A stretch of 64,000 nucleotides of DNA, from NCBI GenBank assembly GCA_051313645.2, contig JBNRSN020000007.1:98518001-98582000 (forward strand). Direction: 5' to 3'. Positions 1-64,000 of the stretch are shown here, piece by piece (the stretch's first letter is position 1; every line of letters starts with the position of its first letter). The notes under the pieces are model-generated. The model was not told the DNA's origin. It searched no databases and saw nothing but the letters and a program-made list of their open reading frames with translations. Source of the stretch: Centroscyllium fabricii (lineage: Eukaryota). The position numbers and the translations under genes are program-made.

Positions 1-665
1 TCTGTTCTTCCCCAGCAAATCTGTCTGTTAATCATTTCAGGTCTGCCTTAGATAATACTCTCAGATTCATCAGCGCTGGTCATTCCTGTAAACGGCCCCC
101 ATGTCCTGCTTTCAGGAGAGTGCCTCTACTGCCCAACATCTAATCCTATAAAAGCGTAATGCAGAATGTAACAATAGTACAGGTATTCCTTTATGATCTG
201 AACTGATGCAGTGTCTTTCACATGTGTTCTTCTCAATAGGTGGACTGAAAACATTTAAATAAAACAAGACCAGATACAGATTGTTAAGCTGCTTTATTTT
301 ACAGCCAGCTAGTGAATGTACAGAATAGCAGTTTTAATCAAAAGACACTTTGCTTAACATCAAACCCCTCCTTGTGAATAAGAAAATTAATCACATTGAC
401 TTACCCTGGGTTAGAAGATTGACTAATACTTGCTTTTGGTCAATCTAACTTTGAAACAGCCCAAGGCGTACACAGGCTTGGCCAGTACTAGTCTTGCAAT
501 AAACTGCCTATGCCTTTCTGCTTTTCTCTCAGCAGACCACCCGTCTGACTGATCCAAGGGTTGGCCAGTAGGGCTGCCAGTTAAACTGGCTACACCCCAT
601 CCCTTGTGTGAATCCCTAGAAACCATCTGCTATTTCCAAAATGAATGAGACTATCTTGACATAAT

Positions 666-1375
666 GGGCTGGATTTTCATTGAGGAGGTGGGTAGGTGGC
701 GGGACTGCAACTTTCGGGGTTGCAGTCCCACCTCCATCGAGTTCGAGCCAACCCACGCGATGTTCCCTTGATTGACCTTGTTGAGCCCACCCAGCGGGCT
801 CAGCAGGCCAATTAAGGGCCACCCAGCAATAAGTGACATCACAGATTGACATTTCATCTGTCAAGACCTTTTAACAGATGAAATATCAGCGTTTGACAGC
901 TGTTTGAAGCTGTTCAACACTGACAATCTGTACTCCAGGTTAATTCCTGGCATGGAGGCGGATTGGGGGCAGGATGATTTAGAGATCTCCCAGGAACAGA
1001 AAGCTGAATGCTGAAACTTTTGACAGCTGGCGGCCATTCTGCTTTCTGTGCCGGTGAGATGAGGGACTCCCGAGACCTGAAGGAAGGAAGTCTGTAAAGG
1101 TAGGTAGAACTTCTTTAAACACTTTACACACACCAAACACACTTACCTCTACACTCATGCACCCATCACTCACCTGAACACCAGACACCTCGACCCCTCG
1201 AAGCCCTTCATCCCGACGGCCCGCCTCGCTAACTTGGCATGGTTTGGAGCCGTCGGGAATCTCTCATTTCACCAATGAAAATAGGGATTAGGCTAAAAAC
1301 AGGCAGTTAATTGACACTAATCCCCTTCCTGCCTTCCTCCAATCCTGACTCCACGGCCCAATGAAAATCCTGCCC
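666..1375 (+). mobile_element. Non-autonomous PIF/Harbinger element (MITE family A)
   Basis: TIRs GGGCTGGATTTTCATTG ... CAATGAAAATCCTGCCC; 3-bp TSD AAT (663-665, 1376-1378); homologous in reverse to 1407-2240. Confidence 0.8.
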
Positions 1376-1406
1376 AATGAGTCTGGGATTAGTCAGTTGA
1401 CTCTTA

Positions 1407-2240
1407 GGCCTGGATTTTCATTGGGCCGTGGAGTCAGGATTGGAGGCGTGCGGGGTTTAAAATCCCGAATTCGGGGGTCCCGAAACCATCCCGCACCCAA
1501 CCTACCTCCATGCCAGTTTCAAAGGAGGCGGGTACCCGCCCCGCACTGGGACCCACCTACCTGAGGCGGGAAGGGATTAGTGACACTGAACTGCCTGTTA
1601 ACAGGTAGTTAACAAGCAGTTTTTAGCCTAATGCCTATTTTTAATGCTGAAGTGTGGGATTCCTGACGGCTCCAAACCACGCCAAGTTTGCGGGGCGGGC
1701 TGTCGGGATGAAGGATTTGGAGGGGTCGAGATGTTGGTGTTCAGATGTGTGCATGAGTGCAAAGGTAAGTGTGTTTGTTGTGCGTAAAGTGTTTAAAGAA
1801 GTTTTACTTACATGTACTTACCTTTTCAGCCTTCCTTCCTTCAGGTCTTGGGAGTCCCTCATCTCGCCGGCACAGAAAGCAGAATGACTGCGAACTGTCA
1901 AAAGTGACTGCCTTCAGCTTTCTGTGCAGGAGAGATTTCTAACCGAGTCTGTGGAGAAGGACTCATGTTAGAAGTAAGATTGTCCGTGTTTGACAACTTC
2001 GAACAGCTGTGAAACACTGATATTTCATCTGTCAAAACATCTTGACAGATGAAATTTCAGTCTGTGACGTCACCTGTTGCCAGGTGGCCCTTAATTGGCC
2101 TGCTGAGCCCACTGGATGGGCTCAACAAGGTCAATTAAGTTGACATCGCGTGGATTGGCCACATTTCGATGGAGGCGGGACTACAACCCCGAAAGTTGTA
2201 GTCCTGCCTCCTACCCAACTCCTGAATGAAAATCCAGCAC
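1407..2240 (-). mobile_element. Non-autonomous PIF/Harbinger element (MITE family A), inverted copy
   Basis: TIRs GGCCTGGATTTTCATT ... AATGAAAATCCAGCAC; TSD TTA (1404-1406, 2241-2243); reverse-complement homology to 666-1375. Confidence 0.8.
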
Positions 2241-2391
2241 TTACTGTCTAAATTCGAAGTGGTATGTAGCATCAACATTCCACAAACTGGTCTGTTGAGC
2301 TCTAATACACATCCCTTCCCTCCTCATCCCATCCTCTAACTACTGTGGTAATATTAACCACCTTGAGAACTGATGTTAATTTAAAGGTAAT

Positions 2392-3367
2392 GGCCTACAA
2401 ATTGGAGCGTGTCTATTTTTGGGTGCACAGGGGTGGGGGTGACACAGAATGATCCCTGCACCTGATTGGATGTACCCAATATTGGGCATTGGGCCTCATT
2501 ATTATTGAGCCAGCAAGCTGAGGATACCTAATAGGCGTCCCTAGGCAGCTCAGCAGCATAGGGGAATGAAAGATCTGGTCACTGTGACAGCAGAAGTGGC
2601 CACCAGGTAGGTGTTTGGGGTGGAGGGGAGCAACTGGGAAGGATGGCGATCTGGCTGGGAGTGTAAGCGATCGGGTCGGGAAGGGAGCGGTGGGAGGGAG
2701 GATAGTGATCAGCGGTGATTAGGGAAGGCAGAGACCGAGATTAGGAAGGGAAGAAGCTGGGATTAGGGGGTATGTAGCAGTGGTGATCGGCTGCCTCAGG
2801 TCAAACCAGGCATTAGGCAGGCCCCTAGACGCTGCTTTTTTTTGTTTATACAGGTTGAGTACCGTTAATCTGTTAACTGAAAAACTGGCGGCTTCAGACG
2901 TCCAGCAACGATTTCCCCGACTGCCGTGCGCATGCGCAAAATGGCCACCACGCGTGGCTGCACATGCCCGGGCCTCCTTGAACGATTGATGCTTCGGTGA
3001 ATGATCTGCGCATGCGCCGAGCGGTGAGCGCATGCGCAGACCATTCAAAATTTCATGGCAGCCATTTTGAATGATCTGCGCATGCGCCGCCGAATGATGA
3101 GCGCATGCGCAGAGCATTGAAAATTTTGTGACGGCCATTTTGAATGCTCTGCACATGCGCCGCCGAAGCTTCAATCATTCGCCGTTTTCAACAATTCAGC
3201 AGGGCGCTGGTCCCGACCTTGCCGGTTTAACGGTGCTCAACCTGTACCAATATGGCGGGCAGTTCACTACTGGCTCCTAATGAGTGCCATTCCTGCCCGC
3301 CATATTGGAGGCTTATGATGCCATTTAGCACCCATTTATGAGCGCTGCGTGTCTGAATTTCTAGGCC
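2392..3367. mobile_element. Degraded Harbinger-type MITE hosting a nested Tigger-like MITE
   Basis: Ends GGCCTACAAATT ... AATTTCTAGGCC; flanks AAT/ACT (degenerate TSD). Confidence 0.6.
2851..3244 (-). mobile_element. Tc1/mariner (pogo/Tigger-like) non-autonomous element, copy 1
   Basis: TA|CAGGTTGAGTACCGTTAA ... TTAACGGTGCTCAACCTG|TA; CAGGTTGAG terminus resembles Tigger4/MER46; multiple GCGCATGCGC palindromes. Confidence 0.8.
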
Positions 3368-4142
3368 ACTATGTTTAATATAAATCTTATCAAGATCCTT
3401 CCCATGGAAAAATGGTCAAAAAACCTGAAATTTGATAGTCCTTTATTTGCAACCTTGAGAGTAATCTCTACGTTAGAATATCATTTACTTAATATTAGAT
3501 TACTAGTTTTGGTTTGTTACTTGGTAGTAATGTATTAAATGGGAAGAAATGTCTTGGGGAAATATTTTTTCCAAAATATTGCCCCTTTTTATATGAGAAA
3601 ATGATAGTCACCTTAAATTTCTTTATTTAAAAAATATATATATATTAATTTTATCACTGAAGTGGAGATCTTTAAGTAGGGTTTTCCACGCTGCTCGTCC
3701 ACTCCGATATCGTCAATTACCTGGAATGACTACCATCGGAAACAGCAAGTATGAGACATTAAACCAACCTGAAGTTGCCCAACCCTGGAAACTTCTCCAA
3801 GATAGAAATGCAATTTCCAAGCTTATAACACAATTTCTGGAGATGGGCAGTCAGCATGGAACCCGAAGTTGGTTCAAACTGGGCCTGGATTTAAATCTAG
3901 CCCAGACTAATGTGATGAAAATCTCTTGGCTGTAAGGATCATTTGTAAAATCAGTTTGGGTATGTTTAGCTCACTTTCCAGTGAATGTATATTTGCACAA
4001 CAGAAAGCTTCCCCTAATTCAGCACTAATTGAAATAATACTCATTACTGAATTTTATCCAGTTATTAAATATCCTAGCTAAAGTGGGCATGAAAACATGG
4101 TTTTAAATGCAACTTATCGCATTTTTTCTGTTACTGCTTTAG

Positions 4143-4288
4143 ACCCGTTCATGATGCTGTTGTGAATGATAACCTGGATGTTGTTCATGTTCTACTGTCA
4201 TATGGTGCGGATCCCACCCTTGCTACCTACTCGGGTCAGACGGTTCTGAAGATGACTCATAGTGAGCCAATGGAACAGTTTCTGATAG
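4143..4288 (+). CDS. BCORL1: BCL6 corepressor-like 1, internal exon (ankyrin repeats)
   Basis: ttag|ACCC...ATAG|gtatgt; 146 bp; translates [49 protein letters not shown]; [12 protein letters not shown] and YSGQT match BCORL1 rather than BCOR (from recalled human sequences). Confidence 0.9.
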
Positions 4289-4591
4289 GTATGTGGTTAT
4301 TGCTACTCATTTAATACTTACATTTGTAATTCTTCACTTTATTCAGAGCCAAAAAATATTTTGGAGTTTTCTATATTCTGATGTAATTTGCAACATTCAG
4401 CAAAAGAACAAATTCAGATTTATTTTAGTTATAAAAGAAAAGTATTTTTGAAATGAAAAATGAAATGATGGATTGTACAGAACCAATTTATATAGTTCCC
4501 GACCCCCCCCCCCCCACCGCCCAAGCACTTGAGCACATATGTAGTCTGACAGTTCAGTACAGTGTGGAGGGAGTACTACATTGTCAGAGAT

Positions 4592-6023
4592 GCTGATGGA
4601 GGGAGTCACAGCAGACAGGGAGATCCTCTTCCCTTCTAATGGGCGAAAGAGAGCTCCCCAGGAGACCAACGCAGCCTGGTTGCAGATTGCACAGGAAGGC
4701 ACAAGCAGGGATATCATCAGGAGCAGCAGGCTGCAGTGGCGCAAACCATTCAATTATCTCAGTAGATCACAAAATGTTACTGCAAAGCCACACTCAACCT
4801 CATCCTGCTGTGCCACTTATCACATCCCCATCACTCTGCCTTCCCACCTTACTCCTGTACCTCCATACTCACACCAACTTACCTTGCACCTCCACCCATC
4901 CTTCTCTATCCACATTATCACTTCCCCATCTCACTAGCCAGCCCTCACACTCACCTTCCTCCTAGTGTAATCATACCAACTAACAACACACAAGGGTAGG
5001 CACTTGTGTGTTTAAGCTAATGTTCATGTGAAGTTTCTGTTAATGTGCTATCAAACATTGAAATCTTTATTTTCAACACTGCGTTCTTGGACAGATCCTT
5101 TGGAAGTGGGTTAGTGAGTTGCAGTTAATGGGGAGACAAAATGGTACCCCCGCAATGCTGCTGAGTGTGAAAGGAATGGCTTCCGGCATTGTAGGGATGT
5201 TTTATGTTGTTGGTGTGGGCTGGTGCCTACCTGGCGCATTATGTGTCAGCCAAGGTGTGCAGCATCAAGTGAAGTAAATGTGACCGTGGTGAGGCCATTC
5301 CTGATGTCCCGGGCAGCAATGTGGTCGGGTGCTGATGCCCTCCCCCCTGTGCAGCATCAGTTGATTGCGGAGAAGGTTGGTGTTGTTGGTGCTGCTGGTG
5401 TGCCTGGTGCTGCTGATGTTACGGCTGTTTGTGGTCAGATTCTGAGGACCAAGGTGAGGAAGTATAAACCATACCCATGCTGATGGAATATATGGCAGGT
5501 GAACTTGAGATGACGGAAGCAATCTGTCAATGGTGAGAGAGGTTGTTCCAATGAGGTGACACTGGATAGAGAGTTTGCTCCAAACACTTGCAACCTGCAT
5601 AAAGCTCAATCTGTCTCCCAAATGCAGTAAGCAACAGTTTCTGAGCTTGGAAAGTGAACAGCTGTGAGAGGGGAGCTTTTATTAACACATTTCAAGCTGT
5701 CAAGTAAGGAAATGATTCCATGGCCATTCAACACCCGCCCAGCTTAACAGACGTGATCCCAGAGCAGCGTGGACCCTGTTGGCGAACTGGTAAATTCTAA
5801 ATGAGCTCAAAATTGTTGTTAATCCTGTTAACAAGGCCATAATGACCTGAATTGCCTCCCCACCCGCTGCCGGTCGGGTCTGCTCAGCGCTGACGGACCC
5901 GACATTTGGTAAAGGCACGTGGCGGTGGGTTGACAGCAGGGTCCCGTCCTGCTGTCAAAAACAACACTTTCCCACCCGACTCGCCACCGATCTCACATGC
6001 TGACCCCCCGGAAAATTCCCCCC
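4592..6023 (+). mobile_element. Truncated Harbinger relic: Myb/SANT exon (+), transposase remnants (-), right TIR
   Basis: LMEGVTADREILFPSNGRKRAPQETNAAWLQIAQE...RLQWRKPFNYL is a Myb/SANT trihelix; terminus GAAAATTCCCCCC|TTT. Confidence 0.7.
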
Positions 6024-6074
6024 TTTGTTTCTGATGTAAACATAAAACCTTAATAGATTTCCCAACGCTATTCC

Positions 6075-6160
6075 AGTAAAGGGACTGAGCCATACAGACT
6101 GCAGCTTCTCAGATTTGATTCCTGGCCTGTGCTGAGTTAGCTGGTCTCAGTCAGCTGGAG
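6075..6160 (+). mobile_element. Old tRNA-SINE head fragment (AmnSINE2-like)
   Basis: ACTGAGCCATACAGAC...GATTCCTGGCCTGTGCTGAGTTAGCTG resembles my recollection of the AmnSINE2 head; not verified. Confidence 0.4.
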
Positions 6161-6392
6161 GGCTGTGTGGCAAAAATTAACTATTTTTCTATATGATGGA
6201 TTATTTATTGGATTGTTTCTTTCATTTGCACCATACACATAATTCAAATTGGTTACTGCACCTGTTTCTGCAGTTTCCAGAGAATATACATTGCAATTTG
6301 GTACGCCAAATGCATAACATGCTTGGATTATTTGCTGCCATTATCCTTGGGTGGGGCCCTGACACAGTTGATTACAGGTGTTTGGAACTAAT

Positions 6393-7286
6393 GGGCCATG
6401 TTTTCCTGTGGCCCGTTTGCCGCTGGTGCGCGCTCCCGAGCACCCGCGGCGCACGCGCACGTAATTTTTATTTTTTTTCTGACGGCAATTTCCTGTGGGA
6501 AATGCCGGGTTTTTTTCCAGCGGAGGGGTCGTGTTTTTTTTGGTGCGTGGTGCAAGCCATGCCCACTGAGGTCAGCTTTCCCCCCGCACAAAGCACAGAA
6601 TCGGCCTGAGGATGAAGAAGATCGGGTAGGGAAGCACCTTTTTTTGTTTTTTTTTAAGTTTCTAGGAAGCTGTTTTTTTTTAAGTTTCTGCCTTTTCTGC
6701 TGTTAGGGTTTTTTTTTGCTCCAGTGAAAAAAACACGTTTAAAGTTAAGTTTTTTTTGATTCCTTTGGAGATATTTGTCTGTGGTCTTTCAGCTTGTAAA
6801 TGGGTAGGGTTTTATATTTTTTGGTGAAAGTGGAAAAAAAACGGGTTTCGAACGCGATGTCAGCAGCTGTGTCAGAGCTGCTGACATCGCGTTCAAATCC
6901 CGTTTTTTTTTCACTTTCACCAAAAAATATAAAACCCTACCCATTTACAAGCTGAAAGACCACAGACAAATATCTCCAAAGGAATCAAAAAAAACTTAAC
7001 TTTAAACGTGTTTTTTTCACTTCTCAAAGCTGCCTGCAGCCCTCTAAGACTGCTTTTTAAATGTGCAGCAAAAGAGAGACTTGCCCACGTGATACACCTG
7101 CATTTTGAGCAGCTGCCACAGGAAATCTGCAGCTCAAAGTCTTCCTGGGTAGGAAGCTGAAGCCCCTTGCCCATCAGCACAGGAAATTCACGTTTCTGGT
7201 AATCACCCAAGCTGCACCCCCACGAGGCATTTCTGACCCCCCTTCGTGGGGGTGCAGCTCTTCTGGAGCACAGGAAAACAGGGCCC
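6393..7286 (+). mobile_element. Harbinger-type MITE (family B) with an internal ~300-bp palindrome
   Basis: TIR GGGCCATGTTTTCCTGTG / CACAGGAAAACAGGGCCC (17/18); TSD AAT; second copy at 60812-61238. Confidence 0.85.
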
Positions 7287-7605
7287 AATATATTCAATTA
7301 TAAGCATCCAGTGGAACTGTTTAAGTAACTGTTTATTTGGCAGATTGTGGGCAAACAGTTTTGAAACCTATGTAGTTAAGAGAAATACAGTTTTAATTTC
7401 TGTTATTAAGTGATATCTTGTAAGAAATTGGAACTGTGTCTTGCACAGTATTGCATGAAGGCCACAGTTAGTTTGAAGACAGCAGAGATACAGGGCTAGT
7501 CCGAGCCTCTGTGAAAGTGTATAGTTATGTCAGAAGTAAAGTAACCATGTTTCAAGGGTCAATTTTCATCTTAGAAGCGAGAGTGCTACCAGTGTGTCAG
7601 CCCAG

Positions 7606-8019
7606 CACACTGGTAGCACTCTCGCTTCTAAGATGAAAATTGTAGGTTCAAGCCCCACTCCTGGGATTTGAATGCCTAATCTAGGCTGACACTCCACTGC
7701 AATAGTGAGTGAGTGCTGCACTGTCAGAGGTGCTGTCTTTCAGATGAGATAGTAAACTGAGGCCCAGAGGTGTCAGTAAATAATGTCATGGCACTATTTG
7801 TAGAAGATGGGGAGAGTTTTTCCAATGCCTTGGTCACCATTTATTCCTCAACCAACATCATGAATAGAGATTATCTGGTCATTTATGTCATTTCTGTTTG
7901 AGGGATGTTGCTGGGTGAAAATTGGCAGCCACGTTGGCCAACGTAACAACAGTGGTTACACTTCAAAAGTACTTAAAGTGACTGTGAACGGCGCTATATA
8001 AATGCAAGTTCTTTCTTTC
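7606..8019 (+). mobile_element. Deu-domain tRNA SINE (SacSINE1-like)
   Basis: Head TGGTAGCACTCTCGC...GGTTCAAGCCCC (B box); Deu-like core; 3' tail GGCGCTATATAAATGCAAGTTCTTTC shared with the L2 tail at ~60630. Confidence 0.75.
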
Positions 8020-8328
8020 GCGTGTTAGCATAGGAGAAGTGGAAAGGAAAATCGGGGGAAGGGGGTTGGTATATAACAGGCAGCTGATATACTGCCGTTC
8101 ATTTTGTCCTTTCTGCTGAAGTAGAATTTCACCCCCATAGGATCTTCTTACCTTGTGTTGTTGACACGGTGAATTCCTGATCTTGGTCATGTTATTAGGC
8201 ACAGGACTTTGTTATTTACCCTTAAATATTATGACCTCAATCTCAATATGATGTATTGCAAAGATTGTCTGTAATCTTCTAAGTAGAGCTTCTTAATAAA
8301 AGTTTATTTTCAATTGTGTTTTTTGTAG

Positions 8329-8406
8329 AATATTTTACTGACCTGAGAGGCCGTAGTCAGGATGATCCAGCCCTTCGCTGGGAATTTTATGGCAGCTCTG
8401 CATGTG
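8329..8406 (+). CDS. BCORL1: BCORL1 internal exon (post-ankyrin linker)
   Basis: ttttgtag|AA...TGTG|gtgagt; 78 bp, phase 1-1; EYFTDLRGRSQDDPALRWEFYGSSAC. Confidence 0.9.
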
Positions 8407-8790
8407 GTGAGTACTGAAATATTTTGATAATTACTTATAAAGAGAAGATAAGGTACATGAGAAGGCAAATGAGCTCATCAAGCCTATTCTCTTCATTGAT
8501 CATATACAGCGTGCCCTGTTGTGGATCCTACTCATTCCAAATAATGAATTTTCAGAGTATTTTTGGCAACAAAGTTTGCTTGATGAAAATCCAGTTGAAT
8601 GCACAGTAGATACACTTTTGTTGTAGTCTAACATAACTATGAATTAGATTTTCCATTTGGTGTTAACCCATTTAAAATAAATATATAACACTGGAATTAA
8701 AATGATACTGATTTGGAAAATCTAGGCTGATGTACAACATTTTATTCAACTTGATTGCATCTAAAACTACCCCCTGGTAAATTACGGTTA

Positions 8791-9339
8791 CAGGTTGTGC
8801 ACCGAAAATCCGTGTCCCTAAAAGCCGGCAGCTTCAGTTTGCCGGCACAAATTGCCCCGACTGCACTGCGCATGAGCAAGATGGCAGCTGCCATCGCGGC
8901 TTCGGCAAATGATCTGCGCATTTTCTCGACAGCTGAGCCCCGTGACTGAGGCGGACAGTCACTAGGCAACAGCTGTCAGCCTGAGTCCGGCTCGGCGGCA
9001 GCAGCAACCCGAAAGGCGATGGAGAGGGAAGGTGGACCTACTGGGCCCGACCCGCGCCCGCACAACCCTCCTTCCCCCCTCTGCAAGACCGGCCTTTCAC
9101 TGCTGCCCGACAGCCCTAAAAGGCAAACGGAACGCCACACAAGCCTGAGCCCCTCAAAAAACTTCGCGGCGGCCATTATTGGTTGATCTGCGCATGCGCG
9201 CGCCAACCGATCCCAATGTTGTGCGCATGCGCGCGGCCATTTTGAATGATGCGCAGTGACCAACTTCGTTCTCCCGGTTTTTTCAGTTTCCCGGCACTGG
9301 CCTGGTCCCGCCCGTGGCGGATTAATGGTGCACAACCTG
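8791..9339 (-). mobile_element. Tigger-like non-autonomous element, copy 2
   Basis: TA|CAGGTTGTGCACC ... GGTGCACAACCTG|TA; subterminal blocks shared with other copies; unique GC-rich interior. Confidence 0.8.
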
Positions 9340-9637
9340 TATTACAAAAATATTGAAAAATCTAGTACTGCACATTATAGAGATAATATTAAATAAAATT
9401 AGATATATTTACAGTTGATGCAGTTTGTTTGAGCAGTCGAGTAAACTGGACAAACCAATATACATTAAAAGTAATGCATATCTCATTGGTTTGACTGGAC
9501 AGCATCACACAAACAATCTCAGGAACCAATCAAAAAATATCAACATCACTGTCACTGAATACATCTCTCATTAATTTCTTTCCAACTGCCATGTACACCT
9601 CTCCCCTATTCAGGCACTTCACTCTTTATAACATGAT

Positions 9638-10375
9638 GGGGGGGATAAATTCGTCAGCGCACGTTTTCGGGTGCTGACCCGGGCGATGCGCCATTTTTAG
9701 CGCCAGCACATCGCTGGCGTTAATAGGGCCAATATTGGCTGGCATCGCCCATTATGGGTGGGCGGATGCTAAATCAGGCGGGCCACCTTGCTCTTGGTGC
9801 GAGGCGGCCGAATATCGGGGCGTGGGAACAGCGCTGCGCGAACGAACGCGTAGCGGCGGCCCGCGGTACGGCAGGCCTTCCTCCCCGATTAAAGGGGAGG
9901 AGCCTAGCGCAGCTGCGGCCGGAGCCCCGTGGGAGCGGGAGAAGGAGCCCGGCACTGGAGGGAAGTGCCGGGCTCAGTTGACGGAGGCCTCACCTCGCCG
10001 GGGGAACAGCAGGGGAGGCCGAGGGGGAAGGTGCAGGCGGTCGGCCAGCAATAAAAATGGCCGACCGCCGCACTCCCCTTTAAGCAGCGCTCCAGCGCTG
10101 CTGCTACAGCAGGAAAAAGCTGGCGCTGGCAGCGTCCAGCCATAAAATGGCGGGCGCTGCCCAATTTCAGCCGCAGGCGCCTCCCAGGCGCTGCGCGGCC
10201 TGATGACGTCAGTCACGACGTCCAGCTGGACACTAAATTTGTTGGGGCGCTACCAGTTAGCCCCCAACTTCGCGCCCAGCTGAATTTAGCGCTGGGCGTG
10301 ATCCCTAGCATTAATTGTATAGCGCCTGATTATTGGGCGCTAACAGGCCGGCACTAGAGCGCCAATTTCGCGCCC
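9638..10375. mobile_element. CpG-rich Harbinger-type MITE
   Basis: Ends G7ATAAATTCG ... CCAATTTCGCGCCC; flanks GAT/CAT; sharp GC-rich island in an AT-rich intron. Confidence 0.6.
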
Positions 10376-10495
10376 CATAACTTCTAATTCACCATGAGCA
10401 ATGCCATTGGGGATCCCCAATACATAGATAGGTAGATCTGTACATTAAATCATCTCTTCAATTTTTTGCATCCTCCCCAATTGATAATATCAGTA

Positions 10496-11550
10496 CAGGT
10501 TGCGCACCGTTATACCGGCACGGGCGCGACTAGGCCCGGGCCGGTATAGCGAAAAAAACAGAAGAATGAAGCTGGCCAGCGTGCACCATTCAAAATGGCC
10601 GCACGCATGCGCGTAACATTGCAAGCACAAAATCGCCTCTCTCTCCTTGCCACAGGATTGACAGGCTGCTTCACCAATCATAAGCCTCCTGATCCCCCCC
10701 AGCCACGGGATTGACAGGCCGCTCCACCAATCACAAACATCCTATCACCCTAAGCCGCAGGATTGACAGGCTGCTTCACCAATCACAAGCCTCCTCTCCC
10801 ACCCCCAGCCACAGGATTGACAGGCCATTCCACCAATCACAAACCTCCTATCACTCTAGCCGCAGGATTGACAGGCTGCTCCACCAATCACAAGCCTCCT
10901 ATTACCCTAGCCACAGGATTGACAGGCCATTCCACTAATCACAAACCTCCTGCCACCCCGCCCCGCCCGCCACCACTCAAGACCAGCCAGGCGTTTCAAG
11001 CGAGGTTGAGGGCACGCGATAAACACCGCAGCTCTTAAAGGGGAACGGCGAGCGCATGCGCAGATCATGTGAAATGGCCACCGGAAGTCGGGCCCTCGAT
11101 GTCGGGCATCTGCTCCTCATCCGACAGGTCGGAGAAGGCCTCCTCCTTCTCCTCCTCGTCTCTCAGCAACTCCGAGCCGCCGGAGCTCTCGGCCTCCCGA
11201 GTCCGAGTCGCTGCTGCCTTCCATGGGGTCGGCGTCTCCTGAAGCCATCGGGACGGTAAGTGTGAATGCTGGCTGATCAAAGACTGGATTGGGCTCTGCT
11301 GCTCTCTCTCGCCTGTCCTCTCCTGTATGTCTGCTCGCCCCGACTGCCCTGCGCATAATGGCCACCGCGATCGAGGCTTCGACGAATGATCTGCGCATGC
11401 GCTGCTGAACAGCGAGCGCATGCGCAGATCATTCGCCAAAGTGTCGATCGCGGCGGCCATTTTGCGCATGCGCAGGGCAGTCGGGGCGATTTGTGCTGGA
11501 CGACTGAAGTTGCCAGCTTTTTGGTTACCGGATTAACGGTGCTCAAGCTG
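10496..11550 (+). mobile_element. Tigger-like non-autonomous element, copy 3 (largest cargo)
   Basis: TA|CAGGTTGCGCACCGTTA ... TAACGGTGCTCAAGCTG|TA. Confidence 0.8.
10649..10952 (+). repeat. Six tandem 51-54 bp units carrying GGATTGACAG plus CCAATCA
   Basis: GGATTGACAG at 10655, 10708, 10760, 10814, 10865, 10916; CCAAT follows 9 nt later (last unit CTAAT). Confidence 0.9.
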
Positions 11551-11567
11551 TATTAACAATTGGTTCT

Positions 11568-12486
11568 TGTGAAGGGATAATTACTAGTCCTAGCCCTTTT
11601 TGGGCTACCCCAGATCAAGCATATTCCCCAGACGTTCACTTTCAACTAAAGTTAGAGATAGCTGAATTCTATAAGACGCGGAATTGGGTCTAAAGGTGCA
11701 GGCTATCTCTCTCTAAAGGAAAGGAACATCTGAAGATGTTATCGTCATCCGGATAGCACTTTTAACAAGTTTAACTAGACTGTAACCTTCCGGATATTAT
11801 GAGAGTCCGGAACCGCCCCCCCGCAGAATTCTGCAACTCCTTACAAAAGAGTGTACAGAAATTGAGTTCGCGAGTTTGATACAGAAATACTCTTGAGACA
11901 ATTCTAAAAATATATAAATTTATTGAAGAACCGACATCCAGTTACCAGTTTGTGAGTCAATTGCAACGTTATTAGTTCAAAAACAAATAGCTTACATTTC
12001 TTATCCTCAGAGATTCTTATTCTCAAATCTTAACTTCGTACATTTTTACATTTCTTATTCTTAATTCTAATTCAGAATATCCCCCAAAATCAAATTAAAA
12101 GTACCTTGATCTCCGAGACTCAGAGTTAAAAACTTGCAGAATGTGCCTCTGAAGTTGAGACAATTGTTTTGCCCCTTTCCAGCGACTTCTGACTGTCTAT
12201 CTGAAAAGCTCTATTTTTATTTTTTTAATGTAGTGGTTTATCCTTTGAAGTTTTCTTCTGATGTAAGCTAATTATCTCTAGTCATCTTCCTGTTGACTTT
12301 TCTCTATACTTACTGCCAATTCAACTGTTAGCTTGCAGACTTCTGTCTGTTGTTTAGGTGTTCTGAAAATTTATCATAAATGGCTACAGCAGATCTATCT
12401 CTTTGATGTCATTCTTATTGAAGGTCTTCCACTCAATTCTTAATATATAATTCTGCAAAGCTAAGATTTCTGAGTTTTTGGCCACA
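11568..12486 (-). mobile_element. Putative solo LTR
   Basis: TGTG...CACA termini; minus-strand AATAAA near 11920; flanks GTTCT/GCTTT are only a poor TSD. Confidence 0.3.
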
Positions 12487-12891
12487 GCTTTGCAGATATA
12501 CTGACAGCCGCTGGCTAGCTGGCAAAGATTCGGAGCCCGCCCGCCCACCTGTCAATCACCAGCACTTGACCTTTCCCATTGGTTCCACTCGACTGTGATG
12601 TCACAGTGGTGTGTTTCCATGGGAACTGTCAACAACCAGTGCTGAAACTGTCTGTCAAGCTGCTTGCAGCCCGCTGCAACTCTGATTCGATGGATGCAAT
12701 TACCAGCGGCTCCCCGCACGCGGGGATTTAATTGCTCAATTAAATGAAAATTGCGTGGGGTTCCCAGGTCTTTGGGTGGGTGGGGCAGGAACCTGCCCCG
12801 ACCAATCCCCGCACTTCCAAGCAAATCCCGACCTATCTGTGGATGAGAGCCAAAATTTGCAAGGGAATGACGTTTTGGAGATTGTGTGGTA

Positions 12892-13398
12892 CAGGTTGAG
12901 CACCGTTAATCCGGCACGGGCGGGACCAGGCCCGTGCCGGGAAAGTGAAAATCCCGAACGATTGAAGCTTCGGTGAGGGCATGCGCAGACCATTCAAAAT
13001 GGCCACCGCGAAAGACCGGCGGCCATTTTGAGTGGTCTGCACATGTGCTTATCGTTCGGGGAGTCCCGGCCTAGCCCGCGTTCGGGGAGTCCCGGCCCAG
13101 CCCGGGTTAAGGGAATCGCAGCCCAGCCCGCGATCGGGGAGTCCCGTCCCAGCCCGCGTTCGGGGAGTCCCGGCCCAGCCCGCATTCAGGGAGTCCCGGC
13201 CCAGCCCGCTATCGGCTCGGAGAGACCATTGTGAATGATCTGCGCATGCGCTCGCTGTTCTTTGGCGCATGCGCAGATCATTTGCCGAAGCATGAATCAC
13301 GGCGGCCATTTTGCGCATGCGCAGGGCAGTCGGGGAATTATTGCCGGACGTTCGAAGTTGCCGATTTTTCAGGTAACGGATTAACAGTGCTCAACCTG
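12892..13398 (+). mobile_element. Tigger-like non-autonomous element, copy 4, with an internal 26-bp tandem repeat
   Basis: TA|CAGGTTGAGCACCGTTAATCC ... GGATTAACAGTGCTCAACCTG|TA; six units of CGTTCGGGGAGTCCCGGCCCAGCCCG at ~13053-13209. Confidence 0.85.
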
Positions 13399-14477
13399 TA
13401 CTTGCTTAATTGTACCATTTTAGAATTTTTCTATTTTCCAGAAGAACTTCACTTTAAGGCAGAAGCAGAGAATATAAATAATAATCTCAGATCACTTCAA
13501 TGCACCAACAAAAATCTGATTCATGCAAACTGACTTGGTAAAGGGATGGCTAGGTCTAATGTACTCTGTAGAGTATCATACTGGATCAGATCTGTGTTTC
13601 ATATGAAACATGAGAAATTGAAGGACAAGAAAACACATTTGGCCATTGCTGCCCATCTTCAGCTCTCCCATTAGATTACTCTGCTCTGAGTCCTTGCAAA
13701 TGTCTATATTAAATGTGGTACAGTAAGTAAAATTGAACACAATATTCCAAATGTGATACGACTAGTGAAATGTAAAGCCATAACAACCTCAATCACACGG
13801 TAGGTAGAAAGGCCTTCATCCCATTTGCTCTCATTCTATTCAAAATACCAAACCAAACACCTTCCCATTACAGTATCTAGCTATTTCTTAAAGGAGTCAG
13901 TCAGTGCCCTGGACTCGACCACCCTCTCTGGCAATGTGTTGATAAATTACTAGCTAATAAAATGTTTCCTTTCATGGGGGCAGCATGGTTAAAAAACTTG
14001 TGAATTCCATTTTTGTCAGACCAAAATGTAATTTCTCATACATTTGTCTAGCATTGTGGTATTTACCAGCTTCAAAGTTGACAGAAGGTGTAGTGGGCAG
14101 CTTAAGTATTCCCCAGTAAGCAGATTACCATAATTAAGGTTAATTGTTAGGCCGGGCAACATTAATGCAGTGTACCATTAGTTTTATTTTTGTAGGTGAC
14201 TTGGTCTATTTATGGAATCTGTCTTTAAGCTGTTTACATGGGAAAAGGTTTTTTTTAAAGCCTCAAGTGCAACAAGAACCTTTGGGGGGGATTTTCATGT
14301 CCCCGTCAGGCAGGGTTTTGGGCAACCGTGAGGTGAAAATAGGAAAATTTTGGTTCCCGCCCCAGGCCGCCGAATCCCTGCCGGTTTTGGATTTTCGCCC
14401 GGCCTGTTTCCCCGCCCCGAATCTTTCCCGCCAGCGGGGATGGCTGTTAAGGTCGTTAAGGACCCTTAATTGGCATG

Positions 14478-14878
14478 TTCAATTCAATTCAAGTTTTATT
14501 GTCATTGCAGAGTACTAGTACAATACAACGAGACGAAGACTCGCCGCTCCCGAGAGTAGTGCAAATAATTTACAAACAATTGCATACAGTAAAGTACATT
14601 TTCAGGTGTGCAGGTGCCGGAGTTTTTTGTTCGAGTTCAGGAGGCTGACAGCCCTGGGGAAGAAGCTGTTCTTGAATCTAGTTGTGCGGGTGCGAATTGA
14701 TCTGTAGCGTCTCCCGGAGGGCAGGGGGGCGAACAGACTGTGGCTGGGGTGTGTGGGGTCTTTAATAATGTTCAGAGACCTCCGTAGGCAGCGTTTTGAG
14801 GTAGATGCTTTCAATTGACGGTAGCTGGGTGCCGGTGATTCGTTGGGCAGATTTGACTACCCGCTGCAGGGCCTTCGA
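14478..14878 (-). mobile_element. Rex1/Babar LINE 3' fragment
   Basis: IIKDPTHPSHSLFAPLPSGRRYRSIRTRTTRFKNSFFPRAV; (TTGAA)n tail; shorter sister copy at ~47395-47590. Confidence 0.8.
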
Positions 14879-15221
14879 GGTGACTACCCGAGGTGTAATG
14901 CCATTTTAAGGGCCCTTAGCAATTTTCAGCTGTTTCCACCCAAACGCCGCCACCCTAAACTCCGTTCGGTGAAACCTAGCGGGAACACACTCGGATTGCT
15001 GAGTATCTGTGGCAGGTCCCTCATTGAAGGCTCACATTTAATCAGCCACCATTGGCATTCGCAACCACATTGTTGTGTCAGGCCTGGGGATGCTTGCAAC
15101 AGGTTTCAGCACACCTGTGGAAGTTTGGATCCTCTCACACTTCTGCAGTGTGACCTGGGAAAGCCCTCTGACTTCCCCCCCCTCAGTCAGTGCTTCCTCA
15201 GCCAAGGCTGCCAGCACAGCC

Positions 15222-16429
15222 ATGGGAGGCCTTTTCTTCCTTTCCTTCTTGGCATTAGATGATCTCCAGCAGGAGCAGTTGCGACGACAGCAGCAGCAGC
15301 AACACACTCCTGTGGATCCTCCGGAGGCAGCACGGGCCAGAAGGCATCGGCGCATGGAAGGCCGTCACCGTAGAAGATACCCCCTAAACAGGGTCTACAG
15401 AGTCAGGGCCACCTACCTCAACATGAGTGAGCGGCAGTGCCAAAGGCAGCTCCGACTTTCCTGAGAGGCAGTCACAGACATCTGCACAATACTGCAGCAA
15501 CAGCTGGAGCCCAGAACACCAGGAAGACATGCCTTACCAGTGGCCCTCAAAGTCACCACCGCACTTAACTTTTTTGCCTCGGGCTCATTCCAAGGATCAT
15601 CAGCGGCATCTCCCAGTCGGCCGCACACACTTGCAGCAGACAGGTAACCGATGCCCTCTTTGCCCTCGCCCACAATTTCATCCATTTCACCAGGGATCGC
15701 GCAAGTGTGAGGGGGTGAGCGTTTGGAATAGCTCGTCTGGCAGGCTTCCCAAGGGTGCAGGGCATCATTGACTGCACACATGTGGCCCTTAGGGCACCCC
15801 CCAACAACCCAGTTGCTTTTGTCAACCGCAAGGGCTTCCATTCGCTCAATGTTCAACTGGTGTGTGACCACAACAAGGAGATTTTGCATGGGTGTGACAG
15901 GTACCCTGGCAGTTGCCATGACTCCTTCGTCCTGCGCCAGTCAACCTTGCCTGCGCTCTTCACACCGCCAGACGAAATTCCGGGATGGCTACTTGGAGAC
16001 AAGGACTATCCCCTCGGGACTTGGCTCATGACACCGGTCAGGTGGCCAGCCAATGAGGCTGAAGGGAACTACAACTCCAGCCACATCTCCACCAGATGCA
16101 TTATCGAGCACACCATCGGCTTGCTGAAGATGCGTTTCAGATGCTTGGACAGATCAGGTGGAGCCCTGCAATACTCCCCAGCCAGGGTCTCCAAAATGGT
16201 AGTGGTTTGCTGTCAACTTCACAACATGGCACAGCGTCGTAGCTTGCACATTCCTGACCAAGACCTGGCTCCTCGCATACCGTCCTGAGATGATGAGGAA
16301 GAGGAGGAGGAGGACGATGAGGAAGAGTACGGGGTTGCTCCAGCGCGGCAGCAGCTACCGCCAGCATTACGCGAGAACATTGCTGCCCGGCAAGCAAGGA
16401 ACGAGCTCATCCTTGCAAGATTTACTTAG
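15222..16429 (+). pseudogene. Harbinger (HARBI1-family, DDE_Tnp_4) transposase, disrupted
   Basis: [41 protein letters not shown]; in-frame stops (15462, 16286) and a frameshift. Confidence 0.9.
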
Positions 16430-17932
16430 CCTACTCAAGGCAGCTTCTGTTAATCTCACCATGTTAACTGCGCATCCTGAATGCCAAACACCATGCGCTT
16501 CCATAGCTCATAGCTCCATGATCCCCAGTATTCCAGGAAGTTCTGAGTGTAGGGGGTGGCCTTGGGGTCACAATTGCCTCTGAGTGCCTTCAGCGCTCGC
16601 ACAGGCTCCTAGGCCCCTGAGGCAGCACGCAGTACACCAACGCTCATTTTCTCCATCCATCACATGCAATGGTTTAGTGCTTAGCTGCTGCAAAGCTGCT
16701 TTAAGGCCAAGGAGCAGCATCACATGCAATAATGTACACAGAAACATTAAACGTTGCCATGCTAATATAAGGTTTAATAAGGAAATACAACAACCATGCG
16801 CAAATGAATGGTTGTTGGAGTGAAGACCAGCATCTATCAATCAGTCCATTTATTTGGTCCCAGCCATCACACCTAGCTACATGCAGCTTGGAAAGGTCAC
16901 ATAATCATTCTGAGCAATGGAGAAGTTCAGCCAGTCCAGTTTTGAGATTGCACTTTGCTTTCCATTGTCCCTCAGGGTCTCCCACTGTCACGTGGTGCCC
17001 CTCCCTTTTCAACTGCGCCAGACATTGACAACTTCCATCTGCTTCTGCTGTGGTGGTCTCACGGACTTCGTGCTTGGAGTCAAGCCTATCAAAGTTGGTC
17101 AAGCGACTGAGGTCTTCAGTGTCAAGCAAGCCAAGTGTTTCCTCATCCTGGGTTGCTGCAGAGATGTACCGCAAAATGATGCAAGCGCTGTCCCGTTTTT
17201 TTCGCAAACTTTCCTGGCCCTGCATTAAACTTCCATGGAGGTGTTTCAGGGCTGGGCATCCCAATATCCAGGAGGAAATATGGGACACAGTTGAAACAGC
17301 TTTTTGGTAGGCCTGGAGACGCCTGGTTGGCGCAGAGTTTTGAGATGCTAGACATGCTGCCACCATCGCTCATTTGCCATGTTCCTCAGGGTGATGTGTT
17401 GTGGGGGGCTAGCTGCCAATAGAAAATGTTAGATGCGTGGGAACTTTGCCCAGTTGGCACCTTTTAATCGTTGTCCACCTCCATCCATAAGCAGTTCAGT
17501 TATGTTAAGCGTTCACCCTTGAGGATTGTTTATGTTCAGCGTTAATCCTTATGATGTTTGGTCGCTCTCCATTGTGTTGTTTCTGATGCTTGTATGGTTC
17601 CCAGCTTCATCGCTGTGCTCGCTGGTGTGTCCATGCCTGCAGATAAGTCACATTCAATGGCCTTCACCCTTCACCATGGACCTCCTGTCTGTTTTGAACC
17701 TCCTGCGTCTTGCTGTAACTCCTTTTGGTAGTCTGCGTCTGCATCATTGCATATCTGTGAGGACTGACCGAATGTTGCCTAGCCTGCATAAGGCGTCAAT
17801 GTGGAATGGCCAGTGGGACGGTTCCAGACGTGACAAGTCCAGGAGCTCCCATGCCCCTTCGTGTACACTGCTTAAAAACTATGAACTCCTTATTAAACTA
17901 GTTTTCTATCACCCAAGTGACTCCCCTTGTGC

Positions 17933-20618
17933 CTAATAGTGCTTTATTTTTCTCTTACGTGAGCTTCTACGTGGTGCTGTCCCTGTGGTGTCAGCAGATG
18001 TGCTGCTCATGTGTTGACACCTTTGGCGGGCATCCTCTGGGGCGGCGAGCCTGTGAGGACTCGTCACCAGTCTGCTGCTCCTGCGGCTGGGCAGGGGATG
18101 AGACTTCCATCTCAGTTGGGTGGGGACTCCGGCGGGCCTCTGACCGAGGGCTCTGCAGTGGCATGGAAGTGGGAGCGCTTGGAGAGGAGCCCCCACTTCC
18201 TGCAAGTGTGCCACCTACCTCCCTCTCATGGGTGAGCTCCCCCTCAGCGCCTGCAAGTGGCTGGACAGCACCTTACTGAACATCAGTGGGGCCATGGGGA
18301 CCCGTATCTGCACTGGAACTCCTACTGGGAAGGACTTCCATGAAGGTCTGGTTCGTGCGTTTACTAGATGGCCATCGCTCCTCAAGAGATGTCAGTCTAT
18401 TGTGAACACTCACCATGTTTTCCACACACTGGTGACTTATCTGCTCCATGGCCGTTGCCACCCTCTCATCCACTGTCGCCATCCTTTCCATGGAGGTTGC
18501 CATCCTTGTCATGGTGATGCGGTCATGCGCCACTGACTCCACAAAGGCTCTGCTCATGCTCGCTACGGACTCCTCCATTCGCTTCACACTCGCCGCTACC
18601 TCGGAGACAAAACCTGCCAGACACGCTTGCATCTCTGTATGGAGTCCTATTAGCTGTACTCTGCCGGATGGATCCAGAGGCACAGGGTCCACATGGAGCT
18701 GAGCTGAGCTGGCAGAGTCCTGCGCCCTCCGACTAGGACTCTACAATGCTGTCCCTGTCTCCACAATCTGCTGAGGCTCACTTGTGATTTGTGATTCACC
18801 CGGTGACAATCCTAAGCTATGTCCCGAGGGTCCCACGGAGGTGCGATGTATCTGCGCTGGTGCTGGGTGTCCTCCGTGCTGCTGACGCTGCGCCCTCAGA
18901 GGTGGGAGCTTCCTCTGAGGATTGCACATGGGCAGGCTCTTCAGCAGAAACACTGGCCAGGTGCTCTGCCGATGGTCCTGTGGGGCAGTAAAGAAAGAAG
19001 TTAGAGATGTCTTACCAAGGTTACATTCACATACCATTCAGCAGATGAGTAGAAGTCCATCTGAAGTGCTTTTATATTTATTGTGGCAAACTCATGTGAT
19101 AGCTATGATAGAGATATTGGGCCAGAAATTCCAGTCTGCGCATATCGGGTTTAAGCTCTGGTGCAAGCGCACCAGAGCTTAAACCCGCAGGAAGCAGCCA
19201 GTAGCGCAGCTTCGGGTTTTCCTATGCCGGCCGGCGGGGAGGTTGGAGTTCCTGCGAGGTCCAGCGCAGGAAGCATCGAACTACGGGAGCGTCCAGTCAT
19301 TCCGATATTTTTTTAAAGTTTTTCTACGGACCAAGACCAGGATTTTCTATGCTGGGAAAAAGCAGTCGTAAGTGCCGTTTTTATCTGGTAAGTGTGTATT
19401 TTATTGATTTTAATTGTTGTTTTTTCAGGTTTTTAATTGTTGATAACTTTAAAGACAGGTAAGTATTTTTTTAGACCTGTTGGAAGTTGAAAACATTTTC
19501 TGTAAAAAAAATATTCTTTAAAATAGGTTATTTGTGTTAGTTGGGGTAATGTTAAAAAAAAATGTGGTGTTTGTAAAATTTTATTTTTGTGTTTAGATGT
19601 CTTTTGGGCAATCTCTCCTTTCAAAACTCGCACAGATTTCTCTGTGGAAGTTTTGAACGGAGAATTGGTTCCACTGATTCAGGTGGTCTCAAAAGCCATC
19701 TCGCACTAATTACGCCCTTCAGATGCCCATGAAACTCGCACGGAGCTCTGACAGGCTAGGCTAACTGCAATTTCTGAGTGCAAAAAAGCAAAACTGAATA
19801 TGGGCAGTTCAAGTGCGTTAAGCAGGTACTGCACCCGCACAAAGGCTCCACTGCAATTTCTGGGCCATTAAACAATTCTGTCACCAGCTTCCGACCCGGA
19901 CCCTGCCCCTCCCTCGCCCACTCCTGACGCTTCTCCATCGCCCACAATTTCCAGAACTCCCTCCTCCCAGGTGGTCAGGTGCGTGATGGAGGGGGGGCCT
20001 CCTCCGGTCCTGGCTCTCTCCCGCTTGTTGCTGGCTGTCCTTTCCTGCAATGAGGGAGACAAGTGGAGGTTGAGTGAGAAGGAAGGAGTTTGTGCAGCGA
20101 GTGAACAGCAAAGATAGTTGGAGGGAGAGAAAGATGGAGTAAGGCTGCAAGACCAAGGGCTCTCCCTGTGTGCTGTCAGATGTGCTGCAAGCATCGGAGT
20201 GTGAGGGCTGCATGATCGAAAAGGCCTGTGAATGTGAGCATAGAGAGAGAGGGAATGGGTAAGGGTGCTTGGATGTGATAGTGAAGTGGGATGTGGAGGA
20301 AGGGACTGGTGAGGAAAGGTGAGGGGGATCAGATTGAGGGTGATGGAAAATTAATACTTACTTTAGCAGTGCGGTGAAGGTCATGGAATCTCTTCCTGCA
20401 CTGGAGCCAGGACCGTGCTCTTACTCCCAAGGAGGTCACCCCCTCAGCCACCTGCAGCCAAGCAGCCTTGGTCTGGGAGGGAGGTCTCTTCCTCCCTGAG
20501 GAGGGGAAGAGAACCTCCCTGTGGGCCCTAGCCCCCTCTAATAAGGAACCTAAGGAAGCCTCGGCGAATTTGGGCGCGGGTCGTCCCCTCCCGATGCAGC
20601 ATCCTCACGCTCTGCCAT
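17933..20618 (-). pseudogene. Harbinger Myb/SANT DNA-binding protein, 3 exons (20618-20362, 20044-19885, 18977-17933), disrupted
   Basis: PAPKFAEASLGSLLEGARAHREVLFP...AAWLQVAEGV...RSWLQCRKRFHDL; GT-AG introns; coiled-coil (VKRMEES...SMERMAT) and basic tail. Confidence 0.85.
19119..19866. mobile_element. Harbinger MITE nested in intron 2 of the Myb gene
   Basis: GGGCCAGAAATTCCAGT ... ACTGCAATTTCTGGGCC; TSD ATT. Confidence 0.8.
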
Positions 20619-21399
20619 CCTGCTAAACGTTAGCAGAAGGCGGAGGAGTGCGGGAGGCGAGCTGTGTGCATTAAAAGAAACGGGAATGCTGACGTCATGC
20701 TGTGCAACTTTCTGACTGGAAATCATAGACTGAGAAGACTTCCCACAGGCGGGGATTTAATTGGGCACTTAGCCAAAAATAACGTGGGAAACGCAGACAC
20801 TTTAGCGGGCGGCCCTAAAACCCGCCACGCCCAAAACCCGGCAATTCCCCGCACTTCCAGCAAAATCCCCCCCTTTGTTTCACCCTGCCAAAAGCCCCAC
20901 AGCATGCACAGCATTTTTGATATTGGGTGGTATATTACTAGTATTCTCTCTGGTTAAATACCTCCCAAGAAGTTGTGATCTTTTACTTGGCCCAGTGGTA
21001 ACATTTTCCCCATCTCTCAAAGTTTTGCAGAAACATTTTCCTAATCTTTATAATTCTCCTCCTGATTCAGAGTATTTTTAAATTAACTTTGCCTTTGCTG
21101 TTCTTAGGTATGTACTTATCCTGCATGTCCCTTATACTGTCCATGTTACAGTTTGGGTTTCCCTAACGCTCTCACATGGTTATAGTAACAAGACAGTTTC
21201 CATCGAAAGGCCTAGGTTTCTATGATACAAAAATTATATAACTCATATTTGGAGTGAAAAGAGTTGTCATACCATAGGACTAACAATTATGCTTTGTTAA
21301 ATTGCAATCTAAATTCTTCCATAAATCTTTCGCTGCATCCTCTGTCTACTGCTTTTCTTCTTTTGGTATTTTCTGAAAATTTGCCAAGCTTATATTTGA

Positions 21400-21745
21400 T
21401 TGTGATATCCAGGTAATTAATGCAACTCCGTGAAACTCCAGTCTACACCCCCTTGCAGCACTCTGATGTGAATGCTCGCACAGCTACTTTTTATTTTTTA
21501 ATATCAAGGTAATTGATCTAGTTAGAAACCGAGGTCTCAAGTACTGATCCCTGAGGAACTCTTCTTAGACACTTATCCCCATTTTGGCATTATCCTTCCC
21601 GTAGCTACTCTCTGCTTCATTTTTAGCTAACTTCCTATCCAGTCCCATTGTTCTACATAGGATTCCAGTAGCTTTTAACTTAATTAGAAACCTTTCATGT
21701 GGGACTTTGTGAAAAGGATTCTGAAGAGCCATTTTAAACATTATA
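21400..21745 (-). mobile_element. Old CR1 LINE RT fragment
   Basis: ACTGATCCCTGAGGAACTC (GVPQGS on the minus strand) and CR1-like neighbours; boundaries approximate. Confidence 0.5.
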
Positions 21746-22213
21746 GACCATGTTGTGGAAGCATGGCCTATAAGTGTTAGCTCCTGAATTTGCTTTTAAA
21801 TCACATTCAGGTTTAAATGCTTTATCAGAACAGTTATTATGTGTTACTCTTGCACTTTCTATTATTCAGATTTTAAGCATTTACCATATTTGTTCTTTTA
21901 TTTGGCCCTTAAATTACCATCTCCTTCAGTTTTTGGTGAGTTTTGACATCAGCAGTACGTATATGTGAGGGTAGAAGCAAACACCAATGATCACGGGTAA
22001 GGGCAGTGGTGGCACGAGGACAGGATTGCACCTCAGGAGATGTATTTGATGTCACCATATTTTGCACTGATAAAGATTGCTCAGTTTTTTTACTTGTAAC
22101 TGTGGAAATAATAGGCTACTCAAATAATCATGATATTTATATTTTATTACATTATTTGTAAAACCAGTTGCATATAGTTGTCTGGACATAATGATTCTAT
22201 TTGAACTTTTCAG

Positions 22214-22361
22214 AACAGGACAAGGAGACTGTTTGTAACATTTTGGCAAACCCCCCTGGCCTTGATGAAGAGGAAGATGAAGATACCAATTACCTTGTAT
22301 TTGAGTTTTCAGACAAACCTCCTCTTACATGTTACAATATACAAGCTTCCCTTTCTCATGG
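22214..22361 (+). CDS. BCORL1: BCORL1 penultimate exon (linker, start of PUFD)
   Basis: ttttcag|AA...CATGG|gtaag; 148 bp, phase 1-2; EQDKETVCNILANPPGLDEEEDEDTNYLVFEFSDKPPLTCYNIQASLSHG. Confidence 0.9.
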
Positions 22362-23016
22362 GTAAGAGTTGGATTCTTAATCAACATAATTCAGAAGATA
22401 ATAGCAAGAATTTAAACTTATTGGCATGTCGGATTGGTGGTGCTTTGGGTTAAACATTGGTCTTTCATCATTGGGACTCAGGTTGGGGGTTGGGCAGCCT
22501 GGAACAGGTAAGAGCCAAGGTATCCTTGTACTCCTCCTGACCCACAAGAATCTTTTACGAAGTAAAAAAATTGAACTTTCCTTGGCATCTGTGACCAGGA
22601 TCCAGTCCGCCGCCAGTTTTAGTTGGGGGGTTTGATACTACGGAGCTTAATCGGGACCGCATTTAAAATGGTGTGCATGTCACAATGATGTCATTGGGAC
22701 ACGACTTTGCCATTTAAATTAGACCCCATTCCTCTAGGGTAGACGGCCTTCACTTGCCTGAATTCAATACAAGCCATTACTTTAATCCATTACATTGCTG
22801 AATACAATGTAACAGGACAATTAAAAGGGACTATAAAAGATTGCTTTTTGATGTTGATTTGTAAATTTCAAGACAGATGAATGTTAAATCATTTTAGGTA
22901 TAATTTTATGATAATTCTACACACTAGAGATGTGAATTTTCAGGTTATTTAATGGGGTTATCCTTCATAGTGTATGAATTATACTTAATACCCTGTATGT
23001 TTTTTTGTTTGTACAG

Positions 23017-23311
23017 CCCTTGCAATTGGCTGGCGTTATCAGAAGTTCTCCGAAGATTGAAAATGTCAGTCAGGATTTTCCAATCCCGCTTCCCTCACTT
23101 TGAAATAGCTACCATTACTGAGGTAGAATTTTACAAGCAGGTGTCTACAAGCCAGGTACATTTTCAGCTCGGGAACCTCCAGTTCTGCTCCCTGGATGGC
23201 AGGATGTCTCTGGAACTGGTACAGTGCGTGCCTGAGTTGTTGGACCTTATTGGTTCTACAGTGGAATTATTAACTGAAGACTGTGAGAAAGTTATTACAT
23301 TCACAAGGTGA
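23017..23311 (+). CDS. BCORL1: BCORL1 last coding exon (PUFD domain)
   Basis: gtacag|C; PCNWLALSEVLRRLKMSVRIFQSRFPHFEI...EFYKQVS...LLDLIGSTVE...TR*; PCNW and FQxRFPHFE are BCORL1-type. Confidence 0.9.
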
Positions 23312-26300
23312 ACCAAAATCATGACTGATCGATAAACTATTCCCATCTCAGATAAATAGGGAATGAGTTGAATGGGTACTAGCAGGTGTACAGTATGCCA
23401 GCCAAGACTTCTATTGTCTCAAATCAGGCATGGAGCAGCCACCCTGACAGAAAGGAAGAATAACAGGTCAGTTTTGGCCTTATAGTGCAACAGCATAAGG
23501 ATTGCTGGGATGTTTAAAGGAAATGTTAAAATATTTTAACTAGGTTCATTAAAAAATATTTTCTACTCAACTAATTATGTTGAAGTGCATCTAAGTTTGT
23601 GATCCATTAACCATGAAAATAATCAGTAATGCCAATGGATTAATTGATTCTTGTAAAATAATCAATATTTATTCCTGTTCTCACATATTGCTTACCACGC
23701 ACCCTTTATTCTCTTTTCAAATAATTATTTTCTGCCCAGTTCACCCACTGTCCTGCACCACACATCAGTTTTCGTTGAGAGGATAGGGTGATAGTCTGTT
23801 CACAGACCTTCGAGAACTGCTCTCTCAGCCAGCTGTAAGGAAGTGGCAAGAATGCCTGGCGAATGAGTACTTCTGATATCTTCTCCTGCTCTTCCTCATG
23901 CACTGTTGAGCAGGTGCCTTGACTCTAACTGACAGCTCTGCACATTAGTGAAGCTGAGATCAGGCATTCAGCAGAGTGTATAGTTTAAACTTGTGCCCAA
24001 ACGTTGTAACATGATGCACTAGTCTGTGTTGAAGAAACACAGCTGTGGATGTGTAACTTTTTTTAAAAATTCAATTGTATCTGACTTGCTGCACACAATA
24101 AGAACAAAATAGATGTTGGTTTTCATTAAATATGAATTGGGTAACATCAGGAAACAAGAATTCATCATAACATAATCTGAAGAACTATATTACCAGTGCC
24201 TGAAAGACACACGTGTCCAATACCTAAATTGAAACAGTTCAGTTTGTAGCAACTGGGCATGCAATCGTTCCTAAATAGAGAGGATATTTTAATAGAGTCA
24301 TTCACAAAGAAAGCCGTTTATTTATCAAGCAATATCTAGAAATTGGATATTTGTACCCTGTAAGTAGAGATTCTGATTTTTTTTGCCACAGTTGTAAGTT
24401 TTGTGGGTGTTTATATTTTCATGAGCAAATTTTATTTTCCAGTTGTGAAACCAATTTAAATCAAAGTTAGAGTGATCAAAATGAAAACTGAATACTGGGA
24501 TGCATGATGTTGATTGAAGTCAAATTGAAAAGCCCACTGGAGGTTTTGCTAGTTACAGATAAATTTGAGCCCAATTCCACATTATACTACTTTCTGTGAT
24601 GATGCACTTTACTTTGAATACTTGTTGAGGTGCACCTATCACTGGCTTTCTGTACTGCTGCAATTACTTGAATTAAAGTCAAAGCCACACCAGGGTCGGG
24701 GACCTAATGGCATGAACATAAAAGCACTTCTGTTTAATAAGATAATACAGACAAGTAAGCTGTCTCCAATGAACTCCAAGGTGGATTCAAAACTACTGAA
24801 ATCGGTATTCACTTCTTCAGCTATATTGCAAAGACCACATTCCATTTTTGCCAATTAAACCAAAATTTTGAGCCAGACCCTAATAAACCTTTATTTTAGA
24901 ATAAGCTCATCAACTGAACCCCCTGGATTTAAATAAGGTTACATTTCATTGTACAGCAGAAATAAATAATCCAAGTCCAAACGAGTCATTATACTGTTTT
25001 CATGTTGATGTGAAGCACTTGGGATGTGCATTGCTGCAAAAGCAGCAGTGTAACTCAGGAGTCAGGTTGGTGATCTGATTCCCCAGCACATTAAAACCAA
25101 ACAGTGAGGTAGTCTCTCACTGCTTGGGCTTTACATCAGATGTAATGCAACAGCAACTCGGAACAAAACCAGATTTAAAACCTTAGCAGGCTGCCCACTG
25201 GATTCTGCTGCTTGTACGCTCCCAAAATGAAATTTTAGCCATCATGGCTCTGTTCATACATGCTGGATAGTGTTCCTTTGCCATGGCGCATTATATTCAG
25301 TGGGTATAACGACATCTTAAGTAATGGGTATTCATTTTGCCAGCTTTAAACACTCAGAAGTTCAATGTGTAGTTCTGCAGCATTCCATTCCATTAATATC
25401 CCAGTTGTATTACATGTTTGGCAATGGTGTAGTTAATTGACAACAGAAACATACCAAGTGTGCATTGTAAGGCTGCTGATTTTGTAGTTTGCAGTTGGTA
25501 GCAAGCTTATTTAAAAATAAGTGGTCTTGCATTGCTGGCACTGTACAACTGGTCCACAGACAGCTTTTTTTTAAATTTTAAGCTCTACCTTCTCTCTCAC
25601 TCAATAGGTGTGTGATAAGCAAACAACCAGTTATATTGCTTTATATCGTTGTTTGAAAACTCCATCTTAGGTGAGGTATAACTGGGCATAACTGAATAGT
25701 CTTATGTTATCTGTCATATATTAAAAATGCCGAATGGCTGCAACATGCCATTCATACCGCGTCTGTAGGTGATGCTGAGAGAGTTATGTTTTATGACTCA
25801 TTATGTACAGTGGTAACTAATGTTACGCAACAGCCCGACTGTACTTAGTGAACTTCCCCTGCCTGAACCCTAGGCAAATGTAGCTTGAGTGCTTAACTCC
25901 TCCACTCTCAGCTTGGTAGTGCCACTCACCCATATAATGCTGAAACTAATCTTCAATTAAAGCTGGATTTAATACAAATATCTAGTTACAAAGGATAATT
26001 GTTTAAGCGGGATTAAGGGCAATTTTTCTATTAAAAATTATAGGAATGAGAAAAATTGAAGTTTAATTTTTATTTGTGCATTTATATTGAGTTCATCCGT
26101 GAGCTTTCAAATTTACATAAACACAAACACTAAAGAACACATTGATCTTTCTGTTATCAGTACTAAGTGAAGGATGAAACCTGTTGTTCGAGAAATAAAA
26201 ACAGTCTGTTCTACAAATCACAGTTTTCTTGTAAATCAGATGATTTAAGATTGCGTTCTGCCCAATGAATGGCAAGCGCCTGCCTGTGCATGGTTTAATT

Positions 26301-28480
26301 CAGCTGAGAATATTTTTACTGGTTAGTGTCGAGGTGCAGTTGTAACAAGTCTGGATGATTCACAAATTGTGAAGTAGGAACAAATGCAAAAGATATAAAG
26401 TTAGCATAGAAACCTAAAATCTTAACGCTATTCATCTTAACACTTTAAGCCAGCTTCTGTTCAGCTGTCAGCTTCAGCAGCTGCCAAATTGGTCCCAGTT
26501 TGTGCCAGTGCTAAATACTTGCAGTCCTTTTTTCATATTGCCCAGTTTGTTAGGATTCTACCAACAGTGAAAACAATTTAAACATCAGCTTGGCTCACTG
26601 GTAGCACTCTCACTTTTAAGTTAGAAAATGTGGGTTCAAGTCCCACTCCAAGACGTGACCACATAATCTATGAGCACATTTCAATGCAGTACTGAGGAGT
26701 GCTGAGTACTGCTGCCAGTCAAATGAGATATTGAACTGAGGCTACATGAGGTGGATGTAGACGATACCATGGCACTATTTGACAAAGAGTAGGAGAGTTC
26801 TGCAGGTGTCCTGGCCAATATTTATCCCTCAATCAACATCACTAAAACAGATTAACTCGTCATTTATCTCAATTGCTGTTTGTGGGACCTTGCCATGTCT
26901 TCATAACAACAGTGACTACATTTTAAAAATAATTAATAGACTTTGAAATGCTTTGGGACATTAAAAGAATTACATAAATGTAAATTTGTTCTTCGTTACT
27001 TAAGCCCTTTGATGTTCAGGTTTATTCTGGTTAGTGAATTCTGATCAAAAAATCAAGTGAAATCAGCTACAAACAAATCTTTGCTTTTTCAGATCAAAAT
27101 TTTAACAAAATTTGCATATCAGAAAATGTTGGTTTAATAAGCCAAGCAACTTTGGAAGTAACATACAATACTGTCAGTAAGTAATAAACACACATGCATT
27201 TACAAAACATATTGTTAAAAAGAGTTGAGATGCACCATTAACTGCATCCTCAGTGCCTCTTTTCTCATCCCCAGTCTGTTATCCATGGAACTTAATTCAA
27301 CCATCTATACATGATGCAGGAAACTGAAAATGTACCCTGCATTAATATTACACCAAACAAGAAACGGGATTGTGTGCAGCACACCAGAACTGCTCTGTGC
27401 CGAAATTGACATTTCCAAACTATATTGGGTATAACCTTAAATTTGAAATTAATATATCAAAGGTAATTATCAGAGTTAATCAGTTACTCAAAATCAGCAG
27501 GTTTGTCCAAATTGAAAAACAATTGCATTAGTCAACACAATACAGCAGCCAAGATGGTGCCTTTTTTCAATCTAATACAAACTTTATAAAGATCACTGTT
27601 GACAAATAGAAAATGTTGTGAAGGCTCAGTCCACCAATCAGTACCTGAAAGAGAAAAGGCTAGGTTAATGTTTCGGGGATGAAGGGTTACATCTAAAACA
27701 TTAACTGTTAACAGATCCTTTGCTCTCTCTGCTTCTGATTAAGTTGCTACACAATTCCAGCATTTTTCTGTGTTTGTTCAGCGTTGGCAAATTCCTATTT
27801 ATTTCTACTGCAGGCAATCAGTTGACCATTTTGAATGAAGAAGATTACCTCTCCCACTACCAGTGCTGATATAGGTTGATTCTAAATCTGTATGGTTACT
27901 CAGTTTTATTGTAATTTGACCAAGTGTTTGTTGCCATCTGGGTGCTCAAGGTCTGCTGCAATCTCAATTTATATCCCAGCATTCCTTAAAAGAAATGGCA
28001 CTTCTGTTCAGTAAAGCAAGTAACTCAACCATGTAGAGATCAAATTCTGCTAGTTAACTGGGTATGTTTTTATTGCAAAATCTCCAGTGAGGTAGCTGAA
28101 TTTCGGTGCTGCAACTCTGCAATGAATCTGTTGCAATGTATAGATAAAAGTATTTACCTGTTGAAAACTGCTGCAGTTACCTAAAATAAACTTCTAACAA
28201 ACCAGATCAGGCTACACCTTCATGTACAAATCCTTCTCGGAAGTTTATAAGACTGTTCTATGTATATTTTGTATAGTGTTTGATATTGCTAAAAGGAGTT
28301 GGAACCCTGTTGGTTAACTCTTAGTTTATATAAAGATGTCTGCATTGTTTTGCTGGAAAACTAAACCAGTCATTGATGGTTTTTTGAATTCTTCATGTTT
28401 ATACATTTGTTGTTTATATACACCAGAGTTTTTTTTGTTGAAAAAGTAAATTATTTAGTTGCCAACATATTTCATTTTAA
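23312..28480 (+). other. BCORL1: Probable long BCORL1 3' UTR (end uncertain)
   Basis: AT-rich and TE-poor relative to flanks; AATAAA at ~24882, 24961, 27183, 28185; AGTAAA ~28445 with a downstream GU-rich tract. Confidence 0.4.
26588..26993 (+). mobile_element. Deu-domain tRNA SINE (SacSINE1-like)
   Basis: TGGCTCA.TGGTAGCAC (A box), GGTTCAAGTCC (B box); colinear with 7606-8019. Confidence 0.75.
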
Positions 28481-31400
28481 AGATTTAACAAATGTATTGT
28501 GTTGGTAATATAAGCAATGAGGAGATAGGTGAAAGTCTGTAGATTGGACTTTTTCAGATTTATTTCTAAGGAGCACATAGAGAGAAGACCTTCCTGTTTT
28601 GTTTACAAGAACTAAGTTGGATTCTAGAATGAATCACACATCACATTTATACAGTTATCTGAAATCAACTCCCATTAAACTTACTTGGATTCTTACCTTT
28701 TGGTTCAGAGTTGCATTTACTGCAAATACACTAACTTCTGCACTCTTCTGTTCGAGAATGCATTTGTTTATGATTACATGTTCTATTTATTCCTTATAAT
28801 AAGGTTCTTGAAATGTTCAGGTCAAGCACCTTCATAGATCATTGATTTAGGAAGTATATAGTACATGCAATAGTACTTAAGCACACACTTACTGACAACT
28901 ACATCGGGGGCTGATGATTGGGGACTCAAATGTGTTACAGTTCTGAGCTTAGTATTCAGGTTGATTGAACTGTTGAATCCAAATTCCTATTCCAATTAGC
29001 TATTTTTTATACCTTTCTCTTATCCCTGTTGTGACTATCAGCATGTCTCTACATCACATGGTTATGCCAAAAGTTAAAAACAACTTCATATAAGGTGAAA
29101 CTAATTAAGAAACCTCATCAATAGTTCAGTCAACAAGATGGAGTAATTTTAATCTAATCTGCCCGGATTGACTTCAGTGGAGCACAAAATCGGGTGGGGT
29201 GTAAAATGGGTGTCTGACCTGAACCCACCCCATTCCTGTTGGGCAGGTTAGGTTAAAGTTATCTCTGCTGAATCCCTCACGAACAACAAGCTCCTTTGCC
29301 GTTGAGCTAACAAGATGAGTATATCTCTTTATTGTTGTTAGCTTATCACACATTTCTTTCCTGTTATATTTAATTGTTGTTCGACCATGTGAATCTGTTC
29401 TTGTCTTTGATTCTGTATCCCCCTCAGCACCAGCCTGGTCCTTCCATCCTACATAAATTTTAATTAAAAAGATAATGTTTTAACAGATGTTTTTCTTCTG
29501 CAGGACTAACTGGTGTCCTTGCAACTGTATGAGTGATTACAGTTGCCTGAAGCTTGGTAATCTACACACGGGCATGTCTTTATCCCATTAAGATACATTC
29601 TCTATTCGGTGACTACTTCACACAAGCATATTAAAACTGCCGATGCTGTAAGGGTCAATCCAGTTCAAATGTTCAGTGGTCGCCATCTTAGAATTGCAGT
29701 GTAGCTGTACAATTGCAGCATCAATTGGTTATTTTAAGACATTATAATTAAGACTCATACTTAACAAAGGTTAAAAATCAAATTACTTCAAGTCCGCAGC
29801 AGGATTCTGCTGCTGCTCTGATTAGCCCTTACCTTACACTTTCCCCTCCATACACCCTTACTGTTGAAATCCAGATTTATCAGTCAGTCATCTAATGTTA
29901 TTTTTCCCAGGGCCTCAAATCTGAATCATCTTATAGCCTTGAATCTTTCTTTCCACGTACAGTTTTTGGCCTATTAGGTATCACCTATTTTTTATATCCT
30001 GAGGTACCTCATTTTTAGTTTTACTTTTAAACTATGATACTTGTCCTTCACCTTGGTATTTCAGTTAGAACAATAAAAGATAATTGGGCTAAGTTTTGAC
30101 TAATGATACAACAGAGCTAATTCTGAATTAGATGTTACACTGTGAATGAAAACAAAAATCGTGGAGCTGATTTTCCTGAGTTCGCCCCCGCTGGGAGTAT
30201 CCATTTCCCCGTCAAAGGACAGGCAGGAAAGAGTGATGGAGGCCCATTATGCTGGGTTTCCACCCTTCTTATTGTGGCCCAAGATTTCTAGGGCTTTCCT
30301 GCAGGCTGGGGTCTGCACCAGCATTGGGCCCAATCCCGTCAGACCAATGCAGATGAGGCGGGAAGATGTGCCCGAAAAAGCTGCCATTGGGCCTGTGCCA
30401 GGAATCCTTAGGCCCTGCAGTCTGGCAGCATAGGTAAGGTTTTTTTTCTTACCCAGCTGACTCTGGTCTTGGGGCCTTCCGGCTGGTACCGTCTCTAGCT
30501 AGAGTACCCTGAAGGTGGCGAGTAGGAATGCAGCAGCAGTCAAATTCTCCCCTCCCTCCCTCTCTTGCTGGTGCTAGGCCCTGTTAGGGACAGGAAAAAT
30601 CAACACTGCTTGGCCTGGGCAGGCTTGATGCGCTTCAGGTGTGCTGCTTCTCACCAAAATAACTTACAAGATTAATGTTAATGTTTTGCCTTTTTCTACC
30701 TTTAGCCTAGGTACTTTGGCTTCTGTATTTAAAAAAAAAACTTTTTGTGAATTGTTTCAACTATTGGCTTTATCCTGTGTTTTCATAGAAATCTTTTGCC
30801 ATCTTTGAACAGCAGCAGTGCATCACATCAGACCGCATTGTAGACTTAAAAGAACAAGCAAATTTAGTGAATAAAAGATGAACAAGTGAATATATAATAT
30901 AACTCACATTTGTAGTAGATTTTCTGCTAATCAGCTCCTCGAATAAAAACATTAAGTGGTCAGAATCTATATAGTAAGCTGTTGGCCAGAATTTTCACCT
31001 TTGCGTCGGGTTGGTTTGCTCAGAGCAACATTTACTTTATGGCCCCAATTGAAAAAGTCATGCACGTTTCCCAGCCCTATTAAATGGTGCCGGTCTGATG
31101 ACGTCATCGATGACTTGTTTCCAGCATCTATATTTAAAGCAGCCTTGTACTCAACTTTCCTGAAGGTTACCAGAGGAGAGTGGAAGGTGACAAAGAAAGG
31201 CCACAGTAGTGTTATAACTTTGGAAGGATGGATAGCCAAAGGCAGAGGGCGGCACCACATTTCTCTGATTCATCGCTGCATACTCTGGTGGAGGCTATCA
31301 GAGGTCATCTTCCCTGCTGACAGGCAAAGGAGACCTCCACAAGAAACAAAAAAACATGGCTGGATATAGCTGAGGAGTTCACTAGCAGGGATGTGGTGAG

Positions 31401-32502
31401 GAGGACCTGTATACAGTGCAGGAAGCGCTTCAATTATCTCATGAGGTCAGGAAAGGTGAGTGCAATGCCACACTCACCCTCATGCTGAAGTGCCTGTCAA
31501 CACATCCTCATCACTGCCTTCCCAAGCCTACTCCTGCACATCATTCCTCACACCAACCTACCTTGCAGGTCCACTATCCCTCTCTTGGAAATACATCCAT
31601 CCCCACCTGACAAACCACCCTTCACATTCGCCCTCATCCTAATGCAATCATAGCAAGTAACACCACAGAAGGAGGCCATTGGCACTGGCACCCCACTCCC
31701 TCATAGTCACCCTCTACAGACGTAACATTCATTCCTTACACTCATTCCATCACTCTCACTCAAATTTCTCTTTCCCTCCTTGCAGAAGAGAGCCCACAAC
31801 ACCAAGGAGAGGGAGATAACTGGAGGTGGCCCTCCAATAATTGCACATCTTACAGCAGCAGAGGAGGCAGCTCCAGAAATTTTCGGGAGCTCAAGAGATG
31901 CTGGCGGTGGGAGATGGAGAGAGGGGCACATCCCAGCAACCTGGTGACAGAATCACATCTCAAAGCCACAGGCATACAACAATCACCCATATGGTGACTG
32001 ATGCCAGCAGCCATCATGTGCATAATGGTAATGTTACCCATTATTATAACAGTTCTAATTCATCTCTTTACCCCGCCACAGGTTCATCAACTGCCCCCCC
32101 CCCCCCCACACTGTCCAGCCAGAGGAAAAAGGTGATGACTCGGGAAGCTCCAGCCTCTGAGGGTACAGCGTCAGCAGACCCAAACGCACCCAGCACCAGT
32201 GCAGATACACCTCAGTGTATCCTTTGTGCCATAGAGTTGTCACCAAGTATCTTACAATTGAGCAAGAGCATGTGGTGTTGACAGGGACAGCAGTGGAGAC
32301 TCCTCGCTGGAGGGCACAGGATCTGCTGAGCTGCATGCAGATGCTGAGCCTTGGGGGCCATCCAGAAACAGGGTGATCTTGGAGGGGCAGCAACAATTGC
32401 ATGAGGCTCTGGCATCTTTGCAGCCGCGATGTCAGCAAATGTTCAGAGAATGGAGGAGTCCATCTCCAACATGAGCACCATCATGTCACAGGTGATGGCG
32501 AC

Positions 32503-33104
32503 ATAGAAACATCGAAACTAGGAGCAGGAGTAGGCCATTCGGCCCTTCGAGCCTGCTCCGCCATTCAATGAGATCATGGCTGATCATCCAAACCCTTGTA
32601 CCCTGTCCCCACATTCCTCGATCCCTGTCGAGCCTGCACCGACACATATCCCACCCTATAAATTGACCCTTAGTGTTAGGGGGATTGAATATTTGGGGTT
32701 ACGGGGATAAGGTGGGATATGTGTCAGTGCAGCCTCGATAGGGATCGAGGGATATGGGGAGAGGGCAGGGGCGGGGTAGTGGGTTTGGATGATCAGCCAT
32801 GATCTCATTGAATGGCGGAGCAGGCTCGAAGGGCCGAATGGCCTACTCCTGCTCCTAGTTTCTATGTTTCTATCCCTGTAACCCCACATAGTCAATCCCC
32901 CTAACACTAAGGGTCAATTTATCTTGGCCAATCAACCTAACCCGTACATCTTTGGACTGTGGGAGGAAACCAGAGCACCCGAAGGAAACCCACGCAGACA
33001 CGGGGAGAATGTGCAAACTCCACACAGATAGTACCCGAGGCTGGATTTGAACCCGGGTCTCTAGTGCTGTAAGGCAACAGTGCTAACCACTATGCCACCG
33101 TGCC
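32503..33104 (-). mobile_element. V-SINE (HE1-like, CR1-derived tail) containing an inverted partial copy of itself
   Basis: tRNA head at 33104; V-domain GTGTGGAGTTTGCACATTCTCCCCGTGTCTGCGTGGG; TSD GCGAC (32498-32502, 33105-33109); + copy at ~32658-32873. Confidence 0.8.
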
Positions 33105-33514
33105 GCGACGATGTGCTCTTCCATGGAAAGGATGGCCAACTGCATAGAACAGTGAATGCGCCACTCACGTGAGCACATGCGAGCTGTGGACAAAAGATGG
33201 CAGGTGCTCATAGACCTCTTAAGGAGGGGTGTAAATGTTGACTTGGGCGTTCATCACCCCACTGCTGTGCAGCAAGGTGCTCGCCAGCTCCTCACTAGCA
33301 GGGAAGTGTGGGTGGCCCATGAGAGAAAGAAAAAGACTTGCATTTATATAGCGCCTTTCATGACCGCCTTTCACGACCATCAGACATCCCAAAGCGCTTT
33401 ACAGCCAATGAAGTACTTTTTGAAGTGCAGTCACTGCTGTAATGTGGGAAATGCGGCAGCCAGTTTGCACACAGCAAGCTCCCACAAACAGCAATGTGAT
33501 AATGACCAGATATT

Positions 33515-34576
33515 GGCCCAGAGATTCGGGTTGAAGGCTTCCCGCGTGTGTAAGCCTCCAATCTGCACTTGCCTTGCGCGCCGGCCGTTGAGCTGTGGGC
33601 CCGCGTGGAATTGCGATCCTGGGCCTCCTCCAACTGCCGGTGTGCTGTGCTTGCGTATCCCAGTGGCGCAGTTAGTGTGATGTGTTCTCTGCGATCATGT
33701 GGGCCATGGAGAGCCAATCGGAGCAGAGAATGCTCCATTCATAAGTTTGACAGGAAGAGCTGTCAAAACTATGAAAACTACAAGCCCCAAAACATCAGTG
33801 AAACTTCAAATAATTTTTTTTTAAATCCCATTTGTAAAATAACGATAAATTACATGAAATAACTATTTTAAACAATTTAAATTTTTGAAAAAATTAATTA
33901 TTTTTCCTAACGGGGCTAAAAATGACCACCTTTCTTTAAAGTATTTAAAAATAATAAACCTGTGGAAAAAATGTTTTAACTTGAATTAAACGGTGGCATA
34001 GTGGCATAATGCCTCACAGCACTAGAGACCCGGGATCAAATCCAGCCTCGAGTACTATCTGTGTGGAGTTTGCACATTCTCCCCGTGTCTGTGTGGGTTT
34101 CCTCTGGGTGCTCCGGTTTCCTCCCACAGTCTAAAGATGTGCGGGTTAGGTTGATTGGCCAGGATAAATTGACCCTTAGTGTTGGGGGGATTAAATATGT
34201 AGGGTTACGGGGATAGGGTGGGATATGTGTCGGTGCAGGCTCGATGGGCTGAAATGGCCTCTATCTGCACTGTAGGGATTCTATGTTCTATGTTTCTAAT
34301 TCAGTACTTACCTTGTTAAAAGCAGGCTTTCTGGCTGCTTTTTTTGTGTCTTAACTTTTTCCTCACTTACCCGGACAGAAAAACCTGAAAAAAAAGCATA
34401 AGTGCAATGCGCACGCGCTGCCACCCCCGTGCTTCACCTCGTAACCCCTTAGCTTGGGGAGCGGAAGTCCCGGTTTCCCATGCATGTGCAGTGCATGCAG
34501 GAAACCGGCACTTTCGAATGGCCTACACGTGAGTACCCCGTCCGTATTCACGCGTTCATAGCCAGATTTCTGGGCC
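33515..34576. mobile_element. Harbinger MITE
   Basis: GGCCCAGAGATT ... GATTTCTGGGCC; flanks ATT/AAT. Confidence 0.75.
33991..34298 (+). mobile_element. V-SINE (HE1-like)
   Basis: tRNA head, V-domain, (TTCTATG)n tail. Confidence 0.85.
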
Positions 34577-34951
34577 AATCTGTTTTAGTGATGTTGATTG
34601 AGGGATAAATATTGGCCAGGACACCAGGGATAGCCCCTGCCATGGGATATTTTACGTCAACCTGAGAGAGCAGATGGGGACTTGGTTTAACGTCTCATTT
34701 GATGGGCAGCACCTCCAACAGTGCAATACTCTCTCAGTAGTGCACTGGAGTGTCAGCCTAGATTTGTGTGCTCAAGTCTCTGGAGCGGGACTTGAACCCA
34801 CAACCTTCTGACTAAGAGGCGAACTGAGCCACAGCTGGCAGTAAAAGAGGGATGCTGGCTCCCACTTCTCCCCCGTTGCCACCCCCTCAGTCAGAGCCCC
34901 ACATGCTTCCTCGGGTCCTAGTATGGTTGTTGAGGATGAAAGAGTGGGGCT

Positions 34952-35522
34952 ACCTGGAAAAAAATGGTAGTAAGCTGATTTTTGTACCAGATGATTAGTA
35001 TATATCATAGAACAACATATCCAAAATCTGCCAAATTCCGCTCTGGGGAAAAATTTTAATGAGCGTTGGAATATTTTGCATATTTTTGTATCGAAAATGT
35101 CAAAGGTAAGATTTTTATTTGACTTTGGGGGTTAATTCACCTTCATTAAAGAAAATACAAAGACTTAGTAGTTAAAAATTATTTTAAAAAATGGCGGGGG
35201 CGATGACTGGAACCTAAATACAATTCATAAAAGCCCCAAAAATGCATTTTACGCATGAAATACCATAACTACAACGGATCTAAAACCACCATATCTTTTC
35301 GACCCAGAGTAAATTATAGAAGAATTAGAAGAATTTATAGTGATTTAGATAAGTACAAAATTAAATTATTTGACCCCTACACCTTTTCAAAGGCACTAAA
35401 AATCTCATCTTGGATAATATTTTTTCCCCAAAGAAGATTTTAGCGGATTTTGGATATGTTGTTTTATGGCACATTCTGCTCATCTGGTGCAAAAATCAGC
35501 TTACTACCATTTTTTTCCCGGT
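34952..35522. mobile_element. Unclassified AT-rich DNA element with ~90-100 bp imperfect TIRs
   Basis: GGAAAAAAATGGTAGTAAGCTGATTTTTGYACCAGATGA...ACAACATATCCAAAATC at both ends in inverted orientation; no clear TSD. Confidence 0.7.
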
Positions 35523-36040
35523 CAAAATGCGCAACGACCATGCTATCCTGATGGCCGAGTCTAGCCCTGCACAATGGCAGGAAGAGCAGAATTTGGCGGC
35601 GCCATCACAGGCTCCAAAACCCAGAGGACGTCCGCCAAAAGTGTCTACGCAGTCGCAGCAGGGAAATGAGCAGCCTGCAACAACCTCTGCTGAAGCCACA
35701 GGGGTTACACCTCACAGAAGCACTCCCAAAAGAAAAAGGACACAAAAGTAAATGCACAAGTATATGCACATGGTTGTATCAAAAAATGATTGTGCTAGGT
35801 TTCAGTTTTGATTGCACACATAAATGTTTTACTTTGCACCACTTTCAGGTCCTGTCGATTTTTGCCTTAAATCTTGGAAGTAGCGTTGTCACTTGGGAGT
35901 AAATGGTGACACATTATTTAACCTCGAGTATTGGGGCTTTGGGTGAGAGGAATGGCGTGGTCATTGTAGGGATGCTTTATGGTACTGTTGACGGCAGGGT
36001 GCGGGGGAGGTGGTGGAACTTAGTACAGCATGTGGATGCA

Positions 36041-37192
36041 TTAGAGCAAGTTAAATAAATCTGGCCATGATGAGGCCATCCTGGGCAGCAATGTGTGCCA
36101 CTGATGGTGCCATCTGCATCTAAGGTTCCTCCTTTTCCTCCTCCTCCTCTGAAGAGGCTCTGCGCCATGCTCCTGCAGCTCCAATCCTCGCTGCTGCACT
36201 ATGTTGTGAAGTGCGCCGCAGATGCCGATTCTGGAGACCCTGGCTGGTGCATGCTGAAGGACGTCTCCAGATCTGTCGAGGCATCTGAAGCACATCTTCA
36301 GCATGCCTATTGTTTGCTCTATGACTCATCTGGTGAAAATGTGGCGCTCATTATAATGCTCCTCAGCCTTGATACTTGGCATCCTCAGAGGTGTTATTAG
36401 CCATGTCTTCAGTGGATAGCCCTTGTCTACAAGCAGCCAGCTGGTAAGTCTGTTTGGAGGTGTGAAGAGCTGAGGGAGGGTGGATTGATGAAGGACGAAA
36501 GAGTCATGACAGCTGCCAGAGAACCTGGTACACCACATGCATAATTATCTTATGGTTGCAGGCAAGCTGCACATTGCGGCAGTGGAAGCCTTTGTGATTC
36601 ACAAACACACCTGGGTGATGATGGGGTGGCCACATGTGTGCAGTCGATGACACCCTGCACCTGCGGGAACTCAGCCAGAGCGGCAAAGCCAAGCACCTGC
36701 TCAGTAACACTGGCTTCATCAGTGGCAAAGTTGATATAATTGGCTGACTTGTGAAACATGGCATCGGTCACCTGGATGATGCATCTGTGGGCGGGCAACT
36801 GGGAGATCCCGCAGATGTCTGCTGCAGATCCCTGGAAGGAGCCTGAGGTGAAGAAGTTGAGGGCAGTGGTGACTGACAGCCACTGGTAAGAACTGTCCAC
36901 CAGGACTTCTGGGCAACAGGTCTTGTTCCAGCAAGCTACAAATGTCTGTGAAGACTTGGAATGATAGCCTGAACCTGCTGAAGCACTGCTGCTCAGTCAT
37001 GTTGAGGAAGCTCATCCTTTGCTTGTATTCCCAGTGTTGGGAGTATCACCTCCGGTGCAGCCCTGTACTTGCCCTCTCCTGTGCAGCATCAGGTCGTTGA
37101 GGAGATGGCTGGTATTGTGGTTGCTGTTGGTGGTGGTGCTTATCTTGGTCCGATTCTGAGGACCAAGTTGAGACAGTATAAGCGGCGCCCAT
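36041..37192 (-). pseudogene. Harbinger transposase, disrupted
   Basis: [43 protein letters not shown] spread over several frames. Confidence 0.85.
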
Positions 37193-37391
37193 GCTGATGT
37201 TGTAGATGGCAGGTCAAGTAGCGATAAGAGGGCCAATCGCTCAGTATTCTAATACTGATTGGAATGTGCTTAGAGTTGGTTCTGAGGTTGCAGATTTGAC
37301 CTGCAAACTCCAGAAACCTAAATCTGTGCACAAAATGGAATCAGCAACAGCCTTCCCCTTCAGCAGCTGTAAGCTGTGTGTATTTATGTGG

Positions 37392-38485
37392 ACAATTGTA
37401 AGAAGTCTCACAACACCAGGTTATAGTCCAACAGTTTTATTTGAAATCACAAGCTCTCGGAGCGTAGCTCCTTCATCAGGTGTATGCAAAAGAGATTCAC
37501 TTAAACACAGCATATATAGAGGGAGAGAACAATGCAATCCTCTCAACAGTCCAACATCACACCTCAGCAGAGAGACACCCAAAGCAATCAAAGGTGTTCC
37601 AACACATCAGTCAGCCAGGCACCAGCCTGCGATCAATGAGGTGCAGTCACAAAGGGTCAAATGTTGCAGTCTGGTGTCTGTGTGAAAACCCACAGAATGA
37701 TTTTTTTTTTAAAGATTTTTCTTGCTGGAAATCGTAGCCGCATCCGCGTAGTGAGGATGAGCCAAAGACGACTCGAGTCTGGATGACTCTACATCAGGTG
37801 GGGTCACATGTAGCACGACATGAAGCCAATATCACGGTTGAGGCCGTGCTCATGAGTGTGGAACTTGGCTATCAGTTTCTGCTCGACAATTTTGCATTGT
37901 CGTGTGTCTCGAAGGCTGCCTTGGAGAATGCTTACCCGAAGATTGGAGGCTGAATGTCCTTGACTGCTGAAGTGTTCCCCGACTGGGAGGGAACACTCCT
38001 GCCTGACGATTGTTGTGCGGTGTCCGTTCATCCGTTGTTGTCGTGTCTGCATGGTCTCGCCAATGTACCATGCAGACATATGTACCATGCATCCTTTCCT
38101 GCAATGTATGAGGTAGACAACGTTGGTTGAGTCACATGAGCAATCATGCTGTGGGTTTTCACACAGACACCAGACTGCAACATTTGACCCTTTGTGACTG
38201 CACCTCATTGATCTCAGGCTGGTGCCTGGCTGACTGATGTGTTGGAACACCTTTGATTGCTTTGGGTGTCTCTCTGCTGAGGTGTGATGTTGGACAGTTG
38301 AAAGGATTACATTGTTCTCTCCCTCTATATATGCTGTGTTTAAGTGAATCTCTCTTACATACACCTGATGAAGGAGCTACGCTCCGAAAGCTTGTGATTT
38401 CAAATAAAACTGTTGGACTATAACCTGCTGTTGTGTGACTTTGTACAATTGTCCACCCCAGTCCAACACCGGCACCTCCACAGCA
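37392..38485. mobile_element. Penelope-like element: inverted pseudo-LTR pair around a GIY-YIG endonuclease fragment
   Basis: ~315-bp inverted repeats (37388-37702 / 38140-38456); NVVYLIHC...WYIGET...RMNGH...GLNRD on -; 13-bp TSD TGTATTTATGTGG (37379-37391, 38486-38498). Confidence 0.9.
38362..38396 (+). ncRNA. Minimal type I hammerhead ribozyme in the Penelope pseudo-LTR
   Basis: CAC-CTGATGA-A-GGAGC-TAC-GCTCC-GAAA-GCT-T-GTG: intact core, 5-bp stem II, palindromic AAGCTT stem III. Confidence 0.75.
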
Positions 38486-39649
38486 TGTATTTATGTGGTA
38501 TTCCCAGCTGTCAATTAATGCCCTCATACAATGGCCACTGAGTTTCCGCCCCAACTTCAGGCGAGCTTCCTGAGCTGCGTGCTTCCCGTTAGATTCAGAC
38601 GCTGCAGTTAAAAACGCTCATAAGGGTCTGATAACAAGCAGGCAATGAGTTGAATTAGGTCGCCCACCTCTGCCGATCGGGTCCGTGGCGAGCTGGGAAA
38701 CGCGCCCGAGTTAAAGGTGCGAGGAGGCGGGATGTTGGCAGGTTCCCGACATGCTGTCTATTTCCGCTATTTTAACAGCCAACCCACCTCCAAACGCACA
38801 CGCACGGCAATGGGAAAATTCCGGCCATTATTTTGGTTTGAGCTTTTATATATGTCGTACTTTTACTTCTTCTTGCCTTTTTAACTGCAGAAGCAAAATT
38901 AGCCTAACCTATCTCTCGATTCAAACATGACTCCCAGATTGGAACCATCTCCACCTACTAAATATCCTCAAACAATTACTGAGGCTAAAATTTAGAAGTA
39001 ACTGTCAGTTAAACACATAACTGAGCAAAATAAACCTTATGGATTTGAATGTTGTGTGGCTTCTCCCTTTAGCTTTGGTGAAATCCATCAAATCCTTGCA
39101 ACATTTGTGTCAAGTTAAGCTAGGACATGATTATAACTGCAGTTGATTAATTCCCTCTTTCTCTGATAGTTTTCTGGCACGTGTAGGGACAGAAAATTGC
39201 TGGGTGATTCGTTTTGGTGGATCCCTGTTCATTTTTACAACAGTCATACTCTCTGATAGAAATGGCACTGGAAACACCCACCCAAACATGGACACAGATA
39301 TTTTAATGACATGTTGCTTGTGATACATCTCATTTTCTGTCTTTTCTCTGTTCTAATGCAAGTAAATAACAACTGTGTAAAACAGGCATAAAGCATTGCC
39401 AATCGCTACTGAGAAGGCATTACTGCTTTTAAAGGGCCACAGCGCATAATTTGAAAGTCTTGTGAAATCTTTAGTTTAAAACGATTTCGAAATTTTAAGA
39501 TTTTTTTTCCTGCTACTGACTACAGCTTTAAATTTACCTGTGTACTTTTGCCTGTGGAGCTTCCATTTTTGCCTCCATCATTCTACAGACCACTGTGGGA
39601 TTCCTACTAGGAGCACTTCCCTGTTTGCTTTTTGAAAGGCGATGGGGAT

Positions 39650-42085
39650 GAACAGAAGGAACAAGAGTAGGCCATTCAGACCCTCAAGCCTGTTCTGCTA
39701 TGCTGATCTTAACTCCATTCACCTGCCTTGGCTCCATATTCTTTCATACCCTTGTCCAGTAAAAAAATATCGATCTCAGATTTCAGATTATTAATTGAGC
39801 TAGCATCTACTGCTTTTTGTGGGAGAGTGTTTCACACTTCTACCGCCCTTTGCATGAAGAAGTGTTTCCTAACTTCACCCTTGAATGGCCTGTTTCTGGT
39901 TTTAAGGTTATGTCCTCTTGTCCTAGACGCCCCCACCAATGGAAAAGGTTTCTTTCTCTCTACCCTATCAATTCCTTTCAAAATCCTACAAATCTCAATC
40001 AATTCACCCCTTAACCTTCTATATTCCAGGGAATACAAGCCTAGTTTATGTAATCTCTCCTCATAATCTAACCATTGGAGCCCTGGTAACATTTGGGTGA
40101 ATTTGCGCTGCACTCCTTTCAAGGCCAATATATCCTTTCTAAGGAACTGAACACATATCCCCAGATGTGGTCTAACCAGGGCTTTGTATAGCTGTAGCAA
40201 AACTTTCTCCCCTTTATATTCTAGCCCTCTAGTTATAAAGGCAAACATTCCATTAGCCTCTTGATCATTTTTTGTACTTTTTAGTGATCTGTGTACATAG
40301 ACCCTTAAATCTCTTTAAACCTACACTGTTCCTAGCTTTTCACCATTTAAATAATACTCGGATCTATCCTTTTTTGGTTCAAAATGGATGACCTCACATT
40401 AAAGCTCATGGAATTGCAGGCAAATTGTTGACCACGCTGGGTGGGCTCAACAAGGTCAATCAAGTTAAAATCGCGTGGATTGATCACATCTCGATGGAGG
40501 TGGGACTACAATGCCAAAAGTTGTAGTCCCGCCTCCTACCCGATTTCTGAATTAAAATCTCCCCCTACTAGTCACTGAATTCCAATTCGAGGACATACCC
40601 ATTATCCCTAACCTCTGCCTTCTACTGGCTAACCAATCTCCTAATCAGATCAACAATTTCAAGATTCAAGATAATTTTATTGCCATGAGTAACTCGTACA
40701 ATGGAATGCTTACTCTGCATTCACTCCCACAATTATAAATGTAGAAAAGCAAAAAAAAGTTTAAAAAAACAAAAACAAAAGTATAAATATAGAAAAAATA
40801 ATAAGCAAATAAACAAATAAGTAACGAGTGCAATTAGCAATTAAGTAGGCGCACTGCCTGTGGGTAGAAACTGTTTTTGAACCTGCTAGTCCTGGTTCGA
40901 ATGCTGCAGTATTGACGGCCGGACCGCAGGAGGGAGAACAGATTGTGCCCAGGGTGATTGGGGTCCTTGATGATGGAGCGGGCCTTGATCCGACACCTGG
41001 CCTGGAAGATCTCCTCGATGGATGGAAGTGCACACCCAATGATTTTTTCTGCCGTCCTCACGACCCTCTGAATGGCTTTCCTGTCCTGAGCAGTGGTGTT
41101 GCCATACCACACAGTGACGCCACCCGACAAGACGCTCTCTATGGTGCCGCGGTAAAAGTTCACAAGCCATTGTGTGCTTATGCCGCATTTCCTCAGGCAC
41201 CATAAAGGGTAGAGGCGCTGGTGTGCCTTCTTCAGCATTGCCTCAGTGTTATAGTTCCAGGTCAGGTCGTCAGAGATCTGCAGACCTAGGAATCGGAAGC
41301 CACTGACTATTTCTACCGGTGTCCCGTCTATGATAATTGGTCGGTGGTTCCCTTGATGGCATCTGAAGTCCATGATGAGTTCCTTAGTCTTGCTGATGTT
41401 CAGGGCAAGGTTGTTATCATTACACCATCTCATCAGCTGAACTATCTCATCCCGGTACTCCGTCTCATCCTCATTGCTAATCAGGGCAATTACCGTGGTG
41501 TCATCGGTAAACTTTATTATCCGGTTGTTGCTGTGTCGGGCTGTACAATCATTTGTAAACAGAGAATACAACCGAGGACTGAGGCAGCAGCCTTGTGGCG
41601 CTCCGGTATTGAGGACCAGTGTGGATGAGGTGTTGTTCCCTATTTTCACCACTTGAGGCCTACCAGTCAGGAAGTCCAGAATCCAGTTGCAGATGGGGGT
41701 GCCCAGACCTAGGTCCTTCAGTTTCAGGATTAGCTTGGAGGGAACAATGGTATTAAATGCAGAGCTGTAGTCAATGAACAACATTCTGATGTAGGTGTCC
41801 CTTCTGTCTAGGTGTTCTAGGATAGTGTGCAGTGTTAGGGAGATGGCGTCATCCACAGACCTGTTTGCCCTGTTTGCGAACTGGAACGGATTTGCCTGCA
41901 ATTCCATGAGCTTTAATTTTAGCTAACAGTCTCTTATGTGGAATGTTATCAAATGCCTTCTGTAAGTCCATATAAACTACATCCATAGAGATTTCCCTGT
42001 CTACTACCTCAGTTACTTCCTCCAAAAATTCAATTAGGTTTGTTAGGCATGACCGAACCTTAACAAATCTATGTTGGCTTTCTCA
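39650..42085 (-). mobile_element. CR1 LINE fragment interrupted by a MITE end and a Rex1 insertion
   Basis: LLQLYKALVRPHL...RRLRGELIE...TRGH...HFFMQRAVEV; CR1 3' tail. Confidence 0.85.
40660..41889 (-). mobile_element. Rex1/Babar LINE, 5'-truncated, open RT frame
   Basis: 357-aa ORF 40834-41907: [27 protein letters not shown]; TSD ATTT (40656-40659, 41890-41893). Confidence 0.9.
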
Positions 42086-43175
42086 ATAAAATAATGGACG
42101 TTGAATTCCCAAAAGGGATTATGCAACTTATAATTAAAAGCCAGGTATTTAAATTTGTACGGTGGAAATTCCAGATTACCAACACAGGCCAATTGAAGAT
42201 CAAAAATAGTGCACCTTTCTGTGACCATCGCAATTAAGATTCTTGTGGAATCTTTAAGATTTTATCTGAATACTGACCCTTTAAGATTGCCCTTTTATCC
42301 TCTTGATTAGTAGTCCTGTAGTAGATTGCTGTCACCATCTTTTTATGGAGCACCTTTCTGCACAGCAGTGGGGCCATGAGGACCCACATCTACACTGATA
42401 TCCCTCCTAGAGAGGAGGTGTATGAGCCTCTGCCATCTATTCTCCATACATAGCCATCTATCCCCCACAGATATCTATTTATTCTCCATAGAGACCATGT
42501 GCTCCTGTAAGTGGTGCATTAGCTGCTCCATGTAGGTGGCCATCCTATCCATGGAGGAGCCTACAGTCGCCATCGCCTGCGACACTGGTGCTCATGTTGG
42601 AGATGGTCTCCTCCATTCTCTGAACATTTACAAACATCACACTTGCAAAACCTGTCAGAGCCCCCTGCACCTCCAGGATCGACCTCTTTCTGGATGGCCC
42701 CCGAGGCCCAGCATCTGCATGCAGCTGAGCAGAGCTGGGAGCGTCCTGCACCCTCTAGCGAGGAGTCTCCACTGCTGTTCATGTCAACACCATCTGCTCT
42801 TGCTCACTTGTGAGTTGCGATACACCAGGTGACAACACTATCTTGCGTGGAACCCACCCAGGTGTGCATCTCTGCGCTGGTGCTGGGTACGCTTATGTCT
42901 GGTGACTGATGAAATATATATACTTTCATCAGCCTGTGTTTCTACCTTAGACTTACCTGTAATGTACCGCCCACTTTTCTGTTGTATGTATTGGGCTCCG
43001 CCCCCTGTCTTTTGCCATATAAAGGACTCTTGAACTGTATGAGTCATTTGACCTGGAGAACTCAGTGTGGAATCATGTACCACAGTTCTTAGCTATTGAA
43101 AGCCTACCTTTGAGTCCTTAAAACTCTAGTTTGTGTTATTGATGGCCCATCAATTTTAATAGCTAAAACACCGAG

Positions 43176-44387
43176 ATGGATCGACTCCTGATACCAGAGC
43201 GCTTGGATCAAGACCCCCATACCTCAGATGCAGCTGCACAGTTCGGACACTGGTTCCAGTGCTTCGAATTTTTTCTTGAAACCTCTGCTGCCACTATAGC
43301 AGCCACGACCACCACCGGGGATGTGAAGCTGGGAATTCTACAAAATCAGCTGAGCCATCGGGTCTCAACCCTCATCAAAGATGCCACTGGCTATGGGGAT
43401 GCCTGCACCACCCTGAAGGTCCACTACGTGCGGCCAGTGAACGAGGTGTACGCCAGACATCTTCTGACTACCCGCAAGCAGCGGCCTGGTGAGTCACTGA
43501 AGGATTTCATGCTGAGCCTAAAAGTACTGGGCAGAGACTGTAACTGCAAGGCTGTGTCTGCCACCGTGCACATGGAGGAGCTGATCCGCGACTCCTTTAT
43601 TGCAGGACTCAGTTTGAACTACATTCGACAGAGGCTGTTTGAGAAAGAGAAAATAGATTTAAAACAAGCTATGGACATAGCGCGATCGCTGGATATGGAC
43701 CAGAGGAACGCTGAGTCCTATTCCTCAGGCCACGCGGCCCACCCTGCCTCGTGCGCGCCGTGGGGGAAGCCATCTTCGCCTCCCAGACTTCAGGCCAGCC
43801 CAGCACCATCGGAGTCCCAGCCTCCACCCAGGAGCCCCACTACTACCGCGATGCATCGGGGCCTGAAATGTTACTTCTGCGGCCAGGACAGGCACTCCAA
43901 GCTTCTGTGCCCAGCGAAGGGCACCACTTATTTCAAATGCGGGAAGAAAGGACACTTCAGCAAAGTCTGCAGAGGGAACCCGGCCTCCAGCTCCTCCACT
44001 GCCGCGTGCACGCCGTGGGGGCAGCCATCTTGGACGCCATCTTGCCCCGACTCCTCCAGCTCCTCCACTGCCGCATGCATGCTGTTGGGGCAGCCATCTT
44101 GGACGCCATCTTGTCCCAACTCCACGAACTCCCAGGACCCAATGGTGGCCTCGATCATGGAGGATCAATCCAGGCCACACCCATTGTCTAAATCAATGAG
44201 GGACATAAAAGTAAACGGGAACAAGGTGAAATGCCTGATTGACTGCGGGAGCACCGAAAGCTTCATCCAACCTAGCCTGGTGAAGCGACTTTCACTAACG
44301 GTAGTCCCTGCACAGGGAAAATTGCCATGGCTGACAAGCCTCATACCTCCCATATTACAGGTTTTTGCATGGTCATGTTATCGGTAA
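43176..44387 (+). CDS. Gypsy Gag (CCHC knuckles) plus aspartic protease
   Basis: CYFCGQDRHSKLLC; protease LIDCGS. Confidence 0.85.
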   Translation: MDRLLIPERLDQDPHTSDAAAQFGHWFQCFEFFLETSAATIAATTTTGDVKLGILQNQLSHRVSTLIKDATGYGDACTTLKVHYVRPVNEVYARHLLTTRKQRPGESLKDFMLSLKVLGRDCNCKAVSATVHMEELIRDSFIAGLSLNYIRQRLFEKEKIDLKQAMDIARSLDMDQRNAESYSSGHAAHPASCAPWGKPSSPPRLQASPAPSESQPPPRSPTTTAMHRGLKCYFCGQDRHSKLLCPAKGTTYFKCGKKGHFSKVCRGNPASSSSTAACTPWGQPSWTPSCPDSSSSSTAACMLLGQPSWTPSCPNSTNSQDPMVASIMEDQSRPHPLSKSMRDIKVNGNKVKCLIDCGSTESFIQPSLVKRLSLTVVPAQGKLPWLTSLIPPILQVFAWSCYR

Positions 44388-46811
44388 AAGGCAATGATTA
44401 TAAAAAATTTAAACTGTTGGTAATGCCAGATCTCCGTGTGAGCGTGATCTTGGGTCTGGATTTCCAGTGCCACCACCAAAGTATCACGCTTACCTATGGT
44501 GGGTCCCAGCCGCCCCTCACAGTGTGCGGTCTGGCTACCCTGAAGGTCAAGCCACCCTCCCTGTTCGCCAATCTCGCACCAAACTGTCGCCCTATAGCGA
44601 CCAAGAGCAGGCGGTACAGCGGGGAGGACAGACGGTTCATTGCGGCGGAAGTGGAAAGACTACAGCGAATTATTGAATGCAGTACCAGCCCGTGGCGCAC
44701 CCAGGTGGTCGTGGTTAAGGGTAGCGAAAAGAAGCGGATGGTGATAGACTATAGCCAGACGGTTAACCTATGCACCCAGCTGGACGCCTACCCCCTGCCC
44801 CGCATAGCGGATATGGTCAATGAAATCGCTCAATACCGGGTGTTTTCCACCATTGACCTAAAATCAGCATACCACCAGCTCCCCATTAGGCCGGGGGACC
44901 GTCCATATACCGCCTTTGAGGCGAACGGACGCCTCTACCACTTGCTCAGAGTCCCCTTCGGGGTAATGAATGGGGTCTCGGTCTTCCAGAGGGAGATGGA
45001 CTGCATGGTCGATGAGAACCAGTTAGCAGCCACCTTCCCATACCTTGACAACGTCACCATCTGCAGCCACGACCAACAAGACCACGACTCGAACCTTGCA
45101 AGGTTCATGAAAACCACCCACAGGCTCAACCTCACCTACAACGAGGATAAGTGCGTCTTTAACACAATGCGCCTCTGTATCCTGGGCTGCGTGGTGGAAA
45201 ATGGGGCTACCCCTACCAAGCACCCCCAAGGACCTGAAAAGGTGCCTGGGGTTCTTTTCCGACTACGCCCAATGGGTCCCCAATTACGCCGACAAGGCCC
45301 GTCCCCTCCTGAAATCAACGTCCTTCACGCTCACGGCCGAGGCCCACGAGGCCTGCAACAGTATTAAGCTCGATATTGAGAAGGCCGCGCTGCGGGCAGT
45401 GGACGAAGACGTCCCTTTCCAGGTAGAAAGCGATGCGTCCGACTTCGCTTTAGCAGCCACCCTCAATCAGGGTGAGCGGCCCGTGGCCTTTTTCTCAAGA
45501 ACCTTCCAAGGGCCCGAGACCAGGCATTCTTCGGTAGAGAAAGAGGCCCAAGCTATAGTGGAGGCAGTGCGGCACTGGAGGCACTACCTAGCCGGAAAAC
45601 GCTTCACCCTGCTTACCGACCAGGGGTCGGTAGCTTTCATGTTTAATAACATGATTAAAAATGATAAAATCCTCAGGTGGCGGATCGAACTCTCTACGTT
45701 CGAGTACAACATTATATATAGGCCGGGGGACCTCAACGAATCCCCCGATGCCCTATCACGAGGGATGTGTGCCAGCATCCAGGGACACAGGCTACAGGCC
45801 CTCCACAATGACCTCTGCCACCCGGGATTCACCCGGCTATTACACCTTATAAAATCCCATAACCTGCCCTACTCCATCGAGGAGGTCCGGTCCATGACCA
45901 GTAACTGCTGCATCTGTGCGGAATGCAAGCCCCATTTTTACAGGCCCGACCGAGCCCACCTGATCAAAGCTACACAGCCATTCGAGCGCCTGAGCTTAGA
46001 TTTCAAGGGACCCCTCCCCTCCACCAATCGCAATGTGTACTTTCTCAACATTGTGAATGAGTACTCACGCTTCCCATTCGCCTACCCCTGCCCAGACATG
46101 ACCAGTGCCACGGTCATCAAGTGCCTCGGCAGCCTGTTTTGCATGTTCGGCATGCCAAACTACATCCACTCTGACAGAGGGGCGTCATTTATGAGCGACG
46201 AACTGCGCCAGTACCTGCTGTCAAAAGCGATAGCCACGAGTCGGACCACTAGTTATAACCCCCGGGGTAATGGGCAAGTGGAGAGGGAGAACGTGACAGT
46301 GTGGAAGGTGGTCGCCTTAGCATTAAGGTCTAAAGGCCTCCCTGCCTCCCGCTGGCAGGAGGTCCTCCTAGACATACTTCACTCGATCAGGTCGCTCCTG
46401 TGCACCGTGACCAATGCCACTCCTCACGAGAAGATGTTTGCATTTCCCCACAAATCAACTTCAGGAGTGTCCCTACCTTCATGGCTCTCCACCCCAGGAT
46501 CTGTCCTACTACGGCAGCATGTGAGGGGCCACAAAACGGATCCCATTGTGGAGGCAGTACACCTACTGCACGCGAACCCGCAGTACGCATACGCCAAGCA
46601 CGCCGACGGGCGTGAGGACACTGTGTCCATAAAGGACCTCGCCCCGGCAGGAAGCGACGGCATCCCGCCCTCACCACCCCCAGAATTACCTGCTACACCC
46701 CCTGCACATGGGTATGCCCAGGAGGGCACCACAGACACCCGGCCTGAACCCGGGGTACTGTTGCGCCAGTCAGGACGGACTATCACACCCCCGGACAGAC
46801 TAAATCTGTAG
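44327..46811 (+). pseudogene. Gypsy Pol (RT-RNase H-integrase), frameshifted
   Basis: IDLKSAYHQ, PFG, YLDN; ESDASD, EKEA, LTDQ; HxxxxHPG..CxxC; LDFKGP, HSDRG, NGQVER. Confidence 0.9.
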
Positions 46812-48279
46812 AAGGGGTGAATGTGATGAAATACATATACTTTCATCAGCATGTGTTTCTACCTTAGACTTACCTGTAATGTGCGTGTATGTACCGCCCC
46901 CTGTCTTTTGCCATATAAAGAACTCCTGAACTGTATGAGTCATTTGACCTGGAGAACTCAGTGTGGAATCATGTACCACAGTTCTTAGTTATTAAAAGCC
47001 TACTTTTGAGTCCTTAAACCTCTCGTTCGTGTTATTGATGGCCCATCAGTGACGGTGCGCCCTCACAGGGTGGAGGCTCATCTGAGGAGTCGTCTTCCTC
47101 TTTCTCCTGGACAGTGGGCGGTGGGGCTTCTTGATGGACCTGTGGGAGAGTAAAGAGATGAGTTAGATATGTCATATGAAGAATGGATACAGATACCATT
47201 ATGCACATGATGACCATTCACTGGATACTAACGTCTGTCCCCATATGAGTGACTGATGTATGCCATATAGCTGTATGATATGGTATCTGTCACCAGGTTA
47301 CTGAGATGGCCCCCTCTCTCCGTCTCCCACCTCTAGCTGCTTGGTGACTCCAGATATTTCTAAAGCACCCTCCTCTGCTGTTGTAAGGTTTGCAATTTAA
47401 TTCAATTAAATTTTTATTGTCATTGCAGTGTACTAGTACAATACAACGAAATGTAAACTCGCCGCTCCCGAGAGTAGTGCAAATAAGTTACATGGGTTGC
47501 ATACAATAAAGTACATTTCAGGTGTGCAGATAATGGAGTTTTTTGTTAGAGTTCAGGAGACTGACAGCCCTGGGGAAGAAGCTATTCTTGTTGTAAATGT
47601 TGGAGGGCCACTGCCGGTTCTCTCCCCCTCCCTCTTATTTTGGGATTTATTTTCCTGCAAGGAGGGAAAGAAGAGAAGGTTGAGTGAGAGTGATGGAATG
47701 AGTGTAAGGAATGGATGGGTTCGATTTTTTGAGGGAGACTCTGATGGAGTGTGGTGCCAGAGCCAAGTGGCCTTTTTATGTGTTGTTAGTTGGTATAATT
47801 GCACTAGGATGAGGGTGAGTGTAAGGGGTGGTTAGTCAGATGGGGATGTGATAATGAAGATAGAAATGAGTGAACATGCAAAGTATGTTGGTGTGAGTAA
47901 GGATGTGCAGGGGTAGGCTAGGGTAGGCAGAGTGATGAGGATGTGATGAGATGCACAGCAGGATGAAGTTGAGTGTGGCTTTTGTACTCATCTTTCCTGA
48001 TCTAATGAGATCATGCAAAAAGTCAAACAACACCAGGTTTAAAGTCCAACGTTTTATTTTAAATCACAAGCTTTCGGAGCGTCTGCCCCTTCGTCAGGCA
48101 AAGAGAAACTGAAGTCAAAGATCACACACATGGGGGAGGGGAGAAATTTGATCCCATAGATCCAACCCTAGAGCACACAAGCATATTAGCATACCTTAAC
48201 ACCTCAGTCTGCAAACAATGGGGCACAATTGCAAAACACAGTGTGATTTTTTTCCCCTTTTTTAAAGCAAAAAAGACAC

Positions 48280-49000
48280 ATCAGTTTTCCGTCCATCGCT
48301 GCATCCGGGAGGTCACAGAAGTTCTCTACAGTAGGAGAAGGGACTACATTCCATTCCCCATCACCAGAGAGAAGCAGGATGAGCGTGCATGTGGCTTTGC
48401 CAGGATAGCTGGATTCCCATGGTGCCATTGACAGCACCCACATGGCTTTACAGGCACCGCATAACAATCCTGAAATCTTCCATAACCTCAAAGGCTACCA
48501 CTCACTTAATGTGCAGTTAGTGTGCGACCACAGACAGCGATTCCTCAATGTGAATGCCCGCTATCCTGGCAGCAGCCATGATGCCTTCATCTTGTACCAG
48601 ATATTTCAACACTCTTCCAGCCACCACATTAAGCTACTGGTCAGAGGCAGGGGCTATCCGCTGTCCACATGACCCCCCTCCGCAATTCCAACACTCGTGG
48701 ACAACACTCATATAATGAGAGCCATGCTGCCACCAGGAACATCATTGAGAGGACCATCAGGGTGCTCAAGCAATGGTTCCGCTGCCTTGACCACTTGGGA
48801 GGAGCCCTCCAGTACTCGCCAGAGCAGGTCTCCCATTTCATCGTATTGTACTGCATGCTCCACTCTTTGGCCATCATGAGGTATTGCGGGACCACCTCAG
48901 GGAGAGAAGGAAGGGGAACAGGAGCGAGGGAGGAGGCAGCCACTCAATCGGCCTTCCAGAAGGGTGGTCCGTGACCGCTTCATCAGACTGCGGTTCCAGT
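48280..49000 (+). pseudogene. Harbinger transposase fragment
   Basis: [37 protein letters not shown]. Confidence 0.8.
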
Positions 49001-49211
49001 AAATTAAACCCCAGATCCCGTTGCTCACCACATTCCCATCATTCCATCCCTGTCGCAGGTTATATCACAGCGCACAGCTGAAATGAGGGACAGTACAAAA
49101 TTATCCAAAGTGAATTAATAAATTTATCAATAATCAGTGGTCACATCTTTATTACAACAAAATTTACTATTCACACTTCTGCAATCCCTTAGTGTCTTGC
49201 ATTACTGGGGC

Positions 49212-50591
49212 TGTGGTAATATTGAACAGACTTCTGGGGGAAGACTAAGGGGTGAACTCTGTAAATGTCACTTCCTGTTTCCTGTTACTATAAATACTGT
49301 GTCATAGATGGTATTCTCCTTTAAGGATTCCATCTTTAAATTCTATGTCTGTTCTCTGTTTAATTGATAATACCTCGTTTACGAGTGCAATACACCTTTA
49401 TTGTACCTCGTTTACTAGGACATTACCTGATTGGACGGTCCTGATCAATCAATTTAGCTTGAGCTGTATATAAGCTTTGGGTTGGCAACAGGAGATTGCC
49501 GGATCGTTAAATCACTAAATCTACTACTAGGAAACAGATGGTGTGTCCTAGCTCTGAGGAGGCGGTCGTGTAGTGGGGTGAACCTGCTTGTAGATGAAAT
49601 GGATTCTCCTGCTGAAGGCTCTGTTGGAGTTAGTCTCCTCGGTGGAGCGGACCCTGGAGAATTCCTGTTTCTGCATTCTGGACATTGCTCTCTATCACCT
49701 GAACTCAGGTTTGGACATTAATTCTGTTATTATAAATCTCTCTGATGAAGTAGTCGTTGTAAAGGGTTCTACTCACAGAAGAAAATCTTGTTCCAGTTCC
49801 TAAAACTCTCTGATGAAGTAGTCATTGTAAAGGGTTCTACTCACAGAGGAAGATCTTGTTCCAGTTCCTAACTCTCATGCAATAGTCGTTATAAAGGGTT
49901 CTACTCCCAGAAGAGAATCTTGTTCCAGTTCCTAAAACTCTCTGATGAAGTAGTCGTTGTAAAGGGTTCTACTCACAGAAGAAAATCTTGTTCCAGTTCC
50001 TAAAACTCTCTGATAAAGTAGTCGTTGTAAAGGGTTCTACTCACAGAGGAAGATCTTGTTCCAGTTCCTAAAACTCTCTGATGAAGTAGTCGTTGTAAAG
50101 GGTTCTACTCACAGAAGAAAATCTTGTTCCAGTTCCTAAAACTCTCTGATGAAGTAGTCGTTGTAAAGGGTTCTACTCACAGAGGAAGATCTTGTTCCAG
50201 TTCCTAACTCTCATGCAATAGTCGTTGTAAAGGGTTCTACTCCCAGAAGAGAATCTTGTTCCAGTTCCTAACCTCCTTGATGCTCTTCGCTGAGTGTCCT
50301 GGGGGCCCGAAGCGTATTATGAATGTCATTGATCTCTGTAATGTAATGTAATAATTGACTTTGTGTATATATTGTTTGGTTACTACTTAGAATTAAAGGA
50401 ATCTTAGTTCTAGACTGTTGTCCAGTGTCTTGCATTTGGGCCCCACCACCAAACCGTTACATACTGGAACTGCTTAGTATGGGGAGAAAGCTTCACCTGG
50501 AAGCATGGTAAAACCCTTCTTTGTACATAGTGATAATGTAGTGGTTTAAAGCTTTGCTTTAAGTTATTGATGTATCAGACTCAATTATTAC
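49212..50591 (+). mobile_element. LTR-like insertion (boundaries uncertain) containing a tandem array
   Basis: Interrupts Harbinger sequence; ETS (ACTTCCTG), reverse CCAAT, TATATAA ~49467, ATTAAA ~50392; candidate ends GTTACA 50461 or ATTACA 50591; no TSD found. Confidence 0.45.
49738..50271 (+). repeat. Eight tandem 66-68 bp units in order A-B-C-A-B-A-B-C
   Basis: Unit starts 49738, 49806, 49872, 49938, 50006, 50074, 50142, 50208; core GTCGTTGTAAAGGGTTCTACTC...ATCTTGTTCCAGTTCCTAA. Confidence 0.95.
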
Positions 50592-50594
50592 ATC

Positions 50595-51941
50595 AGTGCC
50601 TTTGCCTACTCTAGTGCTCCTATGAAGTGTTGGCCCAGTGACTGCAGCTCGGCTGGTGGAAGGCTGCTGAGTGTCTGACCAGCTCTGGGCCTGGAAGGCC
50701 TGGCTGTAAACTGCACCACCTCCGCATGGGTGGCAGCAGTCTGGGCTGGCTGGATGAAAAGCAGTGACAAGGGCAATGGTGGAGGGACAGTGGTGGGAGC
50801 AGGAATGCTGTCATCCTGAGAGAGGACAGCAGCTTCCTGCTCCACTGACCCACTGCCACTCCCCGGGGCAGCACCTCAGCATCCTAAGCAATATGTTGGA
50901 GCACAGATTGCTGGCCTGCTGAGACACCATGAAATGCCTGGTCGATGGTATCTGAAAGCCTAAAGACACAAGAGTCAGGTTAAGGTGCGGGTAGGGGGTT
51001 AGGAAGGGAGCAATGCATGCAGACAGCATGATTAGCTGGAAAGTGCAAAAGGCCTTTGAGGTGAGGGGGAAGTGGGATGTGAGAAGAAGGAGTAGGGATG
51101 AACATACCATTGTTGTCCCCAAGGGGGTCAAGGTCGCTGGTGGCCATGGCGCCCACCAGCTGGCACCCAATAATCTCCAGCACTATTATCCAGTTCAGAC
51201 AGTGGTTGGGTGTCAGCTTCTCCCCCGCCTGTACGCTCCTGCTCCCTCCTGTTGTGAGCTACCTTGGCCTGCAAGAGAAAGGAAATTGTGTGAGTAAGTG
51301 TGGAGCAATGGGCTGGTACTTTGGGCAGTGTGTGCAGACGGTAGCATTTGTTGAGGCATTGACCCACCCTGACCACCCGAGTTTCTTCCTGCACTGTCAC
51401 TGTGTATGGGTGCTGGGGACCACAGTGCTGCACAAGACCTGATGGGCAACATCCCTTCACATGGCATGGAAGATTCATGGTGAGGGTCTCTTGCCTGGCA
51501 GAGCACCGCCCTCCGTCTCTCGACAGCGAACACCAACTGCTCCATTGCTTGGTCCAAAAATCTGCGGGCTCTCTACCAGGGGTGTGGATCTGCCATCATG
51601 AAACTAGCTCCTTGGGCTTGGCCTGCTCTTGCTTGCTGACACAGGTACACGGCCAGCAATACTGAGAATGAGGTTCTGCAGCATCAATGAACCTCCCCTT
51701 TAAGAACTGGAAAGAGCCTGTGGCACTGATGACTTGCGATTAGACTGCACCTGATATTGGTTAGCACTTTGAGTGTAACGCCACTGAGCTAGGCCATTTG
51801 CGCTTGATTTAGCACTCCCATCCTTTCTTTGAGCAATGACAAGTAATTTTGTGTGCAGCGAGATTTATTAGTGCCTGGCGCTAAATCTCAAGCTTTTCTA
51901 AAGTTAGCGCCCATTCCTGGGCAATAATGAATTTCTCGCCC
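50595..51941 (-). mobile_element. Harbinger Myb gene relic with TIR
   Basis: MEQLVFAVERRRAVL, AKVAHNRREQERTGGG; end GAATTTCTCGCCC. Confidence 0.65.
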
Positions 51942-52109
51942 ATAGTCTTCTGCCCGCCCCCCGCCCCGCCACAAACTCCGTTCCCTTGCTACCGATCCCA
52001 TCCTTCTCCCTGGCCACTGTCTCAGTCTGAACCAAACTATTCACAACCTCAGCATCTTATTTGACCCTGAGCTGAATTTCCGACTACATATCCTGTACAT
52101 CACAAAGAC

Positions 52110-53552
52110 ACTGGAACAGTACCCATGGATTGGAGGGCAGCTAATGTTACCCCACTATTCAAAAAAAGGTGGTAGAGAGAAAACGGGGCATTACAGACAG
52201 GTAAGCCTGACATCTGTAGTGGGGAAAATGCTAGAGTCCATTATAAAAGATGTAATAGCACAGCACTTGGAAAACAGTGACCGGATTGGGCAAAGTCAAC
52301 ATGGATTTACAAAAGGTAAATAGTGCTTGACTAATTTATTGGAATTTTTTGAGGATGCAACTTGTAAAATAGATAAGGGAGAACCAGTAGATGTGGTGTA
52401 TTTGGACTTTCAAAAGGCGTTCGATAAGGTCCCGCATAAGAGATTAGCATGTAAAGTTAAGGTACATGGGATTGGGACCAAGGTATTGACTTGGATAGAG
52501 AACTGGTTGGCAGACAGAAAGCAAAGAGTTGGAATAAAAGGGTCTTTTTCCGAGTGGCAGGCAGTGACTACTGGGGTACCGCAGGGATCGGACCTAGGAC
52601 CCCAGCTATTCACAATATATATTAATGATCTAGACGAGGGAACTAGATGTATTATCTCCAAGTTTGAAGACGACACAATGCTGGGTGAGCATGTGTGCTG
52701 TGAGGAGGATGCCGAGAAACTACAGTATGATTTGGACAGGTTGGGTAATATGGCGGATGCAATATAACGTGGATAAGTGCGAGGTTATCCACTTTAGTGT
52801 CAAAAACAGGAAGGCAGTAGACTTGGAGAAGGGGAAGTGCAACGAGACCTGGATGTCCTTGTGCACCAGTCGCTGAAGGTAAGCATGCAGGTGCAGCAGG
52901 CGGTTAAGAAGGCAAATGGTATGTTTGCCTTCGTAGCGAGAGGGTTTGAGCAAAGGGACAAGGATGTCTTGCTGCAGCTGTACAGGGCCTTGGTGAGACC
53001 ACACATTGAGTATCGTGTGCAGTTTTTGTCGGCTTATCTGAGGAAGGATGTTCTTGCCATGGAGGGAGTGCAGCAAAGATTCACCAGACTGATACCTGGG
53101 ATGGCAGGAATGATGTATGAGGAGAGATTGGGGCGATTGTGCTAATTCTCGCTGGAGTTTAGAAGAATGAGAGGGGATCTCATTGAAACCTATAAAATTC
53201 TGAAAGGTCTAGACAGACTAGATGCAGGAAGGATGTTCCCGATGGTCGGGGAGCCCTGAACCAGGGGTCACAGTCTAAGGATAAGGGGTAAGCCATTTAG
53301 GACAGAGATGAGGAGGAATTTCTTCACCCAGAGAGTGGTGAACCTGTGGAATTCTCTACCACAGAAGGCCGTCGAGGCCAATTCATTAAATATATTCAAG
53401 AAGGAGTTAGATATATTTCTTGAGGCTAAAGGGATCAAGGGATATGGAGAGAAGGCAGGAACAGGGTACTGAATTTGGATGATCAGCCATGATTTCATTG
53501 AATGACAGAGCAGGCTCGAGGGGCCGAATGGCCTACACCTTCTATGTTTCTA
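52110..53552 (+). mobile_element. CR1 LINE 3' portion (RT)
   Basis: YLDFQKAFDKVPH, GVPQGS, KFEDDT, LYRALVRPH; CR1 tail. Confidence 0.9.
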
Positions 53553-55584
53553 TTTAAGATCGCCTACTTCCACCAATGTAACATCCCCCATCTCCACCCC
53601 TACCTCAGTTTATATGTTGCTGAAACCCGTATCCATGCTTTTGTTACCTCTAGAATCGACAATTCCAGTGCTCTCCTAGCCAGCCAGCTATCTTCCACCC
53701 TCTATAAGCTTCAGCTCATCCAAAACTCTGCTGCCCATGCCCAAATATGCACCAAGTCCCATTCGCCTATCACACCTGAGCTCGCTGACCTACCTTGGCT
53801 CCCAGTCCACCAACATCTCCACCTTAAATTTCTCATCCTTATGTTCAAATCCCTCCATGGCCTCACCCCTCCCTGTCTCTAACCTTCTCCAGCTCCACAA
53901 CCTTTCAAGAACAGTGCGTTCCTCCAACTCTGGCCTTTTGTGCAATTCCACTCCCTTTGCCCCAGCATTGGCAGCCGTGCCATCAGCTGTTGACGTATCG
54001 TCAATGAATAAACAAAGACGAGTAGTTACCTAAACTACAGGCTTTTATTAACTAAGAATGGAGCTGGTCTCCTGATGAGGTCAAGGTGAAGAATGAATGG
54101 GGGCAGGTCTGCACTCACCTATATACTCCGACCTCAGGGGAGGAGTTAGGGGTGTGGCTGACCTGGCCTACAATATTATACAGGTAGACCAGCAACTATG
54201 TACAGTGGTTATACACGGTTACCACATTCACCCCTTCTTTAAAAACAAGTCCGGCGGGGTGAACATGCCTTTGGGTGGGAACAAAAAGAGATATATACAC
54301 AGAGTCCTTTCACATTTTGTTGTCAGTCCCTCCGGCGGTCGCGTCTGCCTGAGGGACCGCCGGGGTGCCGGCGATGGTGGTACCGGTTGCAGGGCCGGGG
54401 TCGTGCTCTCCGCCAACGGTGCTAGCGGTGCGGCGTCCGATCCCGGGTCGTTGGTCGGTGGTGATGAGGGCCCTGGTGTGTGTATATATGGGGGCCAGTA
54501 GTCGGTGGGTGGTGGCTGGTCGAACTGAGGCTCGACCGGGGGTTCTGCCATTGTGCTCCCAGTAGGCGCCAGATCCCTGATCGAGACCGTATCCTCGCGC
54601 CCGTCCGGGAATGCCACGTAAGCATATTGCGTGTTGGCGTGGAGCAGGTGCACCTGTTCCACCAGGGGGTCGGTCTTGTGGCTGCCGACGTGCTTTCTAA
54701 GCAATACTGGCCCTTGCGCTGTCAGCCACAGCGGGAGTGCTGTCCCCGAAGTCGACTTCCTAGGAAAGGAAAACAACAGGTCATGAGGTGTGGCATTAAT
54801 GGCGGTACACAACAGAGAGCAGATGGAATGGAGCGCGTCTGGGAGGACCTCCTGCCAACAGGAGACTGGAAGGCCTCTGGACTTCAGGCCCAGGTTGACC
54901 GCCTTCCAGATGGTCCCGTTCTCCCTTTCTACCTGGGCGTTCCCCCGAGGGTTGTAACTGGTCGTTCTGCTTGAGGCAACCCCTTTCTGAAGCAGGAACT
55001 GATGCAGTTCGTCGCTCATGAACGACGACCCCCGGTCGCTATGGATGTAGCTGGGGAGACCGAAAATGGCGAACAGCATGGTGAAGTGTTTGATATCCAT
55101 TGCGCTCGTCATGTCTGGGCAGGGGAAGGCAAAGGGGAAGCGTGAGAACTCGTCTATGACCGTCAGGAAATACGAGTTGCGGTCAGTGGAGGGGAGGGGG
55201 CCTTTGAAGTCCACGCTCAGGCGTTCAAAGGGGCGGGTGGCCTTGATGACGTGCGCCCTGTCTGGCCTGTAGAACTGGGGTTTGCACTCAGCACAGACAG
55301 GGCACTCTTTGGTCATAGCCTTAATCTCCGTGATGGAGTAGGGGACGCTACGGGATTTGACGAAGTGGGCGAGTCTGCAGTGCGTAGCGCCGCACTGTGT
55401 CGGGGTGTATAAAGCTCTCTGTGCTACCGGTGTCGAACAGGCAGTTAGTGGCGTGCCCGTCCACCTTTATCCCCATCATGGAGTTGGACAAGGTGTGCGG
55501 CCTAGCCTGATCGACAGTGACTGAGGCCAAAGTGTATGTGTGTGTGTGGGGGCCCTCCGCTAGCTGGGGCCCCGGCCGGGGCGG

Positions 55585-55930
55585 TTGGCAAGATGGCCAC
55601 TCGGAAGATGGCGGTGCTGGCGATTCCCACGTGTCCGGCTGCTGTGGACAAGATGGCGCCGCCCATGGTTCACACGCGGCCGACCGCTGTGGGCAAGATG
55701 GCGGCGCCTGTGGTTCGCACGCGGCTGGCCGCTGTGGACAAGTTGGCGGCGCCCGTGGTTCGCATGCGGCCGACTGCTGTGGATAAGATGGCGGCGTCCG
55801 TGGTTCACACGCAGCCGATCGCTGTGGACAAGATGGCAGCGCCCGTGGTTCACACGCGGCTGACCACTGTGGGCAAGATGGCGGCGCCGGGGGTCGCACA
55901 TGACCGGTCGCGGTCGCGTTTGGGATGGCA
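55585..55930 (-). repeat. 45-bp coding tandem repeat (AACEPRAPPSCPQRS) in the gag tail
   Basis: CAAGATGGCG-type motif recurs at 55649, 55694, 55739, 55784, 55829, 55874. Confidence 0.9.
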
Positions 55931-56699
55931 GCGCCTGTGCCGTGCGCGCGGCCGGCCTCCACCGTATAGTTAAAGGGGATGGAGGCGCCCGCGATTTACC
56001 CCCGGCTGACCGCTGCTGGGTCGCGCTGCAACACCGTACCTGTAGCCACGGAGTGGCGTCGTTGTTCTCACAGGCCGCGCTGTTGGGTCTGGAGGTGGAG
56101 GCCGGGCTGGATTTGCACGCCTTAGCATAGTGTCCCTTCTTCGCGCACCGCGCGCAGATCGCATTCTTTGCGGGGCACTGCGCCCGCGGGTGCTTTCCTT
56201 GGCCGCAGAAGTAGCATCTGGGCCCCTTCGCAGTCGCCGCTGCCATCGTGGAGGCCTCAGCCCGTCTCGGTGTCGCCCAGGGGTCAGGGGTACCCGCGTG
56301 GGAGTCGTGGTCCCTGTACGCGTCCATCTTCCGAAACGCTCCATCCACCGCATTAGAAAGTGTTATCGCGGACTCGAGCGACAGTGTCTCCTGCTCCAGC
56401 AGCCGCTGGCGAGCCTGGCTGGATCTGAGTCCTGCCACATAGGCATCGCGGATTAGGAGGTTCGCCTCTTCCTCTGCTGTCCTTGCCTTGCAGTGGCAGG
56501 CCCGTGCAAGGGCTTGGAGCGCTAGCAGAAATTGTTCATTGGACTCACCGAGTCGTTGCCTTCTGGTCGCCAGAACATGCCTGGCATAGACCGAGTGGGC
56601 CGGGCGCATGTAGCTGTCCTTCAATTTCTTGACCGCTTCCTCGTAAGTCTTGAGGCCGCGGATAAAGGAGTACACCCGGCCGCTGATCCGTGATGAGAG

Positions 56700-59600
56700 T
56701 GTAGGAGTCAACGGACTACCTACTCGCTTTTGGAAGTAAAAAGACGTGAGATGCAGAGCACTGTTACAACACGTCTTTATTACATCGCTAGGAAGTTCAA
56801 ACTGAAAGACAAAACCCGCGAATCTGCAAAGCACTCTGAGGCGCCTGGGTCGGGCTGAGTGGCGGTTGCTTAAGCCACTGAGGGACCGAGGCTGGCAAAC
56901 CGGTTGTCCAATGGGACTGCGGGAGCAGGACCGGCAGTTGCATGGGGATTATGCCTGAGAGGGGGAGCCCCAGTGGCTTCCCTGGGTAGTGCCGCTACAC
57001 ACGCCCCCCCAGAATCCCCATGCACATGGAAGGTCAGCCTGCGGGAAGGTTTGAGCAGGCGACCAGAGCGCGTGTGGTAGCCTGCGGGCGTGTCTCGGAC
57101 AGGGGCGGGATCTGGCCGGGGTGTGGCCGTGGCGGCTGGGGCCAGCGTGGCCGCCGGGGGCGGTGAGGGAGGGGGGACAAAAATGGCTGGAGGGGGCGGG
57201 GGTTGGACGGGCGTGGGCTCGTCGGCGGGGACGATCAGCCCCGCGTGGGGGGCCGGGGGACCCGGGTCGGACAAGGCGGGGTCCACGTGAGCCGCCTTCA
57301 GCCTGTCGATGGACACCAGGTCCTTTCTCCCGCCGACTGCGAGGAGGAAGGCTTTGTCCCCGGGCTCCAGGACGCGGAAGGCACCTGTGTAGGGTGCCTG
57401 GAGGGGCGTCCGGTGGGCGTCCCGGCGCACGAAGACGAAATGGGCCTGGCGCAGCTCAGCGGGCACATGGGTTGACCGGGGCCCGTGGGACAACGTGGGT
57501 GCGGGAAGGAGGCGGTGGGCTGGGTCATTGTTGCGGGCCAGCTGTTCGGCCACCAACCAGCCCTCGGTAGTGGAGGGGAGAAATTCCCCGGCGATGCGGA
57601 GGGGTTGGCCCAGGACTAACTCGGCCGAGGAGGGGCTGAGGTCTTCCTTGGGGGCCGATCGCAGCCCGAGCAGGACCCAGGGGAGTCTGTCGAGCCAGTT
57701 GGCGTCGGCCAAGCTGGCGCGGAGGGAGGCCTTGAAGGCGCGGTGGAAACGCTCGCACAAGCCGTTGGCCTGGACATGGTAGGCCGTTGTGCGGTGCAGG
57801 GTGGTCCCGAGGCCGGCGGCGATTGCGCCCCAGAGCTGTGAAGTGAACTGGGGGCCTCTGTCGGAGGTGATGTCCGACGGGACGCCGAAATGGGCCACCC
57901 AGGCAGAGATGAAGGCACGGGCCACATCCGCCGCGGTGGTGGAGGACAGGGGAATGACCTCGGGCCACCTGGTGGTGCGGTCCACCACCATGAGGAGGTG
58001 TGTGTAGCCCTGTGAGAGGGGGAGGGGGCCGACCAAATCCACGTGGCCATGGTCGAATCGGCGTTCGGGGACTGGGAAGTGTTGGAGGGGGGCCTTGGTG
58101 TGGAGGTGCACCTTGGCGCGTTGGCAGTCGGGGCAGGTGTTGGTCCAATCCCGCACGTCCTTGTGCAGGCCGGGCCAAACGAACGTGGTGGACATGAGCT
58201 TCTGGGAAGCTCGCATGCTCGGGTGGGAGAGGCCGTGGACGAGGTCGAAAAGTCACCTGCGCCACGAGGCGGGGACCTGGGGCCTGGGCTGGGGCACGGA
58301 GGTGTCGCATAGCAACGTAGTACCGGCCGCGTGGAAGTGGACGTCGGCCAGGGTCATGCCCGTGGCTGCGGAGCGGAGGGCCTGGAGTTCGGGGTCTGCC
58401 CCTGGGCCTGCGCCATATCGGCGTAGTCGACTCCGACCTGTACCGCGTGGAGGGAAAGTCGGGAAAGGCAGTCGGCGACGATGTTGTTTTTCCTGGACAC
58501 GTGGCGGATGTCGGTCGTGAACTCCGAAATGAAGTTCAGGTGGCGCTGTTGGCGCCCCGACCAGGGTTCGGTGACTTTGGCCATGGCGAAGGTAAGTGGT
58601 TTGTGGTCCACATAGGCCGTAACGAAGTCCCATGTGAAGCGCTGCCCCCCGACGCAGATCTCCGCCCGGCGCTTACCAAACATGGTAATGGCGGCGCCGT
58701 TGACTGCCACGAGGGGTGGGCCTGTGGGGCCGGCTTGGCGATCGAGGTGTGTGGCTGGCAGGATGCTGCACTGGGCGGCAGTATCGCAGAGGAATCGGCG
58801 CCCCGAAAGGGAGTCCGTTACGAACAGCAGCTTCCCTGCTGAACCGACGGCGTTGGCAGCGGCTGGGCCCTGTCGGCGGCGTGATGCTGCAGCGGCCTGC
58901 GTGGGCGCGAACGAGCATGGCGGCCTGCAGCGCTGGGCCTGGGGACCGAACCGTGCGTGGTAATAACACAGGCCTGCCTGCAGTTGTGGCGTGGGCCTGC
59001 GCGTGGGAGGAGAGAGCTGTGTGGCTGCACAGTCTGCGGTCCCACAGAGCTGGATGCGGTCTGCCGCAACCGCCAGGTCAGCGTAGGAGAGGCCCTCCGA
59101 GTTTGCCAGGGCCGTTTGAATTGACTGCGGAAGCAGGCTGATGAATAAGGCATGAAACAAGGGGCAGTCTCTGTGGTCGCCGAGGAGGGCCACCATCCGG
59201 TTCATGAGGCGTGTGGGGGTAGAGTCCCCGAGCCCCGGCTGATCGAGGAGCCGCTGGGCCCGCACGTCCTCGGGCAGGTCGTGGGCCTGGAGCAGGCGTG
59301 CTTTGAGGGCCCTGTACCTGTTGGCCTGCGATCCACATTGTCCGTTGCTACATGGCTGGGCAGCGCGGCCACAACGAGGAGGTAGCAATCGGCATCGCTG
59401 CTGAGGCATCTGAGTTCGAATTGGGCCTCTGCCTGGAGGAACCATGCGGCTGCCTGGTGTTCCCAGAAAGCGGGGAGGCTGACGATGCAGGGTCGGTCGG
59501 CAGCCGGCGTTAGGGTGGCCGCGATTTCGGCGGACGGCGTCGGGTTGGCCACGGGCTGCGTGTTCGAGGAGCCGACATCAAGGGCCACCAATTGTAGGAG

Positions 59601-59888
59601 TCAACGGACTACTCACTTTTGGAAGTAAAAAGACGCGAGGTGCAGAGAACTGGTAAAACACGTCTTTATTATATTGCTCGGAAGTTCAAACTGAAAGACA
59701 AAACCCGCGAATCCGCAAAGCACTCTGGGGCGCCTGGGTCAGTCTGAGTGGCGGTTGCTTAAGCCACTGAGGGACCGAGGCTGGCGAACTGGTTGTCCAA
59801 TGGGACTGCGGGGGCGGGACCGGCCGTTGCATAGAGATTATGCCTGAGAGGGGGAGCCCCAGTGGCTTCCCTGGGTAGTGCCACTACA
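56700..59888 (-). mobile_element. CsRn1/Kabuki-clade Gypsy element, RT deleted, nested in the host gag
   Basis: LTRs 56700-56999 and 59593-59888; 4-bp TSD AGAG; PBS TGGTGGCCC (tRNA-Trp-like); gag LPAFW...WFLQAEAQF and CYYHARFGPQAQRC; integrase DLVGP, TSDRG, NGLCER. Confidence 0.92.
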
Positions 59889-60811
59889 AGAGTACCTTGA
59901 GTTTGTCCTCATCACTCATCGCCTTTACGGCCTTCATGTAGGCCTCGACCAGGCCAAACCAGTGTTCAAAATCGTTAGCAGCATCGGGCGCCTGAGGATT
60001 TATATCGAGGCGATCCGGTCTCACTGCGTTGCTCTCCATGTTTTAAAAATTAGTTAATAAAATTGACGTATCAGCAATTAATACACAAAGACGAGTAGTT
60101 ACCAAAACTGCAGGCTTTTATTATCTAAGAATGGAGCTGGTCTCCTGATGAGGTCAAGGTGAAGAATGAATGGGGTCAGGTCTGCACTCACCTATATACT
60201 CCGACCTGAGGGGAGGAGTGAGGGGTGTGGCTGACCTGGCCTACAGTATTATACAGGTAGACCAGCAACTATGTACAGTGGTTATACACGGTTACCACAG
60301 TTGTTTAGGCCCAAAGCTCTGGAATTCCCTCCCTAAACCTCTCCACCTCTCCTCCTTTAGGACACTCCTTAAAATCTATCTCTTTGACCAGGCTTTTAGT
60401 CACCCATCCATTGAAGAAAGGTCATCGACCTGAAACGTTAACTCTGTTCCTCTCTCCACCGATGCTGCCTGGCCTGCTGAGTTTCTCCAGCGTTTTCTGT
60501 TGTTATTTCAGATTTCCAGGATCCACAGTGTATTGCTATCATCCTAATATCTTCTTCTTTGACTTAGTGTCAATTTCTGTCTGGTTACTCACCTGTGAAG
60601 TGCCTTGGGATGTTTTACTACGTTAAGGGTGCTATATAAATGCAAATCGTTGTTGTTATTAGGTTACTGAGCAGAAATTATATTTCCTGTTCAAGAACTA
60701 AAAATTCAAGGGTAGATAGACCCTCACAACACTGGATCCTGATTGGTGGTTTAGCCTATCGTCCCCACAGTACTAAATCCTGACCAATTTGAAAACAAGG
60801 ATGATAATTTT

Positions 60812-61238
60812 AAATATAAAACCCTACACATTCACAAGCTGAAAGACCACAGACAAATATCTCCAAAGGAATCAATTTTTTTTTAACTTTAAACGTGTTT
60901 TTTTCTCTGGAGCAAAAAAAACCCCTAACAGCAGAAAAAGGCAGAAACTTAAAAAAAACAGCTTCCTAGAAACTGAAAAAAAACATTAAAAAGGTGCTTC
61001 CCTACCCGATCTTCTTCATCCTCAGGCTGATTCTGTGCTTTGTGCGGGGGTAAAGCCGACCTCAGTGGGCGTGGCTTGCACCCCGCACCAAAAAAAACAC
61101 GACCCCTCCGAACGAAAAGAAAACGGCTTTTTGCACAGGAAGTTCACGTGACAGAAAAAAAAATATTTACGTGCGCGTGCGCCGCGGGTGCACGTCAGCG
61201 CGCACCCGCAGCAATCGGGCCACAGGAAGACATGGCCC
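60812..61238 (-). mobile_element. Truncated Harbinger MITE family B
   Basis: Reverse-complement homolog of 6393-~6820; TIR CACAGGAAGACATGGCCC|AAT. Confidence 0.85.
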
Positions 61239-61264
61239 AATGCATTGGCGGACCGAGAGCTAAT

Positions 61265-61670
61265 GTAGGTAAGTGAGCATGGGTGATGGGTGAACAGGAC
61301 TTGGTACGAGTTAGGATACAGGCAGCAGAGTTTTTGATAAGCTCCAGTTTACAGAGGGTGCAAGGTGATAAACCGTCCAGAAGAGCATTGGAATAGTTAA
61401 GGCTAGAGGTAACAAAGGCATAGATGAGGGTTTCAGCAGCAGATGAGCTGATGCACGGATGGAGACCAGTGATGTTACAGAGGTGGAAATAGGCAGTCTT
61501 GGTGATGGGCAAGATATGGGGATGGAAACTCAGCACAGAGTCAAATACAATGCCACTGTTGCGAACAGTTTGGTTCAGCCTCAGGCAGTGGCCAGGGGGC
61601 GGATGGAGTCGGTGGTTAGGGAACAGAGTTTGTGGCAGGGACCAAAGATAGAGGGCTTGAAATTTGCTGT
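61265..61670 (-). mobile_element. L2-type LINE fragment
   Basis: LIYAFVTSSLNYSNALL...KLELIKNSAA. Confidence 0.75.
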
Positions 61671-63032
61671 CCTGCGCCTGCCCGTTAGCACCCAAATTCA
61701 CAATTTCTGTTTACATGTGAGGGAGATATCCAAGGGGCAGACATCATAAATATCCAACATCATATTGTATTCTGTGGGTCTCCAGCATGTACTAGGCACT
61801 AAATGTTCTCTGTCAGAAATGCTGTTGCGCTTTGAGGAACAGTTATGTCTTACTGTGCAACAGCAGCTAGCAGTGGAATCTGATGAGAATGATTTTCGCC
61901 CAGTGTCTGAGGAGAAGCTGTCAATAGGCTGTGCTGGGCCCTGATTCAACCCCTTTCACATAATATTTTTTTGTTAATTGAAGACGGCACATGCAGTTGT
62001 TGGTGCTGTGATGGGAATGGTAAACAGCCTATAGGGCAGACAGTGAGCTTCGGAGCAGGATTGTGGCTGTCACTCCAGGGACAAGCCTGTGCACTGAACC
62101 CACAGTGGTCTGAGCCCAAATATTGCCCATTGTCAGACCCCACATCAATATCATTAGCATTGTGAGACGCCTCACTGAGTCTTTGAAAAAACAGGCATTA
62201 TAAAGTTCATTGTTGTTTAGAATACAATAATTTCGCACTTACCTGATACTGAAAAATCACCCGTCTGAAACTCGAGGAGCACCCAAACGTAGCAACGTGG
62301 TGATAACAGGTAGGATTTTTTTAAAGTTATCGGTAAGCATTTTCAGATGTAGTAATATAGATTTTGCAAAGAGCTGTGGCCTGTTAGAGATTAAATAAAG
62401 CCAGTAATGACGTTTAGAAACCAACTGTCAATCTATATTGGTTTATGTTTAAAAAAATAGCAATTCATGATTTCTTCCAAATCTCATGATTTTTAAGAGT
62501 TTGTCTCATGGTTTATGAGCCGGTAGGGTTGGCATTACTGCAAATTTTCCCACAGACGTTCTATGGGCTTTTGCACTGGAAGTTGCAGTAATTAGACGTG
62601 CCCTCTACAGGGGTTCTGAGACCTGTGTGAACAGGGCAAGCAATTGTGTATCTCCTTAACCAATCAGATTGAAGAATCCTTACTGAGCCTCGCAGAGTCT
62701 GAACCAGGAAGTGTAAGTTAGAACAGTTAATTCAATGCCCTATCATGTACAGAAAGCAAAATAAAGAAAGAGAAAGAAAGATGGGATTAAGAGAGAGAGA
62801 GATAAAAGAGACAGAAAAAAAGTAAAACAAATATTTTTATTTAAATGTTTTAATTTTTTTAAATCGTCAACAATTATTCAAATCTGAAGGAATGAGATTC
62901 CACTCTTGCAAAAGTTAATTTTCAGTGCCAGAGAGGTTGTTTGGCAGTAATTAAGACGTATCACGCCATTAAAAATTCACTTAGACTGGAATGGACAAGC
63001 CTTAACTTTTTCTGGTGTGTTTAATGGGTATC

Positions 63033-64000
63033 ATAGAATCATAGAAATTTTACAGTGCGGATAAGGGCCATTCGGCCCATCCAGTCCGCACCGGCCCAGA
63101 AAAACTCCTCACTGTTCTAACCCCAGTTGCCCGCACCTGGCCCATAACCCTGTATGTTATGGTCCTTCATGTGCTGGTCCAAGTATTTTTTAAATGTTGT
63201 GATGGTTCCTGCCTCCACCACCCTCACAGGCAGGGAGTTCCAGTCTTCCACCACCCTCTGGGTAAAGAAATTTCTCCTTACCTCCCCCCTAAACCTCCCC
63301 CCCCTGTTCTTGAATCTATGTCCCCTAGTGCTTGACTCTCCCACCAGGGGAAACAATGCCCCTTTGTCTACCCTATCGTGTCCCCTCATGATCTTGTACA
63401 CCTCAATCATGTCACCCCTCCACCTTCTTTTTTCCAAGGCAAACAACCCCAGCCTGTCCAGCCTTTCCTCGTAGCATAGGTCCGCCAGACCAGGTATCAT
63501 CCTGGTAAACCTTCTCTGCACCCTCTCCAGGGCAGCCACATCCTTCCTGTAGTGCGGTGACCAGAACTGCACACAGTACTCCAGCTGAGGTCTCACCAGT
63601 GTGTTATACAGGTTTAACATTACCTCCCTACTTTTGTATACTATGCCCTGGTTAATAAAGGCGAGAATTCCGTATGCCTTCTTAACCACCTTGTTAACGT
63701 GTCCAGCAACCTTCAGGGAGCTGTGCACCTGTACCCCCAGGTCCCTCTGCTCCTCGGTCCTATTTAACGTTTTGTTGTTCATGGTATATTCCCTTACCCC
63801 ATTTGGTCTACCGAATTGAATGACCTCGCATTTCTCTGGGTTGAACTCCATTTGCCATTTTTCTGCCCAATTAACCATTATATCTATATCCTCCTGAAGC
63901 CCCTTACTATCCTCATCGTTGTTTACCACCCTTCCGATTTTCGTATCATCAGCGAATTTGCTGATCGTACCCCCTACTCCCATATCCAAATCGTTGATGT
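63033..64000 (-). mobile_element. CR1 LINE 3' end, open frame, runs off the window
   Basis: 290-aa ORF: KFADDTK, LVRPQLEYCVQFWSP, RGDMIEVYK, WNSLP; (ATTCTATG)-type tail. Confidence 0.9.

Follow-up and report, generated by a model that had tools for sequence, protein, structure and literature searches.

Host gene fragments carried between the ends of non-autonomous TIR elements have been described in animals as Pack-TIRs (Tan et al. 2021, PMC8277862), and the extracts of that paper used here include a frog Pack-TIR with 291 bp of a 5'UTR and a description of antisense transcription towards the parent gene. Bat Helitrons such as HelibatN3/NUBPL (PMC4224331) have also captured 5' gene ends, sometimes serially, and in the extracted text are reported to have been amplified to a thousand copies or more. 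A regulatory composite, DECA-CCAAT, is bound by PBX/PREP, NF-Y and Sp2 (10.64898/2026.02.16.706105; PMC6023610; 10.1101/720102; PMC11802806). Excerpts of the first of these sources give the TALE/NF-Y/Sp2 site as GAnnGAC followed after 11 bp by CCAAT in the same orientation, the mouse Sp2 site tested there having a first base other than T, and excerpts of 10.1101/720102 report that TALE and NF-Y co-occupy such sites, which act as enhancers when the zebrafish genome is activated. Transposable elements may carry comparable sites: the mammalian NF-Y-bound LTR12, MLT1 and MER57 have CCAAT boxes, often repeated, together with a partner site (PMC12065363, in part), and the Xenopus tropicalis MITE-derived enhancers come from a MITE of about 1 kb that has direct repeats inside it and numbers thousands of copies (PMC12676858, in part). 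The shark element described here resembles these systems in its captured gene fragment, its copy number and the layout of its sites.

We examined a window of 64,000 nucleotides of the Centroscyllium fabricii genome (assembly GCA_051313645.2, contig JBNRSN020000007.1), which has the BCORL1 3' exons on its + strand. The element of interest lies in a 13.8-kb BCORL1 intron (Table 1), in keeping with the intronic position given in the initial annotation, which had described it as a MITE copy with a complete promoter, possibly active in embryo or germline. Our main reading, to which we assign a probability of about three in four, is that it is a 1-kb non-coding transposon holding a reversed 5' piece of DDX60 and an array of sites in TALE/NF-Y geometry, that the two were likely gained in that order, and that the copy in BCORL1 is likely a passive insertion. 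The protein scan of the window covered 150 of its 680 ORFs of at least 45 aa. Elsewhere in the window (15719-16288, 40834-41922, 43167-46811 and 54228-59577) there are a Harbinger-type transposase fragment (DDE_Tnp_4) and LINE-like and Gypsy-like ORFs, the latter two recognised by eye, and positions 49733-50271 hold a tandem array of 8 x 68 bp with 90% matches.

Table 1. Features of the array-bearing element and its host intron, in window coordinates
Feature	Position	Strand	Remarks
BCORL1 exon upstream of host intron	8319..8405	+	
Whole element	10496..11550	.	1,055 bp; target-site TA duplicated at 10494-95 and 11551-52
Left TIR and left subterminal repeats	10496..10621	+	GCGCATGCGC / AAAATGGCC type
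Inserted module, about 420 bp (second cargo)	10622..11042	+	six DECA-CCAAT units preceded by a partial one, then C tract and GC-rich tail that ends CTCTTAAAGGG; not in the array-less subfamily
Tandem array, 6 x ~52 bp	10649..10950	+	GATTGAC-11 bp-CCAAT geometry, 5 perfect
GC-box-like run within hypervariable C tract	10956..10968	+	exact CCCCGCCCC in 13/48 copies
Leftover of the element's left subterminal repeat	11043..11090	+	NRF1-, YY1- and ETS-like sites
Captured host DDX60 5'UTR and first ~55 codons (first cargo)	11091..11355	-	frameshifted in the BCORL1-intron copy
Predicted splice donor	11250..11261	+ (antisense to DDX60 piece)	GACG/GTAAGT, after 11255; from sequence
Right subterminal palindromes and right TIR	11356..11550	+	hairpin 11370-11448
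BCORL1 exon downstream of host intron	22214..22361	+	start of PUFD domain

Four members of a single TIR family lie within the first 14 kb of the window, and the array copy is the third of them. Both ends were located in 26 of 30 array loci, and TA stood on both sides in 25 of these 26 copies, three copies having identical flanks. The element has no transposase coding, its sole identified coding piece being DDX60-derived, and its copy number is high; with its TIRs and TA duplications these features bear out the earlier MITE call and identify it as a non-autonomous, TA-flanked Tc1/mariner-type DNA transposon, possibly Tigger-like, which would likely be mobilised by a Tigger-like transposase acting in trans. 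Among 50 of 150 DDE_1 loci we found no transposase element carrying the TIRs of the array element; the main DDE_1 family has the TA flank, a CAGG start and a TTA.CCGGCAC-like core in common with it, but not the TIR. By the features tested the array element is a Pack-TIR: it holds internal non-TE sequence with a host parent (DDX60 exon 1, 79-83% identity), and it became multicopy by transposition after the capture, its copies occupying distinct TA-flanked sites on many contigs. With its two inserts it is a very high-copy, double-cargo animal Pack-TIR.

Two other members of the family in the window have features of their own. Copy 2 (8791-9339) belongs to a very young subfamily (354 candidates, 40 scored matches at 97-100%) in which both ends were present in 30 of 30 loci and in whose GC-rich interior an ORF begins with ATG at 9019, together with a site that we take to be RFX-box-like. 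This interior is possibly another captured gene start, and a search of the genome for its donor found none. Copy 4 has a different tandem array, of 6 x 26 bp, at 13053-13209.

According to the initial annotation the array copy holds six units, each a PBX/PREP-like decamer followed by CCAAT, in alternating A and B variants. The units are indeed there, with GGATTGACAG starting at 10655, 10708, 10760, 10814, 10865 and 10916 and the CCAAT box 9 bp on, but only five of the boxes are CCAAT, the sixth being CTAAT. The alternation is visible, if rough, in TRF periods of 51 (6 copies, 80%) and 105 (3 copies, 89%). The decamer had been given with T as its first base; this base is in fact G in all six units and in 237 of 253 family units. 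The reading as PBX/PREP plus NF-Y sites proved stronger than had been argued, since GAnnGAC-11 bp-CCAAT on the same strand, equal in spacing and orientation to the published DECA-CCAAT rule, occurs in 5 of the 6 window units and 204 of the 253 family units. The window contains 5 such composites as against a mean of 0.12 (maximum 1) over 60 Markov simulations; the six units are tandem duplicates and represent one event rather than independent ones. A structured-RNA or hairpin role for the array was considered and rejected, the folding having a z of 0.62 relative to shuffles and the Rfam matches being sub-threshold, miRNA-like and located on the right palindrome.

It had also been claimed that spacers vary between units while motifs are almost invariant. 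Comparison of the four unit types agreed as far as the motifs are concerned (0 of 14 columns differ), but the contrast had been overstated because invariance also extends to 21 of 28 non-motif columns. The remaining 7 of 28 give a Fisher p of 0.075, and a looser count of 9/28 gives p 0.019. The unchanging motif columns point only weakly to constraint in the ancestor. After insertion, mismatch to the unit-type consensus was 2.35% for DECA and 1.44% for CCAAT as against 1.88% for the spacer (236 assigned of 253 units, located by a matrix made from the window's own units, which can hide decay). Across the family the motifs have decayed between copies at about the rate of the spacer and show no conservation beyond that of neutral sequence, and we therefore see no family-wide selection after insertion and no domestication.

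Downstream of the array, the GC box (10956), GCGCATGCGC (11052), GAAATGGCC (11071) and ACCGGAAGT (11080) lie where they had been placed. Taken as a promoter kit they have mixed sources: the NRF1 and YY1 sites are the element's own subterminal repeats, also found in array-less copies, and the GC box is incidental, part of a hypervariable C tract and exact in a minority of copies (Table 1). Across the window there are 14 occurrences of GCGCATGCGC, with all four TIR-family copies represented. A long subfamily has the NRF1/YY1/ETS block, as do 30 of 30 relatives lacking the array; in a short subfamily it has been deleted, and it is missing from the 29 other array loci that were fetched.

Our searches covered the 7.2 Gb genome, whose proteins have their best matches in sharks, the loci from separate searches partly overlapping. 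The array search returned 1,755 candidates, and all 29 of those other top loci proved to be the same element with the DDX60 piece and 5-10 units each. An exact 25-bp unit pattern had 4,055 matches genome-wide (reversed control 0), the first 100 of which fall in 44 loci, scaling to about 1,600-1,800 loci. The supposedly complete promoter is therefore not peculiar to the third copy, its array being common to an estimated 1,800 or so dispersed copies. Nine dispersed copies have in common a ~150-bp insertion in unit 1, which indicates that the loaded element went on transposing. This insertion, which is accompanied by a short unit-1 duplication and has been spread by the element (L009, L011, L015, L016, L021, L026-L028, L030), resembles a Penelope-type end. 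CpG observed/expected is 0.84 in the element versus 0.25 in the intron; such retention is what a young element would show, but low methylation and activity would account for it as well.

The composite is not confined to this family. The canonical TGATTGACAG-N9-CCAAT occurs 857 times in the genome versus 21 times at N12 (the spacing comparison covers N9 and N12) and 0 times reversed, about 13 being expected by arithmetic. The first 30 canonical-site loci comprised 6 of the array element, 10 of an LTR-like family, 6 of a second repeat, 2 forming a pair, and 6 singletons. The LTR-like family (~285 bp, TG...CA; L172, L173, L176, L178, L185, L186, L189, L190) has one such site per copy, and the second repeat (L175, L179-181, L197, L199), which also carries it, is older. 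Tandem DECA-CCAAT arrays were found outside the family as well. One (L202, G000:C1:558962770-558963270) consists of 8 units of ~70 bp with GC boxes and directly precedes a short coding first exon of an IFT27-like gene (best match E 0.006); another (L203, G000:C1:508590550-508591710) has 18 composites plus GC boxes in ~1.15 kb. A similar composite run lies ahead of an ATG at L205. The module has its layout in common with these non-family arrays, and we therefore prefer a host-promoter origin for it, inferred from layout. As for the actual donor, two pattern searches led only to 2 loci of an unrelated repeat and to a copy of the family whose first unit is duplicated, a search with the module's right end returned family copies at 30 of 30 loci, and 8 further composite loci had no collinear match to the module. 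The promoter of the shark's own DDX60 gene has no such array.

The first cargo was recognised by way of contigs from other data. Long contigs of 7,293, 7,073 and 5,013 nt, from three runs guessed to be RNA, end on 11091-11264, which raised the suspicion of a minus-strand gene start; contigs cannot give transcript start, strand or level, and we take these as a lead to DDX60 and not as evidence of local activity. Two of the runs also gave short contigs bearing array units, which show only that the array subfamily exists in the organism concerned. Several pattern searches, the frameshifted window peptide and a representative library (0 matches) yielded no donor gene for 11091-11355. The shark's own DDX60 gene, an interferon-induced antiviral helicase gene, was located on G000:C711 near 330.405 Mb, and 11091-11355 aligns to it at 225/286 (79%, E 6e-61, G000:C711:330405277-330405557), the captured start codon lying at 11248-11246. 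Array-less copies align to the same gene at 82-83%. A motif taken from the intact reading frame had 161 matches, of which 30 loci were read; all were without the array and had a continuous acidic ORF, which matches shark DDX60 N-termini at up to 77% over 98% (E 1e-11, 7 matches). The element has 6-bp and 9-bp pieces that are absent from the shark's own gene, which has likely lost them since the capture; indel tables suggest that contigs of other sharks retain both. A 20-mer across the DDX60 start codon has 2,184 exact matches genome-wide. Since 18 of 44 array loci contain it exactly, recapture puts the DDX60 piece at about 5,300 copies. An in-frame BCORL1 chimera arising by splicing at 11255 was rejected, as 0 of 5 ATGs in 11001-11255 are in frame with the PUFD exons. 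We also noted two further, more distant DDX60-like copies in inverted orientation on G000:C822 near 17.56 and 17.86 Mb (53-62% identity), and, about 3.2 kb downstream from exon 1 of DDX60, a TIR-family member (L119:1711-2326) whose GC-rich interior is a different one; given the density of the family, this proximity may be chance.

The order of the two captures could be read from the DDX60 piece itself. A tree of 77 fragments split array-less (98/92) from array-bearing (95/94) copies, with rows aligning over less than 180 bp left out, the bootstrap unsettled, two array rows unresolved at the base, one row (L100) mislabelled and another (L048) having lost its array; the median end branch was 0.034, as compared with 0.13 to the DDX60 gene. 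A +1 base absent from the gene is present in 39 of 49 array-labelled rows versus 1 of 30 array-less rows, a contrast biased by selection of the array-less set with the in-frame motif, 9 of the 49 rows being unassignable. The array was found in 0 of the 30 loci picked by that motif. The tree split, the +1 base and the existence of an array-less, DDX60-carrying subfamily together indicate that DDX60 was captured first and the module at 10622-11042 second. The module replaces part of the left subterminal repeats, and it starts in mid-unit and ends in unrelated GC-rich sequence, like a copied fragment. Deletions, the ~150-bp insertion and changes in unit number came later.

We propose that gap repair or template switching brought a copy of DDX60 exon 1 into an empty element. 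One descendant would then have gained the 1-bp frameshift in the DDX60 piece and the ~420-bp module, likely from a tandem DECA-CCAAT host promoter, after which slippage or unequal exchange during amplification may have shifted the number of units (5-10 among the best array matches). Where accessible, intact units would bind PBX/PREP and NF-Y, with Sp2, making the copies latent enhancers or promoters; any promoter activity of the array would run antisense through the DDX60 piece.

The initial annotation had favoured an active intronic promoter or enhancer. In its fullest form this would mean that the BCORL1-intron copy has been co-opted, that TALE/NF-Y opens it in the early embryo or germline, and that its transcripts splice from 11255 to the PUFD exons. 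The copy does possess five perfect composites in canonical geometry, is CpG-rich, is oriented as BCORL1 and offers a consensus-type donor, and excerpts of 10.1101/720102 describe such composites as enhancers at zebrafish genome activation. Nevertheless, about 1,800 siblings have the same array, none of the five ATGs is in frame, and this copy has lost what most siblings retain, namely the sixth CCAAT, a seventh CCAAT that 41 of 47 copies have just after the GC-box run, and 13 bp of the tail, all of which makes co-option improbable. Nothing marks the BCORL1 copy as selected, and on its sequence it is most likely a passive insertion with latent binding capacity. A wider conjecture, in our estimation similarly improbable, would have the ~1,800 TALE/NF-Y cassettes firing in oocytes or early embryos through the DDX60 5' exon in reverse, with antisense or small RNA against the antiviral helicase gene as the product, and rewiring neighbours such as BCORL1, in a family that may serially collect CpG-island gene starts.

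The array might instead have arisen within the element, a single site having been tandemly amplified and favoured because TALE/NF-Y opening in the germline or early embryo raises the excision rate. Variation in unit number, the re-duplicated first unit of one copy, the constancy of motif columns between unit types (0/14 vs 7/28) and the occurrence of the same composite in the LTR-like family and the second repeat would all suit such selfish adaptation. We consider it rather unlikely, however, given that the motif/spacer contrast is weak (p 0.075), that an intact unit is present at only 18 of the 54 loci with the DDX60 piece that were checked, array-less copies having spread at least equally well, and that the module has the mid-unit beginning and unrelated GC-rich end of a copied fragment. 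Since each unit has short inverted arms (GATTG...CAATC) and the array sits within a transposon, the units could also be structural or transposase-binding repeats whose motif match is accidental. This is very improbable: folding of the array does not exceed that of shuffles (z 0.62), relatives that lack the array have transposed nonetheless, and the spacing in the units is that of the published 11-bp rule and of the genome-wide spacing peak.

For BCORL1 itself the finding is probably ordinary. Through the element, more than 4,000 intact sites with the geometry that TALE/NF-Y use at zygotic genome activation have been dispersed, and its array-bearing and array-less siblings, of similar age, form a natural experiment on the effect of an embryonic activator module on transposon spread or co-option, as well as a test for captured antisense fragments regulating the parent gene. 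In contrast to host promoters and enhancers, in which the extracted sources describe the DECA-CCAAT composite, the shark has its predicted counterpart six-fold in tandem on a mobile element. The NF-Y-bound mammalian elements in the extracts of PMC12065363 are all retroviral LTRs, and the TALE site of MER57 is 3', about 50 bp away and non-canonical. Only tens of the Xenopus tropicalis MITE copies are in open chromatin, and the extracted text of PMC12676858 describes no gene capture. Bat Helitrons, as excerpted from PMC4224331, attain similar copy numbers by another mechanism; they are rolling-circle elements without TIRs or TA duplication that carry promoter and exon of one gene in sense, whereas in the shark element array and exon are unrelated and face each other. 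Multicopy gene-capturing TIR elements of animals are reported to be rare and low-copy: the portion of PMC8277862 used here gives 4 multicopy cases (1.4%), its frog example has three copies, and the word shark occurs 0 times in its main text. The shark element, by comparison, has at least 2,184 copies (estimated ~5,300), a second cargo and a two-step capture that can be traced. Literature searches for shark DDX60-carrying transposons, shark TE promoters with NF-Y, zebrafish MITEs or other DNA transposons with NF-Y or PBX sites, and, among the matches listed, chondrichthyan captured-gene MITE/Tigger elements returned nothing relevant, and the element may be catalogued in Repbase or Dfam; among the systems compared, it is the animal Pack-TIRs, in which a non-autonomous TIR element encloses part of a host gene, that it extends into the thousands of copies.
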